DNA from: Hemiscyllium ocellatum
Lineage: Eukaryota
Assembly (NCBI RefSeq): GCF_020745735.1
Contig: NW_026869259.1
Location: 62,001 to 126,000, forward strand
Length of the DNA stretch: 64,000 nt
Direction of reading: 5' to 3'
The notes under the pieces were generated by a model that did not search any database, was not told the DNA's origin, and worked only from the letters and a program-made list of their open reading frames with translations. The stretch's first letter is position 1; each line of letters begins with the position of its first letter. This document shows, piece by piece, positions 1-64,000 of this stretch. The position numbers and the translations under genes were made by a program.

Positions 1-320
1 AGAGGCCTGGATAGAGTGGGCGAGGAGAAGGTGTTTCCACCAGTAAGAGAAACATGGACCAGAGGGCACAGCCACAGAGTTAAGGGATAACTCATTAGGA
101 CTGAGATGCGGAGGAATTTCTTCTGCCAGAGGGTGGTTAATCTGTGGAACTCATTGCTGTGGAGGTGAAGGCATTGAGTGTATTTAGGACAGACATTGAT
201 AGATTCCTGATTGGAAAGGTGATCAAGCATAATGGGAAGAGGCCGGAGAATGGTCTTGAGAAACACATGACCAAACAGTACAGCAGACTTGATGGGGCGA
301 ATGGCCTAATTCTGATGTCT
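1..320 (+). mobile_element. CR1-type LINE 3' end fragment
   Basis: RT C-terminal-like text (gaggaatttcttctgccagagggtggttaatctgtggaac) followed by the typical shark LINE tail (gggcgaatggcctaattctg). Confidence 0.75.
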
Positions 321-399
321 GCTGAAGAGACTTTGCAAAACCCCAGAACACTGTAGGCACTGGATTGTGAGCCCTGCTGGAGCTGTTTGTCATCAGAAC

Positions 400-1990
400 T
401 TTGCCAAGAGACAACCAAAGAGTGGAGAAAGTGTGCATCCTATTCCTTGTGGGAACTTCAGAATGCTTCCTAGCTCATGGAATACCATGAGTACAGGAAG
501 TGTGGTCAGTGGCAGTAGTTGGAACTCCGAGTTTTGGAGCTTGAGCAGCAGCTGGTGTCAGTGCGGAGCGTCCGTGAGGCTGAGAGCTCCGTGGAGAGCA
601 CGTTTCTAGATGTGGTCACTCTGCAGCTTCAGAGTATGCAGGGAGAGAGGGAATGGGGGAGCAGCAGACAGTCCAAAAGGACCAGGCAGCTAGTACAAGA
701 ATCCCCTGAGTGTATCCCATTCTTCAACAAAAATTCAGTTCAGAATCCTGATGAGAATGATGGTTCATCTGGGGAATGCAGCCAAAGCCAAGTCCCTGGC
801 ACCAAGGTGGGGGGAGGGGGGGGCAGCTGCACAGGGGGGGCAAAAGGAAGACTGGAAGAGCGATAGTGGGAGGAGATTCGAGAGTGAGGGCAATCGATAG
901 GTGTTTCTACAGCTGCAGATGGGAATCCAGGATGGTGTGTTGTCTCCCTGGTGCCAGGTTGAAGGAAGTCACTGAGCGACTGCAGAGCACCCTGAGGGGA
1001 GAGGGGGAACAGGCAGCAGTCGTGGTCCACATCGGTCCCAGTGACAGAGGGAGAAAAGGGATGTGGTCCTCCAGTCAGAATTTAGGGAGTTTGGGAGGAA
1101 ATTCAGAACAGGAACTCAAAAATAGGAATCTTTGGATTACTCCCATGACAAATGCAAGTGAGGATAGGAACAGGAGGATAAGATAGGTGTATGTGGGGCT
1201 GGAACGGTGGCCCAGGAGGGAGGGCTTTAGATTCTTGGGACTTTGGGAATGACTTGGTGGGAGATGCAACCTCTATGGAGAGGATGGGTTGCTCCTGAGC
1301 AGAGCAGGAATTGAGCTCCTCGTGGGGTGATTTGCTGGTGCTGTTGGAGAGGGTTTAAATTAATATTGAAGGGCCGTGGGAACCAGGAGGGTAATATCAG
1401 GAAGGAACACCAAGGAACGCAGAACCCTGGAAAAAATTGTTCGCATCAGAGTAAGGAGTAGTAACTTCCTAGGCAGGGTCAGAGTGAGAGAGAGCCAGCA
1501 ATAAACTCTAAATCTGGCTGGCTGTGCATGCATGGGACTGCACAGAGTGTGGGGAATAAGACTGGGGAGTTACAGACACAGCAACGGGTGCAGGAAAGAT
1601 GGGAAAGTGGGGAAAGGGTGAGAGGTGTGGGATTGATTATGGAGATCGGTGCAGAGCTGGAGAAAGAAGATGTCTCAAAGGTGTCAAGGACAGAATCGAT
1701 TTGGTTCGAGATAAGGAACAAAAAGGTGCAATCAGGTTGTTCAGTGCAGTCTGTAGGTCACTGACTAGTGGGAAGGATGGAGGGGAACAAACCTGCAAGG
1801 AATTTACAGAGAGCTGCAAACATTCAGGGATTTTAATTGTCAGAATATCAACTGAGACAGCAACTGGATCTTGGGAATGAGGAAATCCAAGTAGATCACG
1901 TGTCAGTGAGAGGACATTTAGGGAAGAGTGATCATTGTATCACAAGATTTAGGGGAACAGTGGAAAAGGACAACGGACAATCCAGCATAA
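400..1990 (+). mobile_element. CR1 LINE remnant: ORF1 (Zn-finger/leucine zipper plus SGNH esterase) and start of the ORF2 endonuclease
   Basis: ORF 776..1186 has IVVGDSRVR...MVCCLPGARLKEVTERL...VVVHIG (CR1 ORF1 esterase). 1528..1764 has WFEIRNKK (APE domain). Disrupted by frameshifts. Confidence 0.85.
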
Positions 1991-2697
1991 AGTCATGATC
2001 ATGGATCGTATCCCATGGATCACCTCCAATGTTTCACTCTTAGCATTTTTCATATTTTATTTTAAAACAGAATATGAATGAGTTACAAATATAATATTTT
2101 GCTTCAGCATTTACAGTTGAGAAGGACATGGAAGTGAAGGAAATTCGGGAAATAAATGAGAAGAGTCCATATTACAGAAGAAGAGGTGCGGTAATCTGTT
2201 CTTTAAACACATAAAGATAGGTAAATCCCCAGGACCCGATCAGCTCCATCCCAGTACTTTGTGGGAAGCTTGGGAAGAGACAGTGATGCCCCTTGTGGAG
2301 AAGGCTGAGAGGAGATTTGTTTGAGGAATTCAACGTCAGGAGGGATCTGGACAGAGTAAACAGGGAGAAAATGTTCCCTCTCATTAAAGGATTGAGAGCG
2401 AGAGCCACAGATTGAAAGTAATTGGTAGAAGAAGCTGAAGTGAGACAAGAAAAAACATTTTCATGAAGCAAGTGGTTAAGGTGTGGAATGCGCTGCCTGA
2501 GAGTGTGGTGGAGGCAGCTTCAATGGAAACATTCCAAAGGGAATGAGACTGTTGTTTGAAAAGGAACAATGTGCAGGGTGACAGGGAGAAGGCAGGAGAA
2601 TGACACTCAGTGAATTGCTCATTCAGAGAGCTGTTCCAGACAGGATGGGTGGAATGGCCTCCTTGTGCACTGTAACAGTTCTGTGATTGTGTGATTG

Positions 2698-2945
2698 AGC
2701 AGAGTTAAAGCTGGAGGAGGTGGGAGCTCGGTGTCTCACTGTGCTGCTGCTGCTGCTGCTGCTGCTGCTGAAGTCAGTGAGATCAGAGACTGGGACAGGG
2801 AGCCAGAGCTCACATCAAACTCTGTCTGTGTCTGTCACACTGAGACTGGCAGGAGGTTACTTACTGATTTCACTCCATGCTGCAGGAATGGGACCACAGG
2901 CTGCAAATGGACAGAGCTCCTCCACACGGTGAGTAAAACTGACTG
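2698..2945 (+). other. Conserved non-TE element in the J-C intron: (CTG)9 repeat, heptamer, ATG at 2888, G|GTGAGT donor at 2929
   Basis: Near-identical inverted copy at 56279-56525; exon status is inferred. Confidence 0.5.
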
Positions 2946-3110
2946 ACTTCTGTCTTACTGCTTAAAGGGGGCAGTGAAACTACAGCTGGACACCCTGTTA
3001 GACACAGTGCTCCTCAATCAACCATTTCATTCACTGCAGCTCCCCACTAACACCTTCAACAATTCAGCATTTGAGTTTTAGAAAGTTTTGTATTGAAAGG
3101 GTTTACTTAC

Positions 3111-3145
3111 TCAGTCTGAGCTTGGTTCCTTTACCGAAAGTAAGC
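3111..3145 (-). CDS. IGKJ: Ig kappa-type J segment (unrearranged), LTFGKGTKLRL(S)
   Basis: Minus strand reads g ctt act ttc ggt aaa gga acc aag ctc aga ctg a|GTAAGT. It has the FGxGT motif, a phase-1 splice donor (3105-3110) and a 23-RSS directly upstream. Confidence 0.96.
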
Positions 3146-3184
3146 CACAGTGAGAGCTCCCAGTGCAGAGGCTGTACAAAATCC
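3146..3184 (+). other. 23-bp-spacer recombination signal sequence of J
   Basis: Heptamer CACAGTG 3146-3152, 23-nt spacer 3153-3175, nonamer ACAAAATCC 3176-3184 (1 mismatch to ACAAAAACC). Confidence 0.95.
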
Positions 3185-3286
3185 TCAGCTCTCTGCTTCC
3201 CTCCGTCACTCTCACACTCTCCCTGTCTCCCTCTCTCTGTCTCTCACTTACTCTCACCTTCTCTTTGTCATTCCTGTTTTTCTGTT

Positions 3287-3447
3287 NNNNNNNNNNNNNN
3301 NNNNNNNNNNNNNNNNNNNNNNNNNNNNNNNNNNNNNNNNNNNNNNNNNNNNNNNNNNNNNNNNNNNNNNNNNNNNNNNNNNNNNNNNNNNNNNNNNNNN
3401 NNNNNNNNNNNNNNNNNNNNNNNNNNNNNNNNNNNNNNNNNNNNNNN
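3287..3447. other. Assembly gap (161 N) between V and J of the split gene
   Basis: Run of N flanked by CT-rich sequence. Confidence 1.
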
Positions 3448-3791
3448 TTTGGGAGGTTTGTGAACTTTATATGTTGATGTTAAATCTTACAGTTGCTCTT
3501 CACATGTGACCATGGAGTGTAAGAGGGAAACTTGAGGCCTTCAGTGAGCGGTGGACACCACAGGGACTGGAGTGTGTCGTGGACAGTGACAATCTCAGCA
3601 TGGGATAATTTGTTCAGTTTCATTTATCTATAACTGTGGACTTGTCAATATAGGAGGTGTATGTGTGTGTTCTCTGTTATATATTAAATATATATAATTT
3701 TAGGAGGTGTCAGTACAGGAGGTGGGACTGTGTGTCCATTATTATATATTATATCTAGCAGTGAGACGTGTCAGTATAGGAGGTGTATCGA

Positions 3792-3819
3792 GGTTTTTGT
3801 ACGGCTCTGTATCACTGTG
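3792..3819 (-). other. 12-bp-spacer recombination signal sequence of V
   Basis: Minus strand: CACAGTG (3819-3813), atacagagccgt (12 nt), ACAAAAACC (3800-3792). Perfect consensus. V-12/J-23 is the kappa arrangement. Confidence 0.97.
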
Positions 3820-4121
3820 CCAAGGCCAGCTCTCACTTTGCTGACAGTAATAATCAGCGACATGCTCATTCTGAACGTTGCTGATTGTCAGGGTGAAATG
3901 TGTGCTAGACACTTGTGTCCCTGTGAATCTGTTGGAGACTCCTGTGAATCGAGTTGCAGCATTGTAGATCAGGAGAGAGGGTTTCTGTCCTTCCCGTTGC
4001 TGGAACCATTCAACATCACCACTGGCACTCTGACTGGATTTACAGGTGATGGTTGCGGTCTGGCCCAGTCCCACTGACAGCACCGGGGGAGACTGAGTCA
4101 TGATGATGTCCCCACTGATAC
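3820..4121 (-). CDS. IGKV: Ig kappa-type V exon (unrearranged), [27 protein letters not shown]...WFQQ...[11 protein letters not shown]
   Basis: Open frame within ORF 3742..4239 with canonical Cys23, Trp35 and YYC; polypyrimidine-cag acceptor at 4122-4124; ends exactly at the RSS heptamer. Framework matches the nurse shark NS4 (kappa) type as I recall it. Confidence 0.96.
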
Positions 4122-4307
4122 CTGAGGGGTCAGAGAGAAACACAGTGAAGTCAGAACTGTCACAGAAAGAGCCGGTCAAATGAGAGATTGTTGGAGACAA
4201 TGAGCATTCCTCTGGTTTCAGCATTTTCCCTTCAATCACAAGTCAGTGGAATTGGAGTGAAATGGAGATCAGCTAAAGATTCAAGGTGGAAGGAGAGAGA
4301 TTTGTAC

Positions 4308-4356
4308 CTGCGATACAGAATGCCAGGGGCCAGATCAGCTGGATGTGTGAAATCAT
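4308..4356 (-). CDS. IGKV: Leader exon of the split kappa gene, MISHIQLIWPLAFCIA(G)
   Basis: ATG at 4356-4354, 49 nt, donor CAG|GTACAA; a 186-nt intron splices in frame to the V exon. Confidence 0.93.
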
Positions 4357-4411
4357 GGTGTGTGCTCCTGTCCCGGTGTCTGGTTCCTGATAAACTCTCC
4401 CTGGGCTCTGC

Positions 4412-4465
4412 TTTATAAAGCTGCAGCCTGTGAGAGTCTGACTGGGTGTTCCTCAGTATGCAAAT
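4412..4465 (-). promoter_or_regulatory. Light-chain promoter: octamer ATTTGCAT (4465-4458) and TATA-like TTTATAAA (4412-4419)
   Basis: Perfect octamer in light-chain orientation about 100 nt upstream of the ATG, with a TATA element between. Confidence 0.9.
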
Positions 4466-5082
4466 GGGATCAGGCAGAGAGACACATCAGTCCCTCACAC
4501 TTGCTTTTTTTTTCTCTCTCTCTCATCCTTCCCTAGTTCCACCTACCCTTTTCCCTTCTATCTCTCTTTCACCTTTCTCTTGAATATAATCATGTTGTTC
4601 ATTGACTTACTCCCTCTTTTTCTTTTGATCTCCCTTTCCTTCTGTGTTGGTTGGTCTGTCTTTCTCTCTCACTCTCTGATCATCCATTCCTCTCCATCAC
4701 TTATCTTTCTACCTGTTTCCTCACTCGTCCCCTCAATCTCTCATTGTCTCACTCTGTCTTTGTCTCTCTCCCTCCATTCACTCTCTAACTGATCTCTATA
4801 GCAGGTGTTATTCCAGCACATTGGAACACTGAGTCCTGGGGCAGCAACTAAATGCCTCACCCTCTCTCAATCAATCTCATAATGTGCACTTGCTCTCTCT
4901 CTAGATCTCTCTCTCACTCTCTCCCTCTCTCGCTGTCTTTTGTCTCTCTATCTCTCAATCAGAAGCTCAATGACATGAACAACATTTAACAACTTGTACA
5001 AGTCATCAACACTCATCCCACCTTGGCATTGAGGGAGAGGATCAGCCAGGATCATATTGAATGACAGAGCAGCCTCACAGCA

Positions 5083-5311
5083 CCAAACACAAACCCAAAC
5101 CCGAACCCTAACCCAAACCCCAACCCCAACCCCAACCCTAACCCCAACCCTAACCTGAACCCGAAACTGAACGCTAACCCTAACCCTAACCCAAACCCAA
5201 ACCCTAACCCGAACCCCAACCTGAACCCTAATCCTAACCCTAACCCTAAACCTAACCCATACCCTAACCCAAACCCAAACCTTAACCCATAACCTAACCC
5301 GTACCCTAACC
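5083..5311 (+). repeat. Degenerate interstitial telomeric repeat (CCCTAA)n, roughly 35-40 hexamers
   Basis: ccctaaccctaacc runs mixed with cccaaa, cccgaa, ccccaa and cctgaa variants. Confidence 0.85.
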
Positions 5312-5614
5312 AGAACATTACTCCTGCTCCCTGTTTCTATCTTTGTATGTCTGTGTTATCTTCAATCTCTGCCCCTGGGTATTGATTCCTCTACTTATGG
5401 AAAAATTGCCTTCCTGTCCACTCTATCTCTGCCCCTCATAATCTTATAGCCCTTTATTAGGTCACCTCTCAGCCTTCACTGCTCCAATATAAACAATCCC
5501 ACCCTTTCCAATCCTTCCTCACAGCTCAGATCCTCCAGGCCAGGCAGCATCCTGGGAAATCTCTGCATCTCTCGAGTACAGTCATATCCTTCTCATTATG
5601 TGGTGACCAGAACC

Positions 5615-5950
5615 TGTCTATCTCTCTCTCTCTCTCATTCACCAGATTCTCTTTCTCCCTCACTCTCTCTCTCCCCTCTCCCTCATTCACACTGTTTCAA
5701 ACTCTATCTCATTCTCCCTCTCTCTTTCTATCTCTCTCTCTATTATTCAAACCCACCATCTCTACCTTCCTCTAACTCTCTCTCCCTCTCCCTCTCTACC
5801 TTTGCTTATCTTACATTTACTCAGACTCACTCTACCTCTCGCTCTCATTCACACCCTTTCCTTCTCTCTCTCTCTCTCTCTCTCTCTCCAACTGGCCCTC
5901 TCCCTCTCTCTCTTTCTCTCTCTGTCTTACTCTATCTCCCTCTCTTTCTT
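5615..5950. repeat. (CT)n-rich low-complexity tract; paralogs at 25925-26205 and 53870-54390 (GA-rich)
   Basis: Polypyrimidine/(CT)n tract directly visible; also 4505-4950. Confidence 0.9.
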
Positions 5951-6349
5951 TCCCACAACATCCCAGGTGGTAACAGTTAAATACAGGGTAAATCTCCCTC
6001 TGCTCTGTCCCACCAATAGATGTTAACCCTTGACCCCAGAAGCATGTCTTCTCCTGGAGGAAGGTCCTATTTCCCACATTGACCAGGCTTTGGTATCTCT
6101 CAGGAAGACATACATATTCTTGCCAAATGAAGGACAGTTCTGTGCTGCTGGCCGATTCTCACTGGGGACTGGTTTGGACACAAACCTCATTCCATGAAGG
6201 CCCAGCAGAGAGAGGAGATCCTTAGGCCATCAGTGTGAGCTGGAGGGACAGGACAGGCTCTGACTCACTGACCCATCCTGTCCATTCACAACATGTTCCA
6301 ATACCTTCTCCTCTCCTTCCCCTTCCATGGTCAAGCTCCAGTTTTACTG

Positions 6350-7150
6350 TCAAGGGCAGAACCCTCCTGGTCCTCATCTTCCAGCCCACCGACCTTTGTA
6401 TACATTGCATCATCCTCCGATATTTCCGCCACCTATTAACAGACTCCAGAAACAGAGATATATTTCCCTTCCCATCCCTATCCATAAAGACCATTCCCTC
6501 CATGACTCCCTCATCAGGTCCACACCACCCCCCACCAATCCACTGTCCCCAGTCGGCACCTTCCCCTGCCACCACAGGAACCTGAGCCCACAACTCCCCC
6601 CTCACCTCTGTCCAAAACTTCAAAGGAGCCTTCCACATCCATCAAAGTTTCGCCTGCACTTCCACATGTGTCATTTATTGTATGCATTGCTCCCAATGCG
6701 GTCTCTTCTACATTGAGGAGACAGGATGTCTACCAGCAGAATGTTTCAGAGGACATCTCCGGGACACTCGCACCAATCAAACTCACCGCCCCCTGGCCAA
6801 ACATGGTCAACCCTGCCTCCAACTCTGCCAAGGACATGTAGGTCATGGGCCTCCTACATCACCACTTCCTAGCCACCCGACACCTGGAGGAAGAACGCCT
6901 CAGCTTCCGCCTCAGGACCCTCCAACCCCACGGCATCAATGTGAATTTCACTAGGTTCCTTGTTTCGCCTCTCCCCATCTTATCCCAGTTTCAACCTTTC
7001 AACTCGGCACTGTCCCATCTGTCCCCTCATGACCAGTCCCATCTGTCAATCTTCCGTCCCACCCTCCTCTCCATCCTCCTCTCCGACCTATCACCATTAC
7101 CCATACCTCCATCTACCTATCACACTCTCAGCTTCCTTCCCTCCAACTTT
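6350..7150 (+). mobile_element. Penelope-like element fragment (GIY-YIG endonuclease and 3' region)
   Basis: GTFPC..., HCSQCGLFYIEETG...FRGHL and LEEERLSFRLRTLQPHGINVNF in shifted frames. Confidence 0.8.
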
Positions 7151-7369
7151 GGAATGAGGACCAGGAAGAGATAATTCAGTCCTTCGAGCCCTGATCTTGC
7201 CTGATCATATCCTCATCTCCACTTTCCAGACTGCTCCCTATTGCCCTCTATCCTGCTTTTCATCAGAAAGATATCTGTTTCTTTATTGAATCTATTGATT
7301 GATTCTGCCTCCACTGTGCTCTGGGGGCAGTGACTTCCACAGATTCTCAACCCTCTAAGAGAATGCGTT

Positions 7370-7663
7370 ACAATAGAACAGAATCCATTCAGTATGGAGA
7401 CAGATCATTTGGCCCAACAAGTCCATAGCAGCCCTTCAAAGAGCATTCCACCCAGACCCAACCCCTTACCCTTTCCCTGTAACCCTACATTTCCCATGAC
7501 TAATGAACCTAACCTACACATCCCTGAACACAATGGGAAATTTAGCATAGCCAATCCTCCTAGTACATACATCTTTCAACTGTGGGAGCAGCTGCCCAAG
7601 GATAGGATCAAACCCAGCTCCCTGAACTGTGAGGCAGTAGTGCTAACACTGCACCACCATGCC
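7370..7663 (-). mobile_element. HE1-like tRNA-derived SINE (degenerate)
   Basis: Reverse complement has the ggtggtgcagtgttagcactactgcctcacag head and a LINE-derived tail. Confidence 0.7.
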
Positions 7664-8449
7664 ATTGTAGTTTATCCACATCGCAGTTTTGAACCTACCT
7701 CACCCATTCTATATCTATGACCTATTGTTCGAGACTGTCCCACAGGAGGGACATCTGTTCCATGTCTGACTTATCAGTCCCCTTTAGCATCTTATTTACC
7801 TCTCTCAGGTCCCCTGTCATGTGACTGAATTCCAGTGAGTATAAGCCCAAGCTATTCAACTATTCCTCATACGACAGCCCTTTCATCCCGGGAATCAGTC
7901 TGGTGAACATCCTCTGAACTGCATCCAGTGCCACCATCTCCTTCATCAAGTGAGGAGACCAAAACTGGACACAATACTTCAGATGTGGTCTCACCAATGC
8001 CTCACAGAATTGTAACAATATTTCTTTAATTCTGTAATCCAGTCCTTTTATAATAAATACCAAGATTCCAATTGCTGTAAGAAATGCCAACATTCCAATT
8101 CCATGGAACTCAATTGGAAGCTCCAACAGAGATCAGGAAACATGTGCCTCCTTCCATCTGGACTCTTCAACAGACGCCAATAAACCTGGACCTCATTCCC
8201 ACTGGGCCATCCAACAGGGATCAGTAACCATGGGCCTCCATCCCACTGGGATGTCTAATGGACAGCAGTGAGCACGGGCCTCTTTCCCACTGGACCCTCC
8301 ATATTGGAACTTCAAACCCCACATCCTCTCCATCACGAGGTCTTCTATTTCAATCTCCACAAGATTGATCGTCTATGCATTACATCAGCCCCTTGACCAC
8401 AGAAACCTTTATTCCTGCTCATCCCATATCCAAACTCTCCCAGCTTAAA

Positions 8450-10255
8450 GTCATAGAGTCAGAGAGATATACAACACAGAAACAGACCCTTTGGTCTAAC
8501 CCATCTATGCCGACCAAATATCCCAACCGAATCCCGTCCACCTGCCAGCACCCGGCCCATATCCCTCCAAACGCTTCCTATTCATATGCCCATCCAGATA
8601 TCTTTTAAATGTTGTAATTGTACCAGCCTCCACCATTTCCTCTGGCAGCCCATTCCATAGACGTACCACCCGATGTGTGAAAAAGTTGCCCCTCAATACT
8701 CTTTTATATCTTTCCCCTCTCACCCTAAACATAAGCTCTCTAGTTCTGGACCCCCCTACCCCAGGGAAAAGACTTTGTCTATCTACCCTATGCCCCTCAT
8801 GATTTTGTAAACCCCAAAACGGCCATTCCTCAGCCTACAACGTTCCAAGGAAAACAGCCCTAGCCTATTCAACCTCTTCCTGTAGCTCAAATCCTCCAAC
8901 CCTGGCAACATCCTTTTTAATCTTTTCTGAACCTTTTCGAGTTTTACAACATCCTTCTGAAAGGAAGGAAACCAGAATTGCACAGAATATTCCAAACTTG
9001 GTCTAAGCAATGTCCTGTTCAGCCACAACATGACCTCCCAACTCCTGCTCTCAATACTCTGAACAAGAAAGGGAAGCATACCAAATGCCTTCTTCACTAT
9101 CCTATCTACCTGCGATTCTACTTTCAAGGAGCTATGAACCTGCACTCCAAGGTCTCTTTGTTCAGCAAAACTCCCTAGGACTTTACCATTAAGTGTATAA
9201 GTCCTGTTAAGATTTGCTTTCCCAAAATGCAGCATTTATCTAAATCAAATTCCATCTGCCACTCCTCAGCCCATTGGCTCATCTGATCAAGATCCCATTG
9301 TAATCTGAGATAACCTTCTTCGCTGTCCACTACACCTCCAATTTTGGTGTTATCTGCAAACTTACTAACTCTACCTCTTTAGCACACATCCAAATCATTT
9401 ATATAAATGATGAAATGTAGCAATGATCTTTGTGGCACTCCACTGGTCACAGGCCTCCAATCTGCAAAACAACCCTCCAACACCACCCTCTGTCTTCTAC
9501 TTTTGAGCCATTTCTGTATCCAAATGGCCATTTCTCCCTGTATTCGGTGAGATCTTACCTTGCTAACCAGTCTCCCATGGGGAATCTTGTTGAACACCTT
9601 ACTGAAATCCATATAGATCCCGTCTACCATTCTGCCCTCATCAATCCTCTTTGTTATTTTTTCAAAAAACTCAATCAAGTTTGTGAGACATGATTTTCCA
9701 GGCAGAAAGCCATGTTGACTATTCCTAATCAGTCCTTGCCTTTCCAAATACATGAACATCCAGTCCTTCAGAATTCCCTCCAACAACTTGCCCACCAAGA
9801 TGTCAGGCTCACTCGTCTATAGTTCCCTGGCTTGTCCCTACCACCTTTCTTAAACAGTGGCACCACATTAGCCAACTTCCAGACTTCCAGCACCTCACCT
9901 ATGACTATTGATGATACAAATATCTCAGCAAGAGGCCCAGCAATCACTTCTCTAGCTTCCCACAGAGTTCTACAGGACACCTGATCAGATCCTGAGGATT
10001 TATCCATTTTTATGCGTTTCAAGACATCCAGCACTTCCTCCACTGATATATGGGCATTTTCCAATTAGTCGCCATCTATTTCCCTCCATTCTATATCACC
10101 CATTTCCTTTTCCACAAAATACTTGCTCAGTATCTCCCCCATCTCCTGTGGTTCCAAACAAAGGCCACTGAGCTGATCTTTGAGCAGCCCTAATCTCTCC
10201 CTAGTTACCCTTTTGTCCTTAATGTATTTGTAATGTCCCTTTGGATCTTCCTCAA
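8450..10255 (-). mobile_element. 5'-truncated CR1/HER1 LINE (RT region and 3' tail), left-arm specific
   Basis: ORFs 9768..10064, 9379..9798, 8783..9235 and 8505..8732 give KLANVVPLFKKG, QHGFLPGKSCLTNLIEFF, SGVPQ, YINDLD and RPSLEYSVQFW. Absent at the paralogous site near 52520. Confidence 0.92.
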
Positions 10256-11347
10256 CCTTTAGTCCCTTCCCTGTCTCACACCAAGTAGGAGATTGTCCAT
10301 CAATAATGATTAGAAGGGTTATGGAGAATGGGGGTAGTCAGAATTGATCAAATAGATGATAGCTCCTGCAGTTGAATATCCTGCTGGCAGGCTCCAGCCT
10401 TTTACACACAGAATGGGGAAGTGTGTATTGTAGGGCTCCTTGGAACTATCCCTCATCATCAAGTGTCCCTCAGGAGGGGAGAGAGAATGTTCAGGGTCTT
10501 GAGCTCCATTTCCCAGCCCAGGCAGTTTGTCTCCCGGTGAATGACTGAGATGCCAATTTGGAGCCCAGGTTAAGGACAGTCTCTGCTGGTCTACAAGAGG
10601 CAACTAGAGATTGAGCTGAAAAGGAAAGATTTACTGCGTTATGGGGAGAGGGAGGGGCAGTGGGGTTAATTGGATCACTCACAGACATGATGGGCTGAAT
10701 GGTCTCCTCGTGTGCTAGGAGAAACAGATTTAGGACTGAATAGAGAAGGAACTTCTTCATCCAGAGGGTGGTGAATCTATGGAATTCCCTGCCCAGCGAA
10801 GTGGTTGAGGTTTCCTCAGTAAATGTTTTAAAGCTAAGACAGGTAATTTGTTGAACAGTACATGAATCAAGGGTTTTGGTGAAAAGGTGGGTAGGGGGAA
10901 GCTGAGGCCATGAAAAGATCAGCCATGATCTTACAGAATGGCAGAGCAGCCCAAGAGGCCAGAGAGCCTGCTCCTGCTCCTGGTTTTAATGTTCTTATGT
11001 GCTGTCAGATTCCAGGGAATGCAGACGGTTCACAGTTTTCTCCCATCTCAGTAACAAACATCCAGCTGCTCCGAGCTCCTTCTTTCACTTCCTCTCTTGA
11101 TGAAGTTTCAACCTTGCGATCTGACAGTCTTTGCAATTATTTTTTACACTGGGGCTTTCTGCTGTGGTCAGAATCTCTAATAATAAGTGTCCAATCAGTG
11201 ACAATCACAGCAACTAAGAGCAGTCAGGACTGAGGAGCCAGGCTCACTGGGAAACATATTGGGAAGATCACAACCATCCTTTTCAGCTCCCAGTACAACC
11301 TTCATCCCTCTCCCTGAGCACTGTCTGCTGCTCAACCAAACTCTTTG

Positions 11348-11535
11348 CAAAAACAGAATACCTCAGCAGGTCTGGCTGCATCTGGGGAAAGAAATCAACG
11401 TTAACATTTTGGGTGGCGTGACCTTTTCTCAGAACAGTTCTGAAGAAGGTTCACTTGTCCCAAAATGTTAACTGCTTTCTCTCCACAGATGGTGCCAGAC
11501 CTGCTGAGCCTTTCCAGCAATTTCAGTTTTTGTTC
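11348..11535. mobile_element. Short hairpin (inverted-repeat) element made of Penelope-type tails; second copy at 50155-50292
   Basis: ctcagcaggtctgg...gttaacattttggg / cccaaaatgttaac...ccagacctgctgag are reverse complements. Confidence 0.7.
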
Positions 11536-12179
11536 CTCATTTACAACAACCACAGCTTTTTTCATCTTTTATTTAGTGTCAGATTCCTTTCAATCCTGGC
11601 CTCATCTTTGAGGCTGATCTCAGCCCCAAATCCTCCACAGCACAGAGATCACTCACTGAAAATCTCAGCCATTGCTTTGCGTCTCCAAACATGACCATTC
11701 TAATGTTGTCCTGGGCCACATCACAGCCACTGCCCTCTGTAACCTTCAGCTCATCCCAAACTCTGCTGCCCGTATCCAAACTCGCACCAAGTCCCATCCC
11801 CATCCCCCACCGTCCTCCCTGAGCGACATTGGCTCCCGGTCCAACACCTCGATTTTCAAATTCTCATCCTTGTTTGGAAGTCCCTCCTTGTCCATCCACC
11901 TTCCCTATCTCTGTCACCTCCTCCTAACTGCCTCACTCAGTGTGGTCAGCAATCCTGGACAGATGACTCTCTGTTTCTTCATCCAAGTCATTTTGAAATA
12001 TCATGAAATGTTGAGGTCCCAGCACAGATCCCTGGGGACACCACTATTTACCTCTTGCTCATTGGAGGACACATACGTTATCCCTCCAATCTGTCTCCTT
12101 CCTCCAAATTAATTCCTGACAAAAGGCAAATGCTTTTCTCTAACTCATTATGTTTCCATGTTGATGAACAGTCTCTCAA

Positions 12180-13320
12180 ACAGTGAAACTAGGAGCAGGA
12201 GTAGGCCATTCAGCCCTTCGAGCCTGTTCCAATTTTCAGTATGATCATGGCTGATCATCCAACTCAGTCGCATGTTCCTGTTTTCTCCCCGTCACCTTTG
12301 ATACCTTTCATTAGAAGAACTAGGCGTAGCTTTTCTAGAAAACATTTATTGGTTTGGGTTCAACTGCTTTCAGTGACAGAAACTTCCACAGGCTTCCCAC
12401 TCACTGAATGAAAAAAAATTCTCTCCATCTCAGCTCTAAATCGCCTTTCCCGTATCCTTAAATTGTAATCCCTGATTCTGGACTCCCCAGTCATCAAGAA
12501 CATCCTGCCTTGTCCTGTTAGGATTTTAGAGATTTCAATGTGACTCCCTTCAATCTTCTAACCTCTAGTGAATATAATCCGAACTGATCCAGTTTCTCAT
12601 CAGATCTAAGTGCTGTCCTCCCAGGAATCAGTCTGGTAAACCTTCATTGTCCTCCCTCCACAGCCAGAACATTCTTCCTCAGATAAAGAAACCAAAACTG
12701 CACACAATACAATCATAAAATCACACAGTACAGAAGAGGCCCTTTGGCCCTTTGAACCTGCACCAGCCAAACTACACTAAACCTGCATTCATTCAACTTT
12801 CCAACACAAGGGCCATAGCTTTACATGTTACGATATTTCAAGTGTTTATCCAAGTATTTTTTAAAGATGGTGAGATTTTCCACCTCAACTACCATCCCAG
12901 GCAATGCAAACCAGACCCCCACCACCCTCTGAGTGAAAACCTGCTCTTCAAATGCCCTCTAAAGCTCCTATCTTTCACAGTGAATGTGTGCCAACTCCGT
13001 GTAAGGGGAACAGCTACTTTCTCTTCATTCTGCCCATTCCCCTCATACCCTTATACACCTCTATCAGGTCCCCCTTCCACCTTCTCTGCTTCAAAGAAAA
13101 CAACCCGAGTTTTTCCAGCCTCTCTTCATCACTGAAATGCTTCATCCCAAGCAACATCCTGGTGACTATCCTCTGCACCCCCTCCAGTACAGTCACATCC
13201 TTCCGATCACATGGTGACCAGAACTGCACACAGTACTCCAGCTGTGGCCTAACCAAAGGTCTGTATTCTCCAACATCTCTTCCTTGGTCCTCTAATCTAT
13301 ACCTGAAATGATAAAGGCAA
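12180..13320 (-). mobile_element. Nested CR1-type LINE 3' fragments
   Basis: ORF 13014..13370 has RPQLEYCVQFWSP...GDLIEVYK; two different LINE tails abut. Confidence 0.8.
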
Positions 13321-14469
13321 GTATCACATCTGACTTCATAAATACCTTCTTCATCTGTTCCATCTTCCAAAATTCATCACTTCTCATTTGTCAGGGGCAA
13401 GTTCCATCTGACTCTGATCTGCCCATCTGACCAATCCAGTTAGATCCTCCTGTAACCTAAGACCTTCTTCCTCACTGTCAACCATCTGCCAAACCTCATG
13501 TCATCTACAAACTCAGTCATCATCCACTCACCCCCACCCCTCACCTCTCACATTCTCATGTTCATTGTGGCATACACAGACACCCAGATTTTATTGCCCC
13601 TCCCCATTCCCAATCTATCACCATTCAGATAATAATATGCTTCCAAGTTTTGCTACTAAACTGGGTAACCTCACATTTAACTTCATTCTATTTCATCTGC
13701 CATCACTCAACATCTCCAAATCACACTGAGGTATCTCTGCATCCTCCTCACAGCTCCCCCTCCCACCCAGCTTTGTGTCACCTGCAAACCTGGAGATATT
13801 ACTCTTAAGTTCCCTCATCTAAACCATGAACAAATATTGTGAATAGCTGGATCCAGGCCTGTGGTACCCTTTCAGAAAAATTCCAGTTTATTTTTACTCT
13901 TTGTTTCCTGCCTGCCAACCAGTTCTCTATCCATGTCAGTACACCGCCCCCCGTCCCATGAATCTTAATTTTTATGCTCTCTTCTGTGGGACTTATTAAA
14001 AACCTTGTAAAAGTTCCAAATATACCATGTCAATTGCCTCCTTCTTGTCAAATTTGCTCTTTACATACTCAAGCAATTCCAATCAATTTGTTAAGTATGA
14101 TTTCCCTTTCCACAAACCAGGCTGACTCTGTCTAATCCTGTCACTGTCTTTCAGTGATTAAATCTTTCATAATAGACTCGAGTATTTTCAGGCTGATTGG
14201 TCTAAGTTGTCCACTTTCTCTCTCTCTCCCATTTTAAATAGTGATGTTACATTAGCAACTCTCCAGTCAGTGGGAATTATTCCAGAATGTATAGAATCTT
14301 GAACATCAATGTTTCCAAACATTTTGGGCATTTCCTGAAGTAATCTGAGGTGTAGACTATTGGATGCTGTGGATTTATCGAATTTAATCCCATAAATTTT
14401 CCAAAACCATCTCCCTAAGAAAACTAGCTTTCTTCAGTGCTGCTATCAGTCTATACCCTGTTATCCCAA

Positions 14470-14770
14470 AATGTTTAGAATGTATTTGAGTTTTCCATTG
14501 TATACAAAGATCCAGAATGTAGCAAATGCAGAAATTTCCTTTGCTCTTGTTGTCAGTGGTACTTTTAACAAATCACTTTTGGATAAGAATGACACACTAC
14601 CTACCCTATCAATGCAATCTCCTGGCCTGGGAATAGGGTACAAATCCATCTTTGTGACTACATTCACTTTCCAACTGTCTACACAGAATCTAATTGAAAC
14701 ATTTAGTTTCAGAACCAACACTACAAGAGAACTCCAATTACTCTTACAGTTCAATCAAGGTACCCTGTCT
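14470..14770 (-). mobile_element. Ty3/Gypsy reverse transcriptase remnant
   Basis: ORF 14461..14754: SNWSS...IRFCVD..KVNVVTK.D.YPIPR..DCIDRVG...SKSDLLK...KEISAF. Confidence 0.88.
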
Positions 14771-15046
14771 AGTTTATGATCAGTAATTTGCTGATTATTA
14801 GATAGTTTGAATCAACCCCAGATCCCTGGTTCTGCTGCTGGATTTACATAAAAATGTCAAATGAAGAGGGCAGTAGATGGGTGTTTCAGGGCAAAAGAAT
14901 CTCTGGGTTTATTCAATACAAAAGGTAAGTATAATACAGGAGCAAATACAAATGTAATAAACAGTGAAATGAACAGTATCCATTATACAGAGAACAGTAA
15001 TTAAATACACTACCAAATTAAACACTGGTTATACACTATTAGAAGC

Positions 15047-16218
15047 TAGAGTGGAAAAGTTTGGTCCTGGAAAAGCACAGCAGGTCAGGCAGCATCTGAG
15101 GGACAGGAGAATCGATGTTTCGGGCATTAGCTCTTCATCGGGAAGGTTGGGGGAGTGGAAGGGGGCTGAGTGATCAATAGGAAGGTGGGGCAGGGGGTGG
15201 AGGAAAGTAGCTGGGAAGGGGATAGGTAGATACAGGTGGGGGGAGGTGATAGTGATAGTTCAGAAGGGATGGTGGAGCAGATAGGTGGGATGGATGATGG
15301 ATAGATTTGGAAGGTTCAAGTGGGTGGTGTCCAGTTGGAGGATTGGATATTTGTTGGGGGTGTGGGGAGGGGAGATAACGAAACTAGTGAAAACAACATT
15401 GATGCCGTGTGATTGGAGGGTCCCAAGGTGGAAAATGAGGCATTCTTCTTCCAGACATAGTAGCTCAGTGGTTAGCACTGCTGCCTCACAGCACTGGGGA
15501 CCCAGGTTCGATTCCAGCCTTCAGCAACTGTCTGTGTGGAGGTTGCATGTTCTTCCCATGTCCGGGTTTTCTCCGGGTGCTCCGGTTGCACAGTCCAAAG
15601 ATGTGCAGCTCAGGTGAATGGGCCGTTCTAAATTGCCCGCAGTGTTAGGTACATTAGTCAGAGGGAAATAGGTCTCTGTGGATTATTGTTCGGAGAGTCG
15701 GTGCCTGGTTGGGTCGAAGGGCCTGTTTCCAATTTCTAGGGAATCTAATCTAATCAAAATGCTGAGGTTAGCTGAATTGGCCATACTAAATTGCTCATAG
15801 AGTTCTGTGCATTAGTCAGGGGTAAATATAGGGTAGGGGAATGAGTCTGGGTGGGTTACTCTTTGGGTGGTTGGTATGGACATGTTGGGATGAAGGGCCT
15901 GTTTCCATACTGTAGGGAATCTAATCTAATCTGATCAGATTTTGGGTGGCTTGGAGTTGGCAGTGGAGGAGGCCCAGGACTTGCATGTCCTTGGCAGAGT
16001 TGAAGGGGGATTTGAAGTGTCCGGCCACAGGGTGGTGGGGTTGTTTGGTGCATGTGTCCCAGAAATGTTCCACAAGTCGTCCTTCTCAACATTCCTGATG
16101 AAGGGCTTCTGCCCAAAACATCGATTCTCCTGCTCCCTGGATGCTGCCTGACCTGCTGCGCTTTTCCAGCGCCTCACTTTCCGACTCTGACCTCCAGCAT
16201 CTGCAGTCCTCACTTTCT
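15047..16218 (-). mobile_element. Penelope-like insertion with inverted 5' tail and 12-bp flanking direct repeat ACTATTAGAAGC, interrupted by two SINEs
   Basis: Direct repeat at 15035-15046 and 16219-16230; inverted tails at about 15060-15140 and 16090-16217; GIY-YIG C-terminus LEEECLIFHLGTLQSHGINVVF (ORF 15260..15478). Confidence 0.75.
15461..15755 (+). mobile_element. HE1-type shark SINE (a partial second copy follows, about 15760-15933)
   Basis: agctcagtggttagcactgctgcctcacagc head with ggttcgattcc B-box, central domain, (aatct)n tail. Confidence 0.88.
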
Positions 16219-17289
16219 ACTATTAGAAGCAAAACCGTTTGAGTCACACAAACTTTAATCAGGCTCCCTACCCTTGGGTCCCAATGCACTGCCACCACCC
16301 ACCATCCCCTCCCTGCGAGCTCAGAGGGAAACTTAGGGGTCTCAGGATTTTCAGCTCAGCATCGAGGAAAATACAGGTTTAATTTGTGTCCTGTTGGTGA
16401 GGTTCTCGCCGTCAGTTCTCTTGGCTCAGGACAGGTCTGTGAGAAAGTGAGGACGGCAGATGCTGGAGATCAGGATTGAGAGTGTTGTGCTGGAAAAGCA
16501 CAGCAGGTCAGGCAGCATCCGAGGAGCAGGAGAATCAACGTTTTGGGCATAAGCCCTTCATCAAGAATAAGACCTGTGGGCTGGGAGCTGAGAGATAAAT
16601 GGGGGGGGGGGGTAAGACTGAGGCGAAGGAATCTGGGAATGTGTTCGGAACAGACCTGTCTCTGGAAGCTCTTGTTCAGATAACGTTTGGTTGGTGTTCC
16701 TGCTCTCGGGTGTCCTTTGTTGCGATGATGCTTTTGGTTTGGTTTCTGAATTCAGCTTCTCTGTTCATCCTCTGTAGTTCTTGCTTCTGAAGCTGCTTGT
16801 TGGGGCTTGCTGAAGCTGTTCTGCAGAAACTTGTTGTTGAAAAGGCTCACCCTCAGATTCGGGCTGGCTGTTATACAGGCTGTGTGCACCGTTATCTCCC
16901 CTCAGATCTGTATTGTCCAATGTGTTTCTGGTGTTCCCTTTGGGGTCACTTGACTTCCTGACAGTTAAGAGTATTTGTGAATGTATCTTGACTGATGTTG
17001 AACGCCCAATATCCCTGTGAGTAAGTATTGATTGTGTTGAATGTCCAGTATCTGTACAGGTTCCAAAATGTCTGTGTTAGTAAGCCGAGGTGTAAAAGTG
17101 AGGTTCAGTCTGGAGAATGAGGTCTGGTTGTGTCTCTTTAAGGGTTGAGGTGTGAACTGGAATTCCAGGCAGAACAATGGTTCCAGGCAGCCATCCCTGT
17201 GTCTCCGTGTTTTCCCAGAGCCCAGCCCAGCTGTCTCTTTATTTTTAAAAGGTTTTTAAAAATCCAGGGTTTTAGATGATTGGGATATT

Positions 17290-18185
17290 TGCTCAATTCC
17301 AACATGGGAGAACTCCAATTACTCTGACAGTTCAATCAATTGATTCTCAAATAAACATTGAGCTTCCTTTGTTACTTTGGCCAGTTTCTCTGGTTTTAAC
17401 CAAAATGGGTTTTGTTTTATTGTGTCTGAATTATCTACCTCCACATCATGTTCAATTAATCTGGCTCATGCAAGTGTATCTTTTAAAGACCATGTATCAG
17501 TGCAGAATGTGGCCATTCAGCCCATCAAGTCCACTCTGCCATTCTATCATAGTTGATTTGTTTATCAACCCCATTCTCCTGCCTTCTCTGTTACCTGTGA
17601 TTGGTTTACCAATCAAGAACCTAGCTATCTGTCTTAAATACACTCAATGACTTGGCCTCCACAGCACTCTGCAGCAATGATCAATCCACAGATTAAACAC
17701 TCTCTGGATGAAAAATCTCCTCCTCATCTCACTTCCAAAGGATGGCCCCTTCTGAGGCTGTGCCCTCAGGTCCCAGTCTCTCTGCCAAGTGGAAACATCT
17801 TCTCCATGTCTACTCTATCCAGGTCTCTCAGTATACTGTATGTTTCACTGAGATTCCCCCTCATCCTTCCAAACATCAAGTACAGACTGAATACAGGCCT
17901 CAACCACTCCTCATACAAACTTATTTGTATTCTCTGAGCAATCTCCCTCTGTCCCTCTGTTAATCTTTCTCCAGATACAAAAATACAGTGTCTGAATTCT
18001 CTAATGCCTCTGAGTCTGTTCACCTCACAGGAGAAAGTTCACTTTGGGAATTGACCAATTCTCTTTGGCTCTCACACTTTTTCTCATCCCCTTTCTGCTA
18101 CACTCAGTGCTGGACACACCTCTACACGACTGAATTAAGGATGCTGCTTTCATCATGTGTGGAGGTTTACCTACAACTTGACAAG
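17290..18185 (-). mobile_element. Gypsy (Gmr1-like) remnant: integrase end, linker and RT start, with an inserted CR1 3' fragment
   Basis: Inverted paralog of 42560-43430; NWSSP RT-start motif near 17310-17340. Confidence 0.7.
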
Positions 18186-20030
18186 TTTTTTAATAATATA
18201 TTCATTTTGTGGAATGTGAGCATCGCTGGCTGGCCAGCATTTATTGCTCATCCCTAGTTGCCCTTGAGAAGGCTTATGGTGAGCTGCCTTCTTGAACTGC
18301 TGCAGTACACCTGCTGTGGGTTGAATGACCACACCATTAGGGAGGGAATTCCAGGATCTGGAGCCAGCAACAGTGAAGGGACACAATACATTTTCAAGTC
18401 AAGATGACTTGGAGGGGAACTTGAAGGTAATGGTGTTCTCATATATCTGGTACCATTGTCCTTCCAGATGGAAATGGTTGTGTTTGGAAGGTGCTGTCTG
18501 AGGATCTTTGGTGAATTTCTGCAGTGCATCTTGTAGATAGTGCACACTGCTGCTGCTGAATGTCGGCGGTAGAGGGCATGGTTACATGTGGATGCTGTGC
18601 CTATCAAGCGGCTGCTTTGCCCTGAATGGTGTTCAGCTTCTTGAGTGTTGTTGGGGGCTTCACCCATCCAGGCAAGTGGGGAGTATTCCATTACATTCCT
18701 GACTTGTGCCTTGTAGATTGTGGCCAGGCTTTCAGGAGACAAGAGGTGAGGTACTTGCTGCAGTATTCTTAGCCTCTGACCTGCTTTTGTAGCCACTGTG
18801 TTTATTTGGTGAGTTTCAGCTGGCTATCAACTCCCAGGATGTTGATAGTGGGGGACACGTTGATGGTAACACCACTGAATGTCAAGGGACACTGGTTAGA
18901 TTGTCTCTTATTGGTGACAGTCAGAGTCTAGCATTTGTATGACATGGAAGTTATTTCTCACTTGTCAGCCCAAGCCTGGATATTATCCAGATCTTATTGC
19001 ATTTGAACATGGACTGCTCCAATCTCTGAGGAGTTGGAAATGGTGCTGAACATCGTGCAATCGTCAGTGAACATCACCCCTTCTGTCCTTGTGGAGGGAA
19101 GGTCATTGATGAAACAACTGAAGATAGTTGGGTGAAGGAGACTACCCTGAGGAGCTCCTCCAGAGATGTCCTGGAGCTGAGATGACTGGCCTCTAACAAT
19201 CATAACCATCTTCCTATGTGTCAGGTATGACTCTAAATACCAAAGAGTTTGCCAATGATACCCAGTGATTCCAGTTTTGTTAGGACCTCGAACCGTTTGT
19301 TGACATCATGTGGAGTGAATCGAATTGGCTGAAGACTTTTATCTGTAATGCTGGAGACCACTGGAGGAGGCCAAGATGGATCATCCACTTGGTACCTCTG
19401 GTTGAAGATTGCTGCGAAAGCTTCAGCTTTATCTTTTGCACTGCTGTGCTGGGCTCTTCCATCATTGAGGATGGGGATATTTGTGGAGACTCCTCCTCCA
19501 GTGAGATGTTTAATCATCCAACACCACTCATGACAAGATGTTTCAGGATTGCAGAGCTTAGACCTGATCCGTTGGTTGTGGAATTCTTTGATTCTGTCTG
19601 TCATTTTCTGCTTATGCTGTTTGGTATGCAAGGAGTCTTCTTTAGTGGCTTCGCCAGGTGAACACCTCATCTTAATGCATGCCTCGTGCTGTTCCTGGCA
19701 TGCCCTCCTGAATTCTCCATTGTTGGTCCCCTGGTTTGATGGTAATGGTTGAGTGGGGGATACGCCAGGCCATTATGTTTCAGATTATGCTGGAGCAGAA
19801 TTCTGCTGCTGTTGATGGCCCACAGTGCCTCATGGATGCCCAGTCATGAGTTGTGAGATCGGTTGTAAGTCCGTCCCAGTCAGCGTGGTGATAATGTCAC
19901 ACAAAATGATGGATGCTCTTCTCAGTGGAAGGCAGGAGTTAGCCTTCAAAAAGAATGTGCGACGCTCACTCTGACTGATACTGTATAGGACAGATGCATC
20001 TGCAGCTGGCGGATTGGTGAGGATGAGGTC
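18185..20030 (-). mobile_element. L2/Crack-group LINE remnant inserted into the Gypsy integrase fragment
   Basis: ORF 18254..18796: KAGQRLRIL...LATIYKAQVRNVMEYSPLAWMG. 18994..19209: GAPQGSLL.PTIFSCFINDLP...FTDD. The flanks rejoin as in the uninterrupted copy at 40480-40540. Confidence 0.82.
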
Positions 20031-20037
20031 AAGTATG

Positions 20038-20640
20038 ACACATTTTTTTAAACTGCACCACATATTTAAACAATTTTTGCTCAGTAAAACACATGATTCT
20101 GGATGCCTGTGTTTTCCAAATCCCCATGGTCCTCTCATGGAAATCTGATGTGCTCCCCACAATATCTCCCGATGATAGCTGGGTGGGACCACCAGCCAAT
20201 GTCTAACCGACCATTCTTTCTCTGGGGGTCTATGAAGAGGGGGAGTCTCCACTTCCTCATCAGTGCTCCATTCTGAAGGTAACAGCACTCTGAAACTCCT
20301 CCAGCCTCGACCTCAGTATGAGCTGACTGTGCTCATTTAGTTCATTCAGGATCTGCTTCTTGGATCTACTGTAATTAGGGACATCATACCAAACACTCCA
20401 GCTGGATTATCTTCACCCTTTCAGAAAGTTTCAGCGATCCTTTCACTTGCTGTGGTTTCACATCAACCCTTATTGATGGATTTTGTTTAACCATTGCCCT
20501 GGTTACCCCACACGAAGGAGAGAGACCAGGAACCTGTTCCTGTCATTGTTCTGTTTCTTGGCCCTCCTTTGGACATTCTGTAATTATCGGGGAAGCTACT
20601 GCCTTTAGTCCTGACAAATCATTCCCCAGAAGGAAATCGA
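20038..20640 (-). mobile_element. Gypsy (Gmr1-like) protease-end to integrase H2C2 remnant
   Basis: Minus strand: IPVEEVDFLLGNDLSG...PSCGVTRAMVK, then LVVPPSYHREILWGAH. Confidence 0.78.
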
Positions 20641-21789
20641 CTTCTTCAACAGGGAATGTTTTCCCCACTCCGACAATCACAGGCAACATCCTGGTGAATC
20701 TCCTCTACACCCTCTTCAGTCCAATCACAACCTTCTGACAGTGTCATGACAGCACGAAACACAATATTTCAGATATGACCTAATCAATGCTCTGTAAAGT
20801 AACAACGAGACTTCCTTGCTCCTATATTCTACACCCTGGCTAGTTATGGCAAGCATCCTATATGCCTCCTTCACCACCCTGCCTAGCTGTGCTGATACCT
20901 TCTGGGATTGATGGACTTGTACACCAAGGTCCCTTTGTTCTTCACTACTCCCAAGGCTCATAAGAACAGAAGAACTAGGAGCAGGAGCAGGCATTCTGGC
21001 CCTTCAATAAGATCATGACTCATCTTTTCATGGACTCAGCTCCCCTTACCCACGATCTCACTGGATCTCTTAATTCCTTTACTGTTCAAAAAAAATCTTA
21101 GCTTTGAAATGTTTACTGAAGTAGCATCAACTACTTCATTGGACAAGGAATTCCAGAGATTTATGACCCTCTGGGTGAAGAAGTTCCTTCTCAATTGCCT
21201 TCTCCCTAATTTTGAGGCTCTGCCCTCTTGTTTTAGTTTCACCTACCAGTGGAAACATCCTATGTCTTATCTATTCTATTCATAATTTTATGTGTTTCTA
21301 TAAGATCCCCCACCCCCCTCATTCTTCTAAGTTCCAATGATTGTATCCCTGTCTACTCGGTTTCTCCTCTCACAGGTCAACCCTCTCAACCCCAGAATCA
21401 ACCTAGTGAACCTTCTCTGCACCCCTTTGTGTGCCAGTACATCCTTTCTCAAGTAAGGAGACAAAAACTGCACGCAGTATTCCAGGTGTGGCCTCACCAG
21501 CACCCTGTACAGCTGCAACATAATCTCCCTGCTTTTTAAACTCAGTCCCTTTTGCAATGAAGGACAAAATTCCATTTGCCTTCCTAATTGCTTGTTGTAC
21601 CTGTAGACCAGCCCTCTGTGATCCATGCACAAGGACACCCAAGGCATATACCTTTCATTGTGTATATCCCTTCCTTATCAGACCTCCCAAATTGGATCAC
21701 CTCGCAATTATCGGGATTAAATTCCATCTGTTATTGTTCTGCCCAATTTAGCAGCTGATCAATATCAGACTGTAGCCTGAGACCCGGTA

Positions 21790-22530
21790 ATCCAAGATGG
21801 CAGCAGAGTAGGACTCTTCAAACCGAGTTCACCTGCTCCATCTGTTTCCTTTTCTTGGTTTTCTTCCATTTTTTTTTTCTTTTGTGTTGTTCTTTTGTCC
21901 TTCTTTCATCTTTTCTCTCCCAGCCACAGACTCGCGGCCTCAGACACCTGGTCTCCGACTAGTGCAGACCCAGTGATACGGCCTCTCAGCTTTATGTGGC
22001 AGTGTCCTGGCCTGGCAGGGAGACCTCCCAGCCCCGAAAGGCAGACTCTCGGTCTGACATGGTGGCCTCTCAGTTTAATGTGGTGGCCTCTCAGCCCAGC
22101 ATGCTGGACTGTCAGCCCAGTGTGATGGACTCTCAGCCTAGCATGGCCATCTTTCAGTGGCCCAGTGTGGTTGTCTCTCAACCTACAGGGTGATCTTTTG
22201 CTGTATTTGGTGGTCTCTCAGCCCAGCACGGCCTCAGCATGGACTTCCGGTCTCAGGGTAACGACTCGCAGTATGATCCCATGGTAGCTAAGTGCTTAGG
22301 AAAGACTAATGATTGAACTTTCAAATTTGTTACTTTATTGTCTTCTTAAAACTAATCTGTAATGGGTATCTTTTAACATTATTCTTTCTTTCTATCTTGT
22401 TCTTAAGATTCTGTACCTAGGTCCTTGTATGTAAGATGGCACCTTCTGATGCGACATTACATACTTTTCACTGCACTCCGCTACTTTTGTGCTTGAGTAC
22501 TTGTGACAATAAAATAAAAATCAAATCAAT
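21790..22530 (+). mobile_element. SINE-like non-autonomous element with an internal 21-bp minisatellite and (aaatc)n tail
   Basis: Starts atccaagatggc; internal repeats of gtggtggcctctcagcccagc; ends cttttcactgcact...gtgacaataaaataaaaatcaaatc. Confidence 0.6.
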
Positions 22531-23289
22531 ATCTACAACACCACCAATTTATGTGGCATCTGAAAGCTTTCTAATTATGCAATCACAATCAATTTGTTAA
22601 TGTACATTACAAACAGAAAGGGTCCCAGCCCCAATCCCTGCCTTACACCACTGATCACAGGCTTCCAATCGCAAAGACACCCTACCATGTGGGGCCTTTG
22701 TTGACATAATCAATACTGGCATCCCTACCTCTCCAAGTATTGCTTAATCCTGTACTTCAGAATTTTTTCTCATAATTGCCCTCACACTGACATCAGACTA
22801 ACTGGTCTGGAATTGCCTGGCGTATCCCTGCTGCCCTTCTTGAACAAAGGAACCACATTGACAATCCTCAACTCTGGCACTTCACCTGTGGCCAGCGAAG
22901 TATTAATCAAGGAAAAGGCAATCAAACTTTAAAGGCAATGAAATGAAAAATACAGTTAAGTTAAACCAAAAGATATGATAGAGAAATGGACCCCTTCTCC
23001 CTGTTATTTGAGTACTGGAAAGAAATAATGTTAGATTAGAAAGGATTTTAATTTGCCATGAGTTTTGAAATCTTTTGAATTTGTGTTTTCTGTCAGTATG
23101 TTTCATCTTCATTTCTTTTGTCTAAGGAGGTCTTATTATTACATCAAAATCATTGTGTGCTTACGCTCCACTGATGCTGCAGACCAACTGCATTTCTTCA
23201 GCAATTTCTGTTTGTGTTTCAGTCTGAGATCTGTGTTGTCCAATAATACCAGCAGTTGGGATGGGAATAGTTGGCTAGCATCATGATTG

Positions 23290-23600
23290 TCACTCTAATT
23301 AGAAATTGATACATCGTATTTGATGAATCTAACAAACCCTTACACTGTTTTCACATCTGTCCGTCACCACATCACTGCCACCGCTCTTACCTTTCCAGAA
23401 TCCAGGCAAATCCTTTTGCTCTCAGTATGTGACTTATGTACTTAACTTGGGCATCTTTAATTGCAAACTTTTTTGTTCAGCTTAATGAATCTTTCTTTCT
23501 TGTTCAGCTCCTGACAAGCTACACCCAGCAGGCCACTAGATGATGATTGTGGTCAGCAATGCTTTGTATCTCGAATAGTCCACTTTCTCCCTATCCTTCT
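23290..23600 (-). mobile_element. Second Gypsy family RT remnant (highly decayed)
   Basis: Minus-strand frames give IADHNHHLV, KLNKK.LQLKMP, VKYISHIL, GKVRAVA..TDVK, resembling the KLNKxKxxxxxxxVxYxGHI...DPEKV end of Gypsy RT. Confidence 0.6.
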
Positions 23601-23879
23601 CACTCACACTCTCAACTGATTACCCAGACATCGCGGCAGGTTGCCGTGTTCGAGGAGAAATTGACTGGAAATTGAATCAACTGTTGATATTTCATGTGGA
23701 TATTCAATTAAACAACAAGTATGTTTACATTGAAATTAATACATTCTAAATGTATAATAATTGGACAGACTAATGTCGTAAACTTTGTGGCATTTGAGGG
23801 ATATAACTTTTGCCGGTTTGTCAAGAGTGCTAGTTCGTAAGGTACAGGTTACAACAAAATTTGCTGCACATATTTTATA

Positions 23880-25550
23880 ATGGACTCCAGTATTTCTCCT
23901 ACTGCTGATGTCAAGCTAACCGGTCTCTGCCTCCCTTCTTAAATAGTGGGGTTATGTTAACCACCCTCCAATCCATAGGAACTGCTCCAGAGTCTAGAAT
24001 TCTGAAAGATGACCACAAGTGCATCTATTCATTCTAGTGCCACTTTTTCTTAAGCATTCTGGGGTGAGGGGCTCAGGCTGCCAAAGATATTTCATGGCTC
24101 CACTTTGCCCTCCCATTTTTTTAAGCACCTTCCCACACTTTCTCTCCTCCTGAAGGACCTCCCTTGTTTTTGATACTTTATCGCTGACAAAGGTTTCCTT
24201 CTTTTCCTTTCCCAAACTATCCATATTCCTTGACATCCAGGATCCCAGGAGTTGCTGCCCTTGCCTTTCTTTCTGAGCTGGCCTTGAATTCTCAATGTCT
24301 CACATTAAAAAGATTCCCACTTTCCAAATGTAGACTGACCTGTAAGTACCTGCTCCCAGTCTGTATTTGCCAGATCCTGTCTCATGACATTGAAATTGGC
24401 CTTGCCTCACTTTAGACACTTACCTTTATGCACTACCCTTATTCCTTTCCATAATAACTATGAAACTTATGGACTTATGTTCAATATCTGCAAAATGCTC
24501 ACCCACTGACTCTTCAACTATTTGACTGGTTTCATTACCTAGGATTGAGTCCAGCACTGTCCATGTTTAGAGGGACTATCTACATACTGGCACCAAAAGC
24601 TCTCCTGGATGGACTTTAAACATTCCACCATTCACACAAAGGCAATCCCAGTTCATGTTAGAGAAGTTGAAACCCCCTACTAACATAACCCTATTCCTCT
24701 CACACCTCTCTGTGATTTGCCAACATAATTACTCCTCTCTCTCCATCTGACTATTGGGAGGTCTATAGTACAATCTCAGCAAAGTGATTGTTCTTTTTGT
24801 ATTTTTAGCTTCACCCAGATGGCCTCGTTTGAAGAGCCTTCCAAGAAATGCTCCTTCAATCCAGCAGTGACGGTCTCCTTTATCAATAATGCAATACACC
24901 CACCTCTCCTGCATTCCGTCTATCCCACCTGAGACTTCTCTACCCTGGAATGTTGAGCTGCCAGTCCTATCTTTGTTCAATCATGTCTCAGCATTTGCAG
25001 CAATATAATATTCCCACGTGCTGGTCAATGCTCTCAGTTCAACCTCCTTACTCGTCAAGCTCCTTACATTAAAATAGATGCAGCTCAGCTTTCTGGTCCT
25101 CCTGCATTCCTGATCCTGTCCTAGTGGTTACCCAGTGATTTTCTGTGTCGCCCTTATTCTCCCAAGAAGGGAAACATCCAGCATTTCCCCTGTCAATCCC
25201 CTTAAGAATTCTATACATTTCAATGTGATTCCCTCTCATTCTTCTAAACTCCAGTGATCAGATTCCAAACCTGTTTGACCTTTGCCCATAAGACAATCGC
25301 TCTATACCAGGAATCAGTCAAGGGAACTATCTCTGAACTACATCCAATGCAGCTCCTGTCCTTTCTTCAATAAGGAGCCTGATACTGGACACCATACTCC
25401 AGATGTGCTCACACCAAGCCCCTAACCCTAACCCCTGTACAGCTGCAGTAAAATGTCCCTGCTTTTAGATTGCATTCCCTTTACAAAGAGCACCAACACT
25501 CCATCTGCCTCCGGATTCACTTGCTGTAGCTGTGTACTAACTTTGTGATT
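23880..25550 (-). mobile_element. CR1 ORF2 endonuclease and 3'-end fragments; 24500-25550 is an inverted paralog of 39280-40380
   Basis: ORF 24729..24980 has TITLLRLYYRPPNSQ; shared junctions with 39280-40380. Confidence 0.72.
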
Positions 25551-26024
25551 CTTGTCCCCCACATTACACTCCATTCTGCCCAATATTTCTCCAAATCCCA
25601 GCTGTATCTAATATTCAGCAGGATGGACCCCTTCACTGGGAAATAGTTGTTTGTAACTAGAATAATGACACATCTCTGAGAATCACATTAATAACTGTTT
25701 TATTAATGCATTTATTTCCTACCTACCATATCACAGCCCTGAATAATCTTATACCCCTCAATGAGGTTCTTTCTCAACCTTCACTGCTCCACGCAAAACA
25801 ACCTCAACCTTTCCAATCTTTCCTCATAACTAACTCTCTATTGCAGGCAGCATCCTGGTAAATCTCTGCACCCTCTCAAGTACAATCACATCCTTCCCAG
25901 AATGTGGTGACCATGACCTGTCCACCTCTCTCTCTCTCTCTATCTTCCTTTTTGACTCACATCTGCGACTTCTTTCTCTCTACCTTTCTATCTCTCTCCC
26001 ACTTTTAATCTCTTTCATATTCTC

Positions 26025-26055
<31 letters not shown>

Positions 26056-26479
26056 TTCTCCATCAACCACACCATTTCTACCTCCCTCTCCCTCTCTCGG
26101 TCCCCTGCCATATCTCACACTGTCTCAGATGCTCCTCCCTCTATTCCTCGATTACACACACACTCTCCCTCTAACTCTCTCGCTCTCTCTCACTTCTCTC
26201 CCTTTCTCACAGTGTCCCAGGTGATGACAGTTGAATGCAGAATAAATCTCCTTCTGCTCTGCCCCAATAATGGATGTTAACCTTTGACCCCAGAAGCATG
26301 TTTTTTTTTACTGGAGTAAGGCCCCATTTCCCACAGTGACATGGACCTCCTTCCCACTGAACCTCCGAATTGAGACCAGTAAACATGGGGCTCCTAATAA
26401 CTGGACTTTCCAATGGAGATGAGTGGATGGCTGAGTTTTTGAAGAAGTAAGCAAGAAGGTAGATAAAGGTAGAGCAGTA

Positions 26480-27660
26480 CACTCTCTCTACATGGACTTT
26501 AGCAAGGCTTTAGACAAGGTTCCCCCCACCATGGCAGACTGCTCAGTAAGATTATATCACATAGGATCCAGGGAGAGCGAGCCAATTGGATATAAAATTG
26601 GCCTGATGGTAGGAGACAGAGGCTGGTGAGAGAGGGTTGTTCATCAGACTGGAGGCCAGTGACCAGCCGTCTGCCACAAGAAATGATCCTGGATCCACTG
26701 TTGTTCATCATTTACATGAACAATGTGGATGAGAAAATAGCAGGAATGGTCAGTAAGTTTGTGGCTGACATTAAAATTGTTAGCATCGTCGACAGGGAAG
26801 AAGGTTATCCAAGAGTGCAATGTCATCTTGATCAACTGGGCCAGTGGGTCAACAAATCCATTTAATTTCGATAAATGGAAGGAGTTACCTTCTGTTAAGA
26901 CAAACCAGGGCAGGAATTACACAATTAATGGTAGAGCCATGGGGAGTGTTGTTGAACAGAGAGACTGAGGGGTGCAGGTACATAGTTCCTTGAAAGTGGT
27001 GTCACAGGTAGACAGGGTGGTGAAGAAGGTATTTGGCACGCTCACCTTCACTGGTCAAAGCAGGGAGTACAGGAACTGGGACATCATGTGACAGCTGTAT
27101 AAGACATTGATAAGGCCACATTTGGACACTGTGCACATTTCTGCTCACCCTGCTATAGGAAGGAAGTTATTACACTGGTTTGGATAAAATAAAGATTAAC
27201 AGGGATGTTACCAAGATTGGAGGGTTTGAATTACAAGGCGAGGATGGATAGGCCAAGATGTTCTTCCAGGGAATGCAGAAGATTGAGGGGTGACCAGATA
27301 GAGGTTTATAGAATCATGAGGGTCATTGATGAGATGAATAGTCAAAGTCTTTTCTCCAGGGTAGGAGATTCCAGTACTAGAAAGAATAGATTTAAGTTGA
27401 GAGGGGAAAGAGTTAGAAGAGCCCTGAGAGGCAACCTTTTCAACAGAGGATGGCGTGTGTGTGCAATGAGCTGCCAGAGGAAGTGGTAAAGGTGAGTACA
27501 ATTACTACATTTCCAGGACATTTTTACAGGAGCATGGATAGGAAGGATTCGGAGAGATTTGGGCCAAACACAGGCAAATGGGATTAGTTCAGTTTTTGAA
27601 ACTTGGTTAGCATGGATGAGTTGAGCTGAAGGGCCTGATGCCATGCTGTAAACCTCCATA
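26480..27660 (+). mobile_element. CR1/HER1 RT and 3' fragment inserted into the minisatellite of the third copy
   Basis: ORFs 26626..26865 (WRPVTS.LPQ...IYMNNVD...SKFVAD) and 27205..27489. Confidence 0.85.
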
Positions 27661-30579
27661 ACTCTATGATGATGTGTACATGGTCCATCTTCCCATAGGA
27701 CCAGTAAACATGGACCTCCTTCCCACTGGAACCTCCAATAGGCACCAATAACCATGGACCTCCTTCCCACTGGATGCTTCAGAAGAGACCAGTAAACATG
27801 GGCCTCCTTCCCTCGGGACTGTCCAGTACCGGAGCTTCAAACCCCATATCCTCTCCATCACGTAGGTCTCTTATTTCAGTCTTAACAACATTGTCCGTCT
27901 CTGCACTACCTCAGCCCCTTGACTACAGAAACCCTAATTCCTGTTTGTCCTGCCTTCTAACTATACGATTCCAATGTACTCTCCCAGCTTCCTGAAGCCA
28001 AATTCCATAAACGCCAGCTTGTCTGATATGGCGTGGTCTCTTCCCTGTGTTTCCATGTGTTGTTCCAGAATGACCCCTGACCTCACTGCCAGCCAATTGC
28101 CTCCATTGCCTTTCTCCTCACTCACTTTGTGCCCTGCTGCAGACTCACATTCCCTCCCTCCCCCTTCCATCTTCTCTCGCTGGTCTCCTGCCCATTGCTG
28201 CTTCCTCCATCCCACCATTGACAGCAGAGCCTTCAGACCCCTAGAGGTCTCTGACCCCCTGCCCTTCATCCCTCCCCCTCTCAATTGTTGTGCTATTGAA
28301 TATACTGTTGAGTGCCATTACTTTTGGTTCACTGTTCCCTTGCCATTGATTTGCTGATATAGTCGAGTAAATCAAGTCTGGTGTGTTCCCTGAGTTGGTT
28401 CAAGAGCGTTTTGCTTGAGAAAACACTTTTCTGTAAATTGGGTTGTCTATTTCTCCCAGTTTTTGTGTAAAGGTGAGTCTAAGTGTGTGTAAGCTCTTAT
28501 ACAGCACAGACAGAGGTCACTTGGCCGATAGTGACTGTTAGTCAAATTAGTCCAATGAGTCCCATTTCCCCAGCCCTTCCTGTATAACCCTGCAATTGTT
28601 TCCTTTTCAGCTATTTCTCCAAATGCCCTTTAGAAAGTTGCTGTTTAATCCACTTCCACTCACCTTGCAGACAGTCATCATGAACTCGCTGGATAAAAAT
28701 GTTCCTATCTTCTCTCTTGTTCTTCAGACCCTTTCTGAAATGTGTGCCCTCTGGTTACTGACCCTCCTGCCTGGAGAAACAATTTGCCCTGTATTTACTG
28801 CATCCAAACTCTCTAATTGTGAACCCCTCATTGAGTGAGACCTATTTACAGCACAGGGGGAGAACATTCAGCCTGTCAGGGAAATGCTGTCATTTCATGG
28901 AGCAATCCAGTCAGTCCCACCCCCTCCCTTACTCGACCCCCAGAGCCTTGCAGGTTTATTTCCATCAAGAGCTCATCCAATCTGCCATTGCAATAACTGG
29001 GTTTCTTCACCTGCCTCACCTGAATGGGCACTAATTTTGAAGTCATTGCCAATTGCTGCAAAAAACAAAGTTATTTCCGTCATTCCATATCTCTTGCCCA
29101 ACAGAATGTAAGGTAATCTCAATGTGAAGATGGGATTTTGTCTCCACACGGACTGTGCAGTGGTCACTCTTACTGATACTGTCATGGACAGATACACCAG
29201 CAGCAGGCAGGTTGGTGAGGGTGATAGTGAGTATGTTTTTCCCTCTTGTTGGTTCCCTCACCACCTGTCCCAGGTCCAGTCTCGCAGCTGAATCAGGTGG
29301 AACTTGACCAGCTTGCTCAGTAGTGATGCTTCTGAGCAGCTCTTGATGGTGGACTTTGAAGTCCCTTACTCATGGTATATCCTGCATTCTCCCCACCCTC
29401 AGTGCTCCCTCCAAGTGTTGTTCAACATAGAGGAGGACTGACTGCTCAGTTGAGGTTGGAGCGGAGGGTGGTGCTATGTGGTAATCAGCAGGAGGTTTTC
29501 TTCCCCATGTTTGACCTGCCGTCATGAGGCTTCATGGATTCCATAGTTAATGGTGAGGACTCCCAGGGCAACTCCCTTCCAACTGTACACACCACTGTGT
29601 TGCCTCCCCTGCTTGGTCTATCCCGCCAGTTAAAAACTGAATGAGGGAACAATTCTGTGCAGGTTTCACAGCTTGGAGACAGAGCTGCTGCTGGATTCTG
29701 TCTCTGATCTCTGAGTGCAGGTGTGTGTGTTTATGAGCTGCTCCGAGCTCCTTCTTTCACTTCCTCTCTTGATGAAGTTTCAACCTTGCGAACTGACAGC
29801 CTTTGCAGTTATTTTTTACACTGGGGCTTTCTGCTGTGGTCAGAATCTCTAATAATAAGTGTCCAATCAGTGACAATCACAGCAGCTAAGAGCAGTCAGG
29901 ACTGAGGAGCCAGGCTCACTGGGAAACACATTGGGAAGATCAAAGCCATCCTCTTCAGCTCCCTGTACAACTCCATCCCTCTCCCTGAGCACTGTCTGCT
30001 GCTCAACCAGACTTTTTTCAACCTGGGCCTCATCTTTGGGGCTGATCTGAGCCCCACATCTTCCACATCACAAAGATCAGCCACTGAAAATCTCAGCCAT
30101 GCTGTTGTGACTCCAAACGTGGGCATTCTAATGTTCTGCTCACACACACCACACTGCCACTGCACTCACCCTTCCCAAAGTCTGCTGCCCATGTCCAGAC
30201 TTGCACCAACTTCTGTTTCCCCAATCCCCTGCACGCCATGTCTACATTGGCTCCTGGAATAGCAACACTTCAGTCATCAAATTATCATGCTTGTTCTCAA
30301 ATCCATCCCTGTCCTTCATTCTCCCTGTCTCTGTAACCTCCTCCAAGCTGTGTTGCTCAGTGTGGTCAGCAATCTTGGATAAATGGCTCGCTATTCCTTC
30401 ATCCAAGTCATTGAGAAATATCATGAAATGCTGAGGTCCCAGCGCAGATCCCTGGGGACACCAATATTCACATTATTGGAGAGCACACACATTATCCCTC
30501 TTCTCTGTCCCCTACATCCAAAGGCCGCCTACATCCAAATGAATTCCTCACCAAAGACAGATATTTTTCTCTCTTTGGC

Positions 30580-31390
30580 TTAATGGTAGGAAGCAGAGGG
30601 TCATAGTGGAAGGATGCTAGTCTGACTGGGGGCCAGTGACTTGTGGAGTGCCTCAGGGTTCAGTGCTGGACCCATTACTGTTTGTTATCTCTATCAATAA
30701 TTTGGATGAGAATCTGCAAGGCATCATTAGTAAATTTGCAGACGACACTACAAGAAGCGGTGTCATGGCCTTCATCAGTCAGGGTACTGGGTATAGAATT
30801 TGGGAAGTTATATTACAGTTGTACAGGATATTGGTGAGGTCTCACTTGGAGTATTGTGTTCAGTTTTGGTCACTTTTTTTATAGGAAGGATATTATTAAA
30901 CCACAAAGAGTACAGAAGAAATTTACAAGGATATTGCCTGGACTCAATGATCTGAGTGACAGGGAGAGGTTGGACAAATTAGGATTCATTTCTTAGAGCG
31001 TAGGAGACTGAGGGGGATCTTTTAGAAGTAGAAAAGATCATGTGAGACTTGGATAGAGTGAATGCACTCAGTCTTTTTCCCAGAGTTGGGGAATCAAGGA
31101 GTAGAGGGCATCGGTTTAAGGTTAGAATAAAAGAGAACCTAAGGGACAGCATTTGTACAGAGAGGATCGTCCGCATATGGAATGAGCTGCAGTGGAAATG
31201 ATTGAGGGGGGTACATTAACAACATTTAGAAATCATTTTGACAAATACATAGATAGGAAAATCTTTGAAGGATATGGACCAAGTGCAGGGAAATGGGGTT
31301 AGTGTGGATGGACATTTTGGTCAGCACGGTCCAGTTTGGGCCAAAGGGCCTGTCTTTGTGCTGCAGGACTCGATGACTCTGTGACTCTAT
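30580..31390 (+). mobile_element. CR1 RT and 3' fragment
   Basis: ORF 30636..30884: GVPQGSVL.PLLFVISINNLD...SKFADDT...RSHLEYCVQFWS. Confidence 0.85.
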
Positions 31391-32643
31391 AATTCCATTG
31401 TTTCCATGTTTATGAACAATCTCTCATACATAGAAGCAAAGGAACTAAGAGCAGGAGGAGGCCATTCAGCCCTTTGAGTCAGCTCCACCATTTAATATGA
31501 CCATGGTTGATTATTCAACTTAGCCCCCTGTTCCCATTTTCCCCCATAACCTTTAATCCCTTCAGTCCCAAGAACTGTACTTATCATCTTCTTGAAAACA
31601 TTTTCTGGTTTGGGCTCAACTGCTTTCTGTGACAGAATATTCCACCAACTTCCCACTCTCTGGCTAAAGAAATGTCTCCTCATCCCAGTCCAAAATGGCC
31701 TTTCCCTTTTCTTTAAACTGTAATTCCTGGTTCTGGATTCTCCAGTCATTAGGAACATCCTTCCTGTGTTTTTCCGGTCGTATCCTGTTGGGATTTTAAA
31801 GGTTTCAATGCGATTCCTCTCAATCTTCTAAACTCCAGTGAATATAGTACTAACTGATCCAGTTTCTCAACAGATATAAGTGCTGTCATCCCAGGGATCA
31901 GTCTGGTAAACCTTCATTTCCCTCCCTCCACAACCAGAACATCATTTCTCAGATACTGAGTCCAAAACTGCACACAATAGAATCATAAAATCACACAGTA
32001 CAGAGGAGGCCATTTGACCCATTAACTGTGTACCAGCCAATTTACACTAAACCTACACCAGTCTCACTTTCCAATACAAGGCCCATCGCTTGAATGTTAT
32101 GACATGTCAACTACTCATCCAAGTACTTTTTAAGGTTTCCCACTTCAACTAACTTCCCATGGTGTGCATTCCAGAACCACATCATCCTCTGGGTGAAAAG
32201 CAGTTTCCTCAAAACATCTTGAAACCTGTTACCTTTCTCATTGAATGTAAACCAACTTGTTATTGACCCCCCCCCCCCAACAAAGGAGAACAGCTGCTTT
32301 CTCTCCACCCTGTCCATTCCCCTCATAACCTTATACACCTCTATCAGGTCCTCCCTCCACCTTCTCTGCTCTGAAGAAAAAAACCCGAGCTGTTCCAATT
32401 TCTCATCATCACTGCGAGGTTCCATCCCAAGTAACATCCTGGTGATTCCCCTCTGCACCCCATCTAGGGCAATCACATCCTTCCTACAGTGTGGTGGCCT
32501 GAACTGCCCACAGTATTTCAGCTGTAGCCTCAGTAATGTTCTGCTTAACTGCACCATATCCTCCTGCTTTTATAACCAATACCTGAAATGATAAATGCAA
32601 GTGCTTTCATAACTGTTCTGTTAACCTGTCTTGCCACATTCAG

Positions 32644-32910
32644 AGATTAGATTAGATTAGATTACTTACAGTGTGGAAACAGGCCCTTCGGCCCAACAAG
32701 TCCACACCGACCCGCAACTCACCCATACCTCTACATTTGCCCCTTTACCTAACACTACAGGCAATTTAGCATGGCCAATTCACCTGACCCGCACATCTTT
32801 GGACTGTGGGAGGAAACCGGAGCACCCAGAGGAAACCCACGCAGACACGGGGAGAACGTGCAAACTCCACACAGTCAGTCGCCTGAGTCAGGAATTGAAC
32901 CCAGGTCTCT
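32644..32910 (-). mobile_element. HE1-type SINE
   Basis: (agatt)n tail at 32644, then the reverse complement of the SINE body. Confidence 0.85.
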
Positions 32911-32999
32911 CCGTGGGCAAGTACTCCAAGATCACTATGTACCACTGATGTTCGTCAGTTCAAAGAACAAAGAAAATTACAGCACAGACTCAGACCCTT

Positions 33000-35330
33000 C
33001 GGCCCTCCAAGTCCCCATTCATGTGTTGTCTAGATACATCTTTAATGGTGCGACCATGCCTGCCTCTATCACCTCCGCTGGCAATACGTTCCAGGCACCA
33101 ACCACATTCTGTGCAAAGAACTTTCCATCCATTTCTCCCTTAAACTTTCCCCTCTAACCTTCAACTCATGAGCCCGAGTAATTGAGTCCCCCACTCTGGG
33201 AAAAAGCTTCGTGCTATCCACTCTATCTCTCCCACTCATGATTTTGTAGATCTCAAGCAGGTCTCCCCTCAACCTTCGACTTTCTCATGAAAATAATCCT
33301 GATCTACTCAACCTTTCTCCATGGCTAGTGCCCTCCATACCAGGCAATCCCAGTGAACCTCCTCTGCACCCTCTCCAAAACGTCCACATCCTTCTGGTAA
33401 TATGGCGACCAGAACTGTGGGCAGTATTCCAAATGTGGCCAAACCAAAGTCCGATATAATTCTAACATGACCTGCATACTCTTGTACTCAGTTCTCCACC
33501 CGATGAAAGAAAGCAGGCCATATACCTTCTTGGCCACTCTATCGACCTGTGTTGCAACCTTCAGGTTACAATGAACCTGAACACCCAGATCACTCTGTAC
33601 ATCTATTTTCTCCAGGACTTTCCATTCACTGTATAGTTCATCTAGAATTGGATCTTCCAAAATTCATCAGCTCGCATTTGTCCAGAACGAAGTCCATCCA
33701 TCCCATTCTCTGTCCAAATCTCCAATCTATCTATATTCCGCCCGATTCTCTGACAGTCCCCTTCACTATCTGCTACTCCACCAATCTTAGTGTCATCTGC
33801 AAACTTGCCAATCAGACCACCTATACCTTCCTTCAGATCATTTATGTACATCACAAACAACATGGATCCCTGTGGAACACCACAGGTCAGTTTTCAATTT
33901 TGAGAAACTCCCTTCCTCTACTACTGTCTGTCTCCTGTTGCCCAGCCTGTTCTCTATCCATCTGGCTAGTACACCCTGGACCCCATGTGACTTTAATTTC
34001 TTCATCAGGCTATCATGGGGAACTTTGTGAAACACCTTACTCAAGTCCATGTATATGACACAAACAGCCCTTTCCTCATCAATCAAATTTATCACTTCTT
34101 CAAAGAATTCTATTAAGTTAGTAAGATATGACATTCCCTGCACAAAATCATGCTGCCTATCACTGATAAGTCAATTTTCTTCCAAATGTAAATAGATCCA
34201 ATCCCTCAGTATCTTTTCCAGCATCTTCCCTACCGCTGACCTCAGGCTCACCGGTTGATAATTACCTGGATTATCCTTGCTGCCCTTCTTAAACAAGGGG
34301 ACAACATTAGTAATTCTCCAGTCCTCTGGGATCTCTGCCACGTTCAAGGCGGCTACAAAGATATCTGTTAAGGCCCCAGCTATTTCCTCTCTCAGTTCCC
34401 TCAGTAACCTGGGATAGATCCCATCCCGACATGGGGACTTGTCCACCTTAATGCCTTTTAGAATACTCAACACTTCCTCCACTCTTAAACCGACTTGACC
34501 TAAAGTAATCAAACTATCTATCCCCAATTTCAACATCCATCTTTTCCCTCTTCTTGGTGAATACTGAAACAAAGTACTCATTAAGAAGCTATCCCATTTT
34601 CTCTGACTCCACGCTTAACTTTCCTCCTTTGTCCTTGAGTGGGCCAACCCTTTCACTGGTCACCCACTTGCTTCTTTTATATAAATAAAAGGTTTAGGGA
34701 TTTTCCTAAATCCTGTTTGCTAATGATATTTCATGACCCCTTTTAGCCCCTTTAATTCCTCATTTCAGATCGATCCTACTTTCCTGGTATTCTTCCAAAG
34801 CTTTATCTGTTTACAGCCACATAGACCTTATCTATGCATCCTTTTACCTCTTAGCTCGTCTCACAATTTCATCTGTCATCCAGGGTTCCCTAATCTTGCC
34901 ATCCCTCTGCTACCTTATCTTGAACCTTCCCCAAGAGTATGAGCAGAAGTACCCCAGAGGACATTAGTTCCAGTCCTGCCCAGGTGTAGACCATCTGATT
35001 TGTAATAGTCCCACCTCGCCCAGAACTGGTCCTCATGTCCCAAAAATCTGAGCATCTCCCTCCTACACCATCTCTCAGGTCACGCATTCATCCTGCTTTT
35101 TTTTCATTTCTGCTACGTGGCACTGGTAGCAATCCTGAGATTACTGCCTCTGAGGTTCTACTTTTTAACGTGGTTCCTACCTCCTAAATTCTGCTGTAGG
35201 ACCTTATCCCATTTATTACTGATATCATTTGTGCCTACATGCACCATCACAGCTCGCTGTTCACCTCCCCCTTCAGAATGTCCTGCAGCTGATCTGAAAC
35301 ATCCCTGACCTGTGCACCTGGGAGGCAACA
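33000..35330 (-). mobile_element. CR1 LINE remnant (ORF1 esterase piece, RT, 3' end)
   Basis: ORFs 35158..35367 (VMVHVGTNDI), 34171..34581, 33838..34143, 33642..33863 (YINDL...KFADDTK) and 33325..33660. Confidence 0.88.
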
Positions 35331-36239
35331 TGCTATTCAGAAGTCTCATTTTTGACCACAGAACCATCTGCCTTCTCCCCTTACAAAGTCCAAATAAACC
35401 ATATCCGTGGGGTCCACATGATCACATCCACTTGCTTCATCCTTGAACAATTCCAGGTGATTTGTTAAGCATGATTTCCCTTTCGACAATCCATGCTGAC
35501 TCTGTCCAATTCTGTCACTGTTTTCAAAGTGCTAAGCTATAAAATATTTTAGATTGATCTTGAACATTTTCTCCACTGCTAATGTCCGGTTAATTGGTCT
35601 CAAATTCCTTATTTTCCCTCTCTCTCTCTTTTTCAATAGTTGTGTTAAATTAGCTGCCCTCCACTCTCCAGAACCTATCCCACAGCCGATAAACAGATAA
35701 CTGTCAGTGTTTCCAGTATTTTACAACCACTTCCTGAAGTACTCCCGAAAATAGATTATTTGTCCCGGCTGATTTAACATACTTTAATTTTCCCAGAACC
35801 ATTTCCCTACAAAAACTGATTCCTTTAGTTCCTTCCTCTGATAAGACCCTGGGTTCGCCAACATTTTTAAGATATATTTGAGAATTAATTTGTGAAGAAA
35901 GATCCAGAATATGTTTATCTGTCATCTCTTTGTTTTAATTATAACATTTGTATGTAACTTCCTTGTATGTCATCTGAACGTCCATATAAACAACACATTC
36001 CCTTATCTCACACATTAGTGACCTCTTTATAGTATGTCACCAGGTTAGTTGAAGATGTCTGAACCTCTTTAAATCCATGCTGATTTATTCCGATCAGTTT
36101 AGATTTGTCAGACATTCTGTCTCTAAAACTAGATTCAATCAATTCCCAACAACAGACATTCAACAGAGATGTTCATTGTGAGTGGGGTTAGTAAACAGAT
36201 AGCACTGACACGAGGGGCTGAACAACCTCCTCCTGGAGT

Positions 36240-37495
36240 CATTAAGTCATAGAGATGTTCAGCACGGAAACGGACCCTTCAGTCTAACCCATCCATGCCG
36301 ATCAGATATCCCACCCCAATCTTGTACACCTGCCAACACCCGGCCCATGTCCATCGAAACCCTTCCTATACATATACCTGTCCAGATGCATTTTAAATGT
36401 TGTAATTGTACTAGGCTCCACCACTTCCTCTGACAGCCCATTTCACACTCACACCACCCTCTGCATAAAACATTGGTCCCCTCAAGTCTCTTTTATATCT
36501 TTCCCCTCTCACCCTAAACCCTCTAGTTTTGGACTCCCCAATCCCAGGGAAAAGACCTTATCTCTTTATCCTATGCATGCCCCTCATACTTTTATAAACC
36601 TCTGTAAGGTCACCCCTTAGCCTCTGATGCTCCAGCGAAAACAGCCCCAACCTGTTCAACTTCTACCTATAACACAAATCCTCCAAACCTGGCAACATCC
36701 TTGTAAATCTTTTCTGAACCCTTTCAAGATTCACAACAGTCTTCAGATAGGATGGAGACCGGACGTGTGCATAATTTTCCAAAAGTGATCTATCCAATGT
36801 TACAGCCGCAACATGACCTCCCAACTCCTGTACTCAGTACTCTGACCAATAAAGGAAGGCATACCAAATGCCTTCTTCACTATCCTATCTACCTGCGACC
36901 CCACTTTCAAGCAGCTATGAAACTGCACTCCAAGGTGTCTTTGTTCAGCAACACTCTCTGGGACCTGACCATTAAGTACATACGTCCTGCTAAGAGTTAC
37001 TTTGCTAAAATGCAGCACTTCACATTTATCTAAATTAAACTCCATCTGCCACTCTTCAGCCCATAGGACCTTTTGATCAAGACCCCATTGTTATCTGGGG
37101 AAACCTTCTTCGCTGTCCACTACACCACCAATTTTGATGTCATCTGTAAACTTACTAACTATATCTCCTATGTTCATATCCAAATCATTTATATAAATCA
37201 TTTATACTGGATTTAGCACCAACCCTTGTGGCACTCCACTGATCACAGGCCTCCAGTCTGAAAAGCAACCCTCCACCACCTTCCGCTGTCTTCTACTTTT
37301 CAGCCAGTTCTGTATACAAATGGCTAAATCTCCCTGTATTCCACATGACATAACCTTGCTAACCAGTCTCCCATGTGGAACCTTGTTGAATGCCTTCCTG
37401 AAGTCCAAATAAATCCCGTCTAACACTCTGTCCTCATCAATCCTCCTTGTTACTTCTTCAAAAAACTCAATCAAGTTTGTAAGACATGATTTTGC
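36240..37495 (-). mobile_element. CR1/HER1 LINE 3' fragment
   Basis: KSCLTNLIEFFEEVT...SGVPQG and FNLDKCEVLHF; same family as 8450-10255. Confidence 0.88.
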
Positions 37496-38467
37496 ACACA
37501 TTAGTGGGCAATACACAGTGTACATTGTGTCCTGGAGCATCTTGAAAAGGTGTCTTTCTCTGTTTCCATTTTCAGCTCCAGGGCTGTCATGAAGGAGCTG
37601 AAAGAATCTTTGGTGAAGAAGTTTCTGGACGGTGAGGGCTGTGTGAAGGGTTTCAGCAGTGACTGATGATTGCATCTCCTTGTTCAGACTGCTCCTTCCC
37701 ACCACTGATCAAGCCATGTAACCTCCTGTCACACTGAGTGACATTGCAATCCATATCATAGTGTCAGTGCCAGCAAACAGCAGCATCACAGTCTGACCCA
37801 CTGGGACAGGCATCACTGCCTGACATCAAAGAACGGAGCCTGAATCCCCTCCCCCCATGCTCATAAACCCTACAGCATCGAAAATATACTGACACGCAGC
37901 CACTTCTATTAAACACTGACCACCAGAGAACCCCCTCAGAGGTAGAAGTCAGCATCGAGACTGAGAAAGAGGGAGAGATGGGGTGATGCGAAGACAAAGA
38001 GACGGAAAGGGGGAGAGAGAGAGAAAAAAAAGAGAGAGAGAGAAAGAGAGAGACGGAGAGGGAGCCAATTATTGGGAGCCAGCTGTTGTCCATGTCTGAG
38101 GGAAGGAGTCTTATTCCAATTATGTCAGACCTTGGTGAGGCCGCACCGGCAGCACTGGGTCCAGTTTTGATTTCCTTCCCGATGGAAGGATAGACTCACC
38201 CAGACTCTACCTGGAAGGAGGTGCAGCAAAGATTCGTGAAGCTGATTCCTGGCATAAGGGGATTCTCTGATGAGGCCAAATGGAGTCTATAGGGACATTA
38301 ATCCCTGGAGTTTAGTGGAGCAGGCTGGAGAGGCTGAATGGCCTCCTTCTGTCCCTATTTCTTCTGTTCTGATGATGGTGTCAGTGTGTACTGATGAGAA
38401 ATGGGGTTCCTCTGTTGAAACTACTCCTGATTTAAGGAGAAGCTGCAGAAGCTTCAATTTCTAACCA

Positions 38468-38771
38468 CGATGGCACAGTGGTTAGCACTGCTGCCTCACA
38501 GTGCCAGATTCAATTCCTGCGTCAGGCGACTGACTGTGTGGAGTTCGCACATTCTTCCCATGTCTGCGTGGGTTTCCTCCGGGTGCTCCGGTTTCCTCCC
38601 ACAATCCAAAGATGTGCGTGTCAGGTGAATTGGCCATGCTAAATTGTCCGTAGTGTTAGGTAAGGGGTAAATGTAGGGGTATGGGTGGGTTGCGCTTCGG
38701 CGGGTCGGTGTGGACTTGTTGGGCCGAAGGGCCTGTTTCCATACTGTAAGTAATCTAATCTAATCTAATCT
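38468..38771 (+). mobile_element. HE1-type SINE (near full length)
   Basis: ggcacagtggttagcactgctgcctcacag head and (taatc)n tail. Confidence 0.9.
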
Positions 38772-40416
38772 ACCTACTCGGCCTCTTAGACACCATGAGC
38801 TGGTTTACTGTGCCCAGCACCGACATCCCACTCCCTCCCTCCCTGACAAGGCTCTGTCTGATTGGATTCTCATTGTTACATTTTCCCAGTTCTGGAGGAG
38901 GCTCCATCCTCTGATCCAGCATCCCGGCGCATTCCCAAACCTGACATCCAGATCCGGAGTGGACCTGTTCCTCTCAAATAACAATTCCAATGATGACATT
39001 CCACTGGGTCCCTTGCTGCAGGGAAAGGATCAGCCAGGGCCGTATTCTTCAGCCATGGAGAATAATGATGGGATGTTTGGAGTGTGAGTTTGATGATGTA
39101 AATGTGAACCATTGCAGCAAAGACATTACAGATGGTTTGTACAGACAGCAAAGCCCAAACCAGAGCATTGTTACAAATGACTATTTCCCAGTGAAGGGGT
39201 CTATCCTGCTGAGCATTAGATACAGCTGGGCTTTGGAGAAATATTAGGCAGATGGATGTAATGTGGGGGGGGGACATGAATCATAAAGTTAGTACACAGC
39301 TACAGCAAGTGAATCCAGAGGCAGATGGAGTGTTGGTGCTCCTTGTAAAGGGAATGCAATCCAAAAGCAGGGACATTTTACTGCAGCTGTACAGGGGTTA
39401 GGGGTTTGGTGTGAGCACATCTGGAATATGGTGTCCAGTATCAGGCTCCTTATTGAAGAAAGGACAGGACCTGCATTGGAAGTAGTTCAGAGATGGTTCC
39501 CTTGACTGATTCCTGGTATAGAGCGATTGTCTTATGAGCAAAGGTCAAACAGGTTTGGAATCTGATCACTGGAGTTTAGAAGAATGAGAGGGAATCTCAT
39601 TGAAATGTATCAAATTCTTAAGGGGCTTGACAGGGGAAATGCTGGATGTTTCCCTTCATGGGAGAGGAAGGGCTACACAGAAAACCACTGGGTAACCACT
39701 AGGACAGTATCCAGAACACAGGAGGACCAGAAAGCTGAACTGTATCTATTTTAATGTAAGGAGCTTGACGAGTAAGGAGGTTGAACTGAGAGCATTGACC
39801 AGCACGTGGGAATATCATATTGCTGCAATTGCTGAGACATGATTGAAGAAAGATAGGACTGGCAGCTCAACATTCCAGGGTAGTGAAGTCTCAGGTGGGA
39901 TAGAGGGAATGCAGGAGAGGTGGGAGTATTGCATTATTGATAAAGGAGACCATCACTGCAAGATTGAAGGAGCATTTCTTGGAAGGCTCTTCAAATGAGG
40001 CCATCTGGGTAAAGCTAGAAATAACAAAAGGACAATCACTTTGCTGGGATTATACTACAGGCCTCCCAATTGTCAGATGGAGAGAAAGGTGCAGATATGT
40101 TGGTAAATCACAGAGAGGTGTGAGAGGAATAGGGTTATATTATTGGGGAATTTCGACTTCTATAGTATGAACTGGGATTGCCTTTGTGTGAATGGTAGAA
40201 ATTTTACAGTCCATCTAGGAGAGCTTTTGGCGCCAGTACATCGGTAGTCCCTCTAAACATGGGCAGTGCTGGACTCAATCCTTGGTAATGAAGCCGGTCA
40301 AATGGTTGAAGAGTCAGTGGGTGAGCATTTTGGACATAGTGAACATAACTCCGTAAGTTTCATAGTTATTATGGAAAGGAGTAAGGGTCATCCTCATCTC
40401 CATTATACTCACTACT

Positions 40417-40760
40417 TGACAAATCTGTACATGACACTATGATTCCTCAAAACCTGGGAGAGGAATTAAGGATGCTGGTTTTGTGTTGAGGTTTACCTAC
40501 AACTGGACAAGTAGGACAAGTTTTATAAAACTGCACCACATCTTTATCCAATTGTAGCTCAGTAAAATACCTGTTTCTGGATGCCTGTGTTTTCCAAATC
40601 CCCATGTGATCAGCCATGGGAGTCTCATGTGCTCCTTGTACTAGTTCCCTCTGATAACTGGATGGGACCACTAGCCAATGTCTAACCAACCATTCTTCAT
40701 CAAGGGGTCCATGAGGCGGTCTCCACTTCCTCATCAGCACTCTGTTCTGAAGTTAACCAT
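40417..40760 (-). mobile_element. Gypsy integrase H2C2 remnant
   Basis: ORF 40447..40740: AHETPMADHMGIWKT...KDVVQFYKTCPTCPVVGKP. Confidence 0.85.
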
Positions 40761-42054
40761 GGTGGCACGGGGGCTTAGTGGTTAGCACTGCTACCTCACA
40801 GTCTCAAACTCAGTAGATGTTTGTCCAAGCTGTTTCTGTAAGTTCTGAAACATCTGTCTGTATGTTTCTGGGACCAACTCATGTGTGCTTAGAATAGACA
40901 TTTTCACCTCCTCTTGATCCAGAGAACATTCCTCTGACAGGGATGCAGAAACCTCTTGTGCTTCCCAAGTTCATTTTTGCATGGTCCAGCTCCATTGTTT
41001 TTTTTCCCACCTCACTTGTTTAACTATCTTCTCTAACGACATGAAACATGCTTCCAAATCCTTCGCTTCATAGTCATAGAGTCATAGAGCAAACAAACAG
41101 GTTATCCTCCCTATCATGTCGATGCTGATCAGTAATCACCAAACTGTGTTAATCCTGCCCCCCACCCCAACCTGCACTTGGTCCATAGTCTTCCATACTC
41201 TGGCATTTTATGTGCTCATCTGGATGTTTCTCAAATGTTGGGAGAGGAGCAGCACATTCTGAAGGAGCACATTCCATATTTCTACCACCCTCTGGGTAAA
41301 ACAAAGTCCTCAAAACCCCTCTATACCACTTTTTCATCACGTTCTGTTCATGCCCTCTGGTCACAGATGTGTCTACCATGGGAAAAGATTCTCACGATTT
41401 ACTTTGTCTATGTCTTTCATAATTTTTTAAACCTTAATCAGAATTCCCCCAGAGAAAACAAACCCAGCCTATCCAGTCTCTCCTCATAACTAAGACAGTC
41501 CATTCCAGAGAACATCCTGGTGAGTCTCCTCTCCACCCTCTCTAGTGCAGTCATGTCCTTCCGACAGTGTCATGACCAGAACTGTACACAGTGTTCCAGA
41601 TACGGCCTAATCAATGCTCTGTAAATTAACAAGAAGACTTCCTTACTCCTATATTCTATACCCTCGCTAATGATGGCAAGCATCCCATATGCCTTCTTCA
41701 CCACCCTGTCTAGCTGTGCTGATACCTTCCGGGATCGATGGACTTGTACACCAAGGTCCCTTCATTTCTCACTACTCCCAATGAACATAAGAACATTAGA
41801 ACTAGGAGCAGGAGCAGGAGTAGGCCATCTGTCCCTTCGAACCTGCTCCGCCATGCAATAAGATCATGGCTGATCATTTCTTGGACTCAGCTCCAATTAT
41901 CTGCGCTCTCACCGTATCTCTTAATTCCTTTATTGTTCAAAAAAATCGGTCTTAGCTTTAAAAATGTTTATTGAATTAACGTCAACTACTTCTTTGGCCA
42001 AGGAATTTCATAGATTTACGACGACCTGGGTGAAGAAGTTCCTTCTCAATTCAG

Positions 42055-42345
42055 TCCCTTGGCCCAACAAGTCCACACTGACCCTCCGAACAGTAACCCA
42101 CCCAGGCCCTTCCCCTACATTTACCCCTGACTAAAAAACCTAACACTATGGGCAATTTTGCTTGGCCAATTCACCTGACCTGTACTTCTTTTGGATTGTG
42201 GGAGGAAACTGGAGCACCCGGAGGAAACCCACACAGACACAGGGAGAATGTGCAAACTCCAGACGGACAGTCACCCGGGGATGGAATTGAACCCATTTCC
42301 TTGGCACTTTGAGATAGCAGTGCTAACCACTGAGCCCCCGTGCCA
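42055..42345 (-). mobile_element. HE1-type SINE
   Basis: Reverse complement of the SINE body ending gcagtgctaaccactgagc. Confidence 0.85.
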
Positions 42346-42359
42346 ACATGGTTAACTTC

Positions 42360-43600
42360 AAAACAGAGTGCTGATGAGGATTTGGAGACCCCCTCATGGA
42401 CCCCCAGATGAAGAATGGTCGGTTAGACATTGGCTATTGGTCCCACCCAGCTATCATAGGGAGATAGTACAAGGGGCACACGAGACTCCCACGGCAGGTC
42501 ACATGGGGATTTGGAAAACATAGGCATCTGGAAATACTGAGCCACAATTGGATAAAGATGTGGTGCAGTTTTATAAAACGTGTACTACTTTTCAGGTTGT
42601 AGGTAAACCTCAACACAAAACTAGCATCCTTAATTCCTCTCCCAGTTTTTGAGGAACCATCGTGTCATGTACAGGTTTGTCAAGTAGTGACTATAATAGA
42701 GGAGGGGATCAGAAAATGTAAGAGATCCAAAGAGAATCAGATAATTCCCAAAGTGAACTTCCTGTTATTGGATGAACAATTTCAGATATATTCGAGAATT
42801 CGGACACTGTATTGTTGTATCTGGAGAAAGATCAACAGGTAGATTTAATGAGATTCCTCAGACAATTCAAAGATGTTTGTATGAGGAGTAGTTGAGGCCT
42901 TTGGTTCTGTACTTGATGGAGTTTAGACGGCTGAGAGGGAATGTCATTGAAACTTACAGAATACAGGGTGGCCTGGATAGAGTGAACATGGAGAAGATGT
43001 TTCCAATAATAGGAGAGTTGAAGACCCGAGGGAACAGCCTTCGAGAGAAGAGACAACCTTTCGAAATGAGTTGAGGAGGAATTTCTTCAGCCAGAGTGTC
43101 ATTAATCTGTGGAACTCGTTGTTGCAGAGGGCTGCAGAGAAAGTAAGAGAATTGGGCTGAGAGACATTATTAACCATAAATAAATGGGAGACCGGACTTA
43201 ATGGGCCAAATGGCCCAATTCCACTCCTTTATCTTATGGTCCTGTAATGATACACTTGGATGTACCACATGAATCAAATATGACATGGAATTGGTAATTC
43301 AGACACAATAAAACAAAAACCAACAGAAAACAGGCCAACATAACAGAGGGCTTCCATGTTGGAGAATCAGTTGATTGAACCAAGTCAGAGTAATTGGAGT
43401 TCTCCTGTAGCATTGGTTCCTGAACCAAACTGTTCAATTTGATTCTGTGCAGACCCTAAGAAAGTGAATATAGTCACAAAGCCAGATTCATTCCCTATTC
43501 CCAGACGAGAAGATTGCATAGATAAGATTGGAAGTGTATCATTCTTTTCTAAAATTGATTTGTTAAAAGGGTGTTGATAAGACCTCATTAATAACTAGAA
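42360..43600 (+). mobile_element. Gmr1-like Gypsy remnant (integrase H2C2, linker, RT start) with a CR1 3' insertion at about 42890-43245
   Basis: H2C2 at 42400-42620; ENSDTVLLYLEKDQQVDLMRFLRQFKDV linker near 42790-42880; IEPSQSNWSSP...FPIPR.EDCIDKIG at 43370-43560. Confidence 0.78.
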
Positions 43601-44058
43601 CTACGTGAGTTTCTGTATCTCTTACACCTTCAGGATTATACCCAATTGCCATTTGAACTTAAGAGTGCACCAGTCACATTTGAATGATTATCGTGAAAGT
43701 GAACAAGGTCACACTTCCCCATATTACACTCCAACTGCCCAATATTTTCCAAAGCCCAGCTGTATCTATTATTCAGCAGGATGGACCTTCACTGGGAAAC
43801 AGCCATTTGTAATGAGAATAATGACACATCTCTGAGAATCACATTAATCGCCACTTTTATTGAAGCTTTCATTAGTTCTGTGTTGATTGACGCAATGTTT
43901 TGGTTTGGGCTTTGCTGTCTGTACAAACCATCTGTAATGTCTTTGCTGCAATGGTTCACATTTACATCATCAAACTCACACTCCAAATACCCCGTCATTA
44001 TTCTCCATGGGATTCACTGGCATTGGCTCAGATCGAACTCCCAGCAGCTCAGAATGAG

Positions 44059-44191
44059 NNNNNNNNNNNNNNNNNNNNNNNNNNNNNNNNNNNNNNNNNN
44101 NNNNNNNNNNNNNNNNNNNNNNNNNNNNNNNNNNNNNNNNNNNNNNNNNNNNNNNNNNNNNNNNNNNNNNNNNNNNNNNNNNNNNNNNNNN
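44059..44191. other. Assembly gap (133 N)
   Basis: Run of N. Confidence 1.
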
Positions 44192-46929
44192 AGGGAGATA
44201 GAGCTTGGAGAGAGAAAAGAGGGATTAAAATAAGAGTGAGATCCATGCAGCTGAGGTAGTGAGGGAGGAGGGGGGAATATAGTGAGAGAGAGAGATGGAG
44301 TTCAAGGAGCTCTATATCAAAGATAAATTATACACTGTTAAAGCCTGCCCTGGATGAATGCTGTATGACTCTCTGACTCTATCAACATTGTCTACAATGC
44401 TGCCAAACTTTGTGTCATTAGCAAACTGAAATATCTGACTTTCTATGCCATTATCCAAGTCATTGATAAGTAATGTAATTAATTGAGGTGTGAGCACACA
44501 TTCCTATTGGACACCACTAGTCACATCCTGCCAATTTCAGCACTTACCCATTATCCCTATTTTCGGTCACCTGTCACTCAACCAGCTTTCCAATGTGTCA
44601 GTATTTTAGCCTCAATTCTGTGGACTTCTATCGAAGTTGACGTTTTCTTACATAGGACACTATCAAATGTCTTTTGGAAGTCCCTATAAACAACATCCAT
44701 AGACATTACTGCGACCAGTACGTTAGTCTCCTCTTCAAAAAAGTTCAAGGAGGTTTTTCACCATGACCACTTTGTCATGAATCCATGCTGACTCTCCCTG
44801 AATAACTGACCATTTTCAAGGTCTTCAGTTACCCCCATCCTTGCTTATAGACTTCAACAATTTCCGCACTACAAACATTAGTGACCTGTACTTTCCTGGA
44901 TTTTCTCTCACATACTTGTTAAATGTGAAGTGACATTTGCAAATTTCCAAGCCAGAGGTCTAACTCCTGTATCCAGGGAACTCTGAAAGATTATAGTCAG
45001 AGTGTCTACAATGTGGTCTGTTGCTACCTTTATCACCCTCAGATGGAGAATGTCAGATTCTGAGGATTTATCACTCTTTAGTTCCATTATTTTCCTCATT
45101 ACAGATGTTTTTCTGACTTGAATTTTATTCAGTCCCTGATCCCCTTCAGGCAAGTCCTCCTCCTTTTCTACTGCAAATCTTGAGGTAAAGTATTTATTTA
45201 ACATGGCTGTCATTTCCCCATTGTCACTGACAATATCCCCCACTTTCAGTCTTTAAGGCCAACATTGCTCCTGACCTCCCAGATTCCCTTTTATGGAACT
45301 GAAACATTTCTCCTTATTGATTTTGATATCCCTTACATGTTTCCTTTCAGAATCCCTTTTGGGAGCTCTTCGAAGCTGCTTTGTGGCCCTTTGTATCTTT
45401 CCCAATCAGCAGATGATGTCATTTTACTTGCATTTTTGTAAGCCCTTGTTTTAGTTTTATTCTTTCCCTAATCTCTTTTATTGTCCATTGCTGTTTGTTC
45501 GAAGAAGTGGAGCTTTCCCCTCTCAGGTATAAACTGGTTTTGTTTTATGTTGAATGTTTCTTTAAACATCCCCCACTGTTCTTCAGTTGTTTTACCCATG
45601 AGCAGATTTTCCTAGTTTACTGTGGACAGTCTGTGTCGCATCTTGTTATAGTCGGCCTTACCTTAATCTCAAACTCTAGCAGCTGATTCATGCTGTTTAC
45701 TTTCAAATGTGACATTGAACTCGATCATGTTATGATCACTATTTGATAAATGTTAATGTACAAGTAGTTACTAACTAAATTTGGTTCATTATTCATTACT
45801 AATTCCAATATTGCTTGTCCCCTTGTTGTATCCAGGACCTATGGCTGTTGGTAACTATTCCGGATACCCTCCAGAAATTTACTACCTTTCTGAGAGAGGG
45901 CTTGCTTCTCTCCCAATCTAAGTTAAAGTTAAACTTCCCCATTAATAATGCACTGGCTTTGCTGCACACTTGTCTAATTCCTACATTTACACAATCCAGC
46001 ACCTCAGAGCTGCTGCCAGGGGAGGGTCTGTATCCAACATCTATTACAGTTTTAGATCCTTTCCTGCTTCTCAGTTCCACTGAATGCTTTCCCCTCATTT
46101 TAACCTCCCTCACCATTGAAGTAATTTTGTTTCTAATGAATAAGGCTGCTCCACCTCTTCTGTCATTTCCCCAAGTCCATCCTGTGAACCTTGTAATCCG
46201 ATATATTTAGTTCCCAATCCTAACTTAGATTGGGAGAGAGACAAGCACTCTGTCAGAAAGGTAATAAATTTCTGGAGGGTATCCGGAATAGTTACCAAAT
46301 ATATCTCAGCAATTGATCCGACAGCAAAATCTTAAATTTGAATTTGTGCCCGCAGATTATTGTATTTATTCCTTACGCTCCGTGCATTCATGTATAGAAC
46401 TCTCATTTGGTCCATTCGCTGGAATCTGTTCCTCAGCACTGATGCTGTATTCACCTCTTTCTTATTTCTCTCCATCTGTTTAATCAATATCCTTCTGATA
46501 GCTTTCCTGATATTGCCCAAATAGGACCTTTTGCCGATGTTGCCAATGTTGTTGGTCTCAGCACGCACAACAACAACTGGATCCTCCTCCCCGCACCCAC
46601 TCCAATATCCTTTCAAGTTGGTTCGAGATGCCCCTTACCTTGGCACCAGGCAGGCAACACACCATGTGGGACTACCAATCCTGCTCACAAAGCATGCTCT
46701 CAGTCCCCCTCATTATCAAATCCTCCTCTTTCCTTTGTGCCCCCCCAGCCTGAATGGCCTCCTGCAGTGGTTTTCATTCATTCATTCATAAGATGTGGGC
46801 ATTTCTGGCCAAGCCAATATTTACTGCCTATAGGGCAGTCAACAGACAACCACATGGAATCATACAATCATAGGGGAAAAGAGGAAACTGGTGAAGTCGC
46901 GTCTCTTTCAGTACATGGTTGAAGAGCTC

Positions 46930-47292
46930 ATTTCCCCTCCTTCCACCTTACCCCAGTTCCAACCTTCCAGATCAGCACCATCCTCATGACCTGTCCTACC
47001 TGCCAATCTCCCTTCCCACCTATCTGCCCCACCCTCCCCTCTGACCTATCACCTCCATCCCCATCCCTATTCACCTATTGTACTCTTTGCTACCTTCTCC
47101 CCAAACCCGCCCCCCCCCCCCAACCTACGTTTATCTCTCCACCCCGGATGCTCTCTGCCTCTATTCCTGATGAAGTGCTTTTGCCCAAAACGTCAATTTT
47201 CTTGCCCTCAGATGCTGCGTGACCTGCAGTGCTTTTCCAGCACCACTCTGATTTAAACTCTGGTTTCCAGCATCTGCAGTCCTCACTTTTGC
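46930..47292 (+). mobile_element. Penelope-like 3' region and tail
   Basis: C-rich 3' region followed by cctgatgaag...gatgctgc.tgacctgc.gtgcttttccagc...gcatctgcagtcctcacttt. Confidence 0.7.
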
Positions 47293-48080
47293 CTAGTTGA
47301 AATTAGATATCCCCTAGTTTACACATTTAATTTTTGCTTCATCTTTATCTCTTTACATGATGACTTTGAAACTTACAGACTTTGGTCACTATCACCAAAA
47401 TGCTTACACTACATTTGCTTATTCTCCTGACAATCCTTTTCCTCATTGACACAGGGAGCAAGTATCTCATTAATGTTGGACAATAAGCTGAGACTCCTGC
47501 AATACTACATTCAGGCTGCGTAGACCTGCTCACTTATAGTCACACCCTCCTCTCCCTGACCACTGACTATAATTTGAAGCATTTAACCTACAAGGTGTGA
47601 CTGCCTCCCCAAACCCAGTGTCCAGGTAACTCCCCCTCTCCCCGATGTGTCACAGTGTTTGAAGCTCAGATTCTAGCTCATCAACTCTGAGCTGGAGTGC
47701 CTTGAGCAACCGACACTTGCTGCAGATGTGGTCACTCAGCTTCCCCAACGCAATTACTACACATCAACTGGCCCTGTATGTGGAAATTATTTGAGGAGCT
47801 TTTAATTTTTTTTAAAAAATTGCTGTTAGTCTTTAATTTTTAATCTGTAAAATATTTCCATCAAGGAGACAGAGAAGGCTCTAGCTCAGATGGAGGCTCT
47901 TCAGCCCCTCATGTCAGTGCTCGTGGTTTAGTAACCTCATTCACAATGAACATCTCCGTTGAATGTTTGTTGTCAGGACGTGATTGAGTCTGTTTTTAGA
48001 GAGAGAATAACGGATAAATATGAACTGGTCCGAGAGAATCAGCATGGATTTACAAAGGTTCAGAAATTGAAGGTTCAGTA

Positions 48081-48366
48081 TGGTGGCTCAGTGGTTAGCA
48101 CTGCTGCCTCACAGCACCAGGGGCCCAGGTTCAATTCCAGCCTCGGATGTGTATAGAGTTTGTACATTCTCCCTGGGTCTGCGTGGGTTTCCTCTCACAG
48201 TGCAAAGATGTGCAGGTCAGGTGAATTGGTCATTATAAATTGCCCACCGTGTTAGGTGCAATAGTTCCGAGGGAAATGGGTCTGGGTGGGTTTCTCTTCG
48301 GAGGGTCAGTGTGGACTTGTTGGGCCAAAGGGTCTGTTTCCACACTGTAGTGAATCTGATCTAATC
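48081..48366 (+). mobile_element. HE1-type SINE
   Basis: gtggctcagtggttagcactgctgcctcacagcaccaggg head and aatct tail. Confidence 0.85.
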
Positions 48367-49819
48367 TTTAACTAACGAGGGTACATACTGTTAGGAGGTC
48401 CCTAATGTGGGATATAAGGGAATGTCGATGGCTATTGTCCATAGGGAATTCCAGAAGACATTTAAGAACATTTCACAAAAGAAACATGGAATCTTGCACT
48501 CCACAATCACTTGATGAAGGAGCACCGCTCAGAAAGCTGGTGTTTCCAAATAAACCTGTTGGACTACAATCTGGTGTTCTGTGATTTTTAACTTTGTACA
48601 CGACAATCCAACACTGGCATCTCCAAATCATGGAATCGGATGGAATTTGAGAAATGTATTTACCTTGTGTCAGAAATGGGTCTGTCTAGGAGACAGAGAG
48701 GAAGGATAATGTGTGTGTGTTCCAATGAGCCAGATGTGAGTAGTGGTGTTGCCAGGGATCTGTGCTGGGACCTCAGCTTTTCACAATATTTCTCAATGAC
48801 TTGGATGAAGAAACAGAGAGCCATATGTCCAAGATTGTTGACCACACTGATGTGGCTTGCAGGAGGTCACAGAGATAGGGAGGATAGAAGGACAGGGAGC
48901 GGATTGAGAACAAAGAGGAGAATTTGAAAATCAAGGTGTTGCTGGACCAGGAGCTGATGTCAGTCAGTGAGGATTGTGGTGGTCATGGAGGGATGGAAGA
49001 CAGGGGCAGGGGTGTGGGGTGGACTTGGTGTGAGTTTGAACACTGATAGCAGAGTTTGGGATGAGCTGATATTTACAGAAGGCAGTGGCTATGACGTGGG
49101 CCTGGATAACATTGGAATGGTCACATTTGGAGTCCCAAAAACATGGCTGAGATTTTCAGTGGCTGATCTTTGTGATGTGGAGGACTCGGGCCTCAAATCA
49201 GCCTCAAAGATGAGGCCAAGGTTATAAAGAGTCTTGTTGAGCAGCAGACAGTGCTCAGGGAGAGGGATGGTGTTTGTACCAAAGAGGATGACTTTGATCT
49301 TCCCAATGTGTTTCCCAGTGAGCTTGGCTCCTCAGTCCTGACTGCTCTTAGCTGCTGTGATTGTCACTGATTGGACACTTATTATTAGAGATTCTGACCA
49401 CAGCAGAAAGCCCCAGTGTAAAATATATATCTTCAAAGACTGTCAGATCGCAAGATTGAAACTTCACGAATAGAGGAAATGAAAGAAGTAACTCAGAGCA
49501 GCTGGATGTTTGTTACTAAGACAGGAGAAAACTGTGAGCCATCTCCACTCCCTGGAATCTGAAAGCACAGGAGGAGGCCATTCAGCCCATCATGTCTTTG
49601 AATTACTCAATTAGCCCCATTGCTCTCTCCCCATAACTCTGCAAATCTTTCCTTTTCAGCTCAATCTCCAATTCCCTCTTATCGACCTCATGTCCACAGA
49701 GTGATACTGCTCTGAAGCTAGGCTTCAAATTGGCATCTCATTCCCTGGGCTGGGAAATGGAGCTTAGGACCCTGAACATTCCCTCTCCCCTCCTGAGGAA
49801 CACTTCATTTGGTTTTGCA

Positions 49820-52050
49820 TATTCACTTGTGGGAAGTGGGCTTCACCGGCTGGGCCAACATTATTTACCCTGTCCCTAGTTGCCTTGGAGAAGGTGGTGG
49901 GAAGCTGCCATCTTGAATTGTTACAGTCCACAAGCTGTAAATTGACTTACAATACTCTTGGGGAGGGAATGCCAGCATTTTGACCCAGCGACAGTGAAGG
50001 AACAGTGATACATTTCCAAGTCAGGACGCTAAGCTTTTTTTGAAGGGAACTTGCAGCTCACCGTGTTCCCATGTATCTGCTGCTCTTGTTCTAAATGGAA
50101 GTGGACGTGGGTTTGGAGGGGAACCATAAGGACTGCAAGTGCTGTAAATCCGAGACAAATATAGAAATTATTGGAAAAGCTCAGCAGGTCTGGCAGCATC
50201 TGTGAAGAGAAATCATTGTTAACATTTCGTGTTCTGATTTCTCTCCACAGATGCTGCCAGATCTGCTGAGCTTTTCGTGCAATTTCTATTTTCCCATATG
50301 GGTTTGGAAGGTGCTATCTGAGGATCTTTGGTGAGTTTCTGCTGAGCATCTGATCAATAATACACGCTGCTGCTATGGAGCAGTGGTGGGAGTGGATGCT
50401 TTGTGGATGTGATGCCAATCAAGGAGGCTGCTTGGCTCTGGATGGTAGCAAGCTTTCTGAGTGGATAAGAATGACACAGGATATGATAGACATAGACAGG
50501 AATGGATTAGAGGGATATGGGCCAAATGCAGGCAAATGAGACTCGTTCACTTCAGAAAACCTGGTCAGAATATAGAAGTTTGGCTTAAGGGTTTGTTTCT
50601 GTGCTGCATGACTCTGTAACACCAATATTCTATGAATGTTGTTGGAGCTGCACCCATCCAGGTAAGTGGGGAGAATTCGATCACATTCCTGACTTGGTTG
50701 ACAGGCTTTGGAGGAATCAGGAGGTGAGTTACTCGATACAGTATTCCTCGCCTCAAACCTGCTCATATAATCATGTGTTTCTGTGGTGAGTCCAGTTGTG
50801 TTTCTGGTCAATGGTACCTCAGAATGTTGATAGTGGGGATTCAGTGATGGTAATAGCATTGACTGTCAAGGGACAATGGCTAGATTGTCTCTTATTGGTG
50901 ATGGTCATTGGCTGGTATTTGTATGGCACCAATGGGAAATATTGCTTCTCAGATGAAATTGGATATTGTGCAGATATTGCTGCATTCGAACATGGACTGT
51001 TTCTGTATATGGGACGTTGAGATTGTGCACTCATTGGCAATGCTCCCCATTCATGATCATTGCCTTGAGTTGCAATATCTGTTTGGAATACCACACACCA
51101 AAATGGAGGGTATTCTCAATGTGAAGGTTAAACTTTGTTTCTACAAGGACTGTGTTATGGTCACTCTTGTAAAAAGTGAGGTCTGCAGATGCTGGAGATC
51201 AGAGCTGAAAATGTGTTGCTGGTTAAAGCACAGCAGGTTAGGCAGCATCCAAGGAACAGGAAATTCGACGTTTCGGGCCAGAGCCCTTCATCAGGAATGA
51301 TGAATTATGGTCACTCTTACCAATACTGTCAAGGACAGATGCATCTACAGCCACAAGATTGGTGAGGGTGGGGTCAAGTACGTTTTTCCATCTGTTTGGT
51401 TCCTTCACCACCAGCTGCAGAGCCAGTCCCTCAGCTACGTCCATTAGGAACCAACCAGCTCGATCAGTAATTCTGCTGCCGAGCCACTCTCAGTGGTGGA
51501 CATTGAAACCCCCCACCCAGAGTACACTCTCTGCTGTCATCACCCTCAGTGCTTCCTCCAAATGCAGTTCAACATCCAGGAGAGACTGATTCATCAGCCG
51601 AGGGAGCAAGATATCTTGAAATCACCAGAAGGTTTCCTCGCCCATGTTTAGGCTGGGAACATGAGATTTCATGGGGTCTTGAATCAACTTTGAGGCCTCT
51701 TAGGGTAACTCACTCCTGGCTGTAGACCACGGTGTCTTCAGTTCTGCTGGGTTTGCCTTTCTGGTGGGACAGGACACATGCAGGGACAGTGATGGTGGTG
51801 TCTGGGACATTGTCTGTAAGGTATGGTTCTGTGAGTATGGCTGTGTCAAGCTGTTGCTTGACTAGTCTGTGAGACAGCTCTCCTGAATTTGGCACTTGCC
51901 CCCAGATGTCAGTAAAGAGGATGGAGCAGGTATGTCAATACCTTTACTGTCTCTGCATCGATGCCTGTGGTCCGTCCGGTTTCATTTCTTTGTTGAGAGG
52001 TCGTCACAATTGATACAACTGAGAGGCTTGCTCGGCCATTTCACAGGGCA
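49820..52050 (-). mobile_element. Mosaic of L2/Crack-group LINE fragments with Penelope tails, right-arm specific
   Basis: Similar to 18185-20030 (e.g. VRNVIEFSPLTWMGAAPT; LDTAILTEPYLTDNVPDTTITVP). Splits the block that is contiguous at 10260-10580. Confidence 0.7.
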
Positions 52051-52709
52051 ATAGAGAGTCAACCACATTGCTGGGGGACAGTGCCAAGGATCCCAACATC
52101 GCGTTCTGACCTCCACGAATTTCCCATTCTGTATGTGGAAGGCTGAAGCCTGTCAGCAGGATATTCAACTACAGGAGCTATCACAGCCTCTGCACAATTC
52201 TGTCCCCACATTAATTCAACACAAATCTTGAATTCGCATTGCACCTTCAATATCCAAAACATTCCAAGGTGGTTCACAAAGTTGCAGTAAGAGGGATGGG
52301 GGAGGGGTTGATGAACATACGAACTAGGAGCAGGAGCAGGCAATTCAGCCCCTCGAGCCCTCTCCACCATTTAATACAATCATGGCTGATCCCATCTTAG
52401 ACTCAACTCCACTTTCCTGCTCACTCTCCATCATCCGTTACACCATTACTCATTAAATGTCTGTCCATTTCCTCCTTGGTGTGAGACAGGGAAATGACCA
52501 CTCCATTTCAGACAGTTGGGCTTTATGGAGCGGGTGGAAGGAAGGTGGGAGAGGACATCAGGATTATGGAGTTATGAGGTGGGATGAACAGGAATAAGGG
52601 TTTCTGTGGTCAAGGGGCTGACGTAGTGCAGAGAGACAATGTTGTGGAGATAGAAAAGAGGCCCACGTGATGGAGAGGATGTGCGGTTTGAAGCTCAGAT
52701 ACTGAAGGG

Positions 52710-53090
52710 TGCAGTGGCATGGAAGCCCATGTTTACTGGTCTCTATTGGAGGATCAGTGGGAACAGGATGCATGCCTACTGGTCTCTATTGCAAGGTTCA
52801 GGGGAAAGAAGGCCCTAGTTTACTGGTCTCTACTGAAGTGTCTTGTGAGATGGTGACCCATGTTTACTGGAGTTTATTGGATGATCCAGTGGGCTGGGGC
52901 CTGTGATTACTGGTGTCTATTGAACGGCCCAGTGTAATGGAGGTCCATGTTTACTGATATGTATTGGATGATCCAGTGTTATGGAGATCCATATGTACTG
53001 GTCTCTGCTGGACATCCAGTGGGAAGGACGCCTATGTTTGCTGGTCTCCATTAGAGAGTCCAGTGGGTCATGGACATCATGGTGGGTGTG
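52710..53090. repeat. About 44-bp minisatellite, about 9 degenerate units (catgtttactggtctctattgga..atccagtggg..ggaggtc)
   Basis: Unit starts at 52728, 52771, 52815, 52859, 52901, 52946, 52990 and about 53033. Shorter inverted arrays at 8150-8300, 26335-26420 and 27680-27830. Confidence 0.85.
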
Positions 53091-53478
53091 GGACTCAGTT
53101 TCTTTCTGTTGTAATTGTATGATGGTCCTGGCCTCATCCCAGCAAAACACCCTGACCCAGAGCCTGACTGTGGAAGGGGAAGGAGAGGGGAAGGGATTGG
53201 AACATTTGTGAATGGACAGGATGGGTCAGTGGGTCAGAGCCTGTCCTGTCCCCCCAGCTCACACTGATGGCCTGAGGATCTCCTCTCTCTGCTGGATCTT
53301 CATGGAATGAGGTTTGTGTCCAAACCAGTCCTCAGTGAGAATAGGCCAACAGCACAGAACTGTCTTCATTTAACAAGAATCTGTCCATCATCTTGAGACA
53401 GGCTAATGCCTGGTCAATGTGGGAAATGGGGCCTTACTCCAGGATAAGACATCCTTCTGAGGTTAAGGGTTTACATCC

Positions 53479-53791
53479 GTTGTTGTAGTTCTGTTTGCCG
53501 AGCTGGGAATTCGTGTTGCAGACGTTTCATCCCCTGTCTAGGTGACATCCTCAGTGCTTGGGAGCCTCCTGTGAAGCGCTTCTGTGATGTTTCCTCCGGC
53601 ATTTATAGTGATTTGTCTCTGCTGCTTCCGGTTGTCAGTTCCAGCTCTCCGCTGCAGTGGCCTGTATATTGGGTCCAGGTCGATGTGCTCATTGATTGAA
53701 TCTGTTGATGAGTGCCATGCCTCTAGGAATTCCCTGGCTGTTATCGGTTTGGCTTGTCCAATAATAGTAGTGCTGTCCCAGTCGAACATCC
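53479..53791 (-). mobile_element. Truncated Penelope (GIY-YIG C-terminus) insertion with ACATCC flanking repeat
   Basis: ORF 53538..53789: FDWDSTTIIGQAK..AREFLEAWHS...INEHIDLDPIY. acatcc at 53473-78 and 53786-91; empty site in the left arm near 6015-6025. Confidence 0.85.
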
Positions 53792-53895
53792 ATTAGTGGG
53801 ACAGAGCAGAGGGAGATTTGCCCTGCAATTAACTGTCACCACCTGGGATACTGTGGGAAAGAGAGGGAAGATAGACAGAATGAGAGTTGGAGGGA

Positions 53896-53935
<40 letters not shown>

Positions 53936-54062
53936 GACGTGCGTCTGCGATAGTGTGAGATGTGCAGAGGGAGCGAGAGAGATGCATTTGGAAGTAGAGA
54001 TGGTGAGGTTGAGGGAAATGGGGAAAGAAATAGGGTGTGAGATAGTGTGACTAAGAGGGACG

Positions 54063-54100
<38 letters not shown>

Positions 54101-55360
54101 CCAGGCAGTTCGAGAGGAAGGATGGAGAAAGAAGAAGGAATAGATAAGAAACAAGAAAGGGAGGAAGTGAGGGAAACAGTGAGAGATGGAGAAATAGAGA
54201 TTATGAGACAGAGTGAGAAAGTGTGCGTGAGTTCAAGAAAGTGATGATGGGACAGAGTGCGAGAGAGAGAGGATGAGAGAGATTAGAAGTGCCAAAGAGA
54301 GAGATAGAGAGAAAGAGTTGGCAGATGTGAGACAGAATGGGAAGAGAGAGAGAGTGATAAAGAGAGAAAGTGATAAAGAGAGAGAGACAGGATCTGGTCA
54401 CCACATTGTACTCGGGAGGATGCAGAGATTTCCCAGGATGCTGCCTGGGCTGTAGGGTCAGAGTGATGAGGAAAGATTAGAAAGACTGGCGTTGATTTCC
54501 TTGGAGCAGTGAAAGTTGAGAGGAAACCTGACAGAGGACTGTAAGATTATGAGGGGCACAGATAGATTCGACAGGAAGGCACTTTTTACATGGATAAAGG
54601 TGTCAGAAACTAGTGTCAGAAACTGAAGGTAACATAGACATGGAAACACAGAAACAGGAGTAGCCCACTCAGCCCTTTGTGTCTGCTCTGTCATTCAGTA
54701 TGATCATGGCTGATCCTCCATCTCAAAGCCATATTCCTGCTTTCTCCCCATTCCATTCATGCTGTGAAAAGGCAAAACAATAATCTTGAATATATTCAAT
54801 TCTCTCTCCTCCATAGCTGTCAGGATCGTAGGTACAGAGTTCAACAGGTTGACTACTCTCTGAGTGAAGAAATGTTTCCTCATCTCAGTCCTAAATGGTC
54901 AACTTTGTATCCCCCAAGACTGGGTCCTCTGGTTCCAGAATTGCCAACCAGGGGAAACCTCCTCCCTGCCCAGCCCTGTTAGAAATTTATACATTTCAAT
55001 CTGATCCCCTCTTATCCTACTGAACTCAAGTGAGTTCAGGCCCAGTCGAGTTGGAGAGTGAGAGGAGAGTTGAGGAGAAATGTTTTCACCCAGAGGGTGG
55101 TGGGAGTCTGGAACTCACTGCCTGAAAGGCTGTTTGAGTCACAAACTCTCGTGACATTGCAGCAGTGTTTAGATATACAATTGTGTTGCTGTAGCTTCCA
55201 GGCCTATGGACCAAGCGCGGGAAAATGGGATTAGATTGTCAGGGTCTTCGTTGTCCAGCACAGACACAATGGGCCAAATGGTCTAATTCAGCACAATTCA
55301 CATCAATATCTCTCTAGGATAGACAGACAGAGAGAGAGAATGGCGGAGACAGAGAGAGAG

Positions 55361-55459
55361 AAGAGGAAGTGTGTGGGGCTGACGTGGCTCTCTCTGCCTG
55401 ATCCCATTTACATACTGAGGAACACCCAGTCAGACTCTCACAGGCTGCAGCTTTATAAA
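55361..55459 (+). promoter_or_regulatory. Promoter of the joined kappa gene: AAGAGGAAGTG (55361-55371), TGACGTGG (55380-55387), variant octamer ATTTACAT (55406-55413), TTTATAAA (55452-55459)
   Basis: Inverted paralog of 4412-4508. Motifs read directly from the sequence; factor assignments are inference. Confidence 0.8.
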
Positions 55460-55519
55460 GCAGAACCCAGTGAAGGGAGAGTTTATCAGGAACCAGGCAC
55501 AGGGACAGGAGCACACACC

Positions 55520-55568
55520 ATGATTTCACACATCCAACTGATCTGGCCCCTGGCATTCTGTGTCGCAG
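55520..55568 (+). CDS. IGKV: Leader exon of the joined kappa gene, MISHIQLIWPLAFCVA(G)
   Basis: ATG 55520, 49 nt, donor CAG|GTACAA, 184-nt intron; near-identical to the left leader. Confidence 0.93.
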
Positions 55569-55752
55569 GTACAAATCTCTCTCCTTCCATCTTGAATCTT
55601 TAGCTGCTCTCCATTTCACTCCAATTCCACTGACTTGTGATTGAAGGGAAAATGCTGAAACCAGAGGAATGCTCAGAGTCTCCAACAATCTCTCATTTGA
55701 CCGGCTCTTTCTGTGACACGTGATTTGACTGTGTTTCTCTCTGACCCCTCAG

Positions 55753-56082
55753 GTATCAGTGGGGACATCATCATGACTCAGTCTCCCCCGGTGCTGTCAG
55801 TGGAACTGAGCCAGACCGCAACCATCACCTGTAAGGCCAGTCAAAGCGTTGGCAGCTACCTTGCTTGGTACCAGCAGCGAGAAGGTCAGAAACCCTCTCT
55901 CCTGATCTATGATGCAACAAAACGATTCACAGGAGTCTCCGATCGATTCACCGGCAGTGGATCAGGGACCAGTTTCACCCTGAAAATCAGCAACGTTCAG
56001 AATGAGGATGTCGCTGACTATTACTGTCAGAAGCTTACAGCTGGTCTTGACACGTTCGGTCCAGGAACCAAGCTCAGACTGA
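55753..56082 (+). CDS. IGKV: Germline-joined VJ kappa exon, DIIMTQ...[21 protein letters not shown](S)
   Basis: A single 330-nt open exon runs from the cag acceptor (55751-52) through V, CDR3 and FGPGT to a GTAAGT donor (56083). No RSS between V and J; leader intron and promoter are retained, so it is not a retrocopy. Confidence 0.95.
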
Positions 56083-56278
56083 GTAAGTAAACCCCATTCC
56101 TCTCTTATTGAACCTGTCAATACTGAAACACAATTTCTAAAACACAAATACTGAATTGTTGAAGGTGTCAGTGAGAAGCTGCAGTGAATGAAGTAGTTGA
56201 CTGAGGAGCACTGTGTCTGACAGGTTGTCCAGCTGTATTTTTATAGTTCCATTCCCCCTTAAAAAGCAAGATATAAGT

Positions 56279-56525
56279 CAGTCAGTTTTACTCACTGTGT
56301 GGAGGAGCTCTGTCCATTTACAGCCTGTGGTCCCATTCCTGCAGCATGGAGTGAAATCAGTGAGTAGCCTCCTGCCAGTCTCAGTGTGACGGACACGGGC
56401 AGAGTTTGATGTGAGCTCTGGCTCCCTGTCCCAGTCTCTGATCTCACTGACCTCAGCAGCAGCAGCAGCAGCAGCAGCACAGTGAGACACCGAGCTCCCA
56501 CCTCCCCCAGCTTTAACTCTGCTCA
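56279..56525 (-). other. Paralog of the J-C intron element: (CTG)8, ATG at 56336, GTGAGT donor at 56295-56290
   Basis: Reverse complement aligns to 2698-2945 with few substitutions. Confidence 0.5.
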
Positions 56526-56989
56526 ATCACACAATCACCGAATCGTTACAGTGCGTAAGGAGGCCATTCCACCCATCTTGTCTGTACTGGTTCTCTGAAT
56601 TCACAATTCACTGAGTGTCATTCTCCTGCCTTCTCCCTGTCACCCTGCACATTGTTCCTTTTCAAATAACAGTCTCATTCCGTTCGGAATGTTTCAATTG
56701 AAGCTGCCTCCACCACACTCTCAGGCCGTGCATTCCACACCTTAACCACCCACTGGCTGAAAATGTTTTTCCTCATTTCACTTTTGTTACTTTTCCAAAT
56801 TACTTTCAATCTGTGGTCTCTCAGTCTCAATCCTTTCTCAATTGGGAACATTTTCTCGCTATTTATTCTGTTCAGGCCCCTCTTGATTTTGAATTGCTCA
56901 AATAAATCTCCTTCCAGCCTTTTCCAAATAAGACAGCCCCAAATTCTCCACTAGATCTTCATAACTGATGTTCCTCATCCCTGGAATGA

Positions 56990-58580
56990 CCTTTGGGAAT
57001 ATAATTTGTCATCTACCCAAAACATTCACATGCTTCCTCAATTAGTCACATTATCTATGTCCCTCATGATTTTATAAATTTCTCAGCCTCTGATACTGCA
57101 GGGAAAATTGCACCAGTTTATTCATCCTCTCCCTATCGTTCAAACCCTCCAAGTCCTAGCAAAATCTTTGTAAATCTTTTTCTGCACCTTTTAAAAGTTT
57201 AACAATATCCTTCCTATCACACAATGATCAGAATTGTTCACATTATTCCCAAAATGGCCTCACCAATTTCCTGTATATCTGCAACATGATGTCCCAACTC
57301 CTATACTCAATACAGTGACCACTAAAGGCAAACGTTCCGAACACCTTCTTCATCGCCCTGACTCCCTGTGATCCAGTTTTAAGGAATGATGCAGCTTACA
57401 CTTACCTTCACCTTCATCCCTCACCCCTCACCCCTCACCCCTCACCCCTCGGTCTCTTTGTTTAGCAACACTCCACAGGGCCCTACCATTAACTGTATAA
57501 CTCCTGCCCTGGTTTGCCTTTCCTTTCCAAAATGCAACATCTCACATTTATCTAAACTGAATTCCATTTCCCACTCCTCTGTCCATTGCCCCATATGATC
57601 AAGGTCCCAAAATAACCTGAGATAATCTTCACTATCTACTGTCCCACCAATTTTGATGTCATTTACAAACGTGTGTTAGCTTGTATATATTCACAGTGAA
57701 ATCATTTATTTAAATGACCAAAAGCAGCGGACCCAGCACCACTCCTTGCGGCACACAGCTATTCACAGCTCTCCGATCTGAAAATCAACCCTTTACCACC
57801 ACTCCCTCTCTCCTATCTTCAAGCTAATGATTTTACCCAAATGGCTGGCTCCCCCTCAATCCCATGTGGTCTAACCTTACTAACTAGTCTACCATGTGGA
57901 ACCTTTTCAAATACTTTACTGAAGTCCATACAGACAGTGTCTACTGTTCTGCTTTCATCAATCTTCTTTGTCAACTCTTCAATTAAATCAGGGAGACACA
58001 ATTTGCCACGCACAAAACCACATTGATTATCCAAATGGATGGAAATCTTGTCCCTCAGAATCCACTCCAACATCTTACCCAGCACTGACATCATGCTCAC
58101 TGGTCTATAGTTCCCTAGCTTTTCCTTACAGCCATTCTGAAATAATGGTACAACATTAGCCAACCTCTCTGGTTCTCCAACATCTTACCTGTAGCTGTCG
58201 ATGATAAACATATCTCAGCAAGGGGCCCAGCAATCTCTTCCCTCGTTTCCCACAATGTTCTGGGATACACCTGATCAGGTCCTAGGGATTTACCTACCTT
58301 CATATGTTTTAAGACCTTTCACATCTCCTCATTTGTATTGTGGACTTTTTGAAAGCATCACTATTTTTTCCAAATTCCGTCGCATTCATGTCCTTCTCCA
58401 CAATAAATACTGACCTGAAATATTTGTTGAGGATCTCACCCATCTCCTGTGTCTTACCAAAATACAGCACTCACAATTATCTGAATTAAATTCCATCTGC
58501 CATTCCTCAGACCACTGGCCCAGTTGGTCAAGATCCCATTGTACTCTGAGACAGCCTTCTTCACTGGCCACGATGCCACC
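56990..58580 (-). mobile_element. CR1 RT and 3' fragments
   Basis: ORF 57819..58163: NVVPLFQNG..KLGNYRPVS...DFSKVFEKVPHGRL. Confidence 0.85.
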
Positions 58581-58779
58581 TAAAAATTCACCTGAACACA
58601 GTCTCACACCTCTGGCCCCTCTCTGCCCTTTACATTGCTACTACCCCAGTCTATATTCAGAAATTAAGGACTCCTTCCCCCCACTTAGAATGACTCTATC
58701 ATATTTGCAGGTTTCTGTAAATTCCTTGCATTTGCACTCCTCCACATTCTTCCCACTGGGTGGTGACTTATTGACTGCA

Positions 58780-59800
58780 CTGAGAATTCTGGGGACCTTG
58801 GTGTTCCTCTGTGATATTCCCCCCTGGCTCCCACAGCTCTGCCAACTTAGTTTAAACCCTCTCCAACAGCACTAGTAAATCACCCCAAAGGAACTCAGCC
58901 CCAGCTCTGTTCAGGAGCAACACTGTCTGGTCTGTCCAGGTCCCATCTCCCCCAGACCCACTCCCAATGTCCCAAAAATCTGAAGCCCTCCCTCCTGGAC
59001 CCTGTCTCCAGCTCCACAGTCACCTGTGTTACCCTCTTGTTCGTCTCTCACTTGCATGGGGTGATGTGAGTAATCTGAAGATTCCAGCCTTTTAGCTCCT
59101 GCTCCTAATTTCCTTCCAAGCTCCCTAAATTCTGACTGGAGGACCACATCCCTTTCCTCCCGCTGTCACTGGGACCGATGTGGACAACGACTGCTGCCTG
59201 TTCCCCCTCTCCCCTCAGGGTGCTCTGTAGTCGCTCAGTGACATCCTTGACCCTGGCATCAGGGAGACAACACACATCCTGGATTCCCATCTGCAGCTGC
59301 AGAAACATCTATCGATTGCCCTCACTCTTGAATCTCCGCTTCTCTCACTCTTCCAGTCTTCTTGTTCCCCCCTCTACAGCTGACCCACGCGTGCTGCCAG
59401 GGACTTGGCTCTGGCTGCACTCCGCAGATGAACCATCATTCTCATCAGGATTCTGAACTGAATCCTGGTTGGAGAGTGGGATGCACTCAGGGGATTCCTG
59501 TACTAGCTGCCTGGTCCTTTTGGACTGTCTGCTGCTCCCCCATTCCCTCTCACCCTGCATACTCTGAAGCTGCAGAGTGACCACATCTAGAAACGTGCTC
59601 TTCATGGACCTCTCAGCCTCACGGATGATCCGCACTGACACCAGCTGCTGCTCAAGCTCCGAAACCCGGAGCTCCAACTGATGCCACTGACCTACACTCA
59701 TGGCATTCCAGGAACTGCAAAGTATCCTGAAATTCCCATATGGATGCACACTCTCTCCACTCTTTGGTTGTCTCTTGGCAAAGTTCTGATGACAAACAGT
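58780..59800 (-). mobile_element. CR1 ORF1 (esterase) remnant, inverted paralog of 400-1440
   Basis: ORFs 59105..59308 and 59345..59815 carry CCLPDARVKDVTERL and QLELRVSELEQQL. Confidence 0.85.
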
Positions 59801-59869
59801 TACAGCAGGGCTCACAGTCCAGTGGGTTCAGTGTTCCAGGGTTTTGGGGAAACTCTCCAGAAGTCTTTA

Positions 59870-62800
59870 AGAAATAGGAGCAGAAATCAGCCATTCAGCC
59901 CATTGAATCTGCTCTGCCATTTGATCTTGGCAGATATGCTTCTCACCCCAACCCCCTGCCTACTCCACAGAAACGTTTGATCCCCTTAATAATCACAAAC
60001 CTATCTATCTCTGTCTTTAATACACTCAGTGCCTTGGCTTCCACTGCCCTCTGTAACAATGTGTTCCACAGATTCACCACCCTCTTGCTGAAGAAATTCC
60101 TCTTCATCTCAGCTCGAAAGAGTCGGCCCTTCGTTCTGAGGCTGTCCCTTGGTTATCGAATCTCTCCTGTTTTTGAAAACATCTTTTCTGCATCCACTCT
60201 ATCCAGGCCGATCAGTATTCTGTAAATTTCAATAAGATCCCTCCTCATCCTTCTAAACTCCATTGAGTACAGACCCAGAGTCCTCAACCGTGCCTGATAT
60301 GACAATCCCTTCATCCCCAGGATCATTCTTGTAAACCCCTCCACTGCCAACAATTTTTTTCTTAGAATATGGGTCCCAAATCTGTTCACAACATTCCAAA
60401 TGCAGTCTGACTAGAGCCTTACACAGCCTCAGTTGTACATCTCTGCTCTTGTATTCTGGCCCTATTGAAATGAATGGTATCATTTCATTTGCCTTCCCAA
60501 GCACAAACTGCACCTGCCTGTTAACATTAAGAGAAACCTGAATGAGGTTTGTGCTTTAGATTTCCAAAGGCTTTTCTCATTTAGCAAACAGTTTTTGTAT
60601 TACTTCTTCCTAACAAAGTGCATAACCCAAAGTGTGTAACACATTGCATTCTATCTGTCATTTCTTTTCCCACTCTCCGAGCCTAACGAGGAGCTTTTTC
60701 AGTCTTCCCACTTCTTCAACACTACCTGTCCCTCCACCTATCTCATGTCACCTGCAAACATAGCAACAATGTCTTCACTTCCTTCATCCAGATTGTTCAT
60801 GTATAACGTGAATAGTTATGGTCCCAACGTTGACACCTGTAAAACTCTACTCGTCACCAGCGACCATTGTTCCTCACTCTCTGCTTTAAGCCTACATGTC
60901 CATCCTCAGTCCTTGCCAGTACATTGCCCCTAACACTATGGGCTCTTATTTTATGTCAAAAGCCTTCAAGAAAATCCAAATAGATTACTTCCTCAGACTC
61001 TCTTTTGTCTGACTGGCTCATTGCCTCCTCAAAGAATTCTAACAGATTTGCCAGGCAGGACCTCCCCTTGATGAAGCCGTGTTGACTCTGCCCTATTTTC
61101 CCATTGCACTTCCAAGTCCTCTGCAATTTCATCCTTAAATTGAAGTCTAAAACCTTACCAAAAATAGTTCAGTCTAACTGGCCTGTAATTTCCCATCTTC
61201 CAACTCCCTCCCTTCTGAAACAGGGCTGTTACTGGAGTAATTTTCTATTTCCTTGCCCCCACCAAATCCCTCCCCACCGTCACACCCCGACTCCATTGAT
61301 TCCTGAAAGATCATCACCAATGCCTCCACAATCTCCTTCAGAACACACTGATGAAGTTCACCCAGTCTGGGTGAGTTATCCACATTCAGACCTTCCAGCT
61401 TCCCCAGTACCTCCTCCTTAGTGATGGCCACTACACGCCCCCCTGCCCCCTGACAGTCTTAAAGTAGTGGTATGCTGCTGGTGTTTTCCATGGTGCAGAC
61501 TAATGCAAATTATCTATTCAATTCCTTTGCAATTTCTATTATTCTTTCTCTAACCTCATTTTCCGGTGATCCAATGTCTATTTTTGCCTCCATCTTCCTT
61601 TTTATATATCTGATAAAACTCTTAAAATCTTCTTTTGTATTACTGGCGCGCTTACCCCCACATTTCACCTTCCCCATCCTTAATGCTTTTATCATTGCCC
61701 TCGACATGTTTTTAAGGACTTCCTAATCCTCTGGCTTCCCACTATTCTCCACCATATTGTGTGCCTTTTCTTTTGCTTTTATGCTGTCCTTGACCTCTCC
61801 CATCAGCCATGGTTGCCTTGTTCTCCCCTTGGTATGTTTCTTCTTTTTTAGGATGAATTCCTGCTCTGTTTCCTGAATTACCCCCAGAAACTCTGCTGTT
61901 TGCTGTCCCACCATCTTACCTGCTCTGCTCCCCTTCCAACCAACTCTGGCCAGCTCCTTCCTCATGTATTTGCAGTTACCTTTACTCAACTGAAATACTG
62001 TTCCATCTGATTGCAGCTTCTCCCTCTCAAACTACAGGGGGAATTCTATCATATTATGGTCATTTATCCACAGGGATACTTTCACCTTAAACTCACTCAT
62101 CATGTTTGCCTCAATACACATCACTGAATCCAGACCTGCCTGTTCCATAATGGCTCAAGCACAAGCTGCTCCAAAATCCATCTCGTCGACATTCTATGAA
62201 ACCTTTCCTTGAGATACACTACCCAGTCCACCTATCCATTGAAGTCTGCCCTGACATTTTCTGTCTCCTGACTGATTTCCTTCCCCACACCCTGATTACT
62301 GCTTGGAGACCTGGACATAACTTGCATCAGATTCTTTATTTATTGCAGTTCCTCAGCTCTACCCACACAGATTCTACACCTTCTGACTCTACATCACTTC
62401 TTGCTATTGATTTAATTTCATTTCTCACTAACAAGGCAACTCTTCCCCCTCTGCCCATCTGCCGGTCCTTTTGATGGGACATGTATCCTTGGATATTTAG
62501 TTCCCAGCATGGATCGCCTTACAGCCATGTCTCTGTGATACCCACAACATTGTACCTGCCAGTTTCAATCTGCACTACAAGCTCATTGTGTATATTGTGT
62601 GCATTAAAGTACAACACCCCCAGTCCTGCATTGACTGCCCTCCTTCTCATCATTGTCCCCTTATTTGCTGTGCTTTATGTTCGATTCCTGATCCTTTCTG
62701 TACTCTCTGTCCTTTTACATCTTCTAGAAACTTGAATAACCTTTCCTGAGCCGTCCTCCACTTTAACTAGTTTAAATTCCTTAGAAACTCAATTTACCTC
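59870..62800 (-). mobile_element. Decayed CR1-type LINE ORF2 fragments
   Basis: ORFs 60153..60389, 60253..60513, 61174..61431, 61510..61707 and 61723..61989 are all CR1 ORF2-like pieces. Confidence 0.78.
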
Positions 62801-63239
62801 AATGTGTGGCATCACTTTTACTCCCTTACTCGGAATGCTTTGTGCATTTAGATACAACCTCTTTAATATTGTACTATTATTGATTTTCCATGCACTTTGA
62901 TGTTCAAAACTTCCATCCCTTTCTTTTATTTTTTGGTAACAATCAATCCCATCACTAACCAGCAATCCTACCTTCTCCTTTACCTTCCATTTTCTCATTT
63001 TCCATCCAACCGAACCAAATTACTTTCTCTTTGGGTTGAGTTCAGGACAATAGTTATCGTTGAGCCAACATCATTATTGCTGTTTGATGTCATTGCTTCT
63101 AGTGGGATCTTGCTGTGCAGAAACTGGCTGCCACGTTACTGACATTGCAACAGTGACTGCTTGTCAAACAAAACTGTCTGTAAATGTCTTTCAGAGAGCC
63201 AAAAATGTTAAGGGCTGGATTGAAATACAATTAGAGTCA

Positions 63240-63900
63240 GAGGGATGGACAGCACAGAATCCGACCCTTTGGTCCAATTTGTCCATGCTGATCAGATATC
63301 TGAAATTAATCCAGTCCCATTTGCCAGCATGTGGCCCATATCCCTCTAAACTCTTCCTATTTACATACCCATGCCTTTTAAATGTTGTAATTGTCCCAGC
63401 CTTCACCACCTCCTCTGGCAGCTCATTCCATACATTTAACACCCTCTGAATGAAAACGTTGTCCCTTAGGTCCATTCTAAATCTTTCCCGTCACCTTCAG
63501 CCTATGCCCTCCAGTTCTGGACTCCCCAACTCTGGAGAAAAGATCTTCTCTATTCACCCTATCTATGCCGCTCATGATTTTATAAACCTCTATACGGTCA
63601 CCCATCAACCTGCAATGATCCAGGGAAAACAGCCTCAGCCTATTCAGCCTCTCCCTTTTGCACAAACCCTCCGACCTTGGCAACATCATTGTAAATCTTT
63701 TCTGAACCATTTTAAGTTCCAAAACATTTTTCCTGTAGCAGGGAGACCAGAATTGCACACAGTATTCCAAAAGTGCCCTAACCAATGTCCTGTACAGCCA
63801 CAACAGCTCCCAACTCCAATAATCAATGCACTGCCTAATAAAGGAAAGCAAAGCAAATGACTTTGTCACTACCCTACCTACCTGCAACTTCATCTTCAAG
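63240..63900 (-). mobile_element. CR1/HER1 3' fragment
   Basis: ORF 63477..63962: LYRTLVRALLEYCVQFWSP...GDRIEVYKIM. Confidence 0.88.
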
Positions 63901-64000
63901 GAACTATTCTTCATTTTTTCGATGAACTGAGAGTCTTTCAGTTGTGAAAGATGCCATTCCACGGCACTATTGGATGAAGAGCAGGCAGTTCCCCCTGGTG

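Follow-up and report, generated by a model that had tools for sequence, protein, structure and literature searches.

A probable germline-joined kappa light chain gene in a hemiscylliid shark with a CDR3 read in a shifted frame of the V end

Introduction

Germline-joined immunoglobulin genes in sharks are the main evidence for the action of RAG in germ cells and for receptors that do not rearrange. Most such joins are expected to be out of frame and to die.

In the NS4 light chain genes of the nurse shark, about 10% of roughly 50 genes are germline-joined (Lee, Fitch, Flajnik, Hsu, J Exp Med 2000; PMC2193156). The joined members are R4, R7, R18, RE18, R6, and R19, and at least five independent joins were inferred among the NS4 genes (PMC2193156). 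Their joints show small flank losses and lack an N region, and close split relatives are present (PMC2193156). Two of the joined genes are pseudogenes, and R19 is in frame only with one CDR3 nucleotide removed (PMC2193156). The germline origin of the joined genes was established by Southern blots of erythrocyte DNA from several animals; RAG-type recombination in germ cells was proposed as the source of the joins, and expression was detected in neonates only (PMC2193156).

In this study, we analyzed a gene at positions 55520-56082 (+ strand) of a 64-kb stretch of DNA, hereafter called the window, from a putative cluster-type IgL locus of a hemiscylliid shark. This gene is very probably a germline-joined kappa (type III/NS4-like) L-VJ gene with two germline events behind its CDR3. 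Similar to the nurse shark NS4 genes, it consists of an octamer, a leader, a leader intron of ~185 nt, a VJ exon, and a J donor, with V and J fused without RSS. The small flank losses at the joint, the lack of an N region, and the presence of close split relatives in the genome are also shared. In contrast to R19, the 1-nt anomaly of the window gene lies at the start of the V-encoded CDR3, and it opens the frame rather than closing it. Furthermore, whereas the nurse shark genes were examined by Southern blots, the germline state of the window gene is read from one assembly.

In-frame joined genes are also annotated in Chiloscyllium punctatum (XP_072429389/392, XP_072429398, XP_072429437, and XP_072429442). 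Similar to the window gene, they have a 9-residue CDR3 and the same or a similar J (FGPG, FGSG, or FGKG followed by TKLRLS). However, their CDR3s (QQYSSNPRT, MQHYSWSLT, MQEYSYPYT, and QQHYSWSIT) are canonical and lie in the native V frame, unlike that of the window gene. In particular, the H-Y-S-W-S V end is in frame in two of these genes and out of register in the window gene. Since the joints differ, the joins in C. punctatum and in the window are independent. Collectively, the window gene is a further case of the known class of germline-joined kappa genes, and what is unusual about it is a V-encoded CDR3 indel that offsets the frame of the joint. In the literature searched, which covered a part of the journals, no published case of such a frame-compensating CDR3 indel was found.

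Results

Organization of the joined gene

The leader, the splice sites, and the open reading frame of the joined gene are intact from the leader through the J donor, and RSSs are absent. By direct reading, the promoter contains an octamer variant, ATTTACAT, at 55406-55413 and a TATA-like element, TTTATAAA, at 55452-55459 (+ strand, as are all features of this gene below). The leader exon (55520-55568), located by tblastn, starts with the ATG at 55520 and encodes M-I-S-H-I-Q-L-I-W-P-L-A-F-C-V-A-G followed by a split codon, with 100% identity over 17 aa to shark kappa protein queries. It is followed by a leader intron of 184 nt (55569-55752) with GT..AG ends, and 55568 is spliced to 55753 in RNA contigs of related genes. 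The fused V-J exon (55753-56082) is open from FR1 through FGPGTKLRL, with Cys23, Trp35, Cys88, and FGPG intact.

Based on a Pfam search, the V-J exon is a V-set domain (E=6.9e-18), and the invariant residues of a kappa-type framework are present in the alignment. The closest protein matches are kappa light chains of C. punctatum, Hemiscyllium ocellatum, and the nurse shark, and the V domain shows 77-85% identity to the in-frame joined kappa genes of C. punctatum, with a range of 79-85% for the fused V-J exon. Moreover, an AlphaFold2 model of the joined V domain, built on 14 relatives, predicts a confident fold, with a mean pLDDT of 93.5 and a value of 82 over the CDR3 block.

V is contiguous with J in this gene, and no heptamer, spacer, or nonamer was found between them. 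The split genes align with the joined gene as far as the heptamer, and there the joined gene continues directly into J. The J-derived part, CACG TTC GGT CCA GGA ACC AAG CTC AGA CTG A, occupies 56051-56082 and is followed by the J splice donor GTAAGT (56083-56088). Comparisons were also made with Logan contigs of the runs X1, X3, and X4, which are short unitigs, mostly of paralogues and expressed kappa, from runs whose species are coded and may differ from that of the window. An X3 contig continues from the position of the J donor into CGTGAGAACTCTCAGCCCAAG, the start of a C exon. Within the 64-kb window, tblastn found no C exon and two V genes only, the joined gene and a split gene; the C exon of the joined gene would lie past the end of the window.

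The octamer variant ATTTACAT, together with the upstream GCTGACGTGG, also occurs in the split C. punctatum genes L001-L004 and L006. As these split genes carry it, the variant is the norm of the family, neither a sign of decay nor a speciality of the joined gene, and its use as a mark of decay in the joined gene was rejected. The region 55380-55413, with GCTGACGTGG and ATTTACAT upstream of the TATA box, is common to the joined gene and most of the split C. punctatum genes; the split gene of the window has GACTGATGTG and the consensus ATTTGCAT instead. The promoter contrast therefore follows the subfamily of V or the species, not the joined or split state.

In the leader intron, the joined gene alone has lost 2 nt and gained about four substitutions in a stretch of 15 nt (55717-55730). 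Across two species, the seven other genes hardly differ at these positions, and a CTGAC branch-point-like motif is altered in the joined gene. The leader intron is otherwise 93-96% conserved.

The V-encoded CDR3 is read in a shifted register

The joined gene reads TGT(56025) CAG AAG CTT ACA GCT GGT CTT GAC ACG TTC GGT. Between the Cys codon TGT (56025-56027) and the Phe of FGPG (56055-56057) lies a CDR3 of nine codons, Q-K-L-T-A-G-L-D-T (56028-56054). Its V-derived part comprises 23 nt (56028-56050) and contains TAC AGC TGG TCT TGA (56036-56050) in the canonical V register. In the split V of the window, the end is TGT CAG CAA AGT GAG AGC TGG CCT TGG; next come CACAGTG, 12 nt of spacer, and ACAAAAACC. 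An earlier reading of the window, made from the sequence only, had quoted both the split V end and the joined CDR3, and the quotations are exact. Its 12-mers from the two genes do match at 10/12 positions, and their distance from TGTCAG is 8 nt in the joined gene against 9 nt in the split V.

To place this difference among relatives, we compared the joined gene with seven split V genes, one from the window and six unrearranged genes from C. punctatum (L001-L006, from an older assembly). A further contig, L007 (which carries P0174), was discarded as a V/J comparator, as it holds a C exon only, without V or J. From the Cys codon to the CAC of the heptamer, the distance is exactly 24 nt in 7/7 split V genes; the joined gene has 23 nt before CAC, a count that for 56028-56038 comes from the genome assembly alone. 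MAFFT placed one 1-nt gap in the joined gene right after TGTCAG, both in the pairwise alignment with the split V and in an alignment of eight genes. When the joined CDR3 was compared with the seven V ends, 9-15 of 23 positions were identical with anchoring at the 3' side and 4-9 of 23 with anchoring at the Cys codon, and a register difference as large arose in 1/20,000 shuffles of the segment. In addition, the 15-nt block TACAGCTGGTCTTGA matches the V ends of relatives up to the final base before the heptamer. In C. punctatum L003 and L004, the V end ...CCTTGA stands directly before the heptamer (CACAGTG; CACAATG in L003). Because these two V genes end in CCTTGA followed by CAC, the TCTTGA at 56045-56050 is an untrimmed V end whose last native-register codon is TGA.

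No other part of the gene varies as much as CDR3, and chance can produce short matches. The shifted-frame likeness might thus be due to chance, with QKLTAGLDT a native or junction-generated CDR3, or the joined sequence might be a somatic rearrangement caught in the assembly; we regard this as extremely improbable. A chance match is hard to reconcile with the shuffle test and with a block that follows the V ends to the last base before the heptamer. Further against this reading, N-region-like bases are absent, the consensus of an assembly would not be set by one clone of lymphocytes, and C. punctatum likewise has annotated joined kappa genes. The difference between 24 and 23 nt, the identity anchored at the 3' side, the shuffle test, and the CCTTGA V ends together argue that the CDR3 resemblance is shifted-register homology and not chance.

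In other words, this coding segment is homologous to that of its relatives in another reading frame, with an indel at the boundary, and in the joined gene the canonical V end, Y-S-W-S-stop, yields (L)T-A-G-L-D. The earlier claim that the V part of the CDR3 is a canonical kappa V end in another frame is thereby upheld by the 24-nt distance in 7/7 relatives and by the shuffle test. With a V part of 24 nt, the distance from Cys to Phe would be 28 nt, out of frame and with a TGA at the joint. The actual V part of 23 nt makes this distance 27 nt, or nine codons. The frame arithmetic of the sequence-only reading, in which a canonical 24-nt V end plus this J remnant is out of frame with a TGA at the joint, is therefore correct. 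That reading had also allowed for unrearranged V genes that natively end in QKLTAGL in this frame. No such shifted register was found among the seven V ends (DNA) or about 20 more (protein), mostly from another species, and none of the split V genes had a 23-nt end.

Position of the lost base

The lost base had been taken to be the C of a CAA codon. This is not supported, as the 1-nt gap, with the relatives as reference, fits about equally well at any position of 56028-56038, and the relatives suggest CAG AAG CAT/GGT TAC. Two X1 contigs read TGT CAG AAG CAT TAC AGC TGG TCT T and TGT CAG AAG GGT TAC AGC TGG TCT T (QKHYSW and QKGYSW). Their one extra base is an A or G and follows 56034, whereas a C would have been expected after 56030 under the CAA proposal; they diverge from the window after 56048. 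X1 is from a related species or from the same species as the window; it has a DNA-like depth profile, and one of its contigs matches the J-C intron of the window at all of its 176 nt. Similarly, a contig of X3, which has another organism code, reads C-Q-R-G-Y-S-W-T-Y-T-F-G in frame. TAC AGC TGG is thus in the canonical register among the relatives, namely X1, X3 (CQRGYSWTYTFG), and the C. punctatum proteins (MQHYSWSLT and QQHYSWSIT), and from these sequences the canonical V end of the CDR3 is Q-(Q/K)-x-Y-S-W-S.

Because the closest relatives keep Lys (AAG), the lost base may have belonged to the third CDR3 codon and not have been the C of CAA. The frame argument is unaffected by the identity of the lost base. 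We also considered whether GCTTAC (56033-56038) is a stray copy of the 5' end of the neighbouring J (GCTTAC TTTCGG). Such a copy is unnecessary, as A-Y and H-Y codons are normal at this position in the V ends of relatives.

An error of assembly or consensus would give the same deficit of one base, with a true sequence of 24 nt and a joined gene that is out of frame and dead, and a multi-copy family invites consensus mistakes. We nevertheless consider such an error quite unlikely. There is no long homopolymer at the deficit, where local runs are <=2 nt, and, given the usual accuracy of a long-read consensus, a single-base slip is improbable in just the ~27-nt stretch where it would restore the frame. 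Moreover, the X1 coverage at 56034 is 283.5, of which only 131.8 carries the insertion; this is compatible with contigs of the window form, though they end nearby.

The V-J joint and the order of events

In the germline J segments of the window and of L001-L005, the 7 nt before TTCGG are GGACACG, GTACACG, GTTCACG, GCATACG, GCTTCCG, and GCTTACT, and the joined gene has TGACACG at these positions. A complete V end and a J (GGACACG or GTACACG) shortened by 1-3 nt account for every base of the joint, with no N region, and the total loss of V and J at the joint is 3 nt. Microhomology is present, with GA common to both ends, or GACAC if the CAC of the heptamer is counted.

Two events would account for this structure. 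One would have removed the DNA between V and J with both RSSs, through RAG-type recombination in germ cells or through microhomology-mediated deletion, keeping the V end untrimmed (...TCTTGA), taking 1-3 nt from J, and adding no N nucleotides. The other would have been the loss of one base near the start of the V-encoded CDR3, within its first ~11 nt. The two events combined would produce the open 9-codon CDR3; had the base not been lost, V and J would be joined +1 out of frame, with a TGA at the joint.

The sequence-only reading had the join come first. This part of the proposal was not borne out, since the loss of 1 nt in a split V followed by an in-frame join gives an identical sequence. 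Both orders consist of the same two events in one lineage, with the same 1-in-3 frame class. We infer the two orders to be about equally likely, as none of the features found distinguishes them. A join followed by the deletion, that is, a true rescue, has close to an even chance of being correct. This order includes a dead interval that the open reading frame had to survive. No sequence combining this joint (TCTTGACACGTTCGG) with a V part of 24 nt was found in the sample of V ends, which is small and mostly from another species, or in the contigs of the runs.

In the reverse order, a split V would have lost one base of its CDR3 end and later joined in frame to a trimmed J, so that the gene was never a pseudogene; its probability lies somewhat below an even chance. 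Such a split V had to tolerate a shifted CDR3 end. Because the junctions of a rearranging gene vary, a base loss at this place would have been harmless. This order yields exactly the observed sequence, and it spares the gene a dead interval in which it had to escape damage; the open reading frame, the promoter, and the splice sites are all intact. Against it, the shifted register is present in 0/7 split V genes (DNA) and 0/about 20 V ends (protein), in a sample mostly from another species. In addition, a Gly-to-Ser change at a nearly invariant glycine of the joined gene, described below, is slightly easier to place in a phase of relaxed constraint.

Expression and constraint

To look for the product of the joined gene, we searched the Logan contigs of X1, X3, and X4 and the raw-read single-cell run X24, and none contained a contig bridging the junction. 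In X4 the depth falls to 0 at 56047, and beyond 56048 the X1 contigs no longer follow the window. The X4 contigs match the window at 56034, 56045, and 56049-56051; an indel near 56030 would fall below the 10% threshold for listing in this run. For the 171-nt junction stretch, no indexed run contained more than 4/13 of the sampled words; this maximum was reached in many organisms, with conserved FR3 or J words and not those of the junction. For a 1.1-kb stretch, the best indexed run contains 0.46 of the words. The product was not among the annotated Hemiscyllium ocellatum kappa proteins retrieved, and an exact look-up showed that the open reading frame is not on record.

In FR1, the joined gene reads V-E-L-S-Q at 55797-55805, versus V-G-L-G-Q in relatives. 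The Gly-to-Ser change in the L-G-Q turn is unique to the joined gene, and the 13 other aligned sequences have Gly. At this nearly invariant glycine, the change fits relaxed constraint as judged by alignment, and together with the changes in the leader intron it hints at some unconstrained evolution.

The sequence-only reading had suggested RNA-seq as a place to find the junction and had proposed that retention of the rescued gene would hint at selection. The former search gave no bridging contig in X3 or X4, and nothing matched from X24. The latter suggestion is not supported by these results, with no bridging transcript or contig and with the unique Gly-to-Ser change. The fullest version of the proposal is rather unlikely. 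In that version, a +1 joint with a TGA was reopened later by a 1-base deletion 15-20 nt upstream, and the reopened gene was kept; its expression, in embryos or neonates for instance, would give a light chain of fixed specificity with its L3 loop in an alternative frame of the V end.

If the gene is transcribed, the L3 loop of its light chain would be fixed and non-canonical, without proline or aromatic residues. If the rescue is true and the gene is expressed, the rescue of a RAG-made joint through a germline frameshift would have created CDR3 sequence de novo. More generally, if a nearby indel can reopen a dead joint, out-of-frame joined genes would be raw material for new fixed receptors, with binding loops whose sequences were never encoded by any V frame. 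The locus is a clean and testable candidate for this, with one base and one joint, and it proves neither the path taken nor the use of the product.

The split cluster and other features of the window

The split kappa V gene lies on the - strand (3792-4356), with the leader ATG at 4356, the V exon at 4121-3820, the heptamer at 3819-3813, a 12-nt spacer, and the nonamer at 3800-3792. Its J is on the same strand (3111-3184), with the nonamer at 3184-3176, a 23-nt spacer, the heptamer at 3152-3146, the J coding part at 3145-3111, and the donor GT at 3110-3109. On the J side, the sequence reads GGATTTTGT, the 23-nt spacer, and CACTGTG, followed by J. A run of 161 N is located at 3287-3447, inside the V-J intervening sequence of this cluster. 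In the split V, His (CAT) at 3862-3864 (-) stands where all 14 kappa V domains of the alignment have an invariant Asp. Based on this alignment, the Asp-to-His change may impair the function of the split V despite its intact open reading frame and RSS.

Over their first ~450 nt, the J-C introns of the two clusters share about 87% identity, and the joined gene has an insertion of ~20 nt immediately behind its donor. A (CAG)n microsatellite occupies the same J-C intron position in both clusters, at 56451-56480 and at 2745-2778 (-), with 8 versus 9-10 repeats. In the J-C intron of the joined cluster, open reading frame fragments resembling reverse transcriptase (LINE-like) lie at 57819-58163 (-) and 63477-63962 (-).

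Finally, the annotated H. ocellatum protein XP_060686024 (P0035) reads CMQHSSWP-LRSVKEP... and continues through an odd linker into C. Judging from its sequence, XP_060686024 looks like a gene model drawn over an out-of-frame joined VJ elsewhere in the genome.
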